Shown piece by piece: positions 1 through 64,000 of a stretch of DNA of 64,000 nucleotides. This stretch comes from Phyllobates terribilis (Eukaryota), in NCBI RefSeq assembly GCF_046119375.1, contig NW_027362767.1, positions 400,582,001 to 400,646,000 of the forward strand. Reading direction: 5' to 3'. The notes beneath the pieces were generated by a model. It did not search any database. It saw only the letters and a program-made list of their open reading frames with translations, and had not been told where the DNA came from. A program made the translations under genes and the position numbers. How positions within the stretch are numbered: position 1 is the first letter of the stretch; each line of letters opens with the position of its first letter.

Positions 1-195
1 AGCTTCAGAGCTGTGCGAGTAGACTATACAGGATTGAGTCTGCTAGCGGCGCAAACTCCATTTTTTAGGTAACAGGCCTCATTGAGATGGCAGAGAGGAT
101 TTTTGTTAGGACGTAAAAGGCAAAGTTGCTTTTTTTTTTATGTTTTTTTACAAGTAATTTTACCCATTCAAGAACTTGAGACAACCCCCTTTTAA

Positions 196-507
196 GGCTG
201 CGTGCCCACTATGCGTTTTTCAAGCGTTTTTGCCAAGGAATTCCCGCTGCGAAAATGCTTGGTAATACGTGCCCCATGGTCCCCAATGATAATCCGCATG
301 TGCTGTGTGTATCATTGCGGAAAAATACGCAGCATGTCCATTAATTTTGCGGACACGCAGCTTAATTGCCGCCATTGACTTGCATTGAATCGCTTAATAT
401 CCGCATGAGTACATCTGCACACGCGGATATCACACTGTTCAATGTGTGGATGGTACCTGGGTCTGGAGAAGAGGAGACTCTCATCCAGACCTGGGTACCA
501 TGGTACC

Positions 508-550
<43 letters not shown>

Positions 551-1090
551 AAAATATTATACTTACCTTCTGATGGCCCCCGGTCTTTTCTCCGCTGCGT
601 CTGGTCTCTTGTACTGCTCGCGGTGGTCTAAAAGGACCTGCGGTGACGTTATTTAGCCATGTGACAGGTCACACAACCACTGACATCGGCGGTCACATGA
701 CTAATTGACGTCATGAAAGGTCCTTTTACACCACCGTGAGCAGTACAAGAGACCGGACGCAGCGGAGAGAAGATTGGGGGCCATCAGAAGGTAAGTATAA
801 TCTTTATTTTTTTACCATTTTTATTCTTTTTTTTGTTTTTTTAACTATTAAGTTGGTCACACTATATAAATCCATGTCGTTTGCATGGATTTATATAGTG
901 TGACCAAGTTGTCAAGCACTTTCCAAGTGATGCTAAAATCGCTTGGAAAAGCGCTTGATAACCGCATGCAAAAACGCTTGACAAACGCTTCTACCTGGCG
1001 GGAAAAACGCATGTACAATCCACATGCGTTTTTCCTGCCAGGGAGATGTGGAAAAAATCTGCAGCATTTCTGCATTGTGGACACTTAGCC
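196..1090. mobile_element. Non-autonomous PIF/Harbinger (Tourist-like) MITE, copy 1, in the last BCKDHA intron
   Basis: TAA target duplication (193-195, 1091-1093); imperfect TIRs GGCTGCGTGCCCAC / GTGGACACTTAGCC; internal inverted repeat at ~562-795; near-identical inverted copy at 19163-20071. Confidence 0.8.
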
Positions 1091-1173
1091 TAAGGGTTTA
1101 TCCACAGGTGTCAGAAAATCCACAGCAAATCCAAAAGAGGCAGATTTGGCTGTGGAAATGCCACAAATTTTAA

Positions 1174-1894
1174 CCCCTTCGCGACCTTGGGATTTTCCGT
1201 TTTTGTTTTTTTGCTCCCCTTGTTCCAAGAGCCATAGCGTTTTTATTTTTTGGTCAATATGGCCATGTGAGGGCTTATTTTTTGCGGGACGAGTTGTACT
1301 TTTAAACGGCATTACTTGTTTTACCATATCGTGTACTGGAAAACGGGAAAAAAATTCCAAGTGCGGTGAAATTGCAAAAAAAAAAAAATGCAATTCCAGA
1401 GTTGTTTTTTGATTTTTTTTTTCTTTTCACGTTCACTGGATGCTAAAACTGACCTGCCATTATTATTCTCCAGGTCATTATGAGTTCGTAGATACCAAAC
1501 ATGTATAGGTTCTTTTTTATTTAAGTGGTGAAAAAAAAAATCCAAAGTTTGCTTTAAAAAAAAAAAAAAATGGCACCATTTTCTGAGACCCGTAGCGTCT
1601 CCATTTTTCGGGATCTGGGGCCGGGTGAGGGCTTATTTTTTGCGCGCCGAGCTGACATTTTGATTGATACCATTTTGGGGTAGATACGATGTTTTGATCG
1701 CCCGTTATTGCAATGTTGCGGCGACCAAAAAAACGCAATTCTGACGTTTGGAATTTTTTTCTCGTTACGCCGTTTACCGATCAGATTATTTTTTTATATT
1801 GATCGGGCGATTCTGAACGCGGCGATTCCAAATATGTGTATGTGGGGTTTATTTTTTATTCTTTTATTTTGAATGGGGTGAAAGGGGGGTGATT

Positions 1895-1969
<75 letters not shown>

Positions 1970-2460
1970 TATTTATTTTTTACACTTTTTGCTTGATTCT
2001 ATAGTCTTCATAGGAGACTAGAAGCAGCAACTGTCTGATCGCCTCTTCTACATACAGGGGACGAGCAGGTCCCCTGCATGCAGCAGAAATGCTACTGTGC
2101 GATGAGCGCCAACTACTAGGTGGCGCTCATAGCGATCTTCACATGACAACCACTGGGGTCTGCTGCAGACCCAGGGTTGTCATGCCCACCCTTCGGTGAC
2201 CTGCGATCATGTGACGGGGTCACTGATGGGCGGGATAAGTGACGCGCTTCTGGCGCGGCGATGTTAAATGCTGCTGTCAGAGATTGACAGTGGCATTTAA
2301 CACGTTAACATCCGCGCATGGATCGTGATTCCACCCGGCGGCTGTTGCGGGCAGATGTCAGCTGACATGTGCTGGTTCACTATGGGCTCACCGCCGGAGC
2401 CCGTGCTGAACCGGGGGTGATGGCCTGGGGTGTACTAATATGCCCTGGGCCATTAAGTGG
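1174..2460. mobile_element. Non-autonomous piggyBac-like DNA transposon containing a (TA)n tract
   Basis: TTAA at 1170-1173 and 2461-2464; termini CCCCTT...AAGTGG; no ORF. Confidence 0.6.
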
Positions 2461-2464
2461 TTAA

Positions 2465-2775
2465 CCTCTGCTTCAGAGCCTCTCATACAGCCAGATCAGA
2501 TCTCCTGCTTTTACCCTGAGGTAGGGTGAACACCCTGAAACACATGTCTGCAAATTGAGATTCTGATTTGGCTTTTATCCAAAGTCATGTATCAAGGCTC
2601 ATTAAAGGGTCGATATTGACTTTTAGGATTGCTATTTCCAATTGCTGTCAGTAGCGTTCAAATACTCTCCCTCTTTGAATTTGCATATTTAATTTCCCAG
2701 AGGAGCATTGCATGGCCTATAAGTCTCCTTACACTAGCATGCCAGGCATGTCACCCTCCACAAGGAGAGACGTTA
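2465..2775 (+). mobile_element. Dispersed repeat, probably Penelope-derived; partial reverse copy at ~61620-61730
   Basis: Shared block gcatatttaatttcccagaggagcattgcatggc...acaaggaga; hammerhead-like motif at 2513-2550. Confidence 0.5.
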
Positions 2776-2904
2776 AATTGACAGACAGATTTTTTTTCTG
2801 CATAAAATCTCAACCTCAACACTTTTTTTGGAAAACTTACCCTAAGAGGTCTGTGCGGGCTCCTGGCAATGAATATATATAACACAACCGGTTTCTTTCT
2901 GCAG

Positions 2905-3075
2905 GTCATGGAAGCTTTTGAAGCAGCAGAGCGAAAACGGAAGCCCAGCATCGATCACATGTTCACAGACGTCTATTCCGAGAAGCCGCCGCGTCTGAAG
3001 AAACAGGAGGAGTCTTTGAGAAAACACCTAAAGGTTTATGGGGAACATTACCCCTTGGACACCTTTGAAAAGTAA
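2905..3075 (+). CDS. BCKDHA: Last coding exon of branched-chain alpha-keto acid dehydrogenase E1 alpha subunit; upstream exons lie before the window
   Basis: Acceptor ttctttctgcAG at 2903-2904, then [56 protein letters not shown]. This matches the recalled human C-terminus (VMEAFEQAERK...[12 protein letters not shown]). AATAAA at 3403-3408. Confidence 0.96.
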
Positions 3076-5266
3076 CCGCGCCCCACCCCGGGCAGCAGAG
3101 ACATGGTCGTGAGAACGCGGTGACCCTAGGATTCCTGTTACAGGCAGCAGCACACTCCGGCGGGGGCTCCTCTTCAGAGCTGCTCATTCCGGGTTTTTAA
3201 TTTTTTTGAAATACATTTCTGATTTCTGCAGACACCTGTAAATAATTGAGAGAGGGGAGTTTTAAAGCGAGAAATAATCTGGAACTGGGGGTGGAAGGTC
3301 CCAGCCGGAGCCTGAAGAGCGACATAGTCAGAATGATGTAACTTATTCTAGAAGACGAGAACACTAGCGCTAATGGCGGAGGAACTGTATGACATTGCAG
3401 GGAATAAATGCCTCATGGTTGTGGGAATCAGATCGTCTTTAAGTGCATTATTGCGGTATCTCTACTCCTTAAAGAGCTATGCCCATCTTTATTGAATGGC
3501 TATCAGCAGATAGTACTTGTAAAAACAAGCCGTCTTGCAATTTGCTGCTTGTTAAAATTTGCACCCGTTCTTGAGATATGAACACTTTTTTTTGTTTAGT
3601 TTGTTCCCAAGGAAACCGACCACCACTGCTGTCTATTGCTCTGAAGCTAGGCAGGATTAGGAGGTAACTGCACGCTCCAGCGATCCTAACCAGCACTTAC
3701 AAGCTCTCTAGCAGCGGTGGTCAGTCTCCAAGGCAACGATCTGTAAACAGAAAAGCATTGATATTTCAAGAACAGCTGAAAATTTTTTTTTAATCCGCAT
3801 ATGGCAAAATTGCCTGTATTTACAAGTGCCTTTTATAGATCAGACCTATTGGAAAAGGATATACAATGAAGATAGGATAGGGGGTACTTACTTTTTCGCC
3901 TCCATAGCTTGTCTTGACATCAGTTTATTTAGAGGTCATTATTGCAATAATGTCACGGCAGCAAATGACGGCAAAGGGTACGTTTCAGAATTGTGTCCCC
4001 ATTGAAGTATTCCATGGGGACCATAAAAGAACAAGCGGACTGGCTGACAAATATTAGTTGAATAAATAAATAAAATGTCTTAATTTCTATTTGCATAGGA
4101 GGAGTGCACTGTGAAAAACATGGCTGCTTTCTTTCAGAAACAGCGCCACCCCAAGTCATAGGTTGTGCTTGGTATTGCAGTCCAGCTCCACCTCATTCAC
4201 TTCTTCAACGGTACGGAGTTGTAATACCAGACACAATGAGGGTTTTCACCATTCCTCCAAAAAAAAAAAAAAAATACTCTGGCCAAAATGAAATGGTTTG
4301 TGTGGCTTGGACCATGGATCGGATGATTATACGAGTCCGGTGTGACAGTCTCGTATGATAAGTGGCCATATTAATCCCTGACATGATCTACACGATGGAC
4401 TAATAGCACAGCAAATGACGATACCTATTCATGGTGGAAGTGATATTCGGAGAGTGCTGACCCTTTCTGGCACTGTACACACCAGAGGTATTTAAAGGGA
4501 CCCGTCGCTAGATTTGTGCTCCTTTTACCCAACATAGTGTCATTAGACACCTTGTGTTTAGGACAGGGGTGCACAACCTTTTCTGGTCCGAGTGCCACAT
4601 TATCACGTTGCATTACTTCCAAGGGCTGCGATAAAACTGAAAGGGGTATAACATTTTGGGAGGTTTGTGGCATGTCAAAAATATAAAAGACGCAGTATCC
4701 ATTGTCAGGGCTCTGACATATCTGGAGTATTTAGTATGTGAAGGTGCACAAATCTAGGGACGGGTTCCCTTCAAGGTACTTTGGTTCTGCGTTCACACCT
4801 GAATACTCTTAACAAAGCCTTCACTGTAGATGTGAACAGTGCCCAATATACACAATCCCCACATGTCTTGTGGCCGTCTAACAGCCGCGGGGACTCAAAC
4901 ATGTCACTCGACCACCTGCGATACTCTGTGCATACCTGAGCACCCTCAGCAAACTCGAGTAACCGGCACTTGCGCTCATCGCTAAGAGTGACCAATAGTT
5001 GGTGAATGAGCGTTCGTATCGGGCCAAATGAACAGGCCGGCAATCAATGAATGAGCAAAAGGCTTGTACGGCTGGTGTGGTGATTTCGATGCAGCCATTA
5101 AAAATCCTGATCATCAGCAGCGCATTGTCCGGTGTAAACAGGTGATGTGGAGCGGATAGGATGATATCGTACAGGCACAGAACGAGCGTAGGGATGGTTC
5201 TGTAAGTCTAAAATGTTTGTCGGCCTAACAGGCCAGTAAAGAGACGCTCATTGGTGGTCATTTTAA

Positions 5267-5615
5267 AGGGGGTATTCCCTTCTCCAAGGTCCCATCCCAA
5301 TATGTAGTAGGTATAATAATAATATTAGCAAATACCTTTAATTAAAAATGTAGTATAGTTTTTCTGATTCACTATGTCTCTTTCCTCATGTGCAGGCATT
5401 GCTGGACCTTAGGTATCCATAATTACGACCACTGATATAGTGACAGCTAGTTGTTAGTGGTCGTAACTATGGATACCAAGGTTCTGCACACGAGGAAAGA
5501 GACATAGCGAATCAGAAAAAACTATACTACATTTTTAATTAAAGGTATTTGCTAATATTATTATTTTTACACCTACTACATATTGGGATAGGATCTTGGA
5601 GGTGGGAATACCCCT
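5267..5615. mobile_element. Palindromic TTAA-targeting MITE (T2/Kolobok-like), family A copy 1
   Basis: ttaa-AGGGGGTATTCCC...GGGAATACCCCT-ttaa with long internal inverted symmetry. Confidence 0.75.
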
Positions 5616-6530
5616 TTAACAGCCTGGATCGACTTGTGTAAAAGGGGCAATGACCGGGCAACTGATAAACAGATGAGGAATTTGAGGAGGGGGACACCGC
5701 CCAGTTATGACATAACACGATCTGTGGCTTCTGAGCTGTCCTCCGCACACTGCCATCCCGGGCCTTGCACCTCTCCTTCCCCACTCCCTCCAGGATCCTG
5801 AGTGGAGAGAGGACTGCTCCTTACATCCCACTACTCAAGAGGAGAGAAGCTTTTGCAAAGACACCACAAGCCATGGTTATATTTTCTGATGACCCTCATC
5901 TTGATGTTCTTCACTCATCCATTATCCTCCGTTCTGCAGCGGTCTGTTCTTCTCGCCATTCTGTGATTTCCTGCTTGTACAAATTAACCCTCATTAAGTA
6001 AAGCAGGTCTTCAGTTGTGAGATTTACATAATGAGACGTATCCATTACGTGCCGTCCACAATCGCCATGTTTGATGGCAGCTTTCAGTCAATTACCGGTC
6101 CCATAATCACTCTCAATAATGGCCTCGTAATGGCTCACGAGTGCTGCTGGATCCTATGCTCCACATGCTTTACCGGCTGTGGGGTGCGCCGAGCACTGCT
6201 GGGAGTTGTCATGCTTTTAACTCCTTATTCACCACAATGTATTGAGGTTTACTAATGTACAGTAATGGCTCGGATATCATGGTAATAAAGTGCATTAGAT
6301 AGAAAAGGATAAAATGTACAAAAAAATAATTGATCTCTGTTAAATCTGTTTCCTCGATTTAAGGGTAAATCTGTGACCACCGCCCGGTATTCGCTTTGTT
6401 CAGTGCTCTCCATTGTCACACAGTTATTTATGGTCATTGACTCTGGCTTACTGAAAGGAGGTGTTAATGGAGCAGCAGAGAGCATGTACGACCACTGCTC
6501 TATATACTGTGGTCGCACATGCTCACTACT

Positions 6531-7102
6531 TGTCACGCAAGTTGTGGGAAAGACTAAGTGCAACACAAAGGGAAGAGGGGAAGGAAGCCCAAACACTAGG
6601 GAAAGGGGGAGTGGAGACCCCTAGGCAGATCTAATAGCACCCTGCCTACCCTACCGTCCCTATATAGGTTACACACCTATCACCGAACAGGACCCTAAGC
6701 CCTCAATGTCCCTAGAGCTTGGCCCTAGATAGGTAGGGGGAGGGGTGAGCACTGGTCAGGCCCCACTACATACTAAAGACAACAAGGTAGACAAACAAAG
6801 GGGATAAACTTAGCTTGAGCAGACACCAGAGGAGTAATGCCAACTGTCCTCCGAGGGCACCAGAGAAGAAGCTAGTGCTCCAAGCCTGCACAAAGGTACA
6901 TAGAAGTATCACCGGCGATTCCGTGGAGCAAACTGAGTGTTTTTAACTCCCAGGCAAGGGTGTGTCAATCAGCAGCAGGAGGGAGGTCGCTGTTTGGTCC
7001 TAAAGGAATAAGGATTAAGAATGCGTCTGTAATGCCAAGCGCAGTGACCTTCTACAGCCAAATCCAGAGAGACTGTCAATTACACCTGACACATCCGTGA
7101 CA
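6531..7102. mobile_element. Solo LTR (Gypsy-type), 572 bp
   Basis: TGTCACG...CGTGACA termini and a perfect 5-bp TSD CTACT (6526-6530, 7103-7107). Confidence 0.85.
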
Positions 7103-7398
7103 CTACTGCTGTACCCCTTTGGTCCTTCATTCTCACGATAAGTGGGGGTTTCCGCTAACAGAGTCCCATCAATCATTTGTTTTTTTTATCACCTCTGTGA
7201 TTCTGTTATATATGTTGTTTTTAGAGCAACTCCCTTTAAACAAACTAGGTCTATAGCCTCAAAGTAGTTCACGCAGCAGAAAGATCCATTGACACATTAC
7301 CATCTAGTTGCCAAGTACGGTCAGTACATGATAACAAAAGCAGAAATGACACCATGCGCTCATGAGTTGTGCCCGTTATTGCTGTCTAGCTCCCTTAA

Positions 7399-7758
7399 AG
7401 TGGTATTCCCATCTCCCAGATCCTATCCTAATATGTACTAGGTGTAATAATAATAATAATACTAATACAATTAGAAATGTAGTGTAGTTCTTCTGATTAA
7501 TTATGTGGCTTACCCCATGTGCTGGACATTGTAGTAGCTTAGGTAACCATAGTTATGACCACTCATATAGTGACAGTTCATTAGTTAGCTGTTAGTGGTT
7601 GTAACCATGGATACCTAAGCTACTGCAATGCCCCGCACATGGGGTAAGTGACATAGCGAATCAGAATAACTATACTTCATTTCTAATTGGAGATCTTTGC
7701 TAATATTATTTTTTATTATTACACCTACATCTTGGGATAGGAACTTGGAATGGGAATG
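7399..7758. mobile_element. T2/Kolobok-like MITE family A copy 2
   Basis: Same palindromic sequence as 5267-5615; right end degenerate. Confidence 0.7.
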
Positions 7759-7969
7759 AATTACAATGGCACACATGAACTGTGAACAGATGTGGCACTG
7801 CTTTTGGAAGACCATGTCCATTTTTTTTTTCTAGTCTCTAGACTAGTCTCTAGTTGTCCACCCTTTTTTATTTTAAAAATGGCTGCAGGGTGGTTTGAAA
7901 ATTAAAATAAAACAAACATTTATACTAACCATACCCTTTAAATGTAATCTAAAAGGATCAAAAGCTTAA

Positions 7970-8343
7970 AGGGGTATTCCCATCTCCAAGATCCTATCCC
8001 AATATGCAGTAGGTGTAATAACAATAATATTAGCAAATACCTCCTATTAGAAATGTAGTATAGTTCTTCTGATTCGCTATATCGCTCACCTCATGTAGGG
8101 CATTGCAGTAGCTTAGGTATCCATGGCCATGGCTATGACCACTAAGAGCTGTCTAACTAATTAACTAACTGTCACTATATGAGTGTTCATTACCATGGAT
8201 ACCTAAGCTACTGCAATTGCCCTGCACATGGGGTAAGCAACATAGTGAATCTGAAGAACTATACTAAATTTGTAATTGGAGGTATTTGCTAATATTCTTA
8301 ATGTTACATATTGGGATAGGATCTTGGAAATGGGAATATCCCT
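7970..8343. mobile_element. T2/Kolobok-like MITE family A copy 3
   Basis: TTAA at 7966-7969 and 8344-8347. Confidence 0.75.
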
Positions 8344-8613
8344 TTAAAGGTGAGTTCCAAGAAATTTCAGAGGACAGTGCAGAATATTGGATATGTATTC
8401 GTATATTTGAACACTCACAATAGATAAACCCTTATTATAAATAACATATTATTTCCTATAAGGAGAACATACTGGCAGTTAAGTCTTGCACCGAACCATG
8501 CCCCAAAACACATCAGATTAGCAATGTGCCAAGCCACGGGCATTAACTTCATCCTCAAAGGTCAAGGCAGAGGAATTGCGAGTTTAGTCTGGTGTAAAAA
8601 TAAATCACCGGTA

Positions 8614-9810
8614 TCAGCAAGGCTGCGTCAAGGTCCCTTTAAAATCATCCCCCCACATCTTCAAGATCTCTTGGGGGCTTTTCTGATGTACTAAAAGGAA
8701 TTTTTTCTCCAAGCAGTTTGAGGATTTTGATTTCTTTGGCGTATTAAATGTCTTAAATCCAGGGTGTCCAATTGGTTTCACCCCCAAAACCATAAAGCAC
8801 ATTCCAGTGTAGACATCATCGATTGGAAATGGGAACACAAAATGGGACACCAGGTAAAGCCATGGGGTGAGAGATCCGGAAAACACATACCCTCCTCCGC
8901 CGGCATAGGGTGGATACATCCCCATGTAGTAAGAAGTAGGTATGTAGTATTTACTTTGAGGGTCTCTGTAAGGTTTGGCAGACTTCACAACATGTCCCAT
9001 ATAGAGTGAGTGAATCCTATAGCTGCTGAGTAACGATAGGACGCGCATTATGCTGGCCGTCCGGACAAAAACATCATCATCACCTTTAAGTATGTATGTT
9101 GCTTTTGTACAATATGTTCTCGCCCACCCCAAAAACAACTGGTCCTTCAAGGTCAAGTTGAAGAAGGTGTCTTCAAAGTCCCACTGAAGAAGATCATGCG
9201 AGTGGTTGTTCTCATACTCCAAGAGAGGTGACAGATCAAGTACTGGCACTGTTCCCAAGAGGAAGACCAGTCTGACGTACTTCCCACCATAGCTCTTCTC
9301 TGCCCCCCAGGTTTCCCTTACGGCCTGTCTCTGTGCAAAGTTCTGTGGCGAAGACTTGATGGCCAGAAGAAGAAAAGTGCTATTGAGTGGACATTTGTAT
9401 GGCTGGTTAATGATCATTTTATGGTTTCGGCAATGACCCTGTCTGAGGAAGGTCAATAATAGGTCTGAATATGGCTCCTTTGGTGATATCCATGCCATGG
9501 ACCTACTGCATGTCCATGCCCACGGCCTCTGTAAGTCCAGGAGCTGAAGTTGCTTCATATTCCAGTAGGCCTCAGCAAAAGGCACCAGTTTTTTCAAGTT
9601 CTGTGCCAAGGAATGAAGAGCTGCCAAGGTTGCCTTCTCGTCATCTTGTAAGGACTCCAACAGTATCAGTGCGCTGTTGGAAGGTTCTGGAGAAATAGAT
9701 GATGGGTCAGAAAATTCGAAAGGAGGATAACTCAAGTCAATGAAAATTTTGATGACAAAGAGAGTAAGAAGGGCAATGACCGAGATGCTGAACTTCCGGC
9801 ATCTCACCAT
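8614..9810 (-). CDS. B3GNT8: UDP-GlcNAc:betaGal beta-1,3-N-acetylglucosaminyltransferase 8 (GT31), single coding exon, 398 aa
   Basis: Type II membrane anchor after MVRCRK; GT31 motifs LLLAIKS, RQAVRETWG, WDFEDTFFNLTLK, KGDDDVFV, YPPYAGGGGY, FPIDDVYTGMC. Acceptor (ttttttccAG, minus strand) just upstream at 9829-9830; an alternative in-frame ATG lies at 9825. It lies between BCKDHA and DMAC2, as in human. Confidence 0.9.
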   Translation of the reverse strand: MVRCRKFSISVIALLTLFVIKIFIDLSYPPFEFSDPSSISPEPSNSALILLESLQDDEKATLAALHSLAQNLKKLVPFAEAYWNMKQLQLLDLQRPWAWTCSRSMAWISPKEPYSDLLLTFLRQGHCRNHKMIINQPYKCPLNSTFLLLAIKSSPQNFAQRQAVRETWGAEKSYGGKYVRLVFLLGTVPVLDLSPLLEYENNHSHDLLQWDFEDTFFNLTLKDQLFLGWARTYCTKATYILKGDDDVFVRTASIMRVLSLLSSYRIHSLYMGHVVKSAKPYRDPQSKYYIPTSYYMGMYPPYAGGGGYVFSGSLTPWLYLVSHFVFPFPIDDVYTGMCFMVLGVKPIGHPGFKTFNTPKKSKSSNCLEKKFLLVHQKSPQEILKMWGDDFKGTLTQPC

Positions 9811-12536
9811 GGCTGGCCGTTGCATGGGCTGGAAAAAAATATCACAAATATAAATTATTAGTCCTGCACAAAGTATATGAGCCAGACACACTATATATAT
9901 ATATACACAAGAAAAGGTCTCACCTTTATTTCATTATGTTAATACAAGGATCTCCAACCTATGGCTCTACAACTATTGCGAAACTACAACTCACAGCATA
10001 ACATGGTGACAGCTTGAGTCTCGCAACATCTGGAAATCCATAGGTTTAAGACCACCGGTATATGCAATGTTTTTTAGAGAACAAGCCTGAACTCAGAGAT
10101 CCTACTGGTTTTCCGTCAAGTAAAGCCCTAGTGGTGCTGAACCATGCATCTTTCAACTCAATGGTGCTCTATGGCACATCAAAGACTTATGTGGAGGAAA
10201 TCTTGTAAAGATGTATTCCCATCTTATAAAATGATGGTATATTGCTAGAATATGCCATCACTTTATTATCAGTGGGGAATCTGAACTTTAGGACCCCCAC
10301 CAGTCCTGGGAATGAGGGTGTAGAGGTGACACTTGCCTGGCTGTCGACAACAACTACATGGAGCCACCTCTCCATTCATTCTCTGGTGGGGATGTGGTGG
10401 CCACCTCACCAGGGAAGATGGGGGTCCCCTTTTCTGGAGAGGTGGGGCACACATTTATGTCACGTCTTTAAGGTCGGTTTCACACTTCCATGTAACATGG
10501 ACCATGCTAGGATCACAATACCCGGTCCGACCACCGGGTCTCCTGACCTGAGCTAATGAGAAAGTTAGCTCAGGTCAGGAGACCTAGCGGACCACTCAGG
10601 TATTGCGATCCGAACACAGATGGGTGAAACCCAACTCAAAGGGTCATTCCCATAATATCAATCACAGTTTAGTAGCTTGAAATCCTAAAATAAAAATGCA
10701 ATCAATTTCCAAATGTGCTCTCTGCTCACAATATCACCCCCTGAAAACTAGTATGCCAGAGGCTTTTGCTTATTTGGTTGCCCACGGTTACGTCCTCCAG
10801 TTCTTTCAAGATGGGTCGCACATGCTCAGTAGACACCTAATATTCTTCTTCTACAGTGGGTAATCCTTTTCTTAGTTTGCAGTGAGATGGCGCATGTGTG
10901 ATTGCACCATCCTCACTACACAGGGAAAACATGGGCACTGTGCTCCCCGCTCCTCTCAAAGGGGGAACAGCTCCTCTCCTCTCCATCTATGCAGCTCTGC
11001 CGTGTTATAGACACGGCTGAACAAGCGCAGAAGTACCAGCCACTGCACCAACAATGTTTCTTCTCATTAGAAGCATGAATATTTCATATTTGTTACAATG
11101 GCCCCCTCATACCTATAAATACAACTAGGCCTTTATCTGTCTTTGTTGCCCATAGCAACCAATCAGAGTCCAGCTTTCAATTTTTAAATAGCTCTGGTGT
11201 AATGAAAGCTGCACTGTGATTGGTTGCTATGGACAATAAAGAAGAAACTCAGAGATTTTCAGGACTAGAAACCTTTACTCGGGGTGATGGGGACAGACAC
11301 AAATTACATTTATTACTACATTACACAGCACCATGTCTCCTCTTATCACCAGGAGATCACAGTGATGTTTGGAGTAGTAAAGCAGGGAGCCTGGAGAAGC
11401 AGGGGGTTGTGGGAAATGTAGTTTAGAGGAGTCACATGGGCGCCACTAAAGGATCGCCCAAATCATACTTAGCAGACACAATTATAGAGAAGCCAGAAAA
11501 AGATGTAAGAAATTAGCCAGCGAGAGAGGCAATTAGACTAATGGAATTCGGGGTAAAAAAAAAAAATCAGGGATAACGCCTTCTCGATTTTAGGTGCCGG
11601 CTGTGTTATACTGCCAACAACCGCCTCTAACGGCAGTGGCTGCTGTTTAACGCCTTAAATGCCGTTGTTAATCCCTGACTGCAGCATTTAAGTGGCGCGA
11701 TCACCGAAACAATCTTTCTGATGCAATTGCAGTGTGCCGATGGAAAACGTAATCGCCTTTTTAAGTGCAGAATCCCAGAGTTTCCCTAAAAAATGCTGCA
11801 CCTAATCTACATAAAAAACACATAAAAAAGGGGAAAACTGCATAAAAAATGCAATAGTGCTGATTGCTATTGCATATTTTAGTGCAATACCTGCAGAAAA
11901 AAAAGGCATCATTTCTGCATACGGGAACAAGGTTAAGTTTATCTCCCTTTTTTTCCCACATCAAAATGCGCAATAGCAATTAGCTCCAATTATTGCTTTT
12001 TGCTGAATTTTCCCAAATGTTTTTGCTTTTGGTGCAGATTTTTTTCATGTTTTTTTGTTTTTCTTATTGCAGGTTGCACTTAAACGCAATTGTATGTTTT
12101 GTTTTATTTTTAAATTCTTTTTTTTTTTCAGTTTCTCCATAAATGCCTTCAGGAAAAAAATAATAAATAATTGAAATAATAATGAAAAAAAAAAGCCTGA
12201 CAGGTTTTCATACTTTGCATCAATTGTTAAACACAGACAAAAAAAAATCGTATTTCTATTACGTGGGAACAGGTCCTTAGACTTCTAGTTCTGCAGTTCA
12301 TCACAATGATAGCGTCCCATAGTGATGATGAAGCAGCATCTCCTCTAGACGGATGCTTACTGATGACTAAAGATTCCCGGGGAGATCAGCGGCTAATAGC
12401 TGTCACCGTAAAAATCCTACACTGCTTTCTATCCCTTCTGCATGCACTGGGATATATACCTTAATCTGCCTAATGGAGCCGGTAATCCCAGCTGCCCCGT
12501 GTGACATGTAGCGTGGTTGTCAGACACCCGTCTTAC

Positions 12537-12680
12537 CTTACATAGATGTGGCACAGATAATTCCAGCATCGGTTCAGTGACTTGAGTCTTCTTCACCACT
12601 CCCTGGCTGCCGCTGCCTCCTCCTATTTACTTGATTACTGTACTGTACCCAGGCGTCTCCCCCTCCCTTTCTCTCCTCCT
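12537..12680 (-). other. Candidate non-coding 5' exon of B3GNT8
   Basis: Consensus donor AAG|GTAAGA on the minus strand (GT at 12536-12535) in unique, GC-richer sequence, upstream of the 9829 acceptor. The 5' boundary is a guess. Confidence 0.4.
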
Positions 12681-13511
12681 CTCTGTCTCATGAGTGATTT
12701 TATTCTCCTGAATAACGCAAGAGTCTCAGCAGCGATAAATAATTCAGCAAAGAATGAACCCTGATGATCTCTTCCAAGATCTGATCGGTGGTACGCAGGA
12801 CCATTGACAAATTTAGGGTCATATATGCAGTGCATTTTTTCATGCAAAATTGCATGTGTATTACGGTAAGGCCTGGATCACATGCGCGTATATTCTTTCT
12901 TCCGAGAGAATCGGATCAATTATGTAAATGACACTCGGATCAAACTCTGATCAGAATTTGACCCGAGTGTCATCTTAGTGTGATCTGATTCTCTCGCATG
13001 AGAGAATTGTAGCACAAGTGAAAAGACGGAGAGCAAAATTTCTCCATCTTCTTCATTGTGTGAGTCAGCGGAAATCAGTCTGCACTCGGATGTCATTCAA
13101 GTGCAGTCCAACGATTTCCACGCACCCATAGACTTGAATATGTGGCATCTGATTTGCGCTGCCACGCACAGCATGCTGCGATTTTTTTCTCACGCCGAAT
13201 CTGTATGAGAAAAAAAAACGCTGATCAGCACTACCTCTTAGAAGTCTGTGTGCTGTCCGATACACCAAGGTATTTGCTCATGTGAGCAAGCACTAATAGT
13301 GTTAATCTCATATATACGCCAAAGGGAAAATTAGCACTGCGACACTGCAAATTATGCTTTTGATATCAAGGTCGATTTTACCCATTGCAGAAACGACGCA
13401 GCATGTCTGCAAGGAAATCCCAAGATGTTTATTTTTTTGCAATGGTGGAGTTTGCTGTAGATTTTCCGTTGCAGGAACTTGGAAAGGGACCTGCTGGTAA
13501 AAAGACTTAAA

Positions 13512-13950
13512 AAAACTGGAGCAAGTTCAGAGAAGAGCTACCAGGATGGTGAGCGGACTGCAAACTATGTCCTACGAGGAAGGGTTAAAGGATCTGGGAA
13601 TGTTTAGCTTGCAAAAGAGAAGGCTAAGAAGAGACTTAATAGCTGTCTACCAATGTCTGAAGGGCTGTCACATTGTAGATGGATTATCCTTATTCTCATT
13701 TGCACATGGAAACACGAGAAGCAATGGGATGAAACTGAAAGGGAGAAGATACAGATTAGATATTAGAAAAAAAATGTTGACAGTTAGGGTGATCAATGAG
13801 TGGGACAGGCGGCCACAAGAGGTGGGGAGTTCTCCTTCAATGGAAGTCTTCAAACAGAGGCTGGACAGATATCTGTCTGAGATGGTTTATTGAATCCTGC
13901 ATTGAGCAGGGGGTTGGACACGATGTCCCAACTCTAACATTCTATGATCT
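13512..13950 (+). mobile_element. 5'-truncated CR1 LINE (3' end)
   Basis: Encodes the ORF2 C-terminus (LQKRRLRRDLI...FKQRLDRYLSEMV) and ends ATTCTATGAT; closely similar to 33350-33804. Confidence 0.9.
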
Positions 13951-14160
13951 TCTGTGGCTGTCGCTTGTGCAAATCCTTCTGTCTCTTCATGTGATCCCAG
14001 ACTGGATGATGTGAGATTAGGGCTCTGTGGGGGCCGGATCACTTCCAGGACTCCTTGGTCTTCTTTAAGGTGAGGATAGTTCTTAATGACATTGGCAAGA
14101 TGTTTGGGGCCGTTGTCCTGCTGCAGAATAAATTTTGAGCCAATCAGACTCTCCAAAGCA
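13951..14160 (-). mobile_element. Tc1-type transposase fragment
   Basis: FILQQDNGPKH...PPQSPNL. Confidence 0.7.
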
Positions 14161-14240
14161 TACATGTCAAGCTCCGACTCGGGGGCCAAATCTGGCCCAT
14201 AGGGTGGTTATATTTGACCCACGACACCAGAACTGCCATC

Positions 14241-15215
14241 CCTATGTGGGGTCATTATTCTGTATGGAGGACTATGTGGGGTCATTATTCTGTATGGAGG
14301 ACTGTGTAGGGCCCATTATACCGTATGGAGGACTATGTGGGGCCCATTATACTGTATGGGGGACTATGTGGGGCCATTATACTGTATGGAGGACTATGTG
14401 GGGCCCATTATACTGTATGGAGGACTATGTGGGGCCATTATACTGTATGGAGGACTATGTGGGGCCCATTATACTGTATGGAGGACTATGTGGGGCCTAT
14501 TATTCTGTATGGCGGACTATGTGGGGCCTATTCTGTATGGAGGACTATGTGGGGCCCATTATTCTGTATGGAGGACTATGTGGGGCCCATTATTCTCTAT
14601 GGAGGACTATGTGGGGCCCATTATACTATATAGCGGATTATGTGGGGCCCATTATTCTTTATGGAGGACTATGTGGGGCCCATTATTCTGTATGGAGGAC
14701 TACAGTATGTGAGGCCCATTATTCTGTATGGAGGACTATGTGGGGCCCATTATTCTGTATGTAGGACTACGTGGGGCCCATTATTCTGTATGTAGGACTA
14801 CGTGGGGCCCATTATTCTGTATGTAGGATTATGTGAGGCCCATTATTCTGTCTGGAGGACTATGGGGGCCCCATTATTCTGCCTGGAGGACTATGGGGGG
14901 CCCATTATTCTGCCTGGAGGACTATGGGGGGCCCATTATTCTGCCTGGAGGACTATGGGGGGGGCCATTATTCTGCCTGGAGGACTATGGGGGCCCATTA
15001 TTCTGTCTGGAGGACTACGGGGGGCCCATTATTCTGTCTGGAGGACTACGGGGGGCCCATTATTCTGTCTGGAGGACTACGGGGGGCCCATTATTCTGTC
15101 TGGAGGACTACGGGGGCCCATTATTCTGTCTGGAGGACTACGGGGGGCCCATTGTTCTGTATGGAGGACTACAGGAGGCCCATTGTTCTGTATGGAGGGC
15201 TATGTGGGGCCCATT
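14241..15215 (+). repeat. 31-bp minisatellite (~31 copies), inside a hAT-like non-autonomous element (~14160-15290)
   Basis: Unit GGAGGACTATGTGGGGCCCATTATTCTGTAT. The flanks carry tgtcaa...ggggccaaatctggccc and tgacatcccag termini typical of hAT MITEs. Confidence 0.9.
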
Positions 15216-17267
15216 ATTTTGTATTCTGGTTGGGCCGCGACTTTGTCCAAGTTTTTCATTTTGGCCATCTATGTGTTTAATGACATCCCAGCTCCAAATC
15301 ATCCTTACTTTGAAGCATTTTTTTCTACAGCTGCCTAAAACTTTTTCACAGCTCTGTATGAATATAAAAATGTGCCGATTTAATTGGCAATAGAAGACGA
15401 CATAAATAACAATAAAAAGTTCATACAACGGAGTCTGTGTCTCATTTAGGTTTTTATACAGGCAGGACCCTGTTATACTCAACAGCAAGAGAAGATAGAC
15501 CACTTTTTAAATTGTATGGTGGAACTGAAGAGTCAAGATTCTTACTGCACAAGATAGGCTAAAAAAATGGGGAGAGTATATGCTTTATTATTATATGTTA
15601 TAACAGTTCGATCACTCAATTGAGACCAGCGATTGACGTCCACTTGAACCCTTGATCCTAAATTACATAGGAACACAGTTCAGACTCCACCACATCCAAC
15701 CACAATTATATAAAAAAATAAGCAGTGTAAAAACATAAAAAAAACACACAAGACAGTATATGCACATTTATTTCCAAAATTATGCTGTATAACAGCCCCC
15801 TAAACTTGTGATTGGATGGTTTCTGCAGACTACTACTTTCCAGGGTTTACAATCATCCATAGACTATATAACCTCATATCACTGTGCCGGTTGTAAACTA
15901 ATTTTATTAACTTTATTTTAAAGGACCACGTCCTCTACACACTTTTTTCACATACATTTGCATTCACCTTTTGCAAAAAAAAAATAATTATATATAAATA
16001 TATATATATATATATTATTTTCTCATCTACCCATTTTATCATGAACCAATACAGTCATGGCATTCCTTATATTCTTGCAATGTTGTGATTGAAACTATTT
16101 TTATTACCTTTTATTGTTTCATTATTGCTTTATAACATTGTTCATGAGCTTCCCCCCCCCCCCAAGTGCCATAACTTATTTTATTTTTCCATCTACGTAG
16201 TGTTTTTCATTTACACCATTCATTTTTATCAAATAATGTACAAAAAATTAAATGGGGGGAGAAATAGGAAGAAAAACTGAAATTTTGCAATTTTTTTTAT
16301 TCTTTATGACATTCACTTTGCGGTAAAAATGACACGGTATTTCTGTTCTACAGTTCAGTCCTGTTACATAGGTAACCAATTTATTCATTTTTTTCTTTAA
16401 AAAAAAACACTTTCTAAAAAAAATGTTTTATTTAGTCACCAAGAGTATTCTGAGAGCCATAACTTTTTTATTCTCTGATAGGGTTGCATGAAGGTTTGAT
16501 TATTTTTTTTTGCTATACGATCTGTAGGTTTTTTGGTGCCATTTTGGTGTCTATACGACTTTCTGATCTTTTTTATTCCACTTTTTGGGGGATACAAAGC
16601 AAAAAAATATATATATATTTGACAATTTTTTTCTCCATTTCAGCATTTGACTTTTATAGCTTCCTTTATGTATTAACTTTACATGGTGTATTGTCCTTTG
16701 AAACACTTTTTATTCTCTTTTCCTGTAGAATATAACACATTTAAAGATCGGCCGCCATTGATGTAAACCATTACAGGGACTTGTACTGACTTAGCGGTAA
16801 ATACATCTACGAGGATAGGCAGTTTTCCTGGTTTCCCCCATCTTGTGATCGATATATATGTGAGAGAGAATCCTTTTGACAGTTTTATTGTTCTGGCAAT
16901 GCACCAGAAGGCTCAGGATGAACAGTGCTGAAAATTTCTCGGAAATAGGGGAGTGTGGCCCGGCACGGTATAGAGCCGGAACCTAACTATCGCCCTGGAA
17001 TTGCCAAAGTAGCATTATGGCTGCTCTGCAACGATCATTTTGCTCTATTGTGTCCATCAGAGTCATAGATTTTGTATAGAGCATCAGGGAACATGCCGGA
17101 CAGACAATTCCTCCTAGCCATGGATGAAGAAGTCTTTCCACAGAGGTTAGGTTACAGCCTGCAGCCCACACAGGTCTATGGAGAGGGGAGAAAGAGAAAT
17201 TAGTTACTGGAGGGAGACAAACACACACAATGCAGCTGATTACTAGTAACTGTATTTCACCCCAGTA

Positions 17268-17930
17268 CTGGATTCATAGCTACACTGCTCAGTACAACAG
17301 TATAATGGTCTCCTCCATTCTGCTTTCTAGTGAGTTTTTTAGCTCTCTCTCCCTAGTGCTGGATTCACAGCTACACTGCTCAGTACAACAGTATAATGGT
17401 CTTCATGCTGCTTTCTAGTGAGTTTTTTAGCTCTCTCTCCCTAGTGCTGGGGATTCACAGCTACACTGCTCAGTACAACAGTATAATGGTCTCCTCCATG
17501 CTGCTTTCTAGTGAGTTTTTTAGCTCTCTCTCCCTAGTGCTGGATTCACAGCTACACTGCTCAGTACAACAGTATAATGGTCTTCATGCTGCTTTCTAGT
17601 GAGTTTTTTAGCTCTCTCTCCCTAGTGCAGGATTCAAAGTTGCACTGCTCAGTACAACAGTATAATGGTCTCCATGCTGCTTTCTAGTGAGTGTTTTAGC
17701 TCTCCCTCTCTAGTGCTGGATTCAAAGCTACATTGCTAAGTGCAACAGTATGATGGCCTCCATGCTGCTGCTACTTTCTAGTGAGTGTTTTAGCTCTCAC
17801 TCTCTAGTGCTGGATTCATAGCTACACTGCTCAGTACAACAGTATAATGGTCTCCATGCTGCTGCTGCTTTCTAGTGAGTGTTTTCTTACAACCCCAGTG
17901 CTGGATTCACAGCTATATTACTCAGTATCT
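17268..17930 (+). repeat. ~90-bp tandem repeat, ~7.5 copies
   Basis: ctggattcacagctacactgctcagtacaacagtataatggtct...ctagtg recurs at ~90-bp spacing. Confidence 0.85.
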
Positions 17931-18601
17931 CTGTACAATGTCTTTCATTCTGCTGCTGCTTCTGAGCATGTGCTCAGCTGTTTCCATCAGAGCCTTAGAC
18001 TGTGAACAGGGAACATGCTGGACCGCTCCTTTATTAACACTCCTCCTAGCCATGGTCTTGCAACTGATCTGACATTATCCACTGGATTTGCAGAGTCCTG
18101 GTCCATTGGCCTTGTCGGTAGTCCATGGTCACCAAACCAGAACCATAAGAACCTCATCCTACTTGCCAACGTCCCCGGCGCCCATTCTGATTTTTAGGCT
18201 CATCATGATGCCATCATCAATGCATGGAAAAGAGGCGCCGCGGATGCCGGCAGGTAGAAGGGGGGGGTCTCAGGACTCTGATCCGCAGTCCTGCAGGGGA
18301 GGTAAGTATGGATCCCACGGATAGGTGATAATGTTTAAAGATGGGAATAACCCTTGAAAGGGAAACTCCAGTGAAAACCATAGGTCTGTAGCAAGGAATG
18401 CTGGGAGATTTGAGCTTGGCAGAATTATGAATGCAGCTCTGGAGTATAATAAAGGCTGAACCAAAGCATCTACAAATGTTCACAAACTGTAAAAAAAAAA
18501 TAATTTAAAGATGAACATACACCTTAAACTTAAGATTTGCAAAAGATCAAAGCAGTGATGGGATCTGCTCACCTTCGCAGCCGGGCTTTCCATGATTCGT
18601 T

Positions 18602-18767
18602 TCAATTCATACGCTCCGAGCTGGCAGCAATCTCCTCTGTATTTAGCCCATCCGTATAATCAATCCCCACAATCTCACAGGCCGGCAACATTTCCTCCAG
18701 GAGGATCAGGGTTAACCCCTTATTGCTGACGGCAGGGAGGTCCGTCAGATCCAAATGCTTCAGATTC
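18602..18767 (-). CDS. DMAC2: DMAC2 coding exon 6 (last)
   Basis: [40 protein letters not shown]...MN*; CAG acceptor at 18770-18768. Confidence 0.92.
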
Positions 18768-21700
18768 CTGAGGAAAGCCCCGCAAATTAGGCCACAGCAA
18801 TGTCAGACGTATAAGTTACTCATGACTATCATCTACGAGGACATAAGGGCACGTCAGGGGTCCGTTTATTAGCACAAGATGCTCTCTATCGCTGGAATGG
18901 CACCGGTCCGGGAGACAAGTATAGGGTGTTTTTATTTTACATAGTGCCCTGTGGCATTCAAGGAGGGGTTGACAAAATAGTGGAAAACCCTTTTAAATCA
19001 CTGCTAGAGGTCCAACCCCTGGAAGCTCTGCTGGCTGACTAGTCATTATGCCAAGCAGCTGTGACTCTACCAGATCCCTCGAACTAGGGACGCCCTAGTT
19101 TATCACTGTCCCCCGGATGGTGGAGACGCTGGAGTCTCGTACCTAGCTATGCTCCTAACTTAGGCTAAGTGCCCACGATGCAGAAATGCTGCATATTTTT
19201 TCCGCTTCTCCCTGGCAGGAAAAACGCATGCAGATTTTACATGCGTTTTTCCCGCCAGGTAGAAGCGTTTGTCAAGCGTTCTTCACTTTCATTTCCGCAT
19301 GCGGGTTGACAAGCGCTTTCCAAGCGATTTTAGCATCACTTGGAAAAGTGCTTGACAAAAGTGCAACCGGCATAGTGTGACCAAGTAATAGTTAAAAAAA
19401 AAAAAGAATAAGAATGGTAAAAAATAAAGATTATACTTACCTTCCGATCACCCCCGGTGTTTTCTCCGCTGCGTCCGGTCTGTTGTATCGGTCGCGGTGG
19501 TGTTTAAGGACCTGCCATGATGTCATTTAGTCATGTGACAGGTCACACGACCGCCGACGTCAGCAGTCGCGTGACCTGTCACATGACTAAATGATGTCAT
19601 GGCAGGTCCTTTCACACCACCTCGACCGATACAACAGACCGGACGCATCGCTGAGGAGGCCGGGGGCCATCAGAAGGTAAGTATAATCTTTATTTTTTAT
19701 TTTAAACTCTTTTTTTTAACAGATTCTATGGTACCCGGGTCTGGAGGAGAATCTCCTCTTCTCCAGACCCGGGTACCATCCGCACAGTGAACCGTGTGAT
19801 ATCCACATGTGCAGATGCAGTGATGCGGATATTAAGCAATTCAATGCAAGTCAATGGCGGCGATTACGCTGCGTGTCCGCAAAATTGATGGACATGCTGC
19901 GTATTTTTCCACAATGATAATCCGCAGCGGAAATTTCCGCAGCATGTGCACAGCACATGCGGATTATCATTGGGGACCATGGGACACGTATTACCAAGTG
20001 TTTTTTAAGCGTTTTCGCTGCGGAAATTCCAGGGCAAAAACGCTTGAAAAACGCATAGTGGGCACGCAGCCTCAAACCTTATCTGATCCCTGCGGATTTT
20101 TACACATCTAATGCGAATTGTGTGTATTCTAGGCAAATGTCAAATTTATATTTTGATGGTCACATGGAAAAGTTTTGGTAAAATAGGGGAAGGGGGGAAC
20201 TCACTGCAGGTGGTGGAGAGTCGCCAGCCCTCGTTCAGTCACTTGCCGACATCCAGCCAATGACAGCACTTCTAAGGAATCCTTAAAAACGTGCAGCCGA
20301 CTTAAAGCCCAGTCATCCAGGTAATGGCAGCGACTGAGGTTCAGCTCCCGCAGCTCCGGCAGATCATCTGTGCGGCAGAAAGTCATCCACGTCATAAAAT
20401 CTACACGCAACCCATTACACGACACCTATCCTCCTCCTCCTCCTCCTCCACTGATAACAATACTCTGTTTGTTCATGGATCGTATTCATATCTGTTTTCA
20501 ATATATTTAAAGGGGTTTTTCCATTTTTATTTGAAAAATGCTTAAAGGGGGGGTTCCGAAACTGGAAAACCCCTTTAAGCATTTTTCAAACAAAATTGGA
20601 AAACGAGCTGTGGTTTGTGCTTTCCTCACCCTCCCCAGGTCAAGCTCAGAGTCTCCACCGAAACTGGAACACCCCCTTTAAAAGGGAGAACCAATGAAAG
20701 TGATTGTCTGATACATAATACATATGAGAAAAACGAGAACCACCGAATGATAGGTCCAATAAAGGATACATATAAGACTTTATTATAATAACGGCAACAC
20801 GTGGCACTTCATGCAAGAAGAAAAACCGCATTGCACGAAGGACTTGCTGTCCGAAACGCGCGTCGGGGTTCGCCGCACGTGCCATCCACACAAGCTGCTA
20901 TAGACTAAGGTATATTATTTCCTCTTTTACTGATTACATGCTGTCACCTAAGTATTTACCCAGTAGATACATTTGATACCAATATGGTTACAATGATGAT
21001 GTACATGCACCTCTATATTCATGAGATGGCTTGATGCCTGTCTCTGTGTTTGTTCTCTTAGGTGGTATTTACTATATGTCCAATGGAGCTTTAACATGTG
21101 TCTTATATGTATACCTGTTGTACTATTACTCATATGTGTCTATGCAGCTCACTATGTAATCTCTATTATATGATTTCTGTTTGTGTTTGGTCACTGCAAT
21201 GCGGTTTTTCTTCTTGCATGAAGTGCCACGTGTTGCCGTTATTATAATAAAGTCTTATATGTATCCTTTATTGGACCTATCATTCGGTGGTTCTCGTTTT
21301 TCTTATGTTTGTTACCGAATGGTCTGCCATTCCCTATTGGTCCATACATTAAAGCACGCGATATAGGTTAGACCAGGCCAATCTACAGGTGATAGTATGG
21401 TCTGTGTCCCGTGCTCTTTAGTTCAGTGTTTTTTGTCTCCCATAATACATATGAGAAGATGACATTGGGCTCCCATGGATTTCTAGAATAAAGTGGCATC
21501 TTCCATTTACTTAGGATACGTAATAAACAACTGACAGCTGGAAGCCCACTGATCGTTAGCACGGGGGTCCTGATCCTTTTTCTCCTTCCTGCATGAACGC
21601 AGTGAAAATTATTTTTTAAATGGATCAGGTGTATTCCCGTCTCCAAAATCCGATCCCAAAATGTAGTAGTGTAATAATAATAATATTACCAAATACCTCC

Positions 21701-24700
21701 AATTAGAAATATAGTATAGTTCTTCTGATTCGCTATGTCTCTTTCCTCACGTGTAGGCATTCCAGGACCTTATGTAGCCATGGTTACGACCACTGATATA
21801 GTGACAGTTAGCTAGTGGCTGTAACCATGGATACCTAAGCTACTGCAATGCCTGCACATGAGGAAAGAAACACAGTGAATCAGAAGAACTATACTACATT
21901 TCTTATTGTAGGTATTTGCTAATATTATTATTATTATTACACCTACTACATATTGGGATAGGATCTTGGAGATGGGAATACACCTTTAAGTACTTCACTA
22001 TAATGATCTTCTTCCATCAAAGTCATTTCCTCTGGGCCGCCCCTTTAAATAAACATATAATGAAAAGATAGTTAACTTTCCAAAGGACTTTGGGTGAAAT
22101 TTATTATTTCATGTAAGATTTTGCTTGCATCAAAAAGTCATCCAAAAATTGGTAATAAAGTGGATGAGACTCAGGAAAAAAATAAAGAGCTCAACCAACA
22201 TGTGACAAATTAAAGGTGCTGTTCAGGAGTAGTAAAGAACATGGCCGCTTTCTTTTACAACAGCGTCACTCCTGAGTCTGGGTGGTGCCTGGTATTGCAA
22301 CTCAGTCCCACTGAAGTGAATGGAGCAAAGCTGCAGTACCGTGCACAATCCATGACCATGGGAGGTGCTGTTTTTCCAATCCTGGAAATCCACTTTATAA
22401 CATTTTATGATATGCCCAAGACTGGGAGAGTTCCTATTCACACACAGCAAGCAGAGGTCTTGGAAATTGTGACAAACTGAAATATTAGTTGTGGAACTTT
22501 CCATTCTTCAATATCGGACTGTTATATTACTCTATGGTGGTGACCGGCCATCTGTGCTCTCACCGATGTTGCTCAGCCCCATGTAGGTCACCATGCTTCC
22601 GCTCAAGTCCAGGCACTCTATAGGAACGTCCTTGTGCTGCAGGAAATCCCAGGTATAGCGCCCCCTGTGGTCTGGTCGAAACCACTCAGTGTGACCCTTG
22701 AACCTGGAGGAAAGAAATGTGACGATCAATGTAAAGGATGTCATGATATTAAAAGGGGGTTGTCCCAACCTGGCCAAGTTATCACACATAGGGGTCCGAC
22801 CACAGGGACCACCACCGACCCCAATAATGGGGCTCTATAATGCCCTGAGGGGCCATTCATGCCCTCCACTCCTCATGCCCTCCACTCCTCATGCCCCCCA
22901 CTCCTCATGCCCCCCACTCCTCATGCCCTCCACTCCTCATGCCCCCCACTCCTCATGCCCTCCACTCCTCATGCCCCCCACTCCTCATGCCCTCCATTCC
23001 TCATGCCCTCCACTCCTCATGCCCCCCACTCCTCATGCCCTCCACTCCTCATGCCCTCCACTCCTCATGCCCCCCACTCCTCATGCCCCCCACTCCTCAT
23101 GCCCTCCACTCCTCATGCCCTCCACTCCTCATGCCCCCCACTCCTCATGCCCCCCACTCCTCATGCCCCCCACTCCTCATGCCCCCCACTCCTCATGCCC
23201 TCCACTCACTGCCTAGTAGAAAAGTTATTTTTCCCCCCGTGATACGTAGGGCGCGGCGGCCATACCTCACTCCTCCCCTCTGCTCCAGCGTGTAGTACGT
23301 GGCAGCCGCGGTCTTTCCGTACAAAGCTTCTGTGAGATAAAAGTGTCTAAAAAAATAAAAAATAAAAAGGGAGAAAATGTAAATCAATTACCAGAAGTCG
23401 ATTTATAGGATTTCCGTACTCAATACTTAAACACAGGCATTTTGGGGTTTGGGGCTGAGGGTTGCTGTGGCAGCCAGAAGCCATACAAAAGTTTCCAGGT
23501 CTGTCACTTAAAGAAGCCCGACCATTGCAGGTTCAAGTCCTGCAGCTTGACTAGGTAAAGGAGTACCAAAAAAAGCACTTTGTTTCTTTCTAAGCCCAAC
23601 CATGTGCCCAACCAGCAGTTTACACCCACGTATAGGACATTTCTTTCCCCTGGAGAACCCACTTAACAAGTTATGGGGTCCATGTCTCTGGTGGCACTGA
23701 TATGGGAAATTTGTAGAAAAATTGACATTTTTATTTTGCACCATTCCCAGCGTATTAAGTTTCTTAAAAACCATCTATGGGGGACAAAATTCCCACTAAG
23801 CCCCCTGATAAATGCCTTAAAAGGGAAGGTGCCGTGATTTTTATTTTTGCATTAATAATTATTGATTATATAATCAATTATTTTTAATATAAAATTACAT
23901 TTACTGGTTTAATTGTTTTTCATTTATTTTTATTTTTTCAGCCACTGGGGGCTGCCATTTTAATTTGCCTACAATACGGCAGTACCTGGGCATAGGAGAT
24001 TACAGTCGCTGTCCGACCGTATCTCCTACACTGTGGCTGCCTCCTGCTGTGACCTGGGCTGTCCAGGTCACAGCTGTGCTGGGAGATCACGGCCATTTTG
24101 TTGCAGCCCGCAGCTACACTGTCATTCCAGTTTCCACCTGTCACCATCCACACTGTTCAGTGCATGCGGTGACAGGAGCTGCCAGGGAGCGCAGATCCGG
24201 AGTGAGGAGAGTACCAGCGGTGATCAGTAGCTTGGAATTAGTAGTACATTACCCGGCTGCCGATCACCGCTCCTCGCCGCTGTCACTGCAGTATTCAGAG
24301 CAAAGCAAAGTAATTATCACCCTGCTGTGCCCTTATCACTGACACTGCTCTGCTATATCATTGTAACGCCTCTGAAGGAGGCACACTGTCCCAAAGCAGT
24401 GGAGGACTATGGGGAGTGCATCATACTCTATGGAGGACTACGGGGAGTGCATTATACTCTATGGAGGACTACGGGGAGTGCATCATACTCTATGGAGGAC
24501 TACGGGGAGTGCATCATACTCTATGGAGGACTACGGGGAGTGCATCATACTCTATGGAGGACTACGGGGAGTGCATCATACTCTATGGAGGACTACGGGG
24601 AGTGCATCATACTCTATGGAGGACTACGGGGAGTGCATCATAGTCTATGGAGGACTACGGGGAGTGCATCATAGTCTATGGAGGACTACGGGGAGTGCAT

Positions 24701-27700
24701 CATAGTCTATGGAGGACTACGGGGAGTGCATCATAGTCTATGGAGGACTACGGGGAGTGCATCATAGTCTATGGAGGACTACGGGGAGTGCATCATAGTC
24801 TATGGAGGACTACGGGGAGTGCATCATAGTCTATGGAGGACTACGGGGAGTGCATCATAGTCTATGGAGGACTACGGGGAGTGCATCATACTCTATGGAG
24901 GACTACGGGGAGTGCATCATACTCTATGGAGGACTACGGGGAGTGCATCATACTCTATGGAGGACTACGGGGAGTGCATCATACTCTAAGGAGGACTACG
25001 GGGAGTGCATCATAGTCTATGGAGGACTACGGGGAGTGCATCATAGTCTATGGAGGAATACGGGGAGTGCATCATAGTCTATGGAGGAATACGGGGAGTG
25101 CATCATAGTCTATGCAGGACTACGGGGAGTGCATCATAGTCTATGGAGGACTACGGGGAGTGCATCATACTCTATGGAGGACTACGGGGAGTGCATCATA
25201 CTCTATGGAGGACTACGGGGAGTGCATCATACTCTATGGAGGACTACGGGGAGTGCATCATACTCTATGGAAGACTACGGGGAGTGCATCATACTCTATG
25301 GAGGACTACGGGGAGTGCATCATACTCTATGGAGGACTACGGGGAGTGCATCATACTCTATGGAGGACTACGGGGAGTGCATCATACTCTATGGAGGACT
25401 ACGGGGAGTGCATCATACTCTATGGAGGACTACGGGGAGTGCATCATACTCTATGGAGGACTACGGGGAGTGCATTATACTCTATGAAGGACTACGGGGA
25501 GTGCATTATACTCTATGGAGGACTATGTGGAGTGTATTGTACTATATGGAGGACTATGTGGAGTGTATTGTACTATATGAAGAACTATGAGGAGTGCATT
25601 ATACTATATGGAGGACTATGGGGAGAGCAGTATACTATATGGAGGATTATGGGGTGCCTTATACTGTATGGAAGGCAATGTGGGTGCTATTATATTTGGA
25701 GGAATATGTAGGGGGACATTATACTGTATGCAAGCAATTACACAGTGTGAAGCTTTGTGTGGGGTCCATCATACTATGTGGGGGCCATAATACTATTTGG
25801 AGAGCTAGTGAGGGCCATTATACTGCATCGAGGGCTGTGTGGGGATCACAGTTGGGGGATCATACTTTGTTGGGGTCAGCATACTTTTCCGGGGGAGTTG
25901 AGGTGGGGCACAGTAGGGTCATTATACTGTGCATGTGGAGGAATTCACCATGGGGGTATCATACTTTCTTTGTGAATACTTTTGTTGGCATCATACTTTA
26001 TGGGGGCAATGAAAGGGGAATCTATGACTTCAGTAGGAGGAAAATTACTTTGTAAGGGCTGCAAAGCTGTGAGTTGTGCTCCTTTGTGAACCTGCCGAAT
26101 ATTATTTTCTTTTATGGGGGGAGGGGGCCCAATTAGAACTTCTGCTTTGGGACCCCATGATTTCTATGTACGCCCCTACCCAATATCTTATATCTAACTT
26201 TCCGGCATCCAGCAATAAACAATGAAACGCAAGGAAAACGGTGCAACATTTTTAATGAAAATTAATTTTAGCACAAAATACGAGAATTTAAAAAAAGAAA
26301 TAAAACTGTCCCTATTGTTGTCAATATCTTATAAGGTACAAGTTATTTTTCAAGATAACATACAGATGTATCAGAGTACAGGAGCGGCCGTGTGCCCTGA
26401 GTCATCTATAGGATCTCAATATGTAGCTCAGACCCGTGTATCTAATCCCAACATCGTGTTTGATACTCTTCACAGTCGACACAACATATTAGATAACGAG
26501 AAGACATATTTGTGGAAAAATTGAAATTTTTTTTACTTTGAACCAAAGTACATTCATTTTTGGAAACACCTGTGGGGGGCAAAATGCTCACTACCCCACT
26601 AGATAAATTTTTTTTAAGGGGTGCAATTTCCAAAATAGGGTCATTTCATGGAGGTTTCCAGTTTACGATGCCTTAGGGACTCTGTAAATGCAACACGGAG
26701 CCCAAAAACCTTTCCAGCTAAAACCATTAGGCTTTCCTTGCCATGCGCCAAACAGTCGTGCACGACCACACATAAGGCATCGCCTACCCCAGAAGAATTT
26801 TGGAGCTCTTGTTCTATTTTTAGTCTTTATCTTATGGATAAAACTACATTTTAGAGAAAAAAGTTTAATGTTTCATTTCTGCTGCCCAATTGTTTAAAAA
26901 AAAAAGAACAAAAAAACAGTGGGGTCAAAATCCTGACTATATCTTGCTGGAGGCCGACATAGACCTTTTTTCACAAATGTAGGCAAGGTGGTTACATATT
27001 AAGAGGTCCCTTTGTTTCAAAGACAATCCTGAATATCTTGGAAGAACCTGTGGACATTTACATATTAAACAACCTTTATCTCCCAAGGAATGGAGGGGCT
27101 CCAAGATCAAAGCCGGGCTACAATGTCTGCCAGTTGTGACTGCAAGACAATGGCACAGCCTCGGGGGTTGTATGACCAGTCCGAGGTAGTCATGATGGGA
27201 CCTTCTACATGACCCTTGAATCTCTAATTCTTACTAGACCTGAAGGTCCCCGTCCACATTAGACCAATATCGACAGGCCCAGCCGAAAATCGACAGGCCC
27301 AGCTGAAAATCGACAGGCCCAGCTGAAAATCGACAGGCCCAGCCGCTACTCTAATATATTTAATGGTGCTGAATAAATTGATCGTTGGGGGAGATAAAAA
27401 TCCATCATGTCCAATTTCAGACTGGAGATCATTATTTCCGGCAGCACAGGTCCTTTTTATATAAGTTGATGTGCTGCCGAGAACGATGATTTTTTTTTTA
27501 ATGCAAGCTTAAAAATCACTTCGCCGAACGTACGACCATTTCGCTAGTACGTTGGAAGATCGGCAGCCTGTTTACACCGAATGATAGGGAATTTTGATTG
27601 CGAACCCCAATGGGGACAGTGATGACAATACTATCAAACCCCTTCATTTATTATTACCTTGCACCCCAAAACACACCTGTAAAAAACTTCTCAAAGTGGT

Positions 27701-30700
27701 GTCGTTTCAAAAAAAAAAAAAACATAGGGGCATTTACACCTTATTGGTGCCTCCTAAATTCTGCAAGTGTGACATGGACCCCTGTAATAAAATTCCAGCT
27801 AAATCTGCACTCCAAAAGTAAAAAAAAAAAATCCTGTTTCTTTACCGCTGGGAGCCAAAACAATAGTTTACAGCCTGATATAGGGTATTTCAGTAGTCAG
27901 GAGAGATTATGTAAATAGCTTTTTACTTTTTTTTCTTATTAGACCTTATAAAAATCACACCGGGGCTCTGAGCAGAGTTAAAGGGGTTTTGTCACCTTTG
28001 TGATCATTTTTTTTCTTACTTAAATAAGTCTTTTGTCTAAAAATTATTTTTGTAATTGGATTACATTAAAAACGTTGCACCGTTTACCTTATATAACCTC
28101 TGTGTTGCTGACTGGAGAATTAGTTAACTGAGAATCGGTCAGTGAGCTCGTTCTGACAGTCCAATCGGGGAGTTTCTATGGCGGACCACCACCTTCTCTA
28201 TCTATAGGTTGATGCGGACCCATCTCTAGCACAGAATACATACTGATTCTTATTCTTCAGTCTCCAAAACTTGAAGCTGGCGTTCCACTTCATTAGAGCC
28301 TGGAAGGAGGGAGAGTGAGTCAGAAGAAACTGCAGGACCTTCTCCTTGGTTTCAGAAGAAGAGGTGGATGATCGGTAACATCGGATGCCATGACTGATGG
28401 CCGGCAGCGCTCTGACACTCTGCACCTGAGACCAGACAGGAAAAACCATGACAAACTACACCCCAACATTCCGACATTCCGATGATTTAACCCCTTAATC
28501 GTGCAGCCATTTTAGCACTTTCCTTTTTTACCTCCCATCTCCCAAGAGCTAGAACTTTTTTTTTTTTAACTTTTTACATAGACATAAGAGGGCTTGGTTT
28601 TTTGCTTTTTTTTGGGGGGGGGGCAAAGGCGGGGGGGAGACGGAGATGTCGTTTTGAATGACACCATTCATTTTACTGTAGAATGTGCTGGAAAATAGTA
28701 ATAAATAAATAAAAAATATACAGAATTCCAGCATTTATTTATTTTCGTTATTATATCATTCACTGTGAGGTAAAAATTATCAGGCAATACAATTCTCCAG
28801 GTCAGTTAAAAAAAAAAAAAAAAAATGTTTTTTAAAAAAATCAAATAGAAAAATAAATAAGTATATTATATATATGTATATACACATAAAATAAGTAATA
28901 TATATATATACACACATATATAATATATATATAATTTTTTATTATATGTACAGTACAGACCAAAAGTTTGGACACACCTTCTCATTTAAAGATTTTTCTG
29001 TATTTTCATGACTATGAAAATTGTACATTCACACTGAAGGCATCAAAACTATGAATTCACACATGTGGAATTATATACTTAACAAAAAAGTGTGAAACCA
29101 CTGAAAATATGTCTTATATTCTAGGTTCTTCAAAGTAGCCACCTTTTGCTTTGATGACTGCTTTGCACACTCTTGGCATTCTCTTGAAGAGCTTCAAGAG
29201 GTAGTCACCGGAAATGGTCTTCCAACAATCTTGAAGGAGTTCCCAGAGATGCTTAGCACTTGTTGGCCCTTTTGCCTTCACTCTGCGGTCCAGCTCACCC
29301 TAAACCATCTCGATTGGGTTCAGGTCTGGTGACTGTGGAGGCCAGGTCATCTGGCGTAGCACCCCATCACTCTCCTTCTTGGTCAAATAGCCCTTACACA
29401 GCCTGGAGGTGTGTTTAGGGTCATTGTCCTGTTGAAAAATAAATGATGGTCCAACTAAACGCAAACCAGATGGAATAGCATGCCGCTGCAAGATGCTGTG
29501 GTAGCCATGCTGGTTCAGTATGCCTTCAATTCTGAATAAATCCCCAACAGTGTCACCAGCAAAGCACCCCCACACCATCACACCTCCTCCTCCATGCTTC
29601 ACGGTGGGAACCAGGCATGTAGAGTCCATCCGTTCACCTTTTCTGCATCGCAAAAATACACGGGGGAGGAGTCCTTAGGAGATAATTTGCATATTCCCAC
29701 TGCATTTTGGGGTAAGTGAAGAGTCTCCGCGAGCTCAAAGAACACTGGATTTTGGCTGTTGGAGCTGAAAAGAGGACATCGGTAAACCGCGCGCCTACTG
29801 GCGCGCGCATTTTGAAGCTTTTTTCACTGTTTTCAGAACATTAACATTAAGAACATGGAAGAGTCCAGGACCCATTTGGTGAGCTGCATATCCTGCTACA
29901 TGTTCACAGACTTGCCAGTGGAAAAGCCAAACTTCACATGCCAGAAATGCAAGCTTGTGTCCCTGTTGGAGGAAAAGTTGCGAAATCTAGAAGAGAGGTT
30001 AACTACCTTGAAAATCATTAAGGAAGGTGAAGAGTTCTTAGACAGAGCAGAATTATCTCTTCATGATTCAGAAAGAGAAGAAATTCGAACTGCACCTGAC
30101 GAAACAGAGGAATGGAAGCATGTGACCCACAGAAGCAGGAGGATCGAGAGGCAGTCAGCACCTATACTGCTCAGGAACCAGTACCAGGCTCTCACGCAGG
30201 AGAACCATGAAGAAATACAGCAAAATAAGACTTTGCCAGCAATGAATAACCTTGTAAGCCCTCAGAATCCTCCTGGATGGAGAAAGAAGAATGTTGTGAA
30301 GAAAAAACGGAGAGTGGTGGTCATGGGGGATTCCCTGTTAAGAGGAACAGAGGCCGCTATCTGCAGACCAGACATAACCTCAAGAGAAATGTGCTGTCTT
30401 CCAGGAGCAAAAATTAAAGATGTGTCTGACAGGATATCAAGACTCTTCAGACCTACAGATCACTACCTATTCCTGCTAATACATGTGGGGACAAATGACA
30501 CCGCAAGAAAGGACCTGGAAACCATCTGCAGTGACTTTGAAGACTTAGGCAAGAAAGTGAAAGAATTGGGAGCGCAGGTGGTCTTCTCATCCATCCTCCC
30601 AGTGGATAGCCATGGAACAATGAGGTGGAATAAGATTCTACAGGTGAACAACTGGCTACGTCGATGGTGCCGTCAACAAGGATTTGGATTTCTGGATCAC

Positions 30701-33700
30701 GGAATGAATTACCTATACGATGGACTACTTGCTAGAGATGGGGTGCACCTTACGAAGACTGGAAAACATGTATTTGGAAGTCGCCTTGCTACACTCATCA
30801 GGAGAGCTTTAAACTAGAACAATGTGGGAAGGGAAGCAAAAGGCCAGAAAAAGCCATACAGCTGACAAATACTATTGAGATCTCTGCTATTGGAAGTGGA
30901 AAGAAAGAACAAAGACAAAACAATTTAAATAATAAAAATATGGGAGGAAGAGAAACCAATCACAAACTAAAATGCTTTTATACAAATGCACAAAGCATGG
31001 GCAACACACAAGGAGAATTGGAACTACTAATGCAGGAAAAGGAATATGATGTAATTGGAATCACTGAAACTTGGTGGGACGATACACAGGATTGGAATAA
31101 AAGGCTAAAAGGATACAACTTATTTGCAAGAAACAGACTTGATAAACGAGGAGGAGGTGTCGCATTGTATGTTAGAAAAGCGTATATCTGCACAGAGATT
31201 GAAGCTTCAGAGACTGGGAGTTCTGTGGAAACTGTTTGGGTAAGAATAAAAGGAGAGAACAACGGAAAGGACACCATTGTAGGCATTTACTACAGGCCAC
31301 CTGGGCAAGCTGAAGATATGGATGAACTCTTTATGTATCAAATGACCAAGTTCTCCAAAAAATATGACGTAGTGGTCATGGGAGATTTCAACTATCCAGA
31401 CATTTGTTGGGAATCTCTCTCAAGTAAAACTAACAGGTCAAGCAAATTCTTATCCTCTCTTGCTGACAACTTTATCTTCCAAAAGGTAGGGGAGAAAACA
31501 AGGGGATCTGCTACTTTGGATCTAATCCTTATAAACAGGGAGGAAATGGTTGAGGAGGTAAAGGTGGCTGGGACCCTAGGAGGCAGCGATCATGCTATTA
31601 TAGAATTTTGGATAACTAGAGGAGGAAGACATGTGAAGACTCAAACTTTAAGGTTAGATTTTAGAAAGGCAGATTTTAAGAGACTCAGAAAGAGAATAGG
31701 AGGGATCCAATGGCTGGATGTCCTTAAGGACAAAAATGTCCAGGAAGGATGGGAAATTTTTAAAAATGAGATTCTCAAAGCACAATCGTTAACAATCCCG
31801 AAAAGTAGGAAGAATGGGAAGCATTTAAGGAAACCAGGATGGATGAACACAGAACTTAAACACATGCTAAAAAGAAAGAAAGAAATGTTTATTAAATGGA
31901 AAGAGGGAGGCATATCTAAAGAAGATTATAATGCAGTCTGCAGATCCTGCAGGGCACGTATCAGATTAGCTAAAGCTGACAATGAATTAAGGCTTGCAAG
32001 AGATGTCAAAAGCAATAAAAAAGGATTTTGGGGGTATGTCAAAAGTAAAAGAAAAGTCAAAGATGCTATAGGATTTTTACAGGATGAAAATGGAGAAATG
32101 GTAAGAGAGGATGTTGAGAAGGCCGAACTTTTTAACTCCTATTTTGCATCTGTTTTCTCTCAGAAAGAAAATGTAACATCAACTAATCTTCACTGTCCTT
32201 TTAAAGGAATAGAGGAATCCAAGTTATCTGTAAACAGAAAGATTGTGAGGGAATATTTAACTAACATAAATGAGTTCAAGTCTCCAGGTCCAGATGAATT
32301 ACACCCCAGAGTACTGAAGGAGATCGTAGAAGAAATTTTAGAACCACTCTCCATAATCTTTGAAAATTCTTGGAGAACAGGAGAAGTCCCAGAAGACTGG
32401 AGAAGAGTAAATGTTGTTCCTATCTTCAAAAAGGGGAAGAAGGTGGACCCAGGGAACTATAGGCCGGTGAGTCTGACTTCTATACCAGGAAAGATCTTTG
32501 AACAAATTATTAAACAACATGTATGTAAGTACCTGGATAAGAATGAAGTGATTAACCAGAGTCAGCATGGGTTTGTAACTAACAAGTCATGTCAGACTAA
32601 CTTAATTTCCTTCTATGACAGAATCACTGACTGGGTGGATCAGGGAAATGCTGTAGATATAGTATATCTTGACTTCAGCAAAGCATTTGACAAAGTATCT
32701 CACACCATCCTTATTGAAAAAATGACCAAGTATGCAATGGACCAGGCAACTGTTAGGTGGATTCATAACTGGCTTAGTGATCGGACTCAAAGGGTGGTTG
32801 TAAATGGCTTCACATCCAGCTGGATGAATGTCTCAAGTGGGGTACCACAGGGCTCCGTCCTGGGACCTGTATTGTTCAACATCTTTATCAATGATTTAGA
32901 TGAAGGAATTGAGGGTAAACTGATTAAATTTGCTGATGACACAAAGCTAGGAGGGATAGCTAATACTAGAGAAGAGAGAGAGAGGATTCAAAAAGACCTA
33001 AATAAACTGGAGCAGTGGGCAGCAACCAACAGAATGGTTTTTAACAGGGAAAAATGCAAAGTACTACATCTGGGCAATAAAAATGAAAAAAGCATATACA
33101 GAATGGGAGGAATAGAGCTAAGCAACAGTACATGTGAAAAAGACTTAGGTATACTAATAGATCATAGACTGAACATGAGTCAACAGTGTGATGCAGCAGC
33201 AAAAAAGGCAAATACAATTCTGGGATGTATTAACAGAAGCATACAGTCTAGATCACGTGAAGTCATTATCGGTCTTTACTCCTCTTTGGTCAGACCTCAT
33301 CTGGAATACTGTGTACAGTTTTGGGCACCACATTTTAAAAAAGACATAGACAAACTGGAGCAAGTTCAGAGAAGAGCGACCAGAATGGTGACTGGTCTGC
33401 AAACCATGTCCTATGAGGAACGGTTGCAGGATTTGGGAATGTTTAGCTTGTAAAAAAGAAGACTGAGAGGAGACTTAATAGCTGTCTACAAATATGTCAA
33501 GGGCTGTCACATTGTAGAAGGATCATCTTTATTCTCATTTGCACAAGGAAAGACTAGAAGCAATGGGATGAAACTGAATGGGAGGAGACACAGATTAGAT
33601 ATTAGAAAAAACTTTTTGACAGTTAGGGTGATTAATGAGTGGAACAGGCTGCCACGAGAGGTGGTGAGTTCCCCTTCAATGGACGTCTTCAAACAGAGGC

Positions 33701-34728
33701 TGGACAGACATCTGTCTGAGATGATCTAGTGAATCCTGCTTTGAGCAGGGGGTTGGATCAGATGACCCAGGAGGTCCCCTCCAACTCTACCATTCTATGA
33801 TTCTACGGTGGTTGGAACCAAAGATCTCAAATTTGGACTCATCAGACCAAAGCACAGATTTCCACTGGTCTAATGTCCATTCCTTGTGTTCTTTAGCCCA
33901 AACAAGTCTCTTCTGCTTGTTGCCTGTCCTTAGCAGTGGTTTCCTAGCAGCTATTTTACCATGAAGGCCTGCTGCACAAAGTCTCCTCTTAACAGTTGTT
34001 GTAGAGATGTGTCTGCTGCTAGAACTCTGTGTAGCATTGACCTGGTCTCTAATCTGAGCTGCTGTTAACCTGCGATTTCTGAGGCTGGTAACTCGGATAA
34101 ACTTATCCTCAGAAGCAGAGGTGACTCTTGGTCTTCCTTTCCTGGGGCGGTCCTCATGTGAGCCAGTTTCTTTGTAGCGCTTGATGGTTTTTGCAACTGC
34201 ACTTGGGGACACTTTCAAAGTTTGCCCAATTTTTCGGACTGACTGACCTTCATTTCTTAAAGTAACGATGGCCACTCGTTTTTCTTTACTTAGCTGCTTT
34301 TTTCTTGCCATAATACAAATTCTAACAGTCTATTCAGTAGGACTATCAGCTGTGTATCCACCAGACTTCTGCACAACACAACTGATGGTCCCAACCCCAT
34401 TTATAAGGCAAGAAATCCCACTTATTAAACCTGACAGGGCACACCTGTGAAGTGAAGACCATTTCTGGTGACTACCTCTTGAAGCTCATCAAGAGAATGC
34501 CAAGAGTGTGCAAAGCAGTCATCAAAGCAAAAGGTGGCTACTTTGAAGAACCTAGAATATAAGACATATTTTCAGTTGTTTCACACTTTTTTGTTAAGTA
34601 TATAATTCCACATGTGTTAATTCATAGTTTGATGCCTTCAGTGTGAATGTACAATTTTCATAGTCATGAAAATACAGAAAAATCTTTAAATGAGAAGGTG
34701 TGTCCAAACTTTTGGTCTGTACTGTGTG

Positions 34729-34764
<36 letters not shown>

Positions 34765-35713
34765 TTATAATAAATATATATTTATTAGTGTGTGTGTGTA
34801 TATATTATATTTGCTGTCGCCGCCTCCATAGAATTCCGATCTATGAAAATATAAAACTAAAAATAATAAAATATAATAATACATAATAAAAATATTTGGT
34901 GTCGCCGCCTCCACAGAACTCCAATCTATGACTCCAATCTAGGGGACTCAGTAAATTTTATTCTATTTTTTTTAAGCATTAATGTATTTTTTTTAAAAAC
35001 TATACAAGTTTGGCATCACAGTAATCGTACCGACCTGGACAATTATATCAGCTGAAAAAAATAATGCTGTAAAACCAAAACTCAAAAAAACAACAACATT
35101 AGAATTGCGTTGTTTTTTTTCTTCCACCATTTCAATCTCACTTAGAAGTTTTATTTTTCCACATTTTGTGAGTACATTATATGGTAAAATGAATGGCGTA
35201 GATGAAAACTACTACAACAAGCCCTCATATGTCTATGCCGACGGGGACAAAAAAAATAGAAAAAAGTTATGGTTTTTCAAAGAAGAGGAGAAAAGAAAAT
35301 AGAAAAAAAATGAACCAGTCATGAAATGGTTAAAGAGCCACTTCAAATAGCAAAAACAGGTCTCCTGCTCATAGCAACCAATCAGATTCCACCTTTCATT
35401 ATTCCAATGCCAGTTAGCAAATAAAAGCAGCGCCCTGATTAGTTGTTTTTTTTTTCAACTGCTCCATATGGGAAGCAGCTGCTACCGTATTACACCAGAT
35501 ATAAGGGAAGTTATGATCTAAGAGCGGCATACCACGCTAGGGTAATTCCGCAGCCCTGACAAGCGGTTACTACGGCTGACTCGCATAACACGTGACCTGT
35601 GTATATAATGGCGCGCACATACACAGGTATATACGTAGGATACAGCGCTCTGCCCAGGTGTTGTACGGCAAAGATCTATCTCATCATTGACCTACCACTC
35701 TGGACGCCGCCAT
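18602..35713 (-). CDS. DMAC2: Distal membrane-arm assembly complex protein 2 (ATP5SL), 249 aa; join complement(35696..35713,28244..28425,23266..23346,22564..22703,20205..20367,18602..18767)
   Basis: Six GT-AG exons total 750 nt with consistent phases. The protein is [14 protein letters not shown]...[15 protein letters not shown]...[15 protein letters not shown]...[19 protein letters not shown]...[39 protein letters not shown]..., with LRR-like C-terminal repeats. Synteny with B3GNT8 and BCKDHA. Confidence 0.92.
19163..20071. mobile_element. Non-autonomous PIF/Harbinger-like MITE, copy 2 (inverted), in the last DMAC2 intron
   Basis: Reverse complement of 196-1090 along its length; flanks TTA/TCA. 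Confidence 0.8.
20205..20367 (-). CDS. DMAC2: DMAC2 coding exon 5
   Basis: [24 protein letters not shown]...GLATLHHLQ; CAG acceptor and GTGAGT donor. Confidence 0.92.
20508..20682. mobile_element. TTAA-type MITE with an internal hairpin
   Basis: ttaaaggggtttttcca...ggaacaccccctttaa; inner arms ~20517-20550 and ~20569-20603 are reverse complements. Confidence 0.55.
20721..21307. mobile_element. Fold-back (Penelope-like) element: ~115-bp near-perfect inverted arms
   Basis: 20721-20835 is the reverse complement of 21195-21307; hammerhead-like motif at 20831-20868. Confidence 0.65.
21625..21985. mobile_element. T2/Kolobok-like MITE family A copy 4
   Basis: Same sequence family as 5267-5615; right TTAA at 21986-21989. 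Confidence 0.7.
22564..22703 (-). CDS. DMAC2: DMAC2 coding exon 4
   Basis: [46 protein letters not shown]; CAG acceptor and GTGAGA donor. Confidence 0.92.
22857..23206 (+). repeat. 16-bp C-rich minisatellite (~22 copies) in DMAC2 intron 3
   Basis: Unit CTCATGCCCYCCACTC. Confidence 0.9.
23266..23346 (-). CDS. DMAC2: DMAC2 coding exon 3
   Basis: [26 protein letters not shown]; TAG acceptor and GTATGG donor. Confidence 0.88.
24401..25620 (+). repeat. 31-bp minisatellite (~39 copies, degenerating to ~25990), inside a hAT-like element ending ~26178
   Basis: Unit GGAGGACTACGGGGAGTGCATCATACTCTAT; right terminus ...tacgcccct. Confidence 0.9.
28244..28425 (-). CDS. DMAC2: DMAC2 coding exon 2
   Basis: [20 protein letters not shown]...KVLQFLLTH...WRLKNKN; CAG acceptor and GTATGT donor; phase fits exon 3. 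Confidence 0.85.
29855..30817 (+). CDS. CR1 ORF1p: CxxC...CxxC zinc finger, coiled coil and SGNH esterase domain, 320 aa
   Basis: CISC...CQKC; [18 protein letters not shown] motifs; ends RALN*. Confidence 0.92.
   Translation: MEESRTHLVSCISCYMFTDLPVEKPNFTCQKCKLVSLLEEKLRNLEERLTTLKIIKEGEEFLDRAELSLHDSEREEIRTAPDETEEWKHVTHRSRRIERQSAPILLRNQYQALTQENHEEIQQNKTLPAMNNLVSPQNPPGWRKKNVVKKKRRVVVMGDSLLRGTEAAICRPDITSREMCCLPGAKIKDVSDRISRLFRPTDHYLFLLIHVGTNDTARKDLETICSDFEDLGKKVKELGAQVVFSSILPVDSHGTMRWNKILQVNNWLRRWCRQQGFGFLDHGMNYLYDGLLARDGVHLTKTGKHVFGSRLATLIRRALN
30940..33729 (+). pseudogene. CR1 ORF2 (APE endonuclease + reverse transcriptase) with one late nonsense codon
   Basis: YTNAQS, ITETW, GDFN, SDH; [34 protein letters not shown] at 33451-33453 (CAA in the 13.6-kb copy); the frame continues 92 codons to TAG at 33727-33729. 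Confidence 0.93.
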
Positions 35714-35850
35714 GTTGGACGTAGACCACGTGATCGGAGCTCACTTCGCCGATACCGCTGATTGGTGAATATGATAAAAGTGGGTGTGGCCTACAGCCTG
35801 GTTCTATATAATACTGAGAGAGGCGGAAGTCACCTCAGTTGGAGGCTGGA
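35500..35850. promoter_or_regulatory. DMAC2 housekeeping-type promoter
   Basis: CpG-rich. YY1-like GCCGCCATGTTG at 35706-35717 over the ATG, E-box CACGTG at 35727-35732, CCAAT box (ATTGG) at 35761-35765, ETS/GABP GGCGGAAGT at 35822-35830. Confidence 0.7.
35696..35713 (-). CDS. DMAC2: DMAC2 coding exon 1 (MAASRV)
   Basis: caacATGGCGGCG start in a CpG-rich promoter-like region; GTAGGT donor, phase 0. Confidence 0.8.
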
Positions 35851-36539
35851 GCCGGTTGATGTGTGGATTTAGAGTTTTGAGTCGTGAACATATTTAACCA
35901 TTTAGTTACCATAGATGTGTGTGTAGATATTTTTTTTATTCTGTGTGTGGCTCTGGTGGTTAGTGACCGCCTTAGAAACGCTTGTTGGCAGCCACTAACA
36001 TGAAAAGAAAATAATAAATTGGTATCGCTTTAATTGTATGGAAATGAATGAGGCATCTGCCCTGCGCAATTATAATTGCGGGAACGGGCATTTACCCAAT
36101 CTCATGTTGTAAGGAGGCTGCCGGTCACCTAACGAGTAAAATATAAACAAACACAATACACTGTTCTCGGCAGCACACCGTCCTGTGCAGATACATCATG
36201 TGCTGCCGAGAACACAATGTCCTATGCGCACAGGACGATCTTATTCACCAGCGGTCTGTGAGACGAGCGGGCGGCCGGTCTATTAAGGATAGGACCACCC
36301 AACTACAAATGCGCAGCCAATCACCGGTCATCTAATGCAACTCGTACGGATGTGACGGCAAAGTATAGAAAGGAGTTGTAGGTTTTGGAAGACACAGAGG
36401 CAAAAAACGATGGGGGGGGGGGTGGGCTATAATTAGAGGTAGACTCAGTGGCCGAGCAAGTGCCCGGAGCAATGAAAGCATAATGCAGAAATAATGCTCC
36501 CCACCTTCGAGTCAGCCCCTCCGCCCTCCCAAAAAATAA

Positions 36540-36729
36540 AGGTTTTGCACTGTAGCTTTACAGCGCTGGGGTCCAGGGTTCAAATCCCACCAAGGACAAC
36601 ATCTGCAAGGAGTTTGTATGTTCTCCCTGTGTTTGCATGGGTTTCCTCCGGGTTCTCTGGTTTCCTCCCACACTCCAAACACATACTGATAGGGAATGTA
36701 GATTGTGAGCCACAATGGGGACAGTGATG
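36540..36729 (+). mobile_element. tRNA-derived V-SINE (5' degenerate) with an L2-like tail
   Basis: B box GGTTCAAATCC at 36577-36587; V-domain gttctccctgtg...gggtttcctccggg...ggtttcctcccac; tail tagattgtgagcc resembles the L2 3' end at 57462-57474. Confidence 0.75.
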
Positions 36730-38575
36730 TACAGACCGTCCGGGTCTCCTGAGCTGAGCTTGACAGCCTCATCTATCCCTATGAGTCCGTCAAGTCCAGG
36801 TTATGGGAGTCCCGGGCCAGGGACCGTGTTAAACGGACGTCTAGGAGAAAACTTTGCCCGACTTCGCCAGCAGCCGTTACTTGTGTGACCTCCTCTTTTG
36901 CCTGGGACTCGCCGCTTTACTTTTGTCTTTTTTCGAGCTTGCTTTGCTATTTTTATATTTTGAAAATTAGGTAATGGGACATTTATTATTCTGAAACCCA
37001 CAAGTTGGGATTTGTTACTTTGAAAACAGAACTTGAGGAACAGACTATTTGCTATACAAGATAAAATAAAAGATTAACTGGCAAAATGCATCACTGGCTG
37101 TATAAATCTGTGGTCTGTAAGGGTGGCGGCCCCCATGTCAAAGTCAATAAAAGGACCCTCACGGTAACAAACCCGGAGAGCGTCTCCATTATACTCCTCA
37201 GGTGCCTGTTGCGTGTTGTCTCTCTGAGCCGACCAGCAATTTTCTCACCCCAAAGGGGAAAAACTAACTAAATTGACCTCCACAGAAAGGGTGAAGTCCC
37301 TGTGTTTGGGACTAACTGAAGTTCTGCAGTAACATTTCCATGTTGAGTGACAACCTACTTTGAGGCTGGATATAGACACTTTGTACCCCTTTTTCTCAGC
37401 TACGCTAGGGGTTTTCAGATTTAACCTCCAGTTTATTAACTTGTATAACCTGTCTGATTGGCATCTTAAAATTTAAAGAAGTCCGTCCCTTCAAAAGTGC
37501 TGTAACGGGTCTGGGAGGTGGAACCTCTGAGCTACGATACAAAGGGGCAGTCCTTGTAAGGAAGCGGGTGGCTCCCAGGGTAGGCGGGCAGGTAGTCACG
37601 GCAAGTGACGGGGACAGTCTCTGGGTAGAAGGGCAGGAGGTCACGGCAAGTGACGGGGACAGTCTCTGGGTAGAAGGGCAGGAGGTCACGGCAAGTGACG
37701 GGGACAGTCTCTGGGTAGAAGGGCAGGAGGTCATGGCAAGTGACGGGAACAGTCTCTTGCCAGGCGGGTGGTCACGGCAAGTGACGGCGAAGCCTCCAGA
37801 TAGGCTAGCAGGCGGGTAGCAGGTGGACGCTCCCAGGTGAGCGGGCAAGAGTCTCTGGCCAGGCAGGTGGTCACAGCAGGTGACGGCAGAGCCTCCAGGT
37901 AGGCGAGCAGGCAGGTAGCAGGCGGACGCTCCCAGATGAGCGGGTAAGAGTCTCTGGCCAGACAGGTGGTCACAGCACGTGACGGAAGAGCCTCCAGGTA
38001 GGCTAGCAGGCAGGTAGCAGGCGGAGGCTCCCAGGTGAGCGGGTAAGAGTCTCTGGGCAGGCAGGTGGTCACAGCATGTGACGGCAGAGCCTCCAGGTAG
38101 GCTAGCAGGCAGGTAGCAGATGAGCGCTCCCAGGTGAGCGGGCAATCAAATCCATAGACAGACTGGCAGGGCTGGTAGGCAGACTGTCGGACTGCAGGAA
38201 TGCAAGTAGATAGACAAGTATCAGGCAGGTATCAAGCAGGAATCTGGCAGGTAACTGGTAGGTAACTGGTAACGGGACCTGAGGGCTGAAGCAGAGTGAT
38301 AGACTATGCAACAACATTGCTCGGACACCTCCATTTTGGAGGAGGTGCCTTATATATGGTGAGGTCCTCCGGCCATTGGCCAGGGACTCCTTAGGACAGC
38401 GCGCGCGGCCCCTTTAAGAGAGGGGAAGCGCGCGCCCTAAGCACAGTGGCCGGGAAGCAGCGCGCGCTGCCAGCAGAGCGGGAGGAGGACGCTGGGCACG
38501 GAGCGGAGAGGTGAGGGGAACAGCGTCCCTGCCTAGCAGGAGGCAGGGACGCCGACGCTACAGTACCCCCCCCCT

Positions 38576-41500
38576 TTAGGCCTCCCCCTTTTTTAGGCCG
38601 GAGAGAAATTTATCAAGGATGAGAGGGGCATGGATGTTCTCCCGGGGCTCCCAAGTTCTCTCCTCAGGACTAAACCCCTTCCAATCCACTAGAAAAAAGG
38701 TCTTTCCTCTTACCCTTTTGGTGGCCAGAATGCTCTCTACCTCAAACTCGTTTTCAGCGGAAACCGGAGCAGGAGGTGTACCTGTAGACTTGGAAAAAGA
38801 GTTAAGTACCACGGGTTTGAGGAGAGATACATGGAAGGAGTTAGGGATCCGCAAGTTGGCCGGGAGTTTCAATTTATAGGCCACTGGGTTGATTTGTTTG
38901 ATAACTTCCAGTGGGCCGATGAACCGAGGCCCTAACTTGTAGGAAGGAATCTTGAGCCGGACATACTTGGACGAGAGCCAGACTTTATCTCCAGGATGGA
39001 ATTGTGGAGGATCCAGGCGTTTTTTGTCAGCGTGTTTTTTCATCCGCTCGGACGACTGAAGGAGTGCGGATCGGGTACTCTCCCAAATGGAGGAGAATTC
39101 GCTAACGAGAGATTCCGCAGCCGGATTGTCCACTGAGGTGGAGACGGGAAATGGGATCCGAGGATGCTGACCGAAGACTACAAAAAACGGGGATTTGGAG
39201 GAAGATTCGCTCTCGTGATTATTGTAAGAGAACTCGGCCCATGGTAAAAGATCCACCCAGTCCGAATGGTGGGCATTAACGAAGTGCCGGAGATAAATGG
39301 TCAGGATCTGATTGATCCGCTCCACTTGACCATTGGACTGTGGGTGGTAAGCGGAGGAGAAGTCCAGGGTGACGTCCAGCAGCTTACATGTGGCTCTCCA
39401 GAAGCGTGAGGTGAACTGAACCCCACGATCCGACACGATGTGGAGGGGCAGGCCATGGAGACGGAAGATGTGGCGGATAAAGTCTTTAGCCAGCTCGGGT
39501 GCAGACGGGAGGCCCGGCAGGGGAATGAAGTGAGCCATCTTGGAAAAGCGGTCAGCGACCACCCAAATGACCGTACAACCGGCAGAGACAGGGAGATCCG
39601 TTATAAAGTCCATAGCTATATGCTGCCACGGGGCAGCAGGTACAGGAAGAGGAAGGAGGCGACCGGCTGGCAGATGTCTCGGAACCTTGTTGCGGGCGCA
39701 GGACACACAGGCTGAAACAAAGTCTATTACGTCCTTGGGCAGGGTAGGCCACCAGTAATGCCGGGTAATAAGCTGGAGGGTCTTTTTCTGACCGGCGTGG
39801 CCAGCTAGCTTAGACGAGTGACCCTAGTGTAGGATCTTCTTCCGATCAGGTACTGTTACGAACGTCTTACCGGGAGGGAGACGATTTAGATTCACGGGGG
39901 CCACCTGCATTACTCTGGCGGGATCAATGATGTGCTTAGGCTCCTCCTCTAGATCAGACACCAGGAAGGATCGGGACAAGGCGTCAGCTTTGATGTTTTT
40001 GTCAGCCGGGCGAAAATGAAGAACGAAATCAAAGCGGGCAAAAAACAAGGACCACCGGGCTTGGCGCGGGTTAAGTCTCTGGGCGCTCTGGAGGTAAGCC
40101 AAGTTCTTGTGGTCCATGTAAATAATTACCGGGTGAAGAGCCCCCTCGAGCAGGTAACGCCACTCCTCCAGTGCCAGCTTGATGGCCAATAACTCTCGGT
40201 CTCCTATAGAATAATTGCGCTCAGAAGGGGAGAAGAGTTTGGAGAAGAAGCCGCAAGTTACCATTCTTCCGGAAGACGACTTTTGGGTAAGTACCGCTCC
40301 GGCTCCAGAGGAGGAGGCGTCCACTTCCAGGAAGAATTGTTTGTTGCCGTCCGGACGATGCAGCACCGGGGCGGAAGAGAAAGCCTGTTTTAAGGAAAGA
40401 AAGGCTTCCTCTGCTTCGGGCGGCCATTCTCTGGGATTAGTACCCTTACTGGTGAGCGCAGAGATTGGGGCAGTCCGGGAAGAGAAGTGCGGTATGAAGA
40501 GGCGGTAGTAGTTGGCGAAGCCCAGGAACCGCTGAATAGCCTTCAACCCCTCTGGTCGGGGCCACTTCTGGATGGCAGACAGTTTCTCAGGATCCATTCG
40601 TAGGCCGGTCTGAGAGATTATGTAGCCCAAGAACGGAAGCGAGGTCTGCTCAAAGAGGCACTTCTCATATTTAGTCTAGAGGTGGTTCTGCCTGAGCCTG
40701 AGCAGGACCTGACGAACATCCCTCCGGTGAGTGAGAAGATCCGGAGAGAAGACCAAGATGTCGTCCAGGTACACCACTACGCAGGAGTAGAGAAGGTCCC
40801 GGAAGATGTCATTGACCAACTCTTGAAAGACGGCGGGAGCGTTACAGAGACCGAAGGGCATTACAAGGTATTCATAGTGGCCGTCCCGGGTGTTGAATGC
40901 CGTCTTCCATTCATCACCTGACGGATATGGACCAGGTTATACGCCCCACGGAGGTCCAGATTGGTGAAGATTCTAGCCCCCCTCAGACGGTCAAATAATT
41001 CCAGAATGAGCGGAAGGGGGTATTTGTTCTTCACCGTGATCTGGTTAAGGCCTCTATAGTCTATACAGGGACGGAGTGAGCCGTCCTTCTTTTTGACGAA
41101 GAAGAAGCCTGCTCCCGCCGGGGAGGTCGATTTCCGGATAAATCCCCGGGCCAGATTCTCCTCAATATATTCAGACATGGACCGGGTCTCAGCAGCGGAC
41201 AAAGGGTAAATACGCCCACGGGGAGGAGTAGCGCCGGGCATCAGGTCGATTGGGCAGTCGTATGGTCTATGAGGGGGTAATGTCTCTGCCTCCTTTTTAT
41301 TAAAGACGTCCGCATAAGACCAATAGGGAACCGGAAGACCAGGTAGATTGGCTGGGGTAGGAGAAGGACGGACAGGATGGACGGGAACTAAACAAGTCTT
41401 ATGGCAGTCCTGTCCCCAGCGAAGGACCGCTCCGGTCTGCCAATCAAGCACGGGTGCATGTTTCTGAAGCCAAGGTAGACCTAGCAAGAGGGCGTGAGAG

Positions 41501-41832
41501 AGTCCAGGCAGAACATGAAAGAAGATGCTCTCAGAGTGCAGCATTCCCACTTGCAGGGTTATGGATTCGGTGATGAGTTGGATGGGATGTGGTAAGAGGC
41601 CCCCATCCACGGCAGCGACAGATAAGGGTACAGCCAGAGGTTTGGTGGGAATGCGGTATTTCTCTACCAGGGACTGAGAAATGAGATTTCCGGCAGCTCC
41701 AGAGTCAAGTTGGGCTAGTTCAAAATAACGGTTCTCCCCGCAGATGATAGAGACCGACAGCAACAGAGATGGAGAGGGTTTACTCTTGTCTAGGACAACC
41801 TCTCTGAGCGATCCTAGACACAGGCGTTTCCC
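38576..41832 (-). pseudogene. Gypsy Pol (PR-RT-RNaseH-IN-chromodomain) with three lesions
   Basis: LDSGA, YLDD, VDASS...ELLAI, HHCC, MDFITDL, GQVERIN, GPF, chromodomain FEVESIL...WKGFSPEERTWEP. A 1-bp deletion near 40918; TAG at 40676-40678 and 39824-39826. Confidence 0.92.
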
Positions 41833-42764
41833 GACCTCTCCGGGCAGGAACGGATCCTGTGCTCCTTACTGCCACAGTAGAAGCAGCTCCCCTCGGCTCG
41901 GCGTAACTCTTGACGGTTCTTGACCATCTTGGTCTGGTTGACCTGCATAGGCTCGGGTGAGTGCGCCTGGGGAGTAGCGGGAGAAGTGACAGGTTTCTGA
42001 AAGGTAGGGGCTGGACGTGGAAACCTCCTCTCACGGGTGACCTCTTTGGCGCGTTCCTGGAACCGGATGTCAATCCGGGTGGCAAGAGTTATTAAGTCGT
42101 CGAGAGTGGTAGGTATGTCCCGACCGGCGAGTTCATCTTTAATACGGCCGGACAGACCCTCCCAAAAGACAGACACCAGGGCGTCGTTATCCCATGCCAA
42201 CTCCGAAGCAAGGGTACGGAACCGTATGGCATATTGGCCCACGGTGAGATTTCCTTGATGGAGGCGTAGCAGAGATGATGCGGATGAGGTCTTCCGTCCG
42301 GGTTCGTCGAAGACTTTCCGGAAAGCCGTGAGAAAGGCTGGCAGGTTGGACACCAGGGGGTCTCCTCTCTCCCATAGAGGATTTAGCCAAGCCAGTGCCT
42401 CCCCCGTGAGATGGGACATGATGAAGGCTACTTTGGCCCGATCTGAGATAAACTGGTGGGACAGGAGTTCAAAGTGCAGGGTGCACTGGTTTATGAAGCT
42501 CCGAGCTTGAGCGGGGTCGCCTCCGAAGCGAGGAGGTGTAGAAAGCCGGGGTCCGGGGCAGGATGCCATGGTATTGGTGGGCAGCGGCGCTGCCGGGCTG
42601 CGAGTCATGACACTAGCGGTGGTTGCTGGTGGAGCAGTCAGAGTGTCCAGGCGAGAGTTGACATTCCGCAGATGACTCAGGATGGACTCCTGTTGGGACC
42701 TCTGATGGGACATTTCATGACATAGGTCCGAGAGCGAGGGAGCTTGGGTGCCACCGGGTTCCAT
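41814..42764 (-). CDS. Gypsy Gag (PEG10/RTL-like capsid + CCHC knuckle), 316 aa
   Basis: PPRFGGDP...[32 protein letters not shown]. Confidence 0.92.
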
Positions 42765-44018
42765 GGCCCGAGCAAACTGTAACGGGTCTGGGAGGTGGAA
42801 CCTCTGAGCTACGATACAAAGGGGCAGTCCTTGTAAGGAAGCGGGTGGCTCCCAGGGTAGGCGGGCAGGTAGTCACGGCAAGTGACGGGGACAGTCTCTG
42901 GGTAGAAGGGCAGGAGGTCACGGCAAGTGACGGGGACAGTCTCTGGGTAGAAGGGCAGGAGGTCATGGCAAGTGACGGGAACAGTCTCTTGACAAGCGGG
43001 TGGTCACGGCAAGTGACGGCGAAGCCTCCAGATAGGCTAGCAGGCGGGTAGCAGGTGGACGCTCCCAGGTGAGCGGGCAAGAGTCTCTGGACAGGCAGGT
43101 GGTCACAGCAAGTGACGGCAGAGCCTCCAGGTAGGCTAGCAGGCAGGTAGCAGGCGGACGCTCCCAGGTGAGCGGGCAAGAGTCTCTGGACAGGCAGGTG
43201 GTCACAGCAGGTGATGGCAGAGCCTCCAGGTAGGCTAGCAGGCAGGTAGCAGGCGGACGCTCCCAGGTGAGCGGGTAAGAGTCTCTGGGCAGGCAGGTGG
43301 TCACAGCAGGTGACGGCAGAGCCTCCAGGTAGGCTAGCAGGTAGGTAGCAGGCGGACGCTCCCAGGTGAGCAGGTAAGAGTCTCTGGGCAGGCAGGTGGT
43401 CACAGCATGTGACGGCAGAGCCTCCAGGTAGGCTAGCAGGCAGGTAGCAGGCGGACGCTCCCAGGTGAGCGGGTAAGAGTCTCTGGGCAGGCAGGTGGTC
43501 ACAGCACGTGACGGCAGAGCCTCCAGGTAGGCTAGCAGGCAGGTAGCAGATGAGCGCTCCCAGGTGAGCGGGCAATCAGATCCATAGACAGACTGGCAGG
43601 GCTGGTAGGCAGACTGTCGGACCGCAGGAATGCAAGTAGATAGACAAGTATCAGGCAGGTATCAAGCAGGAATCTGGCAGGTAACTGGTAGGTAACTGGT
43701 AACGGGACCTGAGGGCTGAAGCAGAGTGATAGACTATGCAACAACATTGCTCGGGTACCTCCATTTTGGAGGAGGTGCCTTATATATGGTGAGGTCCTCC
43801 GGCCATTGGCCGGGGACTCCTTAGGACGGCGCGCGCGGCCCCTTTAAGAGAGGGGGAGCGCGCCCGCGCGCCCTAAGCACAGTGGCCGGGAAGCAGCGCG
43901 CGCTGCCAGCAGAGCGGGAGGAGGACGCTGGGCACGGAGCGGAGAGGTGAGGGGAACAGCGTCCCTGCCTAGCAGGAGGCAGGGACGCCGACGCTACAAA
44001 TGCCACCACTTCCTAATA

Positions 44019-45575
44019 CAACCCCTGGCAAAAATTATGGAATCACCGGGCTCGGAGGATGTTCATTCAGTTGTTTAATGTTGTTGAAAAAAAACAGATC
44101 ACAGACATGGTACAAAACTAAAGTCATTTCAAATGGCAACTTTAGGGCTTTAAGAAACACTAAAAGAAATCAAGATTAAAAATGTGGTACTCAGTAAGGG
44201 TAATTTTTTTCAGACCAAGCAGAGGGAAAAAATTATGGAATCACTCAATTCTGAGGAAAAAATTATGGAATCACCCTGTAAATTTTCATTTCCAAAACTA
44301 ACACCTGCATCAAATTAGATCTGCTCGTTAGTCTGCATCTAAAAAGGAGTGATCACACCTTGGAGAGCTGTTGCACCACGTGGACTGACATGAATCATGG
44401 CTCCAACACGAATCTGGAATCTGGACCAAATACAAACAACATGGGAAGGTTGTTAAAGGCAAACATACTGGTAGACCAAGGAAGACATCAAAGCGTCAAG
44501 ACCGGAAACTTAAAGCAATATATCTCCAAAACAAGAAATGCACAACAAAACAAATGAGGAATGAATGGGAGGAAACTGGAGTCAATGTCTGTGAACTGTA
44601 AGAAACCGCCTAAAGGAAATGGGATTTACATACAGAAAAGCTAAACATAAGCCATCATTAACACCTAAACAGAAAAAAACAAGGTTACAATGGGCTAAGG
44701 AAAAGCAATCGTGGACTGTGGAGGACTGGATGAAAGTCACATTCAGTGATGAATCGCGAATCCGCATTGGGCAAGGTGATGATGCTGGAACTTTTGTTTG
44801 GTGCCGTTCCAATGAGATTTATAAAGATGACTGCATGAAGAGAACATGAAAATTTCCACAGTCATTGATGATATGGGGCTGCATGTCAGGTAAAGGCACT
44901 GGGGAGATGGCTGTCATTACATCTTCAATAAATGCCCAAGTTTACATTGATATTTTGGACAGTTTTCTTATCGCATCAATTGAAAGGATGTTTGGGGATG
45001 ATGACATCATTTTTCAAGATGATAATACATCCTGCCATAGAGCAAAAACTGTGAAAACATTCCTTGAAAGAAGACACATAAGGTCAATGTCATGGCCTGC
45101 AAATAGTCCGGATCTCAATCCAATTGAAAATCTTTGGTGGAAGTTGAAGAAAATGGTCCATGACAAGGCTCCAACCTGCAAAGCTGATCTGGCAACAGCA
45201 ATCAGAGAAAGTTGGAACCAGATTGATGAAGAGTACTGTTTGTCACTCATTAAGTCCATGCCTCAGAGACTGCAAGCTGTTATTAAAGCCAGAGGTGGTG
45301 CAACAAAATACTAGTGATGTATTGGAGTGTTCTTTTGTGTTTGTTTTTCATGATTCCATAATTTTTTCCTTCTGCTTGGTCTGAAAAAAATTACCCTTAC
45401 TGAGTACCACATTTTTAATCTTGATTTCTTTTAGTGTTTCTTAAAGCCCTAAAGTTGCCATTTGAAATGACTTCAGTTTTGTGCCATGTCTGTGATCTGC
45501 TTTTATTCAACAACATTAAACAACTGAATGAACATCCTCCGAGCCCGGTGATTCCATCATTTTTGCCAGGGGTTG
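44019..45575 (+). mobile_element. Tc1/mariner DD34E transposon with long TIRs; decayed transposase
   Basis: TA TSDs (44017-44018, 45576-45577); TIR CAACCCCTGGCAAAAATTATGGAATCACC, ~230 bp; FSDES, FQDDN-34aa-E; N-terminal deletion and TGA at 44847-44849. Confidence 0.93.
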
Positions 45576-46914
45576 TAGTTCTCTTCCCGCACTCTCCAAG
45601 TATCCCCAGACCCATATGTAATTTTGTCAAAAAGTTTAACACTTTTTGGCAAGATGTTACTTACAGTAGGTCTAAGCGGTGTAGATGCTGCAGACAGATC
45701 AAGATTGACTTAAGTCTGCAGCACGTTTATGACCATGTAGATTTGTTCCCGGGCATGGAGGACATTACACAGCAGTAATCCAGTGCTGGGGAGAGATGAA
45801 ACACTTACTAGAGAGTACCAGAAAAGTCTCCATTTCAGGGCCTTGGTCCTGCTTTCTTTCATTCTGCTTCTCTCCCCTCCATAGACTTCAGAAAGCAGAT
45901 GTAATGTGATCTTTCAGTGAGTCAGGAGTAAAAGCATCTTACCTCCATGACAATTTTTCTTTTATTTTTTAATTTATTACTATTTTTTTTTTTTTAAATC
46001 AATTTATTTTCATAAAATATACATATCCATTTCTAAATTCTTTCTGGCTCTATGATACTTTTATGTTATGAAATGTACAGTAGTAATTGAAAAAAAAATG
46101 TAAAACTTCATCAAACAGTATAATAATTTATTTTTGGTGGATTAAAAACAAAATAAATAAAAATAAAATCTCAGCAGCCTGGCAAATTGCCACATGGCAT
46201 TTATAGTCACTGTATGTAAAACCATAGAAAAATATAAAAAACATACAAATCTAAAAAACGTGGTTATTTGTCATCTGTGCTTTAAAAAAAAAATCAAAAA
46301 AAAGAATCAAGGTTTTTGCTCGCCGATCACATTTCCATCCAAAAATGGTGTTGACGTCGTCCATTTGTACAAGGAAAACACAAAAAAACACTAAAAACAC
46401 AGTCAATTTTTGCAACTAATTTTTTCTTTTGGCTCCAATGCATCTGATCAACAAAAATAAAGATCAACCGTTTTGTGTCTGCAGCACTTATGCGTATCCT
46501 TGGTTACAGACTACAAACCCTGTGTAGTCGGATACAGCTGTCACTCATTCTACCCAACGTGTTAACAAGGAGTAGAGGAGAAGGTGACAGCAGGATCAGA
46601 CTACGCAGAATTTGTTTGTAGTCTGTTGCCATGGAGAAGCATAGATAGGAGCTGTAGACCGGAAACGGTAACTCCATTCTACACGATTTCCTTGTATTGG
46701 AGCAAGAAAAATATTAGTAGTAAAGTTGGACACAGCCTTTTATTACATAAAATCCATTTTTTAGCATTATTGCACATAGTCTACCTGCAATACTCAAAAA
46801 AAAGATGTCCCCCGATACCCCGCAGCCACAAGCTTTGTTAAAAATCAAATTTTTTTTCTACCACTTTTTAAAAATATTTAGGCTTTTTTTTGCATGAAAT
46901 GGCGATATCAGATA

Positions 46915-46968
46915 TTACTCTGTCATCCGAGCTTTGTGAAGCCATTCTCCAATTTTATTGGCAATTTC
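46915..46968 (-). CDS. PRSS16: PRSS16 coding exon 11 (last)
   Basis: [17 protein letters not shown]; AATAAA (minus strand) at 46744-46739. Confidence 0.85.
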   Translation of the reverse strand, partial: EIANKIGEWLHKARMTE

Positions 46969-49900
46969 CTGCAACATAAAAAGGAATAAAATGTCACGTT
47001 TTCTATATTAACAAGCACCTTCGTGTGCGGTATATATTGTATATTCTACTGACCTCTCGCGCTTTCTGCAGGGATGGAGGATCCGAGGGGCGAGAAGAAC
47101 CCATGTTTGCACAGTGGGCAGTACCGTTGATAAAGATGGCGATTTCGGAGCGAGACTGGTTCTTCAACACACTGAGGGCGTGCCAAGGGTCTATGTCCCC
47201 TGCAGGTGATGGAGGTAACAAGGGGAGTTAATCAGTGTAGACCTGGCTGTTAGTCAGAGCCAGGGGCTTAGTTACAGCTGCCGCCCACTATGTACTAAGC
47301 AGTGACTGAAGCCGCACCGGCTGTGCCTCTATGACTGAAAGCCTGAGGCTGCCAGGAGGAATAAAGTTCATGTCCTACCGGCAGCTGAGCCAGGCCGTTT
47401 TAGAACAGTCCAAACAATAGCCGGCACTCACATCTTCTTTAAAGAATTGCTTTATTAATCCAGAAATATAAAACGCACAAACAATGGTTGAACACAACAG
47501 AGCAAAAATTAAAAAGGCAGAAAAGAAAAGATCTGCTGCGCTCCCTGGAAACATGTTTCACACCTACCTGGTCCTTTGTCAATGGCTTGACAAAGGACCA
47601 TGCAGGTCTGAAACATGTTGCCTGGGAGCGCAGCATTAATTTCTTTTCTGTCTTTATAATTTTTGCTCTTTTGTGTTCAACCATTGTTTGTGCCTTTAAT
47701 ATTTCTGGATTAAAAAAGCAATTCTTTAAAGAAGATGTGAGTGCCGGCTATCTTTTGGACTGTTGCTATTACTAGAGTATTTTGCTGTGCACCCGGGCAG
47801 ATGAGCCGATTGCTCCATTTTTTAAAAAATTTTAGAACACTATTAACCTGCAGATTAACCCCACATCTGCAAGTTAATGGTGTTTTTTGTTGTTTGTTTT
47901 TTTTACACATAACAGGTTCCCATTAAAAAGTAAAAAAAAGATACTTTAAATACAGGGTGGTATTAAAAATAAATATAAAGAAGTGAAAACATATTTGCCA
48001 TCGTTATTTCTGTAAAAGTACTAATTGGCAAAAATGTAAAATTAACCTGTTTAAAGAGAAAAAAAAATCAAAACACCAGAATTGTATTTTTATCAGTCTC
48101 TGTAATTCCACCAAAAAAATGCAACCGGAACATTGTATGTACCCGAAAATAATATCAATAAAAAAAAAAATGTAAAAAAAAGTTACGGGTCTTGGAAAAT
48201 GGCGGCAAACTTTTTTTTTTGCTAAATTTCCAACTTTTTTTCACGTTCAGAATATTGTATGGTGTCATTCAAAACTTTAAATATATTAATAGATCACACG
48301 CTTGTTGCAGCACGTAGCACTTACCATTAACAAAGATGATCCTGCTGGACTTGGGATGATCGGCTCCATAAAATTCATTGGTGAACTGGACCGACTGGTG
48401 GACAGACTCTGCGGGGATCTGGAAGATTTCTGTGCAGAGATCCAGCTGAGACTTCAGGGTTATGAGTGGAGAGAATGGGCAGGAGCCGTCCTCACAGGTC
48501 TGATCTGTGGAAGGAAGCAGCGATATCAGGGAGGGCAAGAACTACATTGCTAAAAAAAATGGTTTTCTGGAAATATCTGTGTCAGTTCTTAAAGGAAATG
48601 TGTTATCAGAAAATGCCTTTAATATAAATTATGCTTTTATGTTAATATACACAATTTTTCACTGTTTTATTCTAAATTTTCCATTATATTATCTATATTA
48701 AAAAAAAAAAAAAAAAAAAGCATACTCTTGCACTTTTATTCACTGAGATATTTAATTCTGTTGGGTAGAGATCACTTTGCAGGTATTTCATTATCATCAC
48801 AGACAATGCATAATACTGAATCCACCAGTTACAATTAACAAGTAGTAGAAGGGAACATGACTGCAGGATCAGACTGCGCGGGATTTATTTGTAGTCTGTT
48901 GCCATGGAGAAGCATTTGTTTGTAGTCTGTTGCCATAGAGGAGCTTTAGCCAAGAAATGATAACTCCGTTCTACATGATTTCCATGTATTGGAGCAAGAA
49001 AAACATTAGTAGTAAAAGGTGGAAACAGCCTTTTATTACATAAAGTCAATTTTTAGCATTGTCTACTCGAAAAGAGATGTACCCTCAGCTCACCTCCTCC
49101 TCCTCCATGCACAATGACCTCTGCACAGGTCACAGAGCATGCCCACAAATGTTTCCTATAGAAACCATAGACATTGACATCTAAATGCTTTTAACAATAG
49201 CTCGGACAGGATGACCTCCCCCATAATCATGTACACTTAGGTATTGACTTTTAGACCCCTTTTTTTGATAACTCCCATCATTTGAATGGTTGAAACACAA
49301 GACGTAGACCATAAACACTCACAGTAGCCAAACTCCGTGCACGTCTGGTAATACCACTGCCGTTCCCCGACTCCAACCGGATTGAGCTGCGTATTTCTCA
49401 GGTCTGACAAGGTTTTCTCGTGGGAGTTTTCCACGCATTTCAGTCCTATAAAATCCATGTACATCTGCCAGAGACCAGACACAGGGTAAACCAAATGTTA
49501 GCCGCCAGAAGAATTGGACCAGTCACTTTTAAGCCGCTTCATGACTTTCGAAGACTGAAGCAACATGTGCACAGCAAGTCTTTTTTTACATTGCTGTGCA
49601 TATGTTCATTCTTTTAGGCATTTTTTTAATGCTTTTTCAGGGGGTATCCGCCTGAAAAAGACATTGTATGCAAACTGCAGAGCTTACAGAATTGACAATC
49701 CTCAGTCCTTCGTACGCAGATTCCGCACTGACAATGCGATCGCAAATCTTCCTCACGTCACTGCCTGGGGTTTCCATGTTGTATTGCACCGCGCCCATAA
49801 ATATATCTGCCAGGTTGCTGACAAATTCTGCATAGTCTTCAGGTGCACGGAGAGGCGAACACGAATAGAAGTCTTTCTCCAGTTTCGAGACATTCCCAGA

Positions 49901-52900
49901 GTGCAGGATGGAGTCCACTGCTTGGAAACTCTCCCTCACTTTGTCCAAACACTGCAAACACATCACACCAGGGAATTAGGAACTATACAAACATGGTGGC
50001 CACTTACTGTAATAGGATGCAGATGACAGTCAGCGCAATATATATATATACTCATGTTATGTGAGCTGAAAATGCAGCTGTTCGATGTTCTTCTGTTGGG
50101 ATGGAGTCCCGGATTGTGCCATAAAGTGTACGGATCTGACATAAACCATTGACATGGCCACATGAATGAAGTTGTAGGCGGCATTCACACCACGGTTAGG
50201 ATCTAAAAATGGTATTTTCAGAGGAAAGTGAGGACATTTTAGATTACAAACCTTATTTTTTCTTATCTTGTTCTTCATCCCAGAGCTCAAAAAAGTGAGG
50301 GATGGCACACACAAAAAATTGCACAAGGATATGGTGTATTGCAGCCCACCCCAAAAGGAGAATGGCCCCCAATAAACCTTTCCCCATCTCTCCAGAGCAG
50401 AAGAGACATGAATCGGTAGCCCACCCTCCACAAATCTGATAGAAAGAGAAAGAGCGGCAGAACTATAGTTGAATATAGTGTGCTCGAAGAAGGGACTCGG
50501 GGTCCAGACTCCTCAAACTAAGAACCTCAGCACCACAGAAAGGAGAAGAGACTATAGGTCAAGTGTTATTTATTTTGATCAAAAAACAGATATAGTCCAA
50601 CATTTTGACCGGGATCTTTGTCATGGACATCTGTGAGTCGGAAATGCAGCAAGGTGTGGGACATGAGCTTTGGGAGAACCAATCGTACCCCCAACATCCG
50701 CCTGGGCGGTCACTTCCGTGGACTTAAGTACCAGTCTAGTCAGTCTCTCTTCCATGCAGAGGAAAAGTAAGAGGGGCACACAACCCTAATCTGTTCAGCA
50801 GGGAACCCATAAGGCAACCACATCCCAAAAAGACCTTGTGATTGACACAGTGATAATCAGCATGAAATAACGTAGGGATTTACAGTGTAACATTGACCGG
50901 ACCTTTAAAAGGTGAAATTTAAAAACACCCATCCTAGCTAGAAGGCCGCAATAAGGGTGTTTGCCCTAAAAGAATGAAAGTGAAGTGCGCGGTCACTCAA
51001 GTGGGGTCCAAGACCCAGTGAGTTCAGGCACCAAAGGGTCACATCTCCCGGGGCACTTCTACGCTCTTAAACTATTCGTCCCATTGGCTCGATACTGGGG
51101 GGTCAGGATTTTCATAGGATGTTAGAGTTTGAAGGGACCTCCAGGGTAATCGTGTCCAACCCCCTGCTCAATGCAGGAGTCAGTAAACCATCCTTTGTCC
51201 AGCCTCTGTTTGAAGACTTCCGTTGAAGGAGAACTCACCACCTCTCATGGTAGGTGACATAAGCCTTCGCTTGAGGCTTCCACCCAGTGAACATTAGTGC
51301 ATCCACCCCAACATCAGAAGACCAGGCCAAACCTACTAATAGGAACAAATGCTACACTTAATCTTAGAAGCGTGTTCACACCACATTTTGGTGCATATTC
51401 CTCTCCTAATTACTTAGATGAGTAGGTGAGTTTTGGCAATACAGTCACATCTTGTATGGTTCTTGGAAGGTACAGATTTTCTTTGCACAGAACCAGCTGT
51501 TGTAGCAAGAAATACTGCAGGCAATGATTCCGGGGAAAACAGCGCTGTCTTACAGGGTAGCTACCTATAGGTGGCACTAGAGAGTTTACTTCTAGAGGAG
51601 AGTCTCCGCATGCATAGCGGACGCCCATCCAGTGAGGAAGGAGGACATTTTTTTAAGTTATCAAACTAAAGTAAATGTTCATGGTGCAATCCAATGATTA
51701 CCAACATGACATATCTGTCCCAATGCTTGACGAACCATATCATGTATGTTAGGAATGTCACCGTCGTCAGACTCAGGAGCCACTTATTTTCAAGAAGATT
51801 CTGTCAAGTGAAATATTTAACATTCTATTTTTGTATTCGTCTTGACCAAGATCTGTGCCCAAAATGAAAAATTAAATTTTCCATATGAAATCTAATATAT
51901 ACTTGGTTTGTGTGTAATATATAATATTACATACACAAAGTATCGCTAAAAAAAATCATGCAATGTTAACATTGGCCAATAGGACTCATACCATACTCAC
52001 ATTTCCTGTTCTTTATAGAAATCTTTTCAGCAGTCTCATTATCAGCACAGACAGGATTACACTGAAAGGTAACACCTCCTAATAAGTAGATAATCCAGGA
52101 TCTACCATTCACAATAGGTGATATCACAGCTCACCTCCTCCTCTTCCTGTACAATGACTGATAACACCTCTATCTACAATAGATACAACAGTATCCACCA
52201 TTCACAATAGGTGATGTCACAGCTCACCTCCTCCTCCTGTACAATGACTGATAACACCTCTATCTACAATAGATACAACAGTATCCACCATTCACAATAG
52301 GTGATGTCACAGATTACCTCCTCCCCATCCTGTACAATCACCTTTTCCCTGATAAAAGCAATTTATACTTCAACATACGTTTCGCACTCATTGCTTCCTC
52401 AGGGTGCAGCATGTCCCCTGAGGAAGCCATGAGTGCAAAATTTGTCGCCTTGGGGACTTGGGTCAAAGTACAGCCTGGATACACAAAATGGGTAATTACC
52501 TTTTACAATAATACTTGCAACAAAAGCATATCCCTTGGCATGGCCTATTTTGAGTATTACAGATAACATGCATTAATATCGATAGAAGGTAACAATGTCA
52601 CTCTATGTATAGTAAAAGGTTAATACAAACATAGACAATATGAGTGCATTGGTTTCTGCATTATATGCACTTTCTACATGATTAGGCCATTGTTACTCAT
52701 GTGGCCAACCCATAGGCTATATAAATTATTTTCTCTCTTGATGCTATTAACTAATTGCAACCAGGTTTAATCCTCGGCCCTTACATCCGGGATCATTTCA
52801 CTGACCTCATATGCACCCATATTCTCATTTGTATATGTAACATTGTTATATTAAATCCTTTTAATTCTTTTTTTTCGTACAAATAAAATTCATATTTTAA

Positions 52901-54109
52901 AAGCATTATAGACTCTTGTTCTCCTGATTTGCAAAAAATAAAAATAAAAAATAGAGACCGAGTCAGTCTGTTGCTCGTAATGTTAATGTGATGACTAGGA
53001 AGTAGGATAGTATACTATAGTGATCTGAAAAATTAAAAAAAAAAAAATACATTTAAACACAGAAAGCTAAATTAAGCAATAAGTCATTTCTGATGACACA
53101 GAATAGCAGATGCAGATTTGTGTTTGTGATTCCGAGCTCCAACTCTCCTGTATAGGCAGAATTAAATAAAATGCATGCTGCCACCACTAGAGGGAGAACA
53201 GGAGCTTAGTGCAGACAACTCACCGGATAAGCTCCCTCTAGTGGTGGCAGAGGTCAGCCAGAATCATTTAGCTCTCTGACTGGGTGCAGAATTGTGTATT
53301 AGAGATCCAACAATAGTGTTTGCATGGTTAGAATAATGTACGTAAGAGCAGACTGGACTGTACCTTGGTTGATCCTCCGATGACTGGATCTGACAGGCTC
53401 TGAGCCACTACCTGCAATGAGGAGAAGAAGAGGGTGACAAAACGACAAGAAAACATGGACAGCAAGCAGCGGGACGGCGATCGACAAACTTGATATAGGC
53501 TAGCAAGAGATATCAGACCCCCCAGTGTGCGATATGGGGGCAACCTGGCTTTAGTCTCCGTAGACAGAGACGGCCAATACATTTTGGAGCTTGGTGGGAT
53601 TTTCAGTACAGAGATTCTGACCAGTCCTAAGGTCGCTATAAAAGTGCAATTAATGAATCTACAAATAATATTTTGGAGAAACCATAAGACAACGACCTTA
53701 TTATAATCTGTAAAGTCCAACTTTGCCCTGACTGGGGCGGAGGAGGCCACAGCGGCGTACACCAAATGTGGGAACTGCAAAAAGAAGAAAAAGGGCGGGA
53801 TATAGAATGATAATAATAATAATAATAATAAGTGATATATAATGTTATAATAATAATAATAACATTATATCACGGCATCAGCATGATGTCATATATACTA
53901 TATATACTGATGCAATAATCATCCCAGAGTAATACCTTATAAGTTACCATCAGTGTGCATTGTTACTACAATGGGCCTTTAATAAGAGTTACTACCCTCC
54001 AGGTATTAATAGGAACCCCCCCTCGACATGCTTGTAGTGTTAATTATTTGTATTTCTTGTTAAAGGAGTACTCCCATCTCCAAGATCCTATCCCAATATT
54101 TAGTAGGTG

Positions 54110-54140
<31 letters not shown>

Positions 54141-57100
54141 TATTAGTAAATACTTCCAATTAGAAATGTAGTATAGTTCTGCTGATTCGCTATGTTGTTT
54201 ACCCCATGTGCAGGGCACTGCAATAGCTTAGGTATCCATGGTTACGACCATTCATATAGTAACAGTTAGGTATCCATGGTTACAACCACTAAGAACTAAC
54301 TGTCACTATATGAGTGGTCGTAATCATGGATACCTAAGCTACTGCAATGCCCTGCACATGAGGAAAAAGACATAGCGAATCAGAAGAGCTGTACTACATT
54401 ACAAATAGGAGGTATTAGCTAATATTACTATTATTACACCTAGTACATATTGGGATAGAATCTTAGAGATGAGAATAACCCTTTAAATTTATCTGCAGGT
54501 AAATAGCATTTTCTGAGACGACAGGTTCCCTTTAAGGCCTCCATACATATTAGAGAAAAGTCGGCTGAACCTGTCGAATTTCGGCATGACCTCTTGCCGA
54601 ACTAACGCAGACCAAGCCCGATCTATCTTCCACAATCAAAGACTCTGAAAGTTGGATCGTCCATATTGAAATTTTAGCCCTTGATCCTGTGGTTCTCCCT
54701 GGAGAGGAGCTGTGAGGGGTCCTGTAGTATCTTTCCTCATTGAAAACATATGCACGCTTAGCAGAACTGAGCGTACATGTGTATGGGTGGGAGAGGGGAT
54801 CAGGAGTTATGGCTGTCGTTCAGGGTGTAAGACCACCTTTATAGTATGGGGAGCACAGTACCATACAGAATGCAATCAAATCCTCAATTCACACCGAGAC
54901 CCACCTTCAGTCTAAACCACGCAGAAAGGGATCCTGGATAAGAGCCTCCAAAGCAAATCCAAGTGTTATTCGGTGTCAAATTATATTTCTGAGAGATGAA
55001 CAGATGGAAAGAAGCCAGATCTGCAAGCCTAAGTAATGAGATGCGAAAAGAAAAGATGAATATATAGAAATTAAGCAACAGTCCAAACGATAGCCGGCAC
55101 TCACATCTTCTTAAAGGAATAGCTTTATTGATCCAGAAGTATAAACGGCACAAAAAATGGTTGAAAACAATAGCACAAAAATTAAAAAGGCAGAAAAGAA
55201 ATATCCACTGCGCTCCCAGGCAACATGTTTCAGACCTACAGTACATGGCTTGATAAAGGACTATGTAGGTCTGAAACATGTTGCCTGGGAGCGCAGTGTT
55301 CAACCATTTTTTTGCGCCTTTTATACTACTGGATCAATAAAGCAATTCCTTTAAGAAGATGTGAGTGCCGGCTATCGTTTGGGCTATTGCTATTACTGGA
55401 GTATTTTGCCGGGCACTTGGACAGGTGAGCCATTTGCTCCTTGTTCACATTTATATGGAAATTAAAAGGTACAATATCAAGACAAGGAGTAGAAATGCTA
55501 GAAAATATTCATTATGGTGAAGCAGGTCTAGCTGTTCTGATGTATAAAGAGTTTATTTCCGTCCTGGTGTGCGAGGTGTGGATATACACGTCCGTACTTA
55601 CGCCTGCTGGCTGGACAGGAACCTTATTGCTTGAAGGGTCAATCCATCTTGATTGATGCTGGCTCCATAATACCGATGTTCAAGAGACACCAGAAGGGCT
55701 TGATGTTTCTGAGCCAACTCCACGTGCTCGCCTACATGGGAGTTACATTTACTTATATTAATTCTCTTAAAAGAGACAATAAAGTCATTATAAAAAATAA
55801 AAAAAAAGTAAATATTAAAAATGAGCAAACAGACGAAAACTACCGAGGTCCGGTGTCCAAATCTGGTGCACTGTGGCACCTGGATCAGGGCAGTGTTGAC
55901 TTCTGCCATGGTAATGCTCTGCCCGACAGCCAGGGCGCCTCTTCCGATTACTGGTCTCTTGTGACGTCATGACTATGCTGGGGCATAGTAAGTCGCAGAA
56001 CTGGTGTCTTCCCCTCATGCTTCAAACATGCCTCAATCACACCCATCCTTGACCCATCCTCTCTGGCTAGCTATCGTCCGATATCACTTCTCCCTTACGC
56101 CTCAAAACTACTGGAACAACATGTCCATTCTGAACTGTCCTCCCACCTCTCCTCCTGCTTCCTCTTTGACCGCTTACAATCTGGCCTCCGACCGCATCAC
56201 TCCACTGAAACTGCCCTGACTAAAGTCACCGACGACCTACTAACCGACAAATCCAAAGACATTACTTTGTCCTTCTCCTTCTGGACCGGTCATCTGCCTT
56301 TGACACAGTAGACCATTCCCTCTTACTATAGACGCTCATCTCTTGGCATCACGGACTTGGCCCTATCTTGGATCTCCTCATACTTAACAGACAGGACATT
56401 CAGTGTCTCCCACTAACACACCACCTCCTCATCTCGCCCCCTATCTGTCGGTGTCCCCCAAGGTTCAGTCCTAGGACCTCTGCTCTTCTCAATCTACACC
56501 TTCGGTCTGAGACATCTCATAGAGTCTCACGGCTTTCAGTATCACCTCTATGATGACGACACACAGATCTACCTCTCTGGACCTGATATCTCCTCCCTAC
56601 TAACTAGAATCCCACACTGCCTGTCCGCTATCTCATCCTTCTTCTCTGCTAGATTTCTAAAACTTAATATGGATAAAACTGAATTCATCATCTTTCCCCC
56701 CCATCTCACTCAGCACCCTCATCTGACCTATCCATCAAAATCAATGGCTGTCCACTTTCCCCAGTCCCACAAGCTCGCTGCCTTGGGGTAACCGTGGACT
56801 CTAACCTCTCCTTCAAACCACATATTCAAGCCCTTTCCACTTCCTGCCGACTCAAACTCAAAAATATCTCCCGGATCCGCACATTTCTCAACCACGAATC
56901 TGCAAAAACACTAGTCCATGCCCTCATCATCTCCCACCTCGACTACTGCAACCTCCTGCTCTGTGGCCTCCCTTCAACCACTCTCGCACCCCTCCAATCT
57001 ATCCTAAACTCTGCTGCCCGACTAATCCACCTGTCCGCCCGCTATTCCCCGGCCTCTCCTCTCTGTCAAATGCTTCACTGGCTCCCCATTACCCAGAGAC

Positions 57101-58844
57101 TGCAGTTCAAAACTCTAACCTTGGCATACAAAGTCATCCACAACCTGTCTCCTCCTTACATCTGTGACCTAGTCTCCAAGTACACACCTACACGCAACCT
57201 CTGATCCTCACAAGGTCTCCTGCTCTACTCCCCTCTTATATCATCTTCCCACAATCGCATACAAGATTTCTCCCGTGCATCCCCCCTACTCTGGAACTCT
57301 CTACCCCAACACATCAGACTCTCGCCTACCGTGGAAACCTTCAAAAGGAACCTGAAGACCCACCTCTTCCAACAAGCCTACAACCTGCAGCAACCACCGC
57401 TCCACCATACCGCTGCACGACCAGCTCTGTCTTCACCTACTGTATCCTCACCCATCCCTTGTAGACTGTGAGCCCTCGCGGGCATGGTCCTCTCTCCTTC
57501 TGTACCAATTTGCCGTTGCTTTTTTGCTCAAGAGTATTGTAATTGTTTTTGCTATGTATAGCCCCGTTTTCACATGTAAAGCGCCATGGAATAAATGGCG
57601 CTATAATAATAAATAATAATAATAATAAAGTGTCCAGACAGAATAACCACTGCAAAAGTGAACCCTGCCCTGATCCAGGTGCCACTGAGAACCAAACTGG
57701 ACCATGGCAGGTTGTATCTTTTTTGCTCATCTCTAGTAAAAAAAAAAATCTATCAGTCAATCTTCAAGAATTTCTGTAAGCCCTGGAAAAAGTTATGTAG
57801 AAATCTGACAATGGTCCATCTCCAACTTCTGCGGGTAAACAAATGAGTGCCTGAGGTCAGGGGTGTAGCAAATCACCGTTAAGCACAATATCAAGCCTTC
57901 TACCCGGAGGGAACATCTTAATCAAAGGTGAAGGGTCTTTTTTTTTGGTTTTGTTAGTAGACAGGACTGTGGGGGGAGGTTTCTGCTTCCACAACCTGCC
58001 TCCCAGCCAGTCACAATAGTATAACCACGCCTTGAGAAAACCGATACCTCCTTGCCACATATCCAAGCTTTGCGATACACCAGCGTGAGACAGTGGAGTC
58101 AAGGTAGAGAAGATCTTTGCAAGCGTTTCTATTTTTTTTTTTAATTTAATGCCCAATTTATTCAGTGCCCCATTACTCTTGACCAAATACACAATAAGCA
58201 TCAATTACTGTTCTTCAACCTTGTCACAATAGGCTGGAGATATTTATTAAATGTACGTGCCAAATAGACAAGTGCCATGTCTCATACTAACCGGCTAATA
58301 CTGAGAATTCAGACTCGGCGCTCTCCCCTCCAATAAACAAGAAGACGGGTCCACCGGGGCGTCTCCAAAATTCTTCATTTATCCAATATCTCTGCAGAAA
58401 AAAAAATTCCCAGTCTTTAAAAAAAAAAAAACTTAAATGGATTGAGCACATTAAAAGGTGTCACATCAGCCACCTTGGCAATCAGCTGATATTTCGCGGG
58501 AAAGCCGACATTTTTGGCCACGCATCTCCAAAGTGGGAATAAATGGATGACCTTGTAATATAATGGCCCAATGATAGGGGAAGGGGGAATTATTTTAGCA
58601 ATTTGCAAAACTTTTGTAGCATAAAAAGGTTGCACAATATGGCTATTTCCTAAATCATTTTGGACTTTAAAAAGTAGTAAGATAATTGGTGCTGGGTTAA
58701 CCAGGTGGAGGTGGAACCAGCAAGTTTCCGACAGAGTAAGTCTATGTTCACATGTCCAGTAATCATCTGTTAGAACGGAACCAGCAAGCAAAATGGGAGA
58801 ACAATGGATGGCTAATTAACAGATCCGTTGTCCATAGACTTCAA

Positions 58845-58896
<52 letters not shown>

Positions 58897-59301
58897 CAGC
58901 AGACATCAGTTTTTGAAAAACGGACTAAAAAGTTGTGTCTGCCCAACTTTTTTGCCAACGGATTGCTGCTGGATCCGTTCTAACGGATCATTACTGGACG
59001 TCATAAAAGGCACAGCTTTTAATTATCTGGCTTCCAATCAGTGTTTACTTACCTGTTTATACGTGTCATTATTCCTCCGGTTGAAGTGGTCGAGGGGCTG
59101 CGTGAGAAAGCCTTCTACTGGGGGCACGTACAAGGCAGCACCCTTTGGAAACCCAAGACGACTATAGAAGGATTTAAAGTTCTGCACCTCTCGTAGTTGG
59201 TGGATTTTTTTACGGATCTGTCTTTGGTTCCAGGCTGAAATGGAAAAGTAGTAGGTGACGTAAGTAAGGACGGAGATCCAAGTAAAGCTGGCCGTAGACA
59301 T
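46915..59301 (-). CDS. PRSS16: Thymus-specific serine protease (peptidase S28), 504 aa; join complement(59053..59301,58292..58391,55602..55731,54905..55028,53697..53774,53364..53411,49688..49951,49323..49464,48325..48504,47054..47199,46915..46968)
   Basis: Eleven GT-AG exons total 1515 nt with consistent phases. Signal-peptide-like N-terminus; S28 motifs [31 protein letters not shown] (Ser), [41 protein letters not shown] (Asp), AHCANM (His). The GDxDPWHxLSV motif fits PRSS16 better than PRCP or DPP7. Confidence 0.9.
47054..47199 (-). CDS. PRSS16: PRSS16 coding exon 10 (catalytic Asp, His)
   Basis: [10 protein letters not shown]...GTAHCANM...PSLQKARE. Confidence 0.93.
47404..47817. mobile_element. 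Palindromic Penelope-like element copy A (PRSS16 intron 9)
   Basis: ~180-bp inverted arms centred near 47585, plus a tail shared with copy B; hammerhead-like motif at 47584-47622. Confidence 0.65.
48325..48504 (-). CDS. PRSS16: PRSS16 coding exon 9
   Basis: [11 protein letters not shown]...[10 protein letters not shown]...TNEFYGA...IIFVN. Confidence 0.92.
49323..49464 (-). CDS. PRSS16: PRSS16 coding exon 8
   Basis: [10 protein letters not shown]...[15 protein letters not shown]. Confidence 0.92.
49688..49951 (-). CDS. PRSS16: PRSS16 coding exon 7
   Basis: CLDKVRESF...FMGAVQYN...GLRIVNS. Confidence 0.9.
51112..51253 (-). mobile_element. Short CR1 3'-end fragment
   Basis: Reverse complement of the CR1 3' UTR (ttcaaacagaggctggac...ccaactctaac). 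Confidence 0.75.
52070..52335 (+). repeat. ~90-bp tandem repeat, ~3 copies
   Basis: ccaccattcacaataggtgatgtcacagctcacctcctcc... repeats. Confidence 0.75.
53364..53411 (-). CDS. PRSS16: PRSS16 coding exon 6
   Basis: [16 protein letters not shown]. Confidence 0.88.
53697..53774 (-). CDS. PRSS16: PRSS16 coding exon 5
   Basis: [26 protein letters not shown]. Confidence 0.92.
54064..54482. mobile_element. T2/Kolobok-like MITE family A copy 5
   Basis: TTAA at 54060-54063 and 54483-54486; same sequence family as 5267-5615. Confidence 0.75.
54905..55028 (-). CDS. PRSS16: PRSS16 coding exon 4 (catalytic Ser)
   Basis: [41 protein letters not shown]. Confidence 0.93.
55078..55440. mobile_element. 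Palindromic Penelope-like element copy B (PRSS16 intron 3)
   Basis: Homologous to 47404-47817; hammerhead-like motif at 55247-55285. Confidence 0.65.
55602..55731 (-). CDS. PRSS16: PRSS16 coding exon 3
   Basis: [42 protein letters not shown]. Confidence 0.92.
56000..57628 (+). mobile_element. 5'-truncated L2 LINE with a decayed RT
   Basis: [44 protein letters not shown]; ends aagcgccatggaataaatggcgctat(aat)n. Confidence 0.92.
58292..58391 (-). CDS. PRSS16: PRSS16 coding exon 2
   Basis: [33 protein letters not shown]; not in the ORF track, read by hand. Confidence 0.9.
59053..59301 (-). CDS. PRSS16: PRSS16 coding exon 1
   Basis: [23 protein letters not shown]...[21 protein letters not shown]; GTAAGT donor. 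The start codon is the least certain part. Confidence 0.82.
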
Positions 59302-59621
59302 AATGGTATTCTCAAGTCTATGGTTATGTAATCCAAAACAGCCAATAATGACTATGATGACCTCCTTACTCTCTCCCCCATAGATTATGTTGGGGGATAT
59401 AAGGATTGGACATTTAGAATTCAATCACCCTATCCTTTAGGGAGATAAGCCTCTGCGAAATGATTCAAGAAGACGACCACCATGATAGATCCAAACATTA
59501 GCCGATAGGGTCTTGTACGATGGAGGAACTACTCAGACACGTCGTTGTCGCCTTCAGGAGAATTTCAATAGTCCCCTTCTATACGTATGTGTCCAAAAAC
59601 TTATGGTACAATTCATTCCTG

Positions 59622-59755
59622 CATTTGAGCCTTTTTTTATGCTGAGTTTTTGGTGTTTTGTGCCACATTCATCTTTTCCATTTGAGCCTTTTTTTATGCT
59701 GAGTTTTTGGTGTTTTGTGCCACATTCATCTTTTCCATTTGAGTCTTTTTTTATG
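59622..59755 (+). repeat. 57-bp tandem duplication (~2.3 copies) upstream of the PRSS16 ATG
   Basis: catttgagcctttttttatgctgagtttttggtgttttgtgccacattcatcttttc repeated. Confidence 0.75.
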
Positions 59756-61364
59756 TATGTGTCTGTTTTTCTTTAGTTCACCACTGTGGGCAGAGTTTAA
59801 GGTTTCCAGATATTAAAATCGAGTGAAAACTTTTTGAAAAGTCTCAACTTTTTTTTTTTTTTTTTCCTGCTCCCCAGAGTTATTTTTATGTACACCTAAA
59901 ACTTTGGCACAAATTTTGCTACGTTTTAGCGGAGCATGAGACTTTTTTTTATAAAGTCGCAAAACAGGTTAAAGACGGCAAAGATATATATTTTTTTTAA
60001 CAAAATTTATGAACCAATTGCACCGTAATAAGTCTGTGAATGCCATAAGAAAAAAAATGGTGAACTGGGCCGTTAACACTTTAAACCTGGTGAAATTAAA
60101 TAGAGAAGCTCTATACTTCATGCTAAGGTGAAGTTGAAGTTTACGAGTTCACTTTACTTTCAGGTCTGGACTGGACGTTTCTCTGTGGCTTCTTCTTGTA
60201 ACTTCACCCAGAGAGGAAGCCAAGCGGTGAAACTCAGTCATTTGCATCCAAACATGACATAAACAGCTACAGAACCTGATCTGCTATCTGCATCGCTCTT
60301 CATGAGTGACTAATCATATTCTTCCTCACCACAGCCATGGGGGGGGCGCCATCAGTGTAAAACAGGAAGCACCTTCTGCAAATGTAAGTGCTCATAGAAG
60401 CTGTATAAGAGGGTGCAGAAGTGACATCAAGGACCTAGTGTCTTAGGGGGCACAAGAACCCCTTTGCTACATACGACATCAGTATTATTAATGGCACATG
60501 GCAGATCTGGGGTTTCGCTACAGATTGGGGGCTAGAAGCTTCAATTACCACGTCCGATTGTGATAAACAGCATTTGCTTTATTATCTGGATCGCTTTTAT
60601 TTTGTAACGGAAATTCTTCAAATCTCAAAACTCCTGAAAAACTGAGTTTCTGCTTTGTAAAACTCAGCAAAAAACTCATGTGCACAAAGCCCTTGGTGAG
60701 TTTTTGGAGGAGTTTTGTTGGCTGAAGCTTTTTTTTTGGGAAATAAAGTCATTCTGATAATAACATTATATGGGGGAACTGCTCATCTTACAATTCCCTA
60801 ATTTAAAAAGATAAAAACCAAAGTGTCATATAGATGCCAAAAAAAAACCTAAACCAACCAGTGAAATATCATTCAGTAAGTAGACTCCCTAAATAACTAA
60901 TCAGTGAGCCATTAGGAAGTGTGCCATGTAGCAGCACCTGACCCGACTGGCCTTTAGACTGTGTTCAAACAGTTTTTTGAGACTTCCAAAAATCACAAGT
61001 TTTTCAAACAGAAACCCATTAAGAAAACGCTTCCTATTGGTATGTGCACACAGAGTTTTTCAAGGAGTTGTTGTAACGGAAACTCTTCAAAAACTTTGAG
61101 TTTCTGCTCTGGAAAACTCAGAAAAAAAGTCTCACGTGTACAAAGCCCTTGGTGAGGTTTTGGAGCAGTTTTTCATTTTTTTTTTTGCATCCTCTGGATT
61201 GTACAGGGTCTAATAAAACAGGAGCTGCTTCAAAAAAGTGACGTGCACACAGAGTCTTTTTGAAGCGGAAACTGAGCAGAAACTCTCAAAAGCCTCCTCA
61301 AAAACTTAAAAAGTCTCTGCTCTGTTCCCAAAACTTAACAGAAAGAAACTCTAAAAAAAAAAAG

Positions 61365-61415
<51 letters not shown>

Positions 61416-62758
61416 TTTCTTTTATATATGAACAGCAAAGTGGATTTCTATTAACAAAATTAATCGGAAGACTTTTCCAAGCAGATTTGGGAGGAGGATT
61501 TTGGCGAGGATCCGCTCCAAGTCGCACAAGGAGGGATTTTGCAGTAAAAACGTATGCAAAAATCACAATATTTATCTTTCAGCATTAACTAATTTAGAGC
61601 CTTTTGATTGTGGAGGTAGGGGTACTGTTTCTCCTTGTGTAGAGTGACATGTTAAGCTTGGCATGTCAGAGTGAGGAGACTTAAAAGCCATGCATGCTCT
61701 TCTGGGAAATTAAATATGCGGAGTAAAATCCCATCTCCATATTTTTAAAAAAGTGGGAAAAAGTTGTGCGATTGTCACAAGTCACTCGTAACTTTTTGTG
61801 AAATTGACACACGGAAACGTTCCTGTTTGGGTGATGTCTGTCTGTAACGTATCTACCGTAGAAGTGATACTGCAGGATGGAAATTTATATTTTCAGGATG
61901 ATATAGGACGGATATATGGAAGTGACGAGAAAAGCGTAAAATCCTACTCACCCCCATCCACCGCACCCAGGAGCAGGACGAGCAGAATCTGCAGCCACAG
62001 AGCGATCATTGTAGGAAGAGGATTGTGAGAGTGCAGCTTCCTACTCACAGCAGGCAGCAATGCCTCATAGTCACATGACACATCCCGTCACATGACTCCT
62101 GCAACTTTTCATTGGCTCCAGAAGTTGCAAAGTCAGCCTCAGTTTTTTTTTTTTTTTGCTGTAGAAGCAGCAGATGGCACATGACCGGAGATTTAACCCT
62201 TCGCCACACTTTTAGTTCCTATTTTTGCTAGCAGCAAGCAAAATAACAGTATTAATTATTTCATGTTTCAGTAAGTTATGCAAGTAGTCTGTACATATGA
62301 AAACCTCACGGTTTTCAGGATCTCTGCTTCCTGTTCCAAAAGAAATTCGCTTTCAATGATTGCAATTTTTTTTTTTAATTCTGTGCAATCATTTGGGATA
62401 AACATCGTACATAAATCGCAGCGTCGTTACTCCGTGTGAGCAGGAAATTATAGGTTCCCATTCCGCAGATATAGCGACTGAAATACCACCGAAACGTCTT
62501 GTGTCGCCCCTACCTGCACCTTCATGTGACAGCAAGGCACAGAAATAATAATGCGCTGTTTACCGTGCAGTAAAACCTGACGCACACAGGTTTTTTGTTT
62601 TTTTTTTTATCATTTTGAATAAAAAAATATTATATATATATATATACATATCTATTAATTTTGTTTTGTTTTGGGAAGGTAATACTTTTTTTTATGACAC
62701 CTTAATGCATATAGGGTTTTTTAATTTTCTCTTTTTAAATCATTTTGAATTAAAAAAA

Positions 62759-62804
<46 letters not shown>

Positions 62805-62974
62805 TAAATAATCTGGTTCAAGTCACCTAGAGGGATAAGACAAATGTAAATAATATAAAAATCACTAAAGCGTCATGAAAAAAAATATATATATTTCCTT
62901 CCCCTAAAAAACAACATTTTTATTTATATATACATTTATTTATATATATTTTGCACACACATATATATAGAAGT

Positions 62975-64000
62975 AGAATCTGGTTGTGTATTTGGATGAC
63001 ATTTTGATTTATTCACCAGATCTAGAGTCCCATTGGCAGAGTGTACGTGAAGTTTTGCAGTTATTGAGTGATAATTCACTTTTTGCTAAGCTGGAGAAAT
63101 GCGAGTTCGCTGTGCAGAAAATTAGTTTTTTGGGCTACATTGTCTCCAGCGAGGGCTTTGAGATGAACCCTGTGAAGGTTCAGGCGGTGCAGGAATGGCC
63201 TAGGCCTATTGGTTTGAAATCTGGGTTTTGACAATTATTACAGGAAATTCATTAAGAATTTTTCTGTAATTGTTAAGCCTCTGACCGATCTCACCAGGAA
63301 AGGTGCGAATAAAGTCCAGTGGACTACTGAGGCCATTGAAGTGTTTGAATATCTCAAAGAGATGTTCAGTTCTGCCCCTATCCTTATACAGCCTGATGAG
63401 ACCAAGCCTTTTTTGGTCGAGGTCGATGCTTCATCGGTAGGGGTCGGAGCAGTTTTGTCTCAGGAGAACACGGGTGGAGTACATCCTTGTGCCTTCTTTT
63501 CAAAAAAATTTTCGGAAACCGAACTGAATTATGATGTTGGAAATCGGGAGTTGCTGGCTATTAAACTCGCGTTTGAACATTGGCGTCATTTTTTGTAAGG
63601 TGCTAGATTTCCTATTCAGGTTTTCACAGATCATAAGAATTTGATCTATCTGGATGCTGCCAAGCGCTTGAATGCCCATCAAGCTAGGTGGGCACTTTTT
63701 TTTTTCTCGGTTTCATTTTTCTGTTACCTATATCCCTGGTACTAAGAATGTTAAAGCCGATGCTTTATCTCGCAGCTTCTCTCCTACGGTCGGTGCCGAG
63801 GAGGAGGAGAGCATTTTACAGAAAGGAGTTGTGATAGCAGCATTGGACTCCGTTTTGGAGAATGGGATTCTGAAAGCTCAAGATGATGCCCATCTAACAC
63901 TCCCCATGGGAGGTTGTTCGTGCCTAGAGCCTTTAGGAGAGATTTGTTTGTGGAGTGTCATGAGTCTCGGTTGGCAGGTCATCCAGGAATTTCGGAGACT
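62975..64000 (+). mobile_element. Decayed Gypsy pol fragment (RT-RNaseH), runs off the window
   Basis: [37 protein letters not shown]; frameshifts and stops. Confidence 0.9.

Follow-up and report, generated by a model that had tools for sequence, protein, structure and literature searches.

A conserved slippery heptamer at the ORF1–ORF2 junction of esterase-type CR1 retrotransposons, a probable recoding signal

The junction between the two open reading frames of esterase-type CR1 LINEs, found here in a 64,000-nt window of the Phyllobates terribilis genome, is real and conserved and probably a recoding signal. We put at roughly 80% the probability that a programmed −1 frameshift at this junction makes a minor ORF1–ORF2 fusion protein of ~1,290 aa in these elements. 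Because distant relatives keep the slippery heptamer and the adjacent stop codon and ORF2 is open in the −1 frame, slipping ribosomes probably produce the CR1 copying enzyme in fused form. How ORF2 is translated from a bicistronic LINE RNA is a long-open question to which reinitiation is the usual answer, and in most vertebrates CR1 is described as dominant among retrotransposon groups (PMC13343379).

A full-length CR1 copy and its ORF junction

The window contains a full-length CR1 copy on the plus strand (29664..33804), assigned to family F1 and 98.8–99.1% identical to four siblings, two of which align across 29663–33805. Direct reading of the flanks revealed a likely 4-bp target duplication, ACGG, at 29660–29663 and 33805–33808. 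ORF1 (29855..30817, plus strand) encodes a 320-aa protein of the SGNH esterase type, laid out as N-terminal Cys pairs, a long helix (residues 30–79), a low-confidence linker and the esterase (153–319). Its profile matches the ZfL2-1 ORF1 esterase 4c1b (E = 7e-40), the Pfam match to Lipase_GDSL_2 (E = 2.9e-7) lies slightly below the family cut-off, the structure model has a mean pLDDT of 83.5, and the nearest named relatives come from poison frogs. ORF2 (30964..33729, plus strand) encodes an APE endonuclease and a reverse transcriptase (Pfam Exo_endo_phos, E = 3e-17; RVT_1, E = 3e-35); among named sequences, ORF2s of reptiles and birds are the closest to it. In this copy, ORF2 carries a premature TAA at 33451–33453 and its natural stop at 33727–33729; the four siblings (L266–L269) lack the premature stop, and their frame, counted from the heptamer, stays open for 973 codons. 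The 3′ UTR ends in a hairpin and a short ATTCT-type tandem tail (33748..33804, plus strand) with no poly(A), features that we take to be marks of CR1. An SGNH esterase ORF1, an APE and RT ORF2 and a hairpin with a tandem tail were thus all found, and the sequence is accordingly classed as an esterase-type CR1 LINE.

The host genome measures 10.6 Gb. The copy is inserted in a minus-strand transposase gene, the two halves of which (29300–29659 and 33809–34329) both read as ORFs; by its motifs, we take this gene to be a Tc1-like transposase. Elsewhere in the window, GC-rich and strongly skewed blocks (36001–44000, 22001–26000 and 56001–58000) are probably other repeats. Among database proteins, one CR1 ORF1 (P0044), located on a 2.9-kb contig, is annotated as a Klebsiella SGNH hydrolase, which probably reflects contamination by host DNA.

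The 3′ end of ORF1 reads ...AGG AGA GCT TTA AAC TAG, which places the slippery heptamer T_TTA_AAC (30808..30814, plus strand) in the X_XXY_YYZ register of ORF1, with the TAG stop (30815..30817) directly 3′ of it. This position and register had been proposed in the initial annotation, together with an ORF2 in the −1 frame, open from 30736 through the heptamer, and 44 stop-free codons between the heptamer and the first in-frame ATG; the sequence and its ORFs confirmed each of these, the −1 frame running on to the TAA at 33451–33453. The open linker (30808..30939, FKLEQCGKG...) contains stops in both other frames and leads to the ATG at 30940..30942, the position of which is not kept across other lineages. 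A fusion of ~1290 aa, as expected from the same annotation once the late stop is repaired, agrees with our figure of ~1,291 aa and with the 973-codon open −1 frame of a sibling. Two further features were absent from that account: an out-of-frame ATG heading a short ORF, 5 nt past the stop (30822..30824, plus strand), and the conserved G-rich tract GGGAAGGGA (30826..30834, plus strand), a candidate stimulator 12 nt past the heptamer. The heptamer is the single canonical one in register among 321 ORF1 codons, and one occurs among 838 ORF2 codons; the −1 frame stayed open from heptamer to ATG in 3.4% of 10,000 spacer shuffles.

We propose that most ribosomes would stop at the UAG and release ORF1p, and that a fraction would slip, the Leu and Asn tRNAs re-pairing to UUU (or GUU) and AAA. 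CUA would then be read next, giving the junction ...RALN/LEQCGK..., and the slipped ribosomes would continue via the linker into APE–RT. More weakly, we infer a pause caused by the adjacent stop together with the G-tract at +11 to +20; the tract might work at the mRNA entry channel, either as a linear element or with a protein bound to it, or through pairing with the 3′ UTR. In RNA data, three raw runs yielded 0, 0 and 1 read, and the contigs of one run guessed to be RNA contained no joint at the junction, an outcome that carries no weight as evidence.

Nucleotide conservation of the junction across CR1 lineages

Thirty close F1 copies kept the heptamer in 29 cases and an open −1 frame in all 30; these loci, at 98–100% identity, hold almost no evolutionary signal and the query had included the junction, and they were rejected as a test. 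Protein queries yielded three further families in the same genome, F2, F3 and F4, with the junctions TGT TTA AAC TAG, GCG TTA AAC TAG and TTT TTA AAC TAG, respectively. Metagenome contigs were scanned with two peptide patterns taken from the esterase front, far from the junction; this gave 73 loci, many of which stop short of the junction. Altogether, 273 loci were examined, an ORF1 end with its stop was present in 219, and clustering at 80% nucleotide identity produced 32 clusters. The comparison set comprised 20 lineages, namely one copy from each of 19 clusters plus one F4 copy (F4 clusters with F2), representing the four P. terribilis families and 16 lineages from metagenome contigs; pairwise ORF1 identity was 0.15–0.85 (median 0.30). 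These lineages are related to one another, a lone metagenome copy may have decayed, and the copies chosen were the best-scoring ones; two clusters are represented by non-first members (L125 for L099 (TTA CGA) and L116 for L103).

The set omits 13 clusters. Four are splits of F1/F4 with the heptamer intact (L215, L221, L228 and L240), three have a frame broken upstream with TTTAAAC still there (L100, L121 and L133), one is broken with FKL in its translation (L234), three carry at least one substitution in the heptamer or stop (L023, L224 and L148), one has the junction deleted (L194), and one is a distant esterase with no heptamer, the available DNA of which lacks an endonuclease (L159). The decayed copy L234/L271 (G000:C2:190940700-190946000) may be a fifth family; its junction shows FKL, an apparent TAA stop and the same G-tract. 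In L194, an F2 copy (G000:C271:1743797 onward), the loss of 7 nt at the junction creates one 1,299-codon frame across ORF1 and ORF2; as a single copy, it is no evidence of function. Viral contigs and plasmids contained no CR1, nor did GTDB contigs searched with alignment A1. GTDB searched with alignment A2 gave 20 loci, made up of SGNH genes of bacteria and three loci of distant esterases; the heptamer was absent from all of them. A genome search with the outlying esterase and a QGN-ending protein returned F2 and F4 only, with no L2 control.

Across the 20 lineages, the terminal Asn codon is always AAC and the terminal Leu codon is TTA in 19/19, the twentieth lineage having ATA. Elsewhere in the same ORF1 stretches, TTA accounts for 32 of 279 Leu codons and AAC for 42 of 96 Asn codons, and 23 further columns, each conserved in 70% of rows or more and of the same ancestry as the terminal codons, have top-codon shares of 0.32–0.80. 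The base preceding TTA is T in 18 lineages and G in the other two; it closes codons for seven different amino acids (A, C, F, S, T, Y and H), and positions farther upstream vary. The heptamer is therefore exactly T_TTA_AAC in 17/20 lineages, G_TTA_AAC in 2 and decayed in 1, with a stop directly after it in all 20 (TAG in 18, TGA in 2). The two G_TTA_AAC variants fall on separate branches of an ORF1 tree built from 16 of the 20 rows, without L109, L123, L142 and L161, which are broken upstream. By copy, the heptamer is intact in 69/71 F1, 47/49 F2, 20/20 F3 and 18/19 F4. Synonymous variation at the Leu and Asn codons, one of the findings that would have refuted the initial annotation, was seen in none of the 20 lineages, whereas the control columns vary freely. 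The expectation that the codons stay GCT TTA AAC stood for TTA AAC, which is fixed, but not for GCT, given the seven amino acids and the two G_TTA_AAC lineages. Because the Leu and Asn codons are fixed while the control columns vary, and the codon before them ends in T or G for each of seven amino acids, the conserved unit is (T/G)TTAAAC-stop, and selection acts on its nucleotides and not just on the peptide.

The same codon comparison bears on whether the protein, or inheritance, could account for the junction by itself, the esterase needing a Leu-Asn end and the codons being kept by descent or by overlap with a functional part of the ORF2 N terminus. Leu-Asn is the commonest ending and closes the last helix of the ORF1 model, where the slippery site is predicted to lie at the helix end. 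Against this, synonymous codons are freely mixed at each of the 23 control columns, the −1-frame FKL lies upstream of every AUG and is readable by a shift only, and more distant esterase ORF1s have other endings. The codon comparison already largely refutes this explanation, which we consider highly improbable.

Protein databases gave a similar picture of the ORF1 end: 171 of 245 ORF1-like proteins reach the model end, and 154 stop there. An RALN* ending, given in the initial annotation as recurrent in vertebrate CR1 ORF1s, survives in its last two residues, with LN at 124 of the 154 complete ends, and not in the preceding Ala, where 12 different residues occur; LN is the ending in 37 of 62 non-redundant ORF1 clusters. 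Three proteins end in ELN, which is incompatible with U at the first heptamer position. Distant ORF1s end in QGN (six proteins), SKN (one) or KDF (one), endings compatible with the slippery words G_GGA_AAC, A_AAA_AAC and G_GAU_UUU, respectively; no DNA behind these proteins was found in the genome, viral or GTDB contigs, leaving a protein-only lead.

The conserved block might also be read at the RNA or DNA level, with TTTAAACTAG as a 3′ splice site or other such signal and ORF2 expressed by splicing or from a separate transcript. CTAG resembles a YAG acceptor in 18/20 lineages, and an upstream exon joining ORF2 would likewise require a kept phase and an open linker. However, TGA replaces TAG in two lineages, a pyrimidine tract is lacking, AAA being invariant, and the block is exactly an X_XXY_YYZ heptamer in the ORF1 register, so that we give this reading very little credence.

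The ORF2 frame and the route to its translation

Downstream DNA was present in 18 lineages, and the endonuclease N-x-x-S motif was found in 17, L123 being decayed. ORF2 lies in the −1 frame in 15 of these 17, at ten distances of 110–284 nt, and 13 are stop-free; L099 and L142 have ORF2 in the +1 frame, and L097 and L116 have stops in the linker. The −1-frame stops between heptamer and ATG that the initial annotation had asked about are thus infrequent, the frame being kept in 15/17 and mostly open (13/17). In six lineages with 32–47 codons and no AUG, the chance of an open frame is 0.025–0.15 per lineage, and each of the four families has single genomic copies in which the frame, counted from the heptamer, is open for 973–988 codons. 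Among ORF2-frame gene models, 5 of 119 (from a lizard and three bird species) have FKL..GEG in the endonuclease frame, upstream of the endonuclease; most others are chimeric or begin within the spacer, and are uninformative on this point. One F1 copy (L040) carries a ~1.2-kb insertion in the linker, between the stop and ORF2.

By copy, the frame is −1 and open in 67 F1, 28 F2, 18 F3 and 9 F4 copies, and 16 of 45 F2 copies with a scored frame and 10 of 19 F4 copies are out of register at the G-run. These losses mostly track G-run length; in F4 (e.g., L235–L257 and L293–L332), a run of 7–12 G right past the junction varies and often breaks register. Among 41 unique F4 copies, the most frequent run length is the in-frame one, with 17 copies and a further single copy at each of 20 and 26 nt; where the run is interrupted, five of six copies keep the frame. 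This spread fits homopolymer slippage, a reading that stays under a caveat because nearest F4 neighbours share run length in 21 of 41 cases versus 10 expected, partly through near-identical clustered copies. Several near-identical F4 copies cluster on contigs C3, C721 and C1.

The main competitor is termination–reinitiation at a nearby AUG or non-AUG codon, in which the heptamer, stop and G-tract would hold the ribosome and no fusion would be made (or both routes would operate). It is the usual model for LINE ORF2 (PMC5009743; SART1 in PMC10275272), an in-frame AUG lies 3 nt past the stop in L091, L093 and L095 and 12 nt past it in F3, and out-of-register F2 and F4 copies are common. Yet it does not account for a heptamer and ORF2 that keep their −1 phase across ten different spacer lengths, or for a frame that is open before the first AUG. 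Viral TURBS place stop and start within about 20–30 nt, as described in PMC10275272, whereas here 123 nt separate the two and an out-of-frame AUG comes earlier; 5 of 17 lineages (L091, L093, L095, L109 and F3) have TURBS-like spacing. Moreover, four lineages (L116, L119, L126 and L131) have no in-frame AUG ahead of the endonuclease motif, and in F2 the in-frame AUG is just three codons ahead of the motif Asn, inside the first strand. We regard reinitiation as unlikely and frameshifting as the better account. Since CR1 lineages without ORF1 exist (PMC13343379), ORF2 can nonetheless work without a fusion.

Candidate stimulators and known frameshifting systems

The initial annotation saw no obvious downstream pseudoknot, in keeping with our finding of no stable local fold 3′ of the site in the four families (z from −2.0 to +1.5). 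Pseudoknot-free folding of 60- and 100-nt windows in the same families gave no stable stem-loop at the usual 5–9-nt spacing. At +11, +12, +13, +14 and +15 past the heptamer, G is present in 17, 19, 17, 17 and 15 of 19 lineages, respectively; the tract also encodes Gly, usually GGG, in the −1 frame. The earlier idea of the adjacent stop as sole stimulator therefore needs amending: the stop is kept in 20/20 lineages, but it is probably not the only stimulator because the G-tract is held at a fixed distance. By eye, four G-tracts suggestive of a G-quadruplex could be read in F2 and not in F1.

In the F1 siblings, GGAAGGGA is perfectly complementary to TCCCTTCC, which lies in the terminal hairpin and ranks first among the windows of the element; the complementary stretch, at 33775–33782, has one mismatch in this copy. 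This window ranks in the top 0.1% in F1, the top 4–5% in F2, 5–14% in F3 and 39% in F4. Pairing with the terminal hairpin was rejected as a general rule, given the weak ranks in F2–F4 and a cross-family matrix that is not diagonal. The best partner of the G-tract in F3 and F4 is another 3′ UTR stretch, and in F2 the 3′ UTR is not better than the element body for the 16-mer tested. Shuffled tracts reached the real energy in 15, 31, 8, 18 and 1 of 150 cases in five copies, with windows picked after looking. The partner site differs between families and is locally paired; on co-folding, F1, F3 and one F2 copy form the duplex, whereas F4 and the second F2 copy do not. The 3′ UTRs themselves are of two kinds, short in F1 and longer, multi-hairpin and with an ACTATGT-type tail in F2, F3 and F4 (last 200 nt of L258–L265 and L254–L256). 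Long-range pairing between the G-tract and the 3′ UTR is thus suggestive, a tentative possibility.

If the conserved −1 site works as proposed, it would set a defined ORF1p:ORF2p ratio and, in the way that Gag-Pol is attached to Gag, anchor the enzyme to multimers of ORF1p. It would account for ORF2 models without a usable start, alter the annotation of intact CR1 copies and add one more natural frameshift site without obvious local structure; if the pairing with the 3′ end is also true, the enzyme would be made from full-length RNAs only. A bolder picture, which we find rather doubtful, would have the main LINE clade of non-mammalian vertebrates make a retrovirus-like esterase–APE–RT fusion, with the G-tract pairing with the element's own 3′ end ~3 kb away and relatives swapping slippery words.

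No report of CR1 frameshifting was found in the open full-text papers searched, PMC5006619 and PMC11835228 among them; the original CR1 descriptions of the 1990s may mention the overlap. The word 'frameshift' is absent from the text of PMC13343379 and PMC3905857 on esterase-type CR1, and CR1 is not named in the portion searched of the frameshifting text PMC5009743. What emerges is probably a known mechanism, −1 frameshifting, in a clade for which no description was found, with a G-tract at 11–15 nt added to the initial annotation. The element shares its esterase ORF1, APE–RT ORF2, and hairpin with tandem tail with the canonical esterase-type vertebrate CR1 described in PMC13343379 and PMC3905857. 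Among APE-type non-LTR elements, a review states in one line that translation of ORF2 in Dictyostelium TRE5-A/TRE3-A depends on a −1 frameshift (PMC5911963), a precedent with an unrelated ORF1 and host.

Parallels in the site itself come from viruses. The coronavirus 1a/1b site U_UUA_AAC is the same heptamer, and the CR1 first-base variant recurs in equine arteritis virus, where G_UU(A) is a working first triplet, both shifting −1 into the polymerase frame (PMC5009743); unlike these sites, CR1 has no pseudoknot or stem-loop at 5–9 nt and has its stop directly adjacent. A stop directly or 3 nt past the heptamer, as in CR1, is described for BYDV, RCNMV and GRV/umbravirus (PMC4737148). In sites of the BYDV/RCNMV type, a 3′-terminal sequence pairs near the site, which may have a counterpart in CR1, but there the distant element completes a local stem-loop of a kind not found in CR1 (PMC4737148). 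Protein-stimulated sites have C-rich tracts where that of CR1 is G-rich; at the arterivirus nsp1beta/PCBP and cardiovirus sites, as with the CR1 G-tract, a short linear element lies ~11–15 nt away (PMC5009743).
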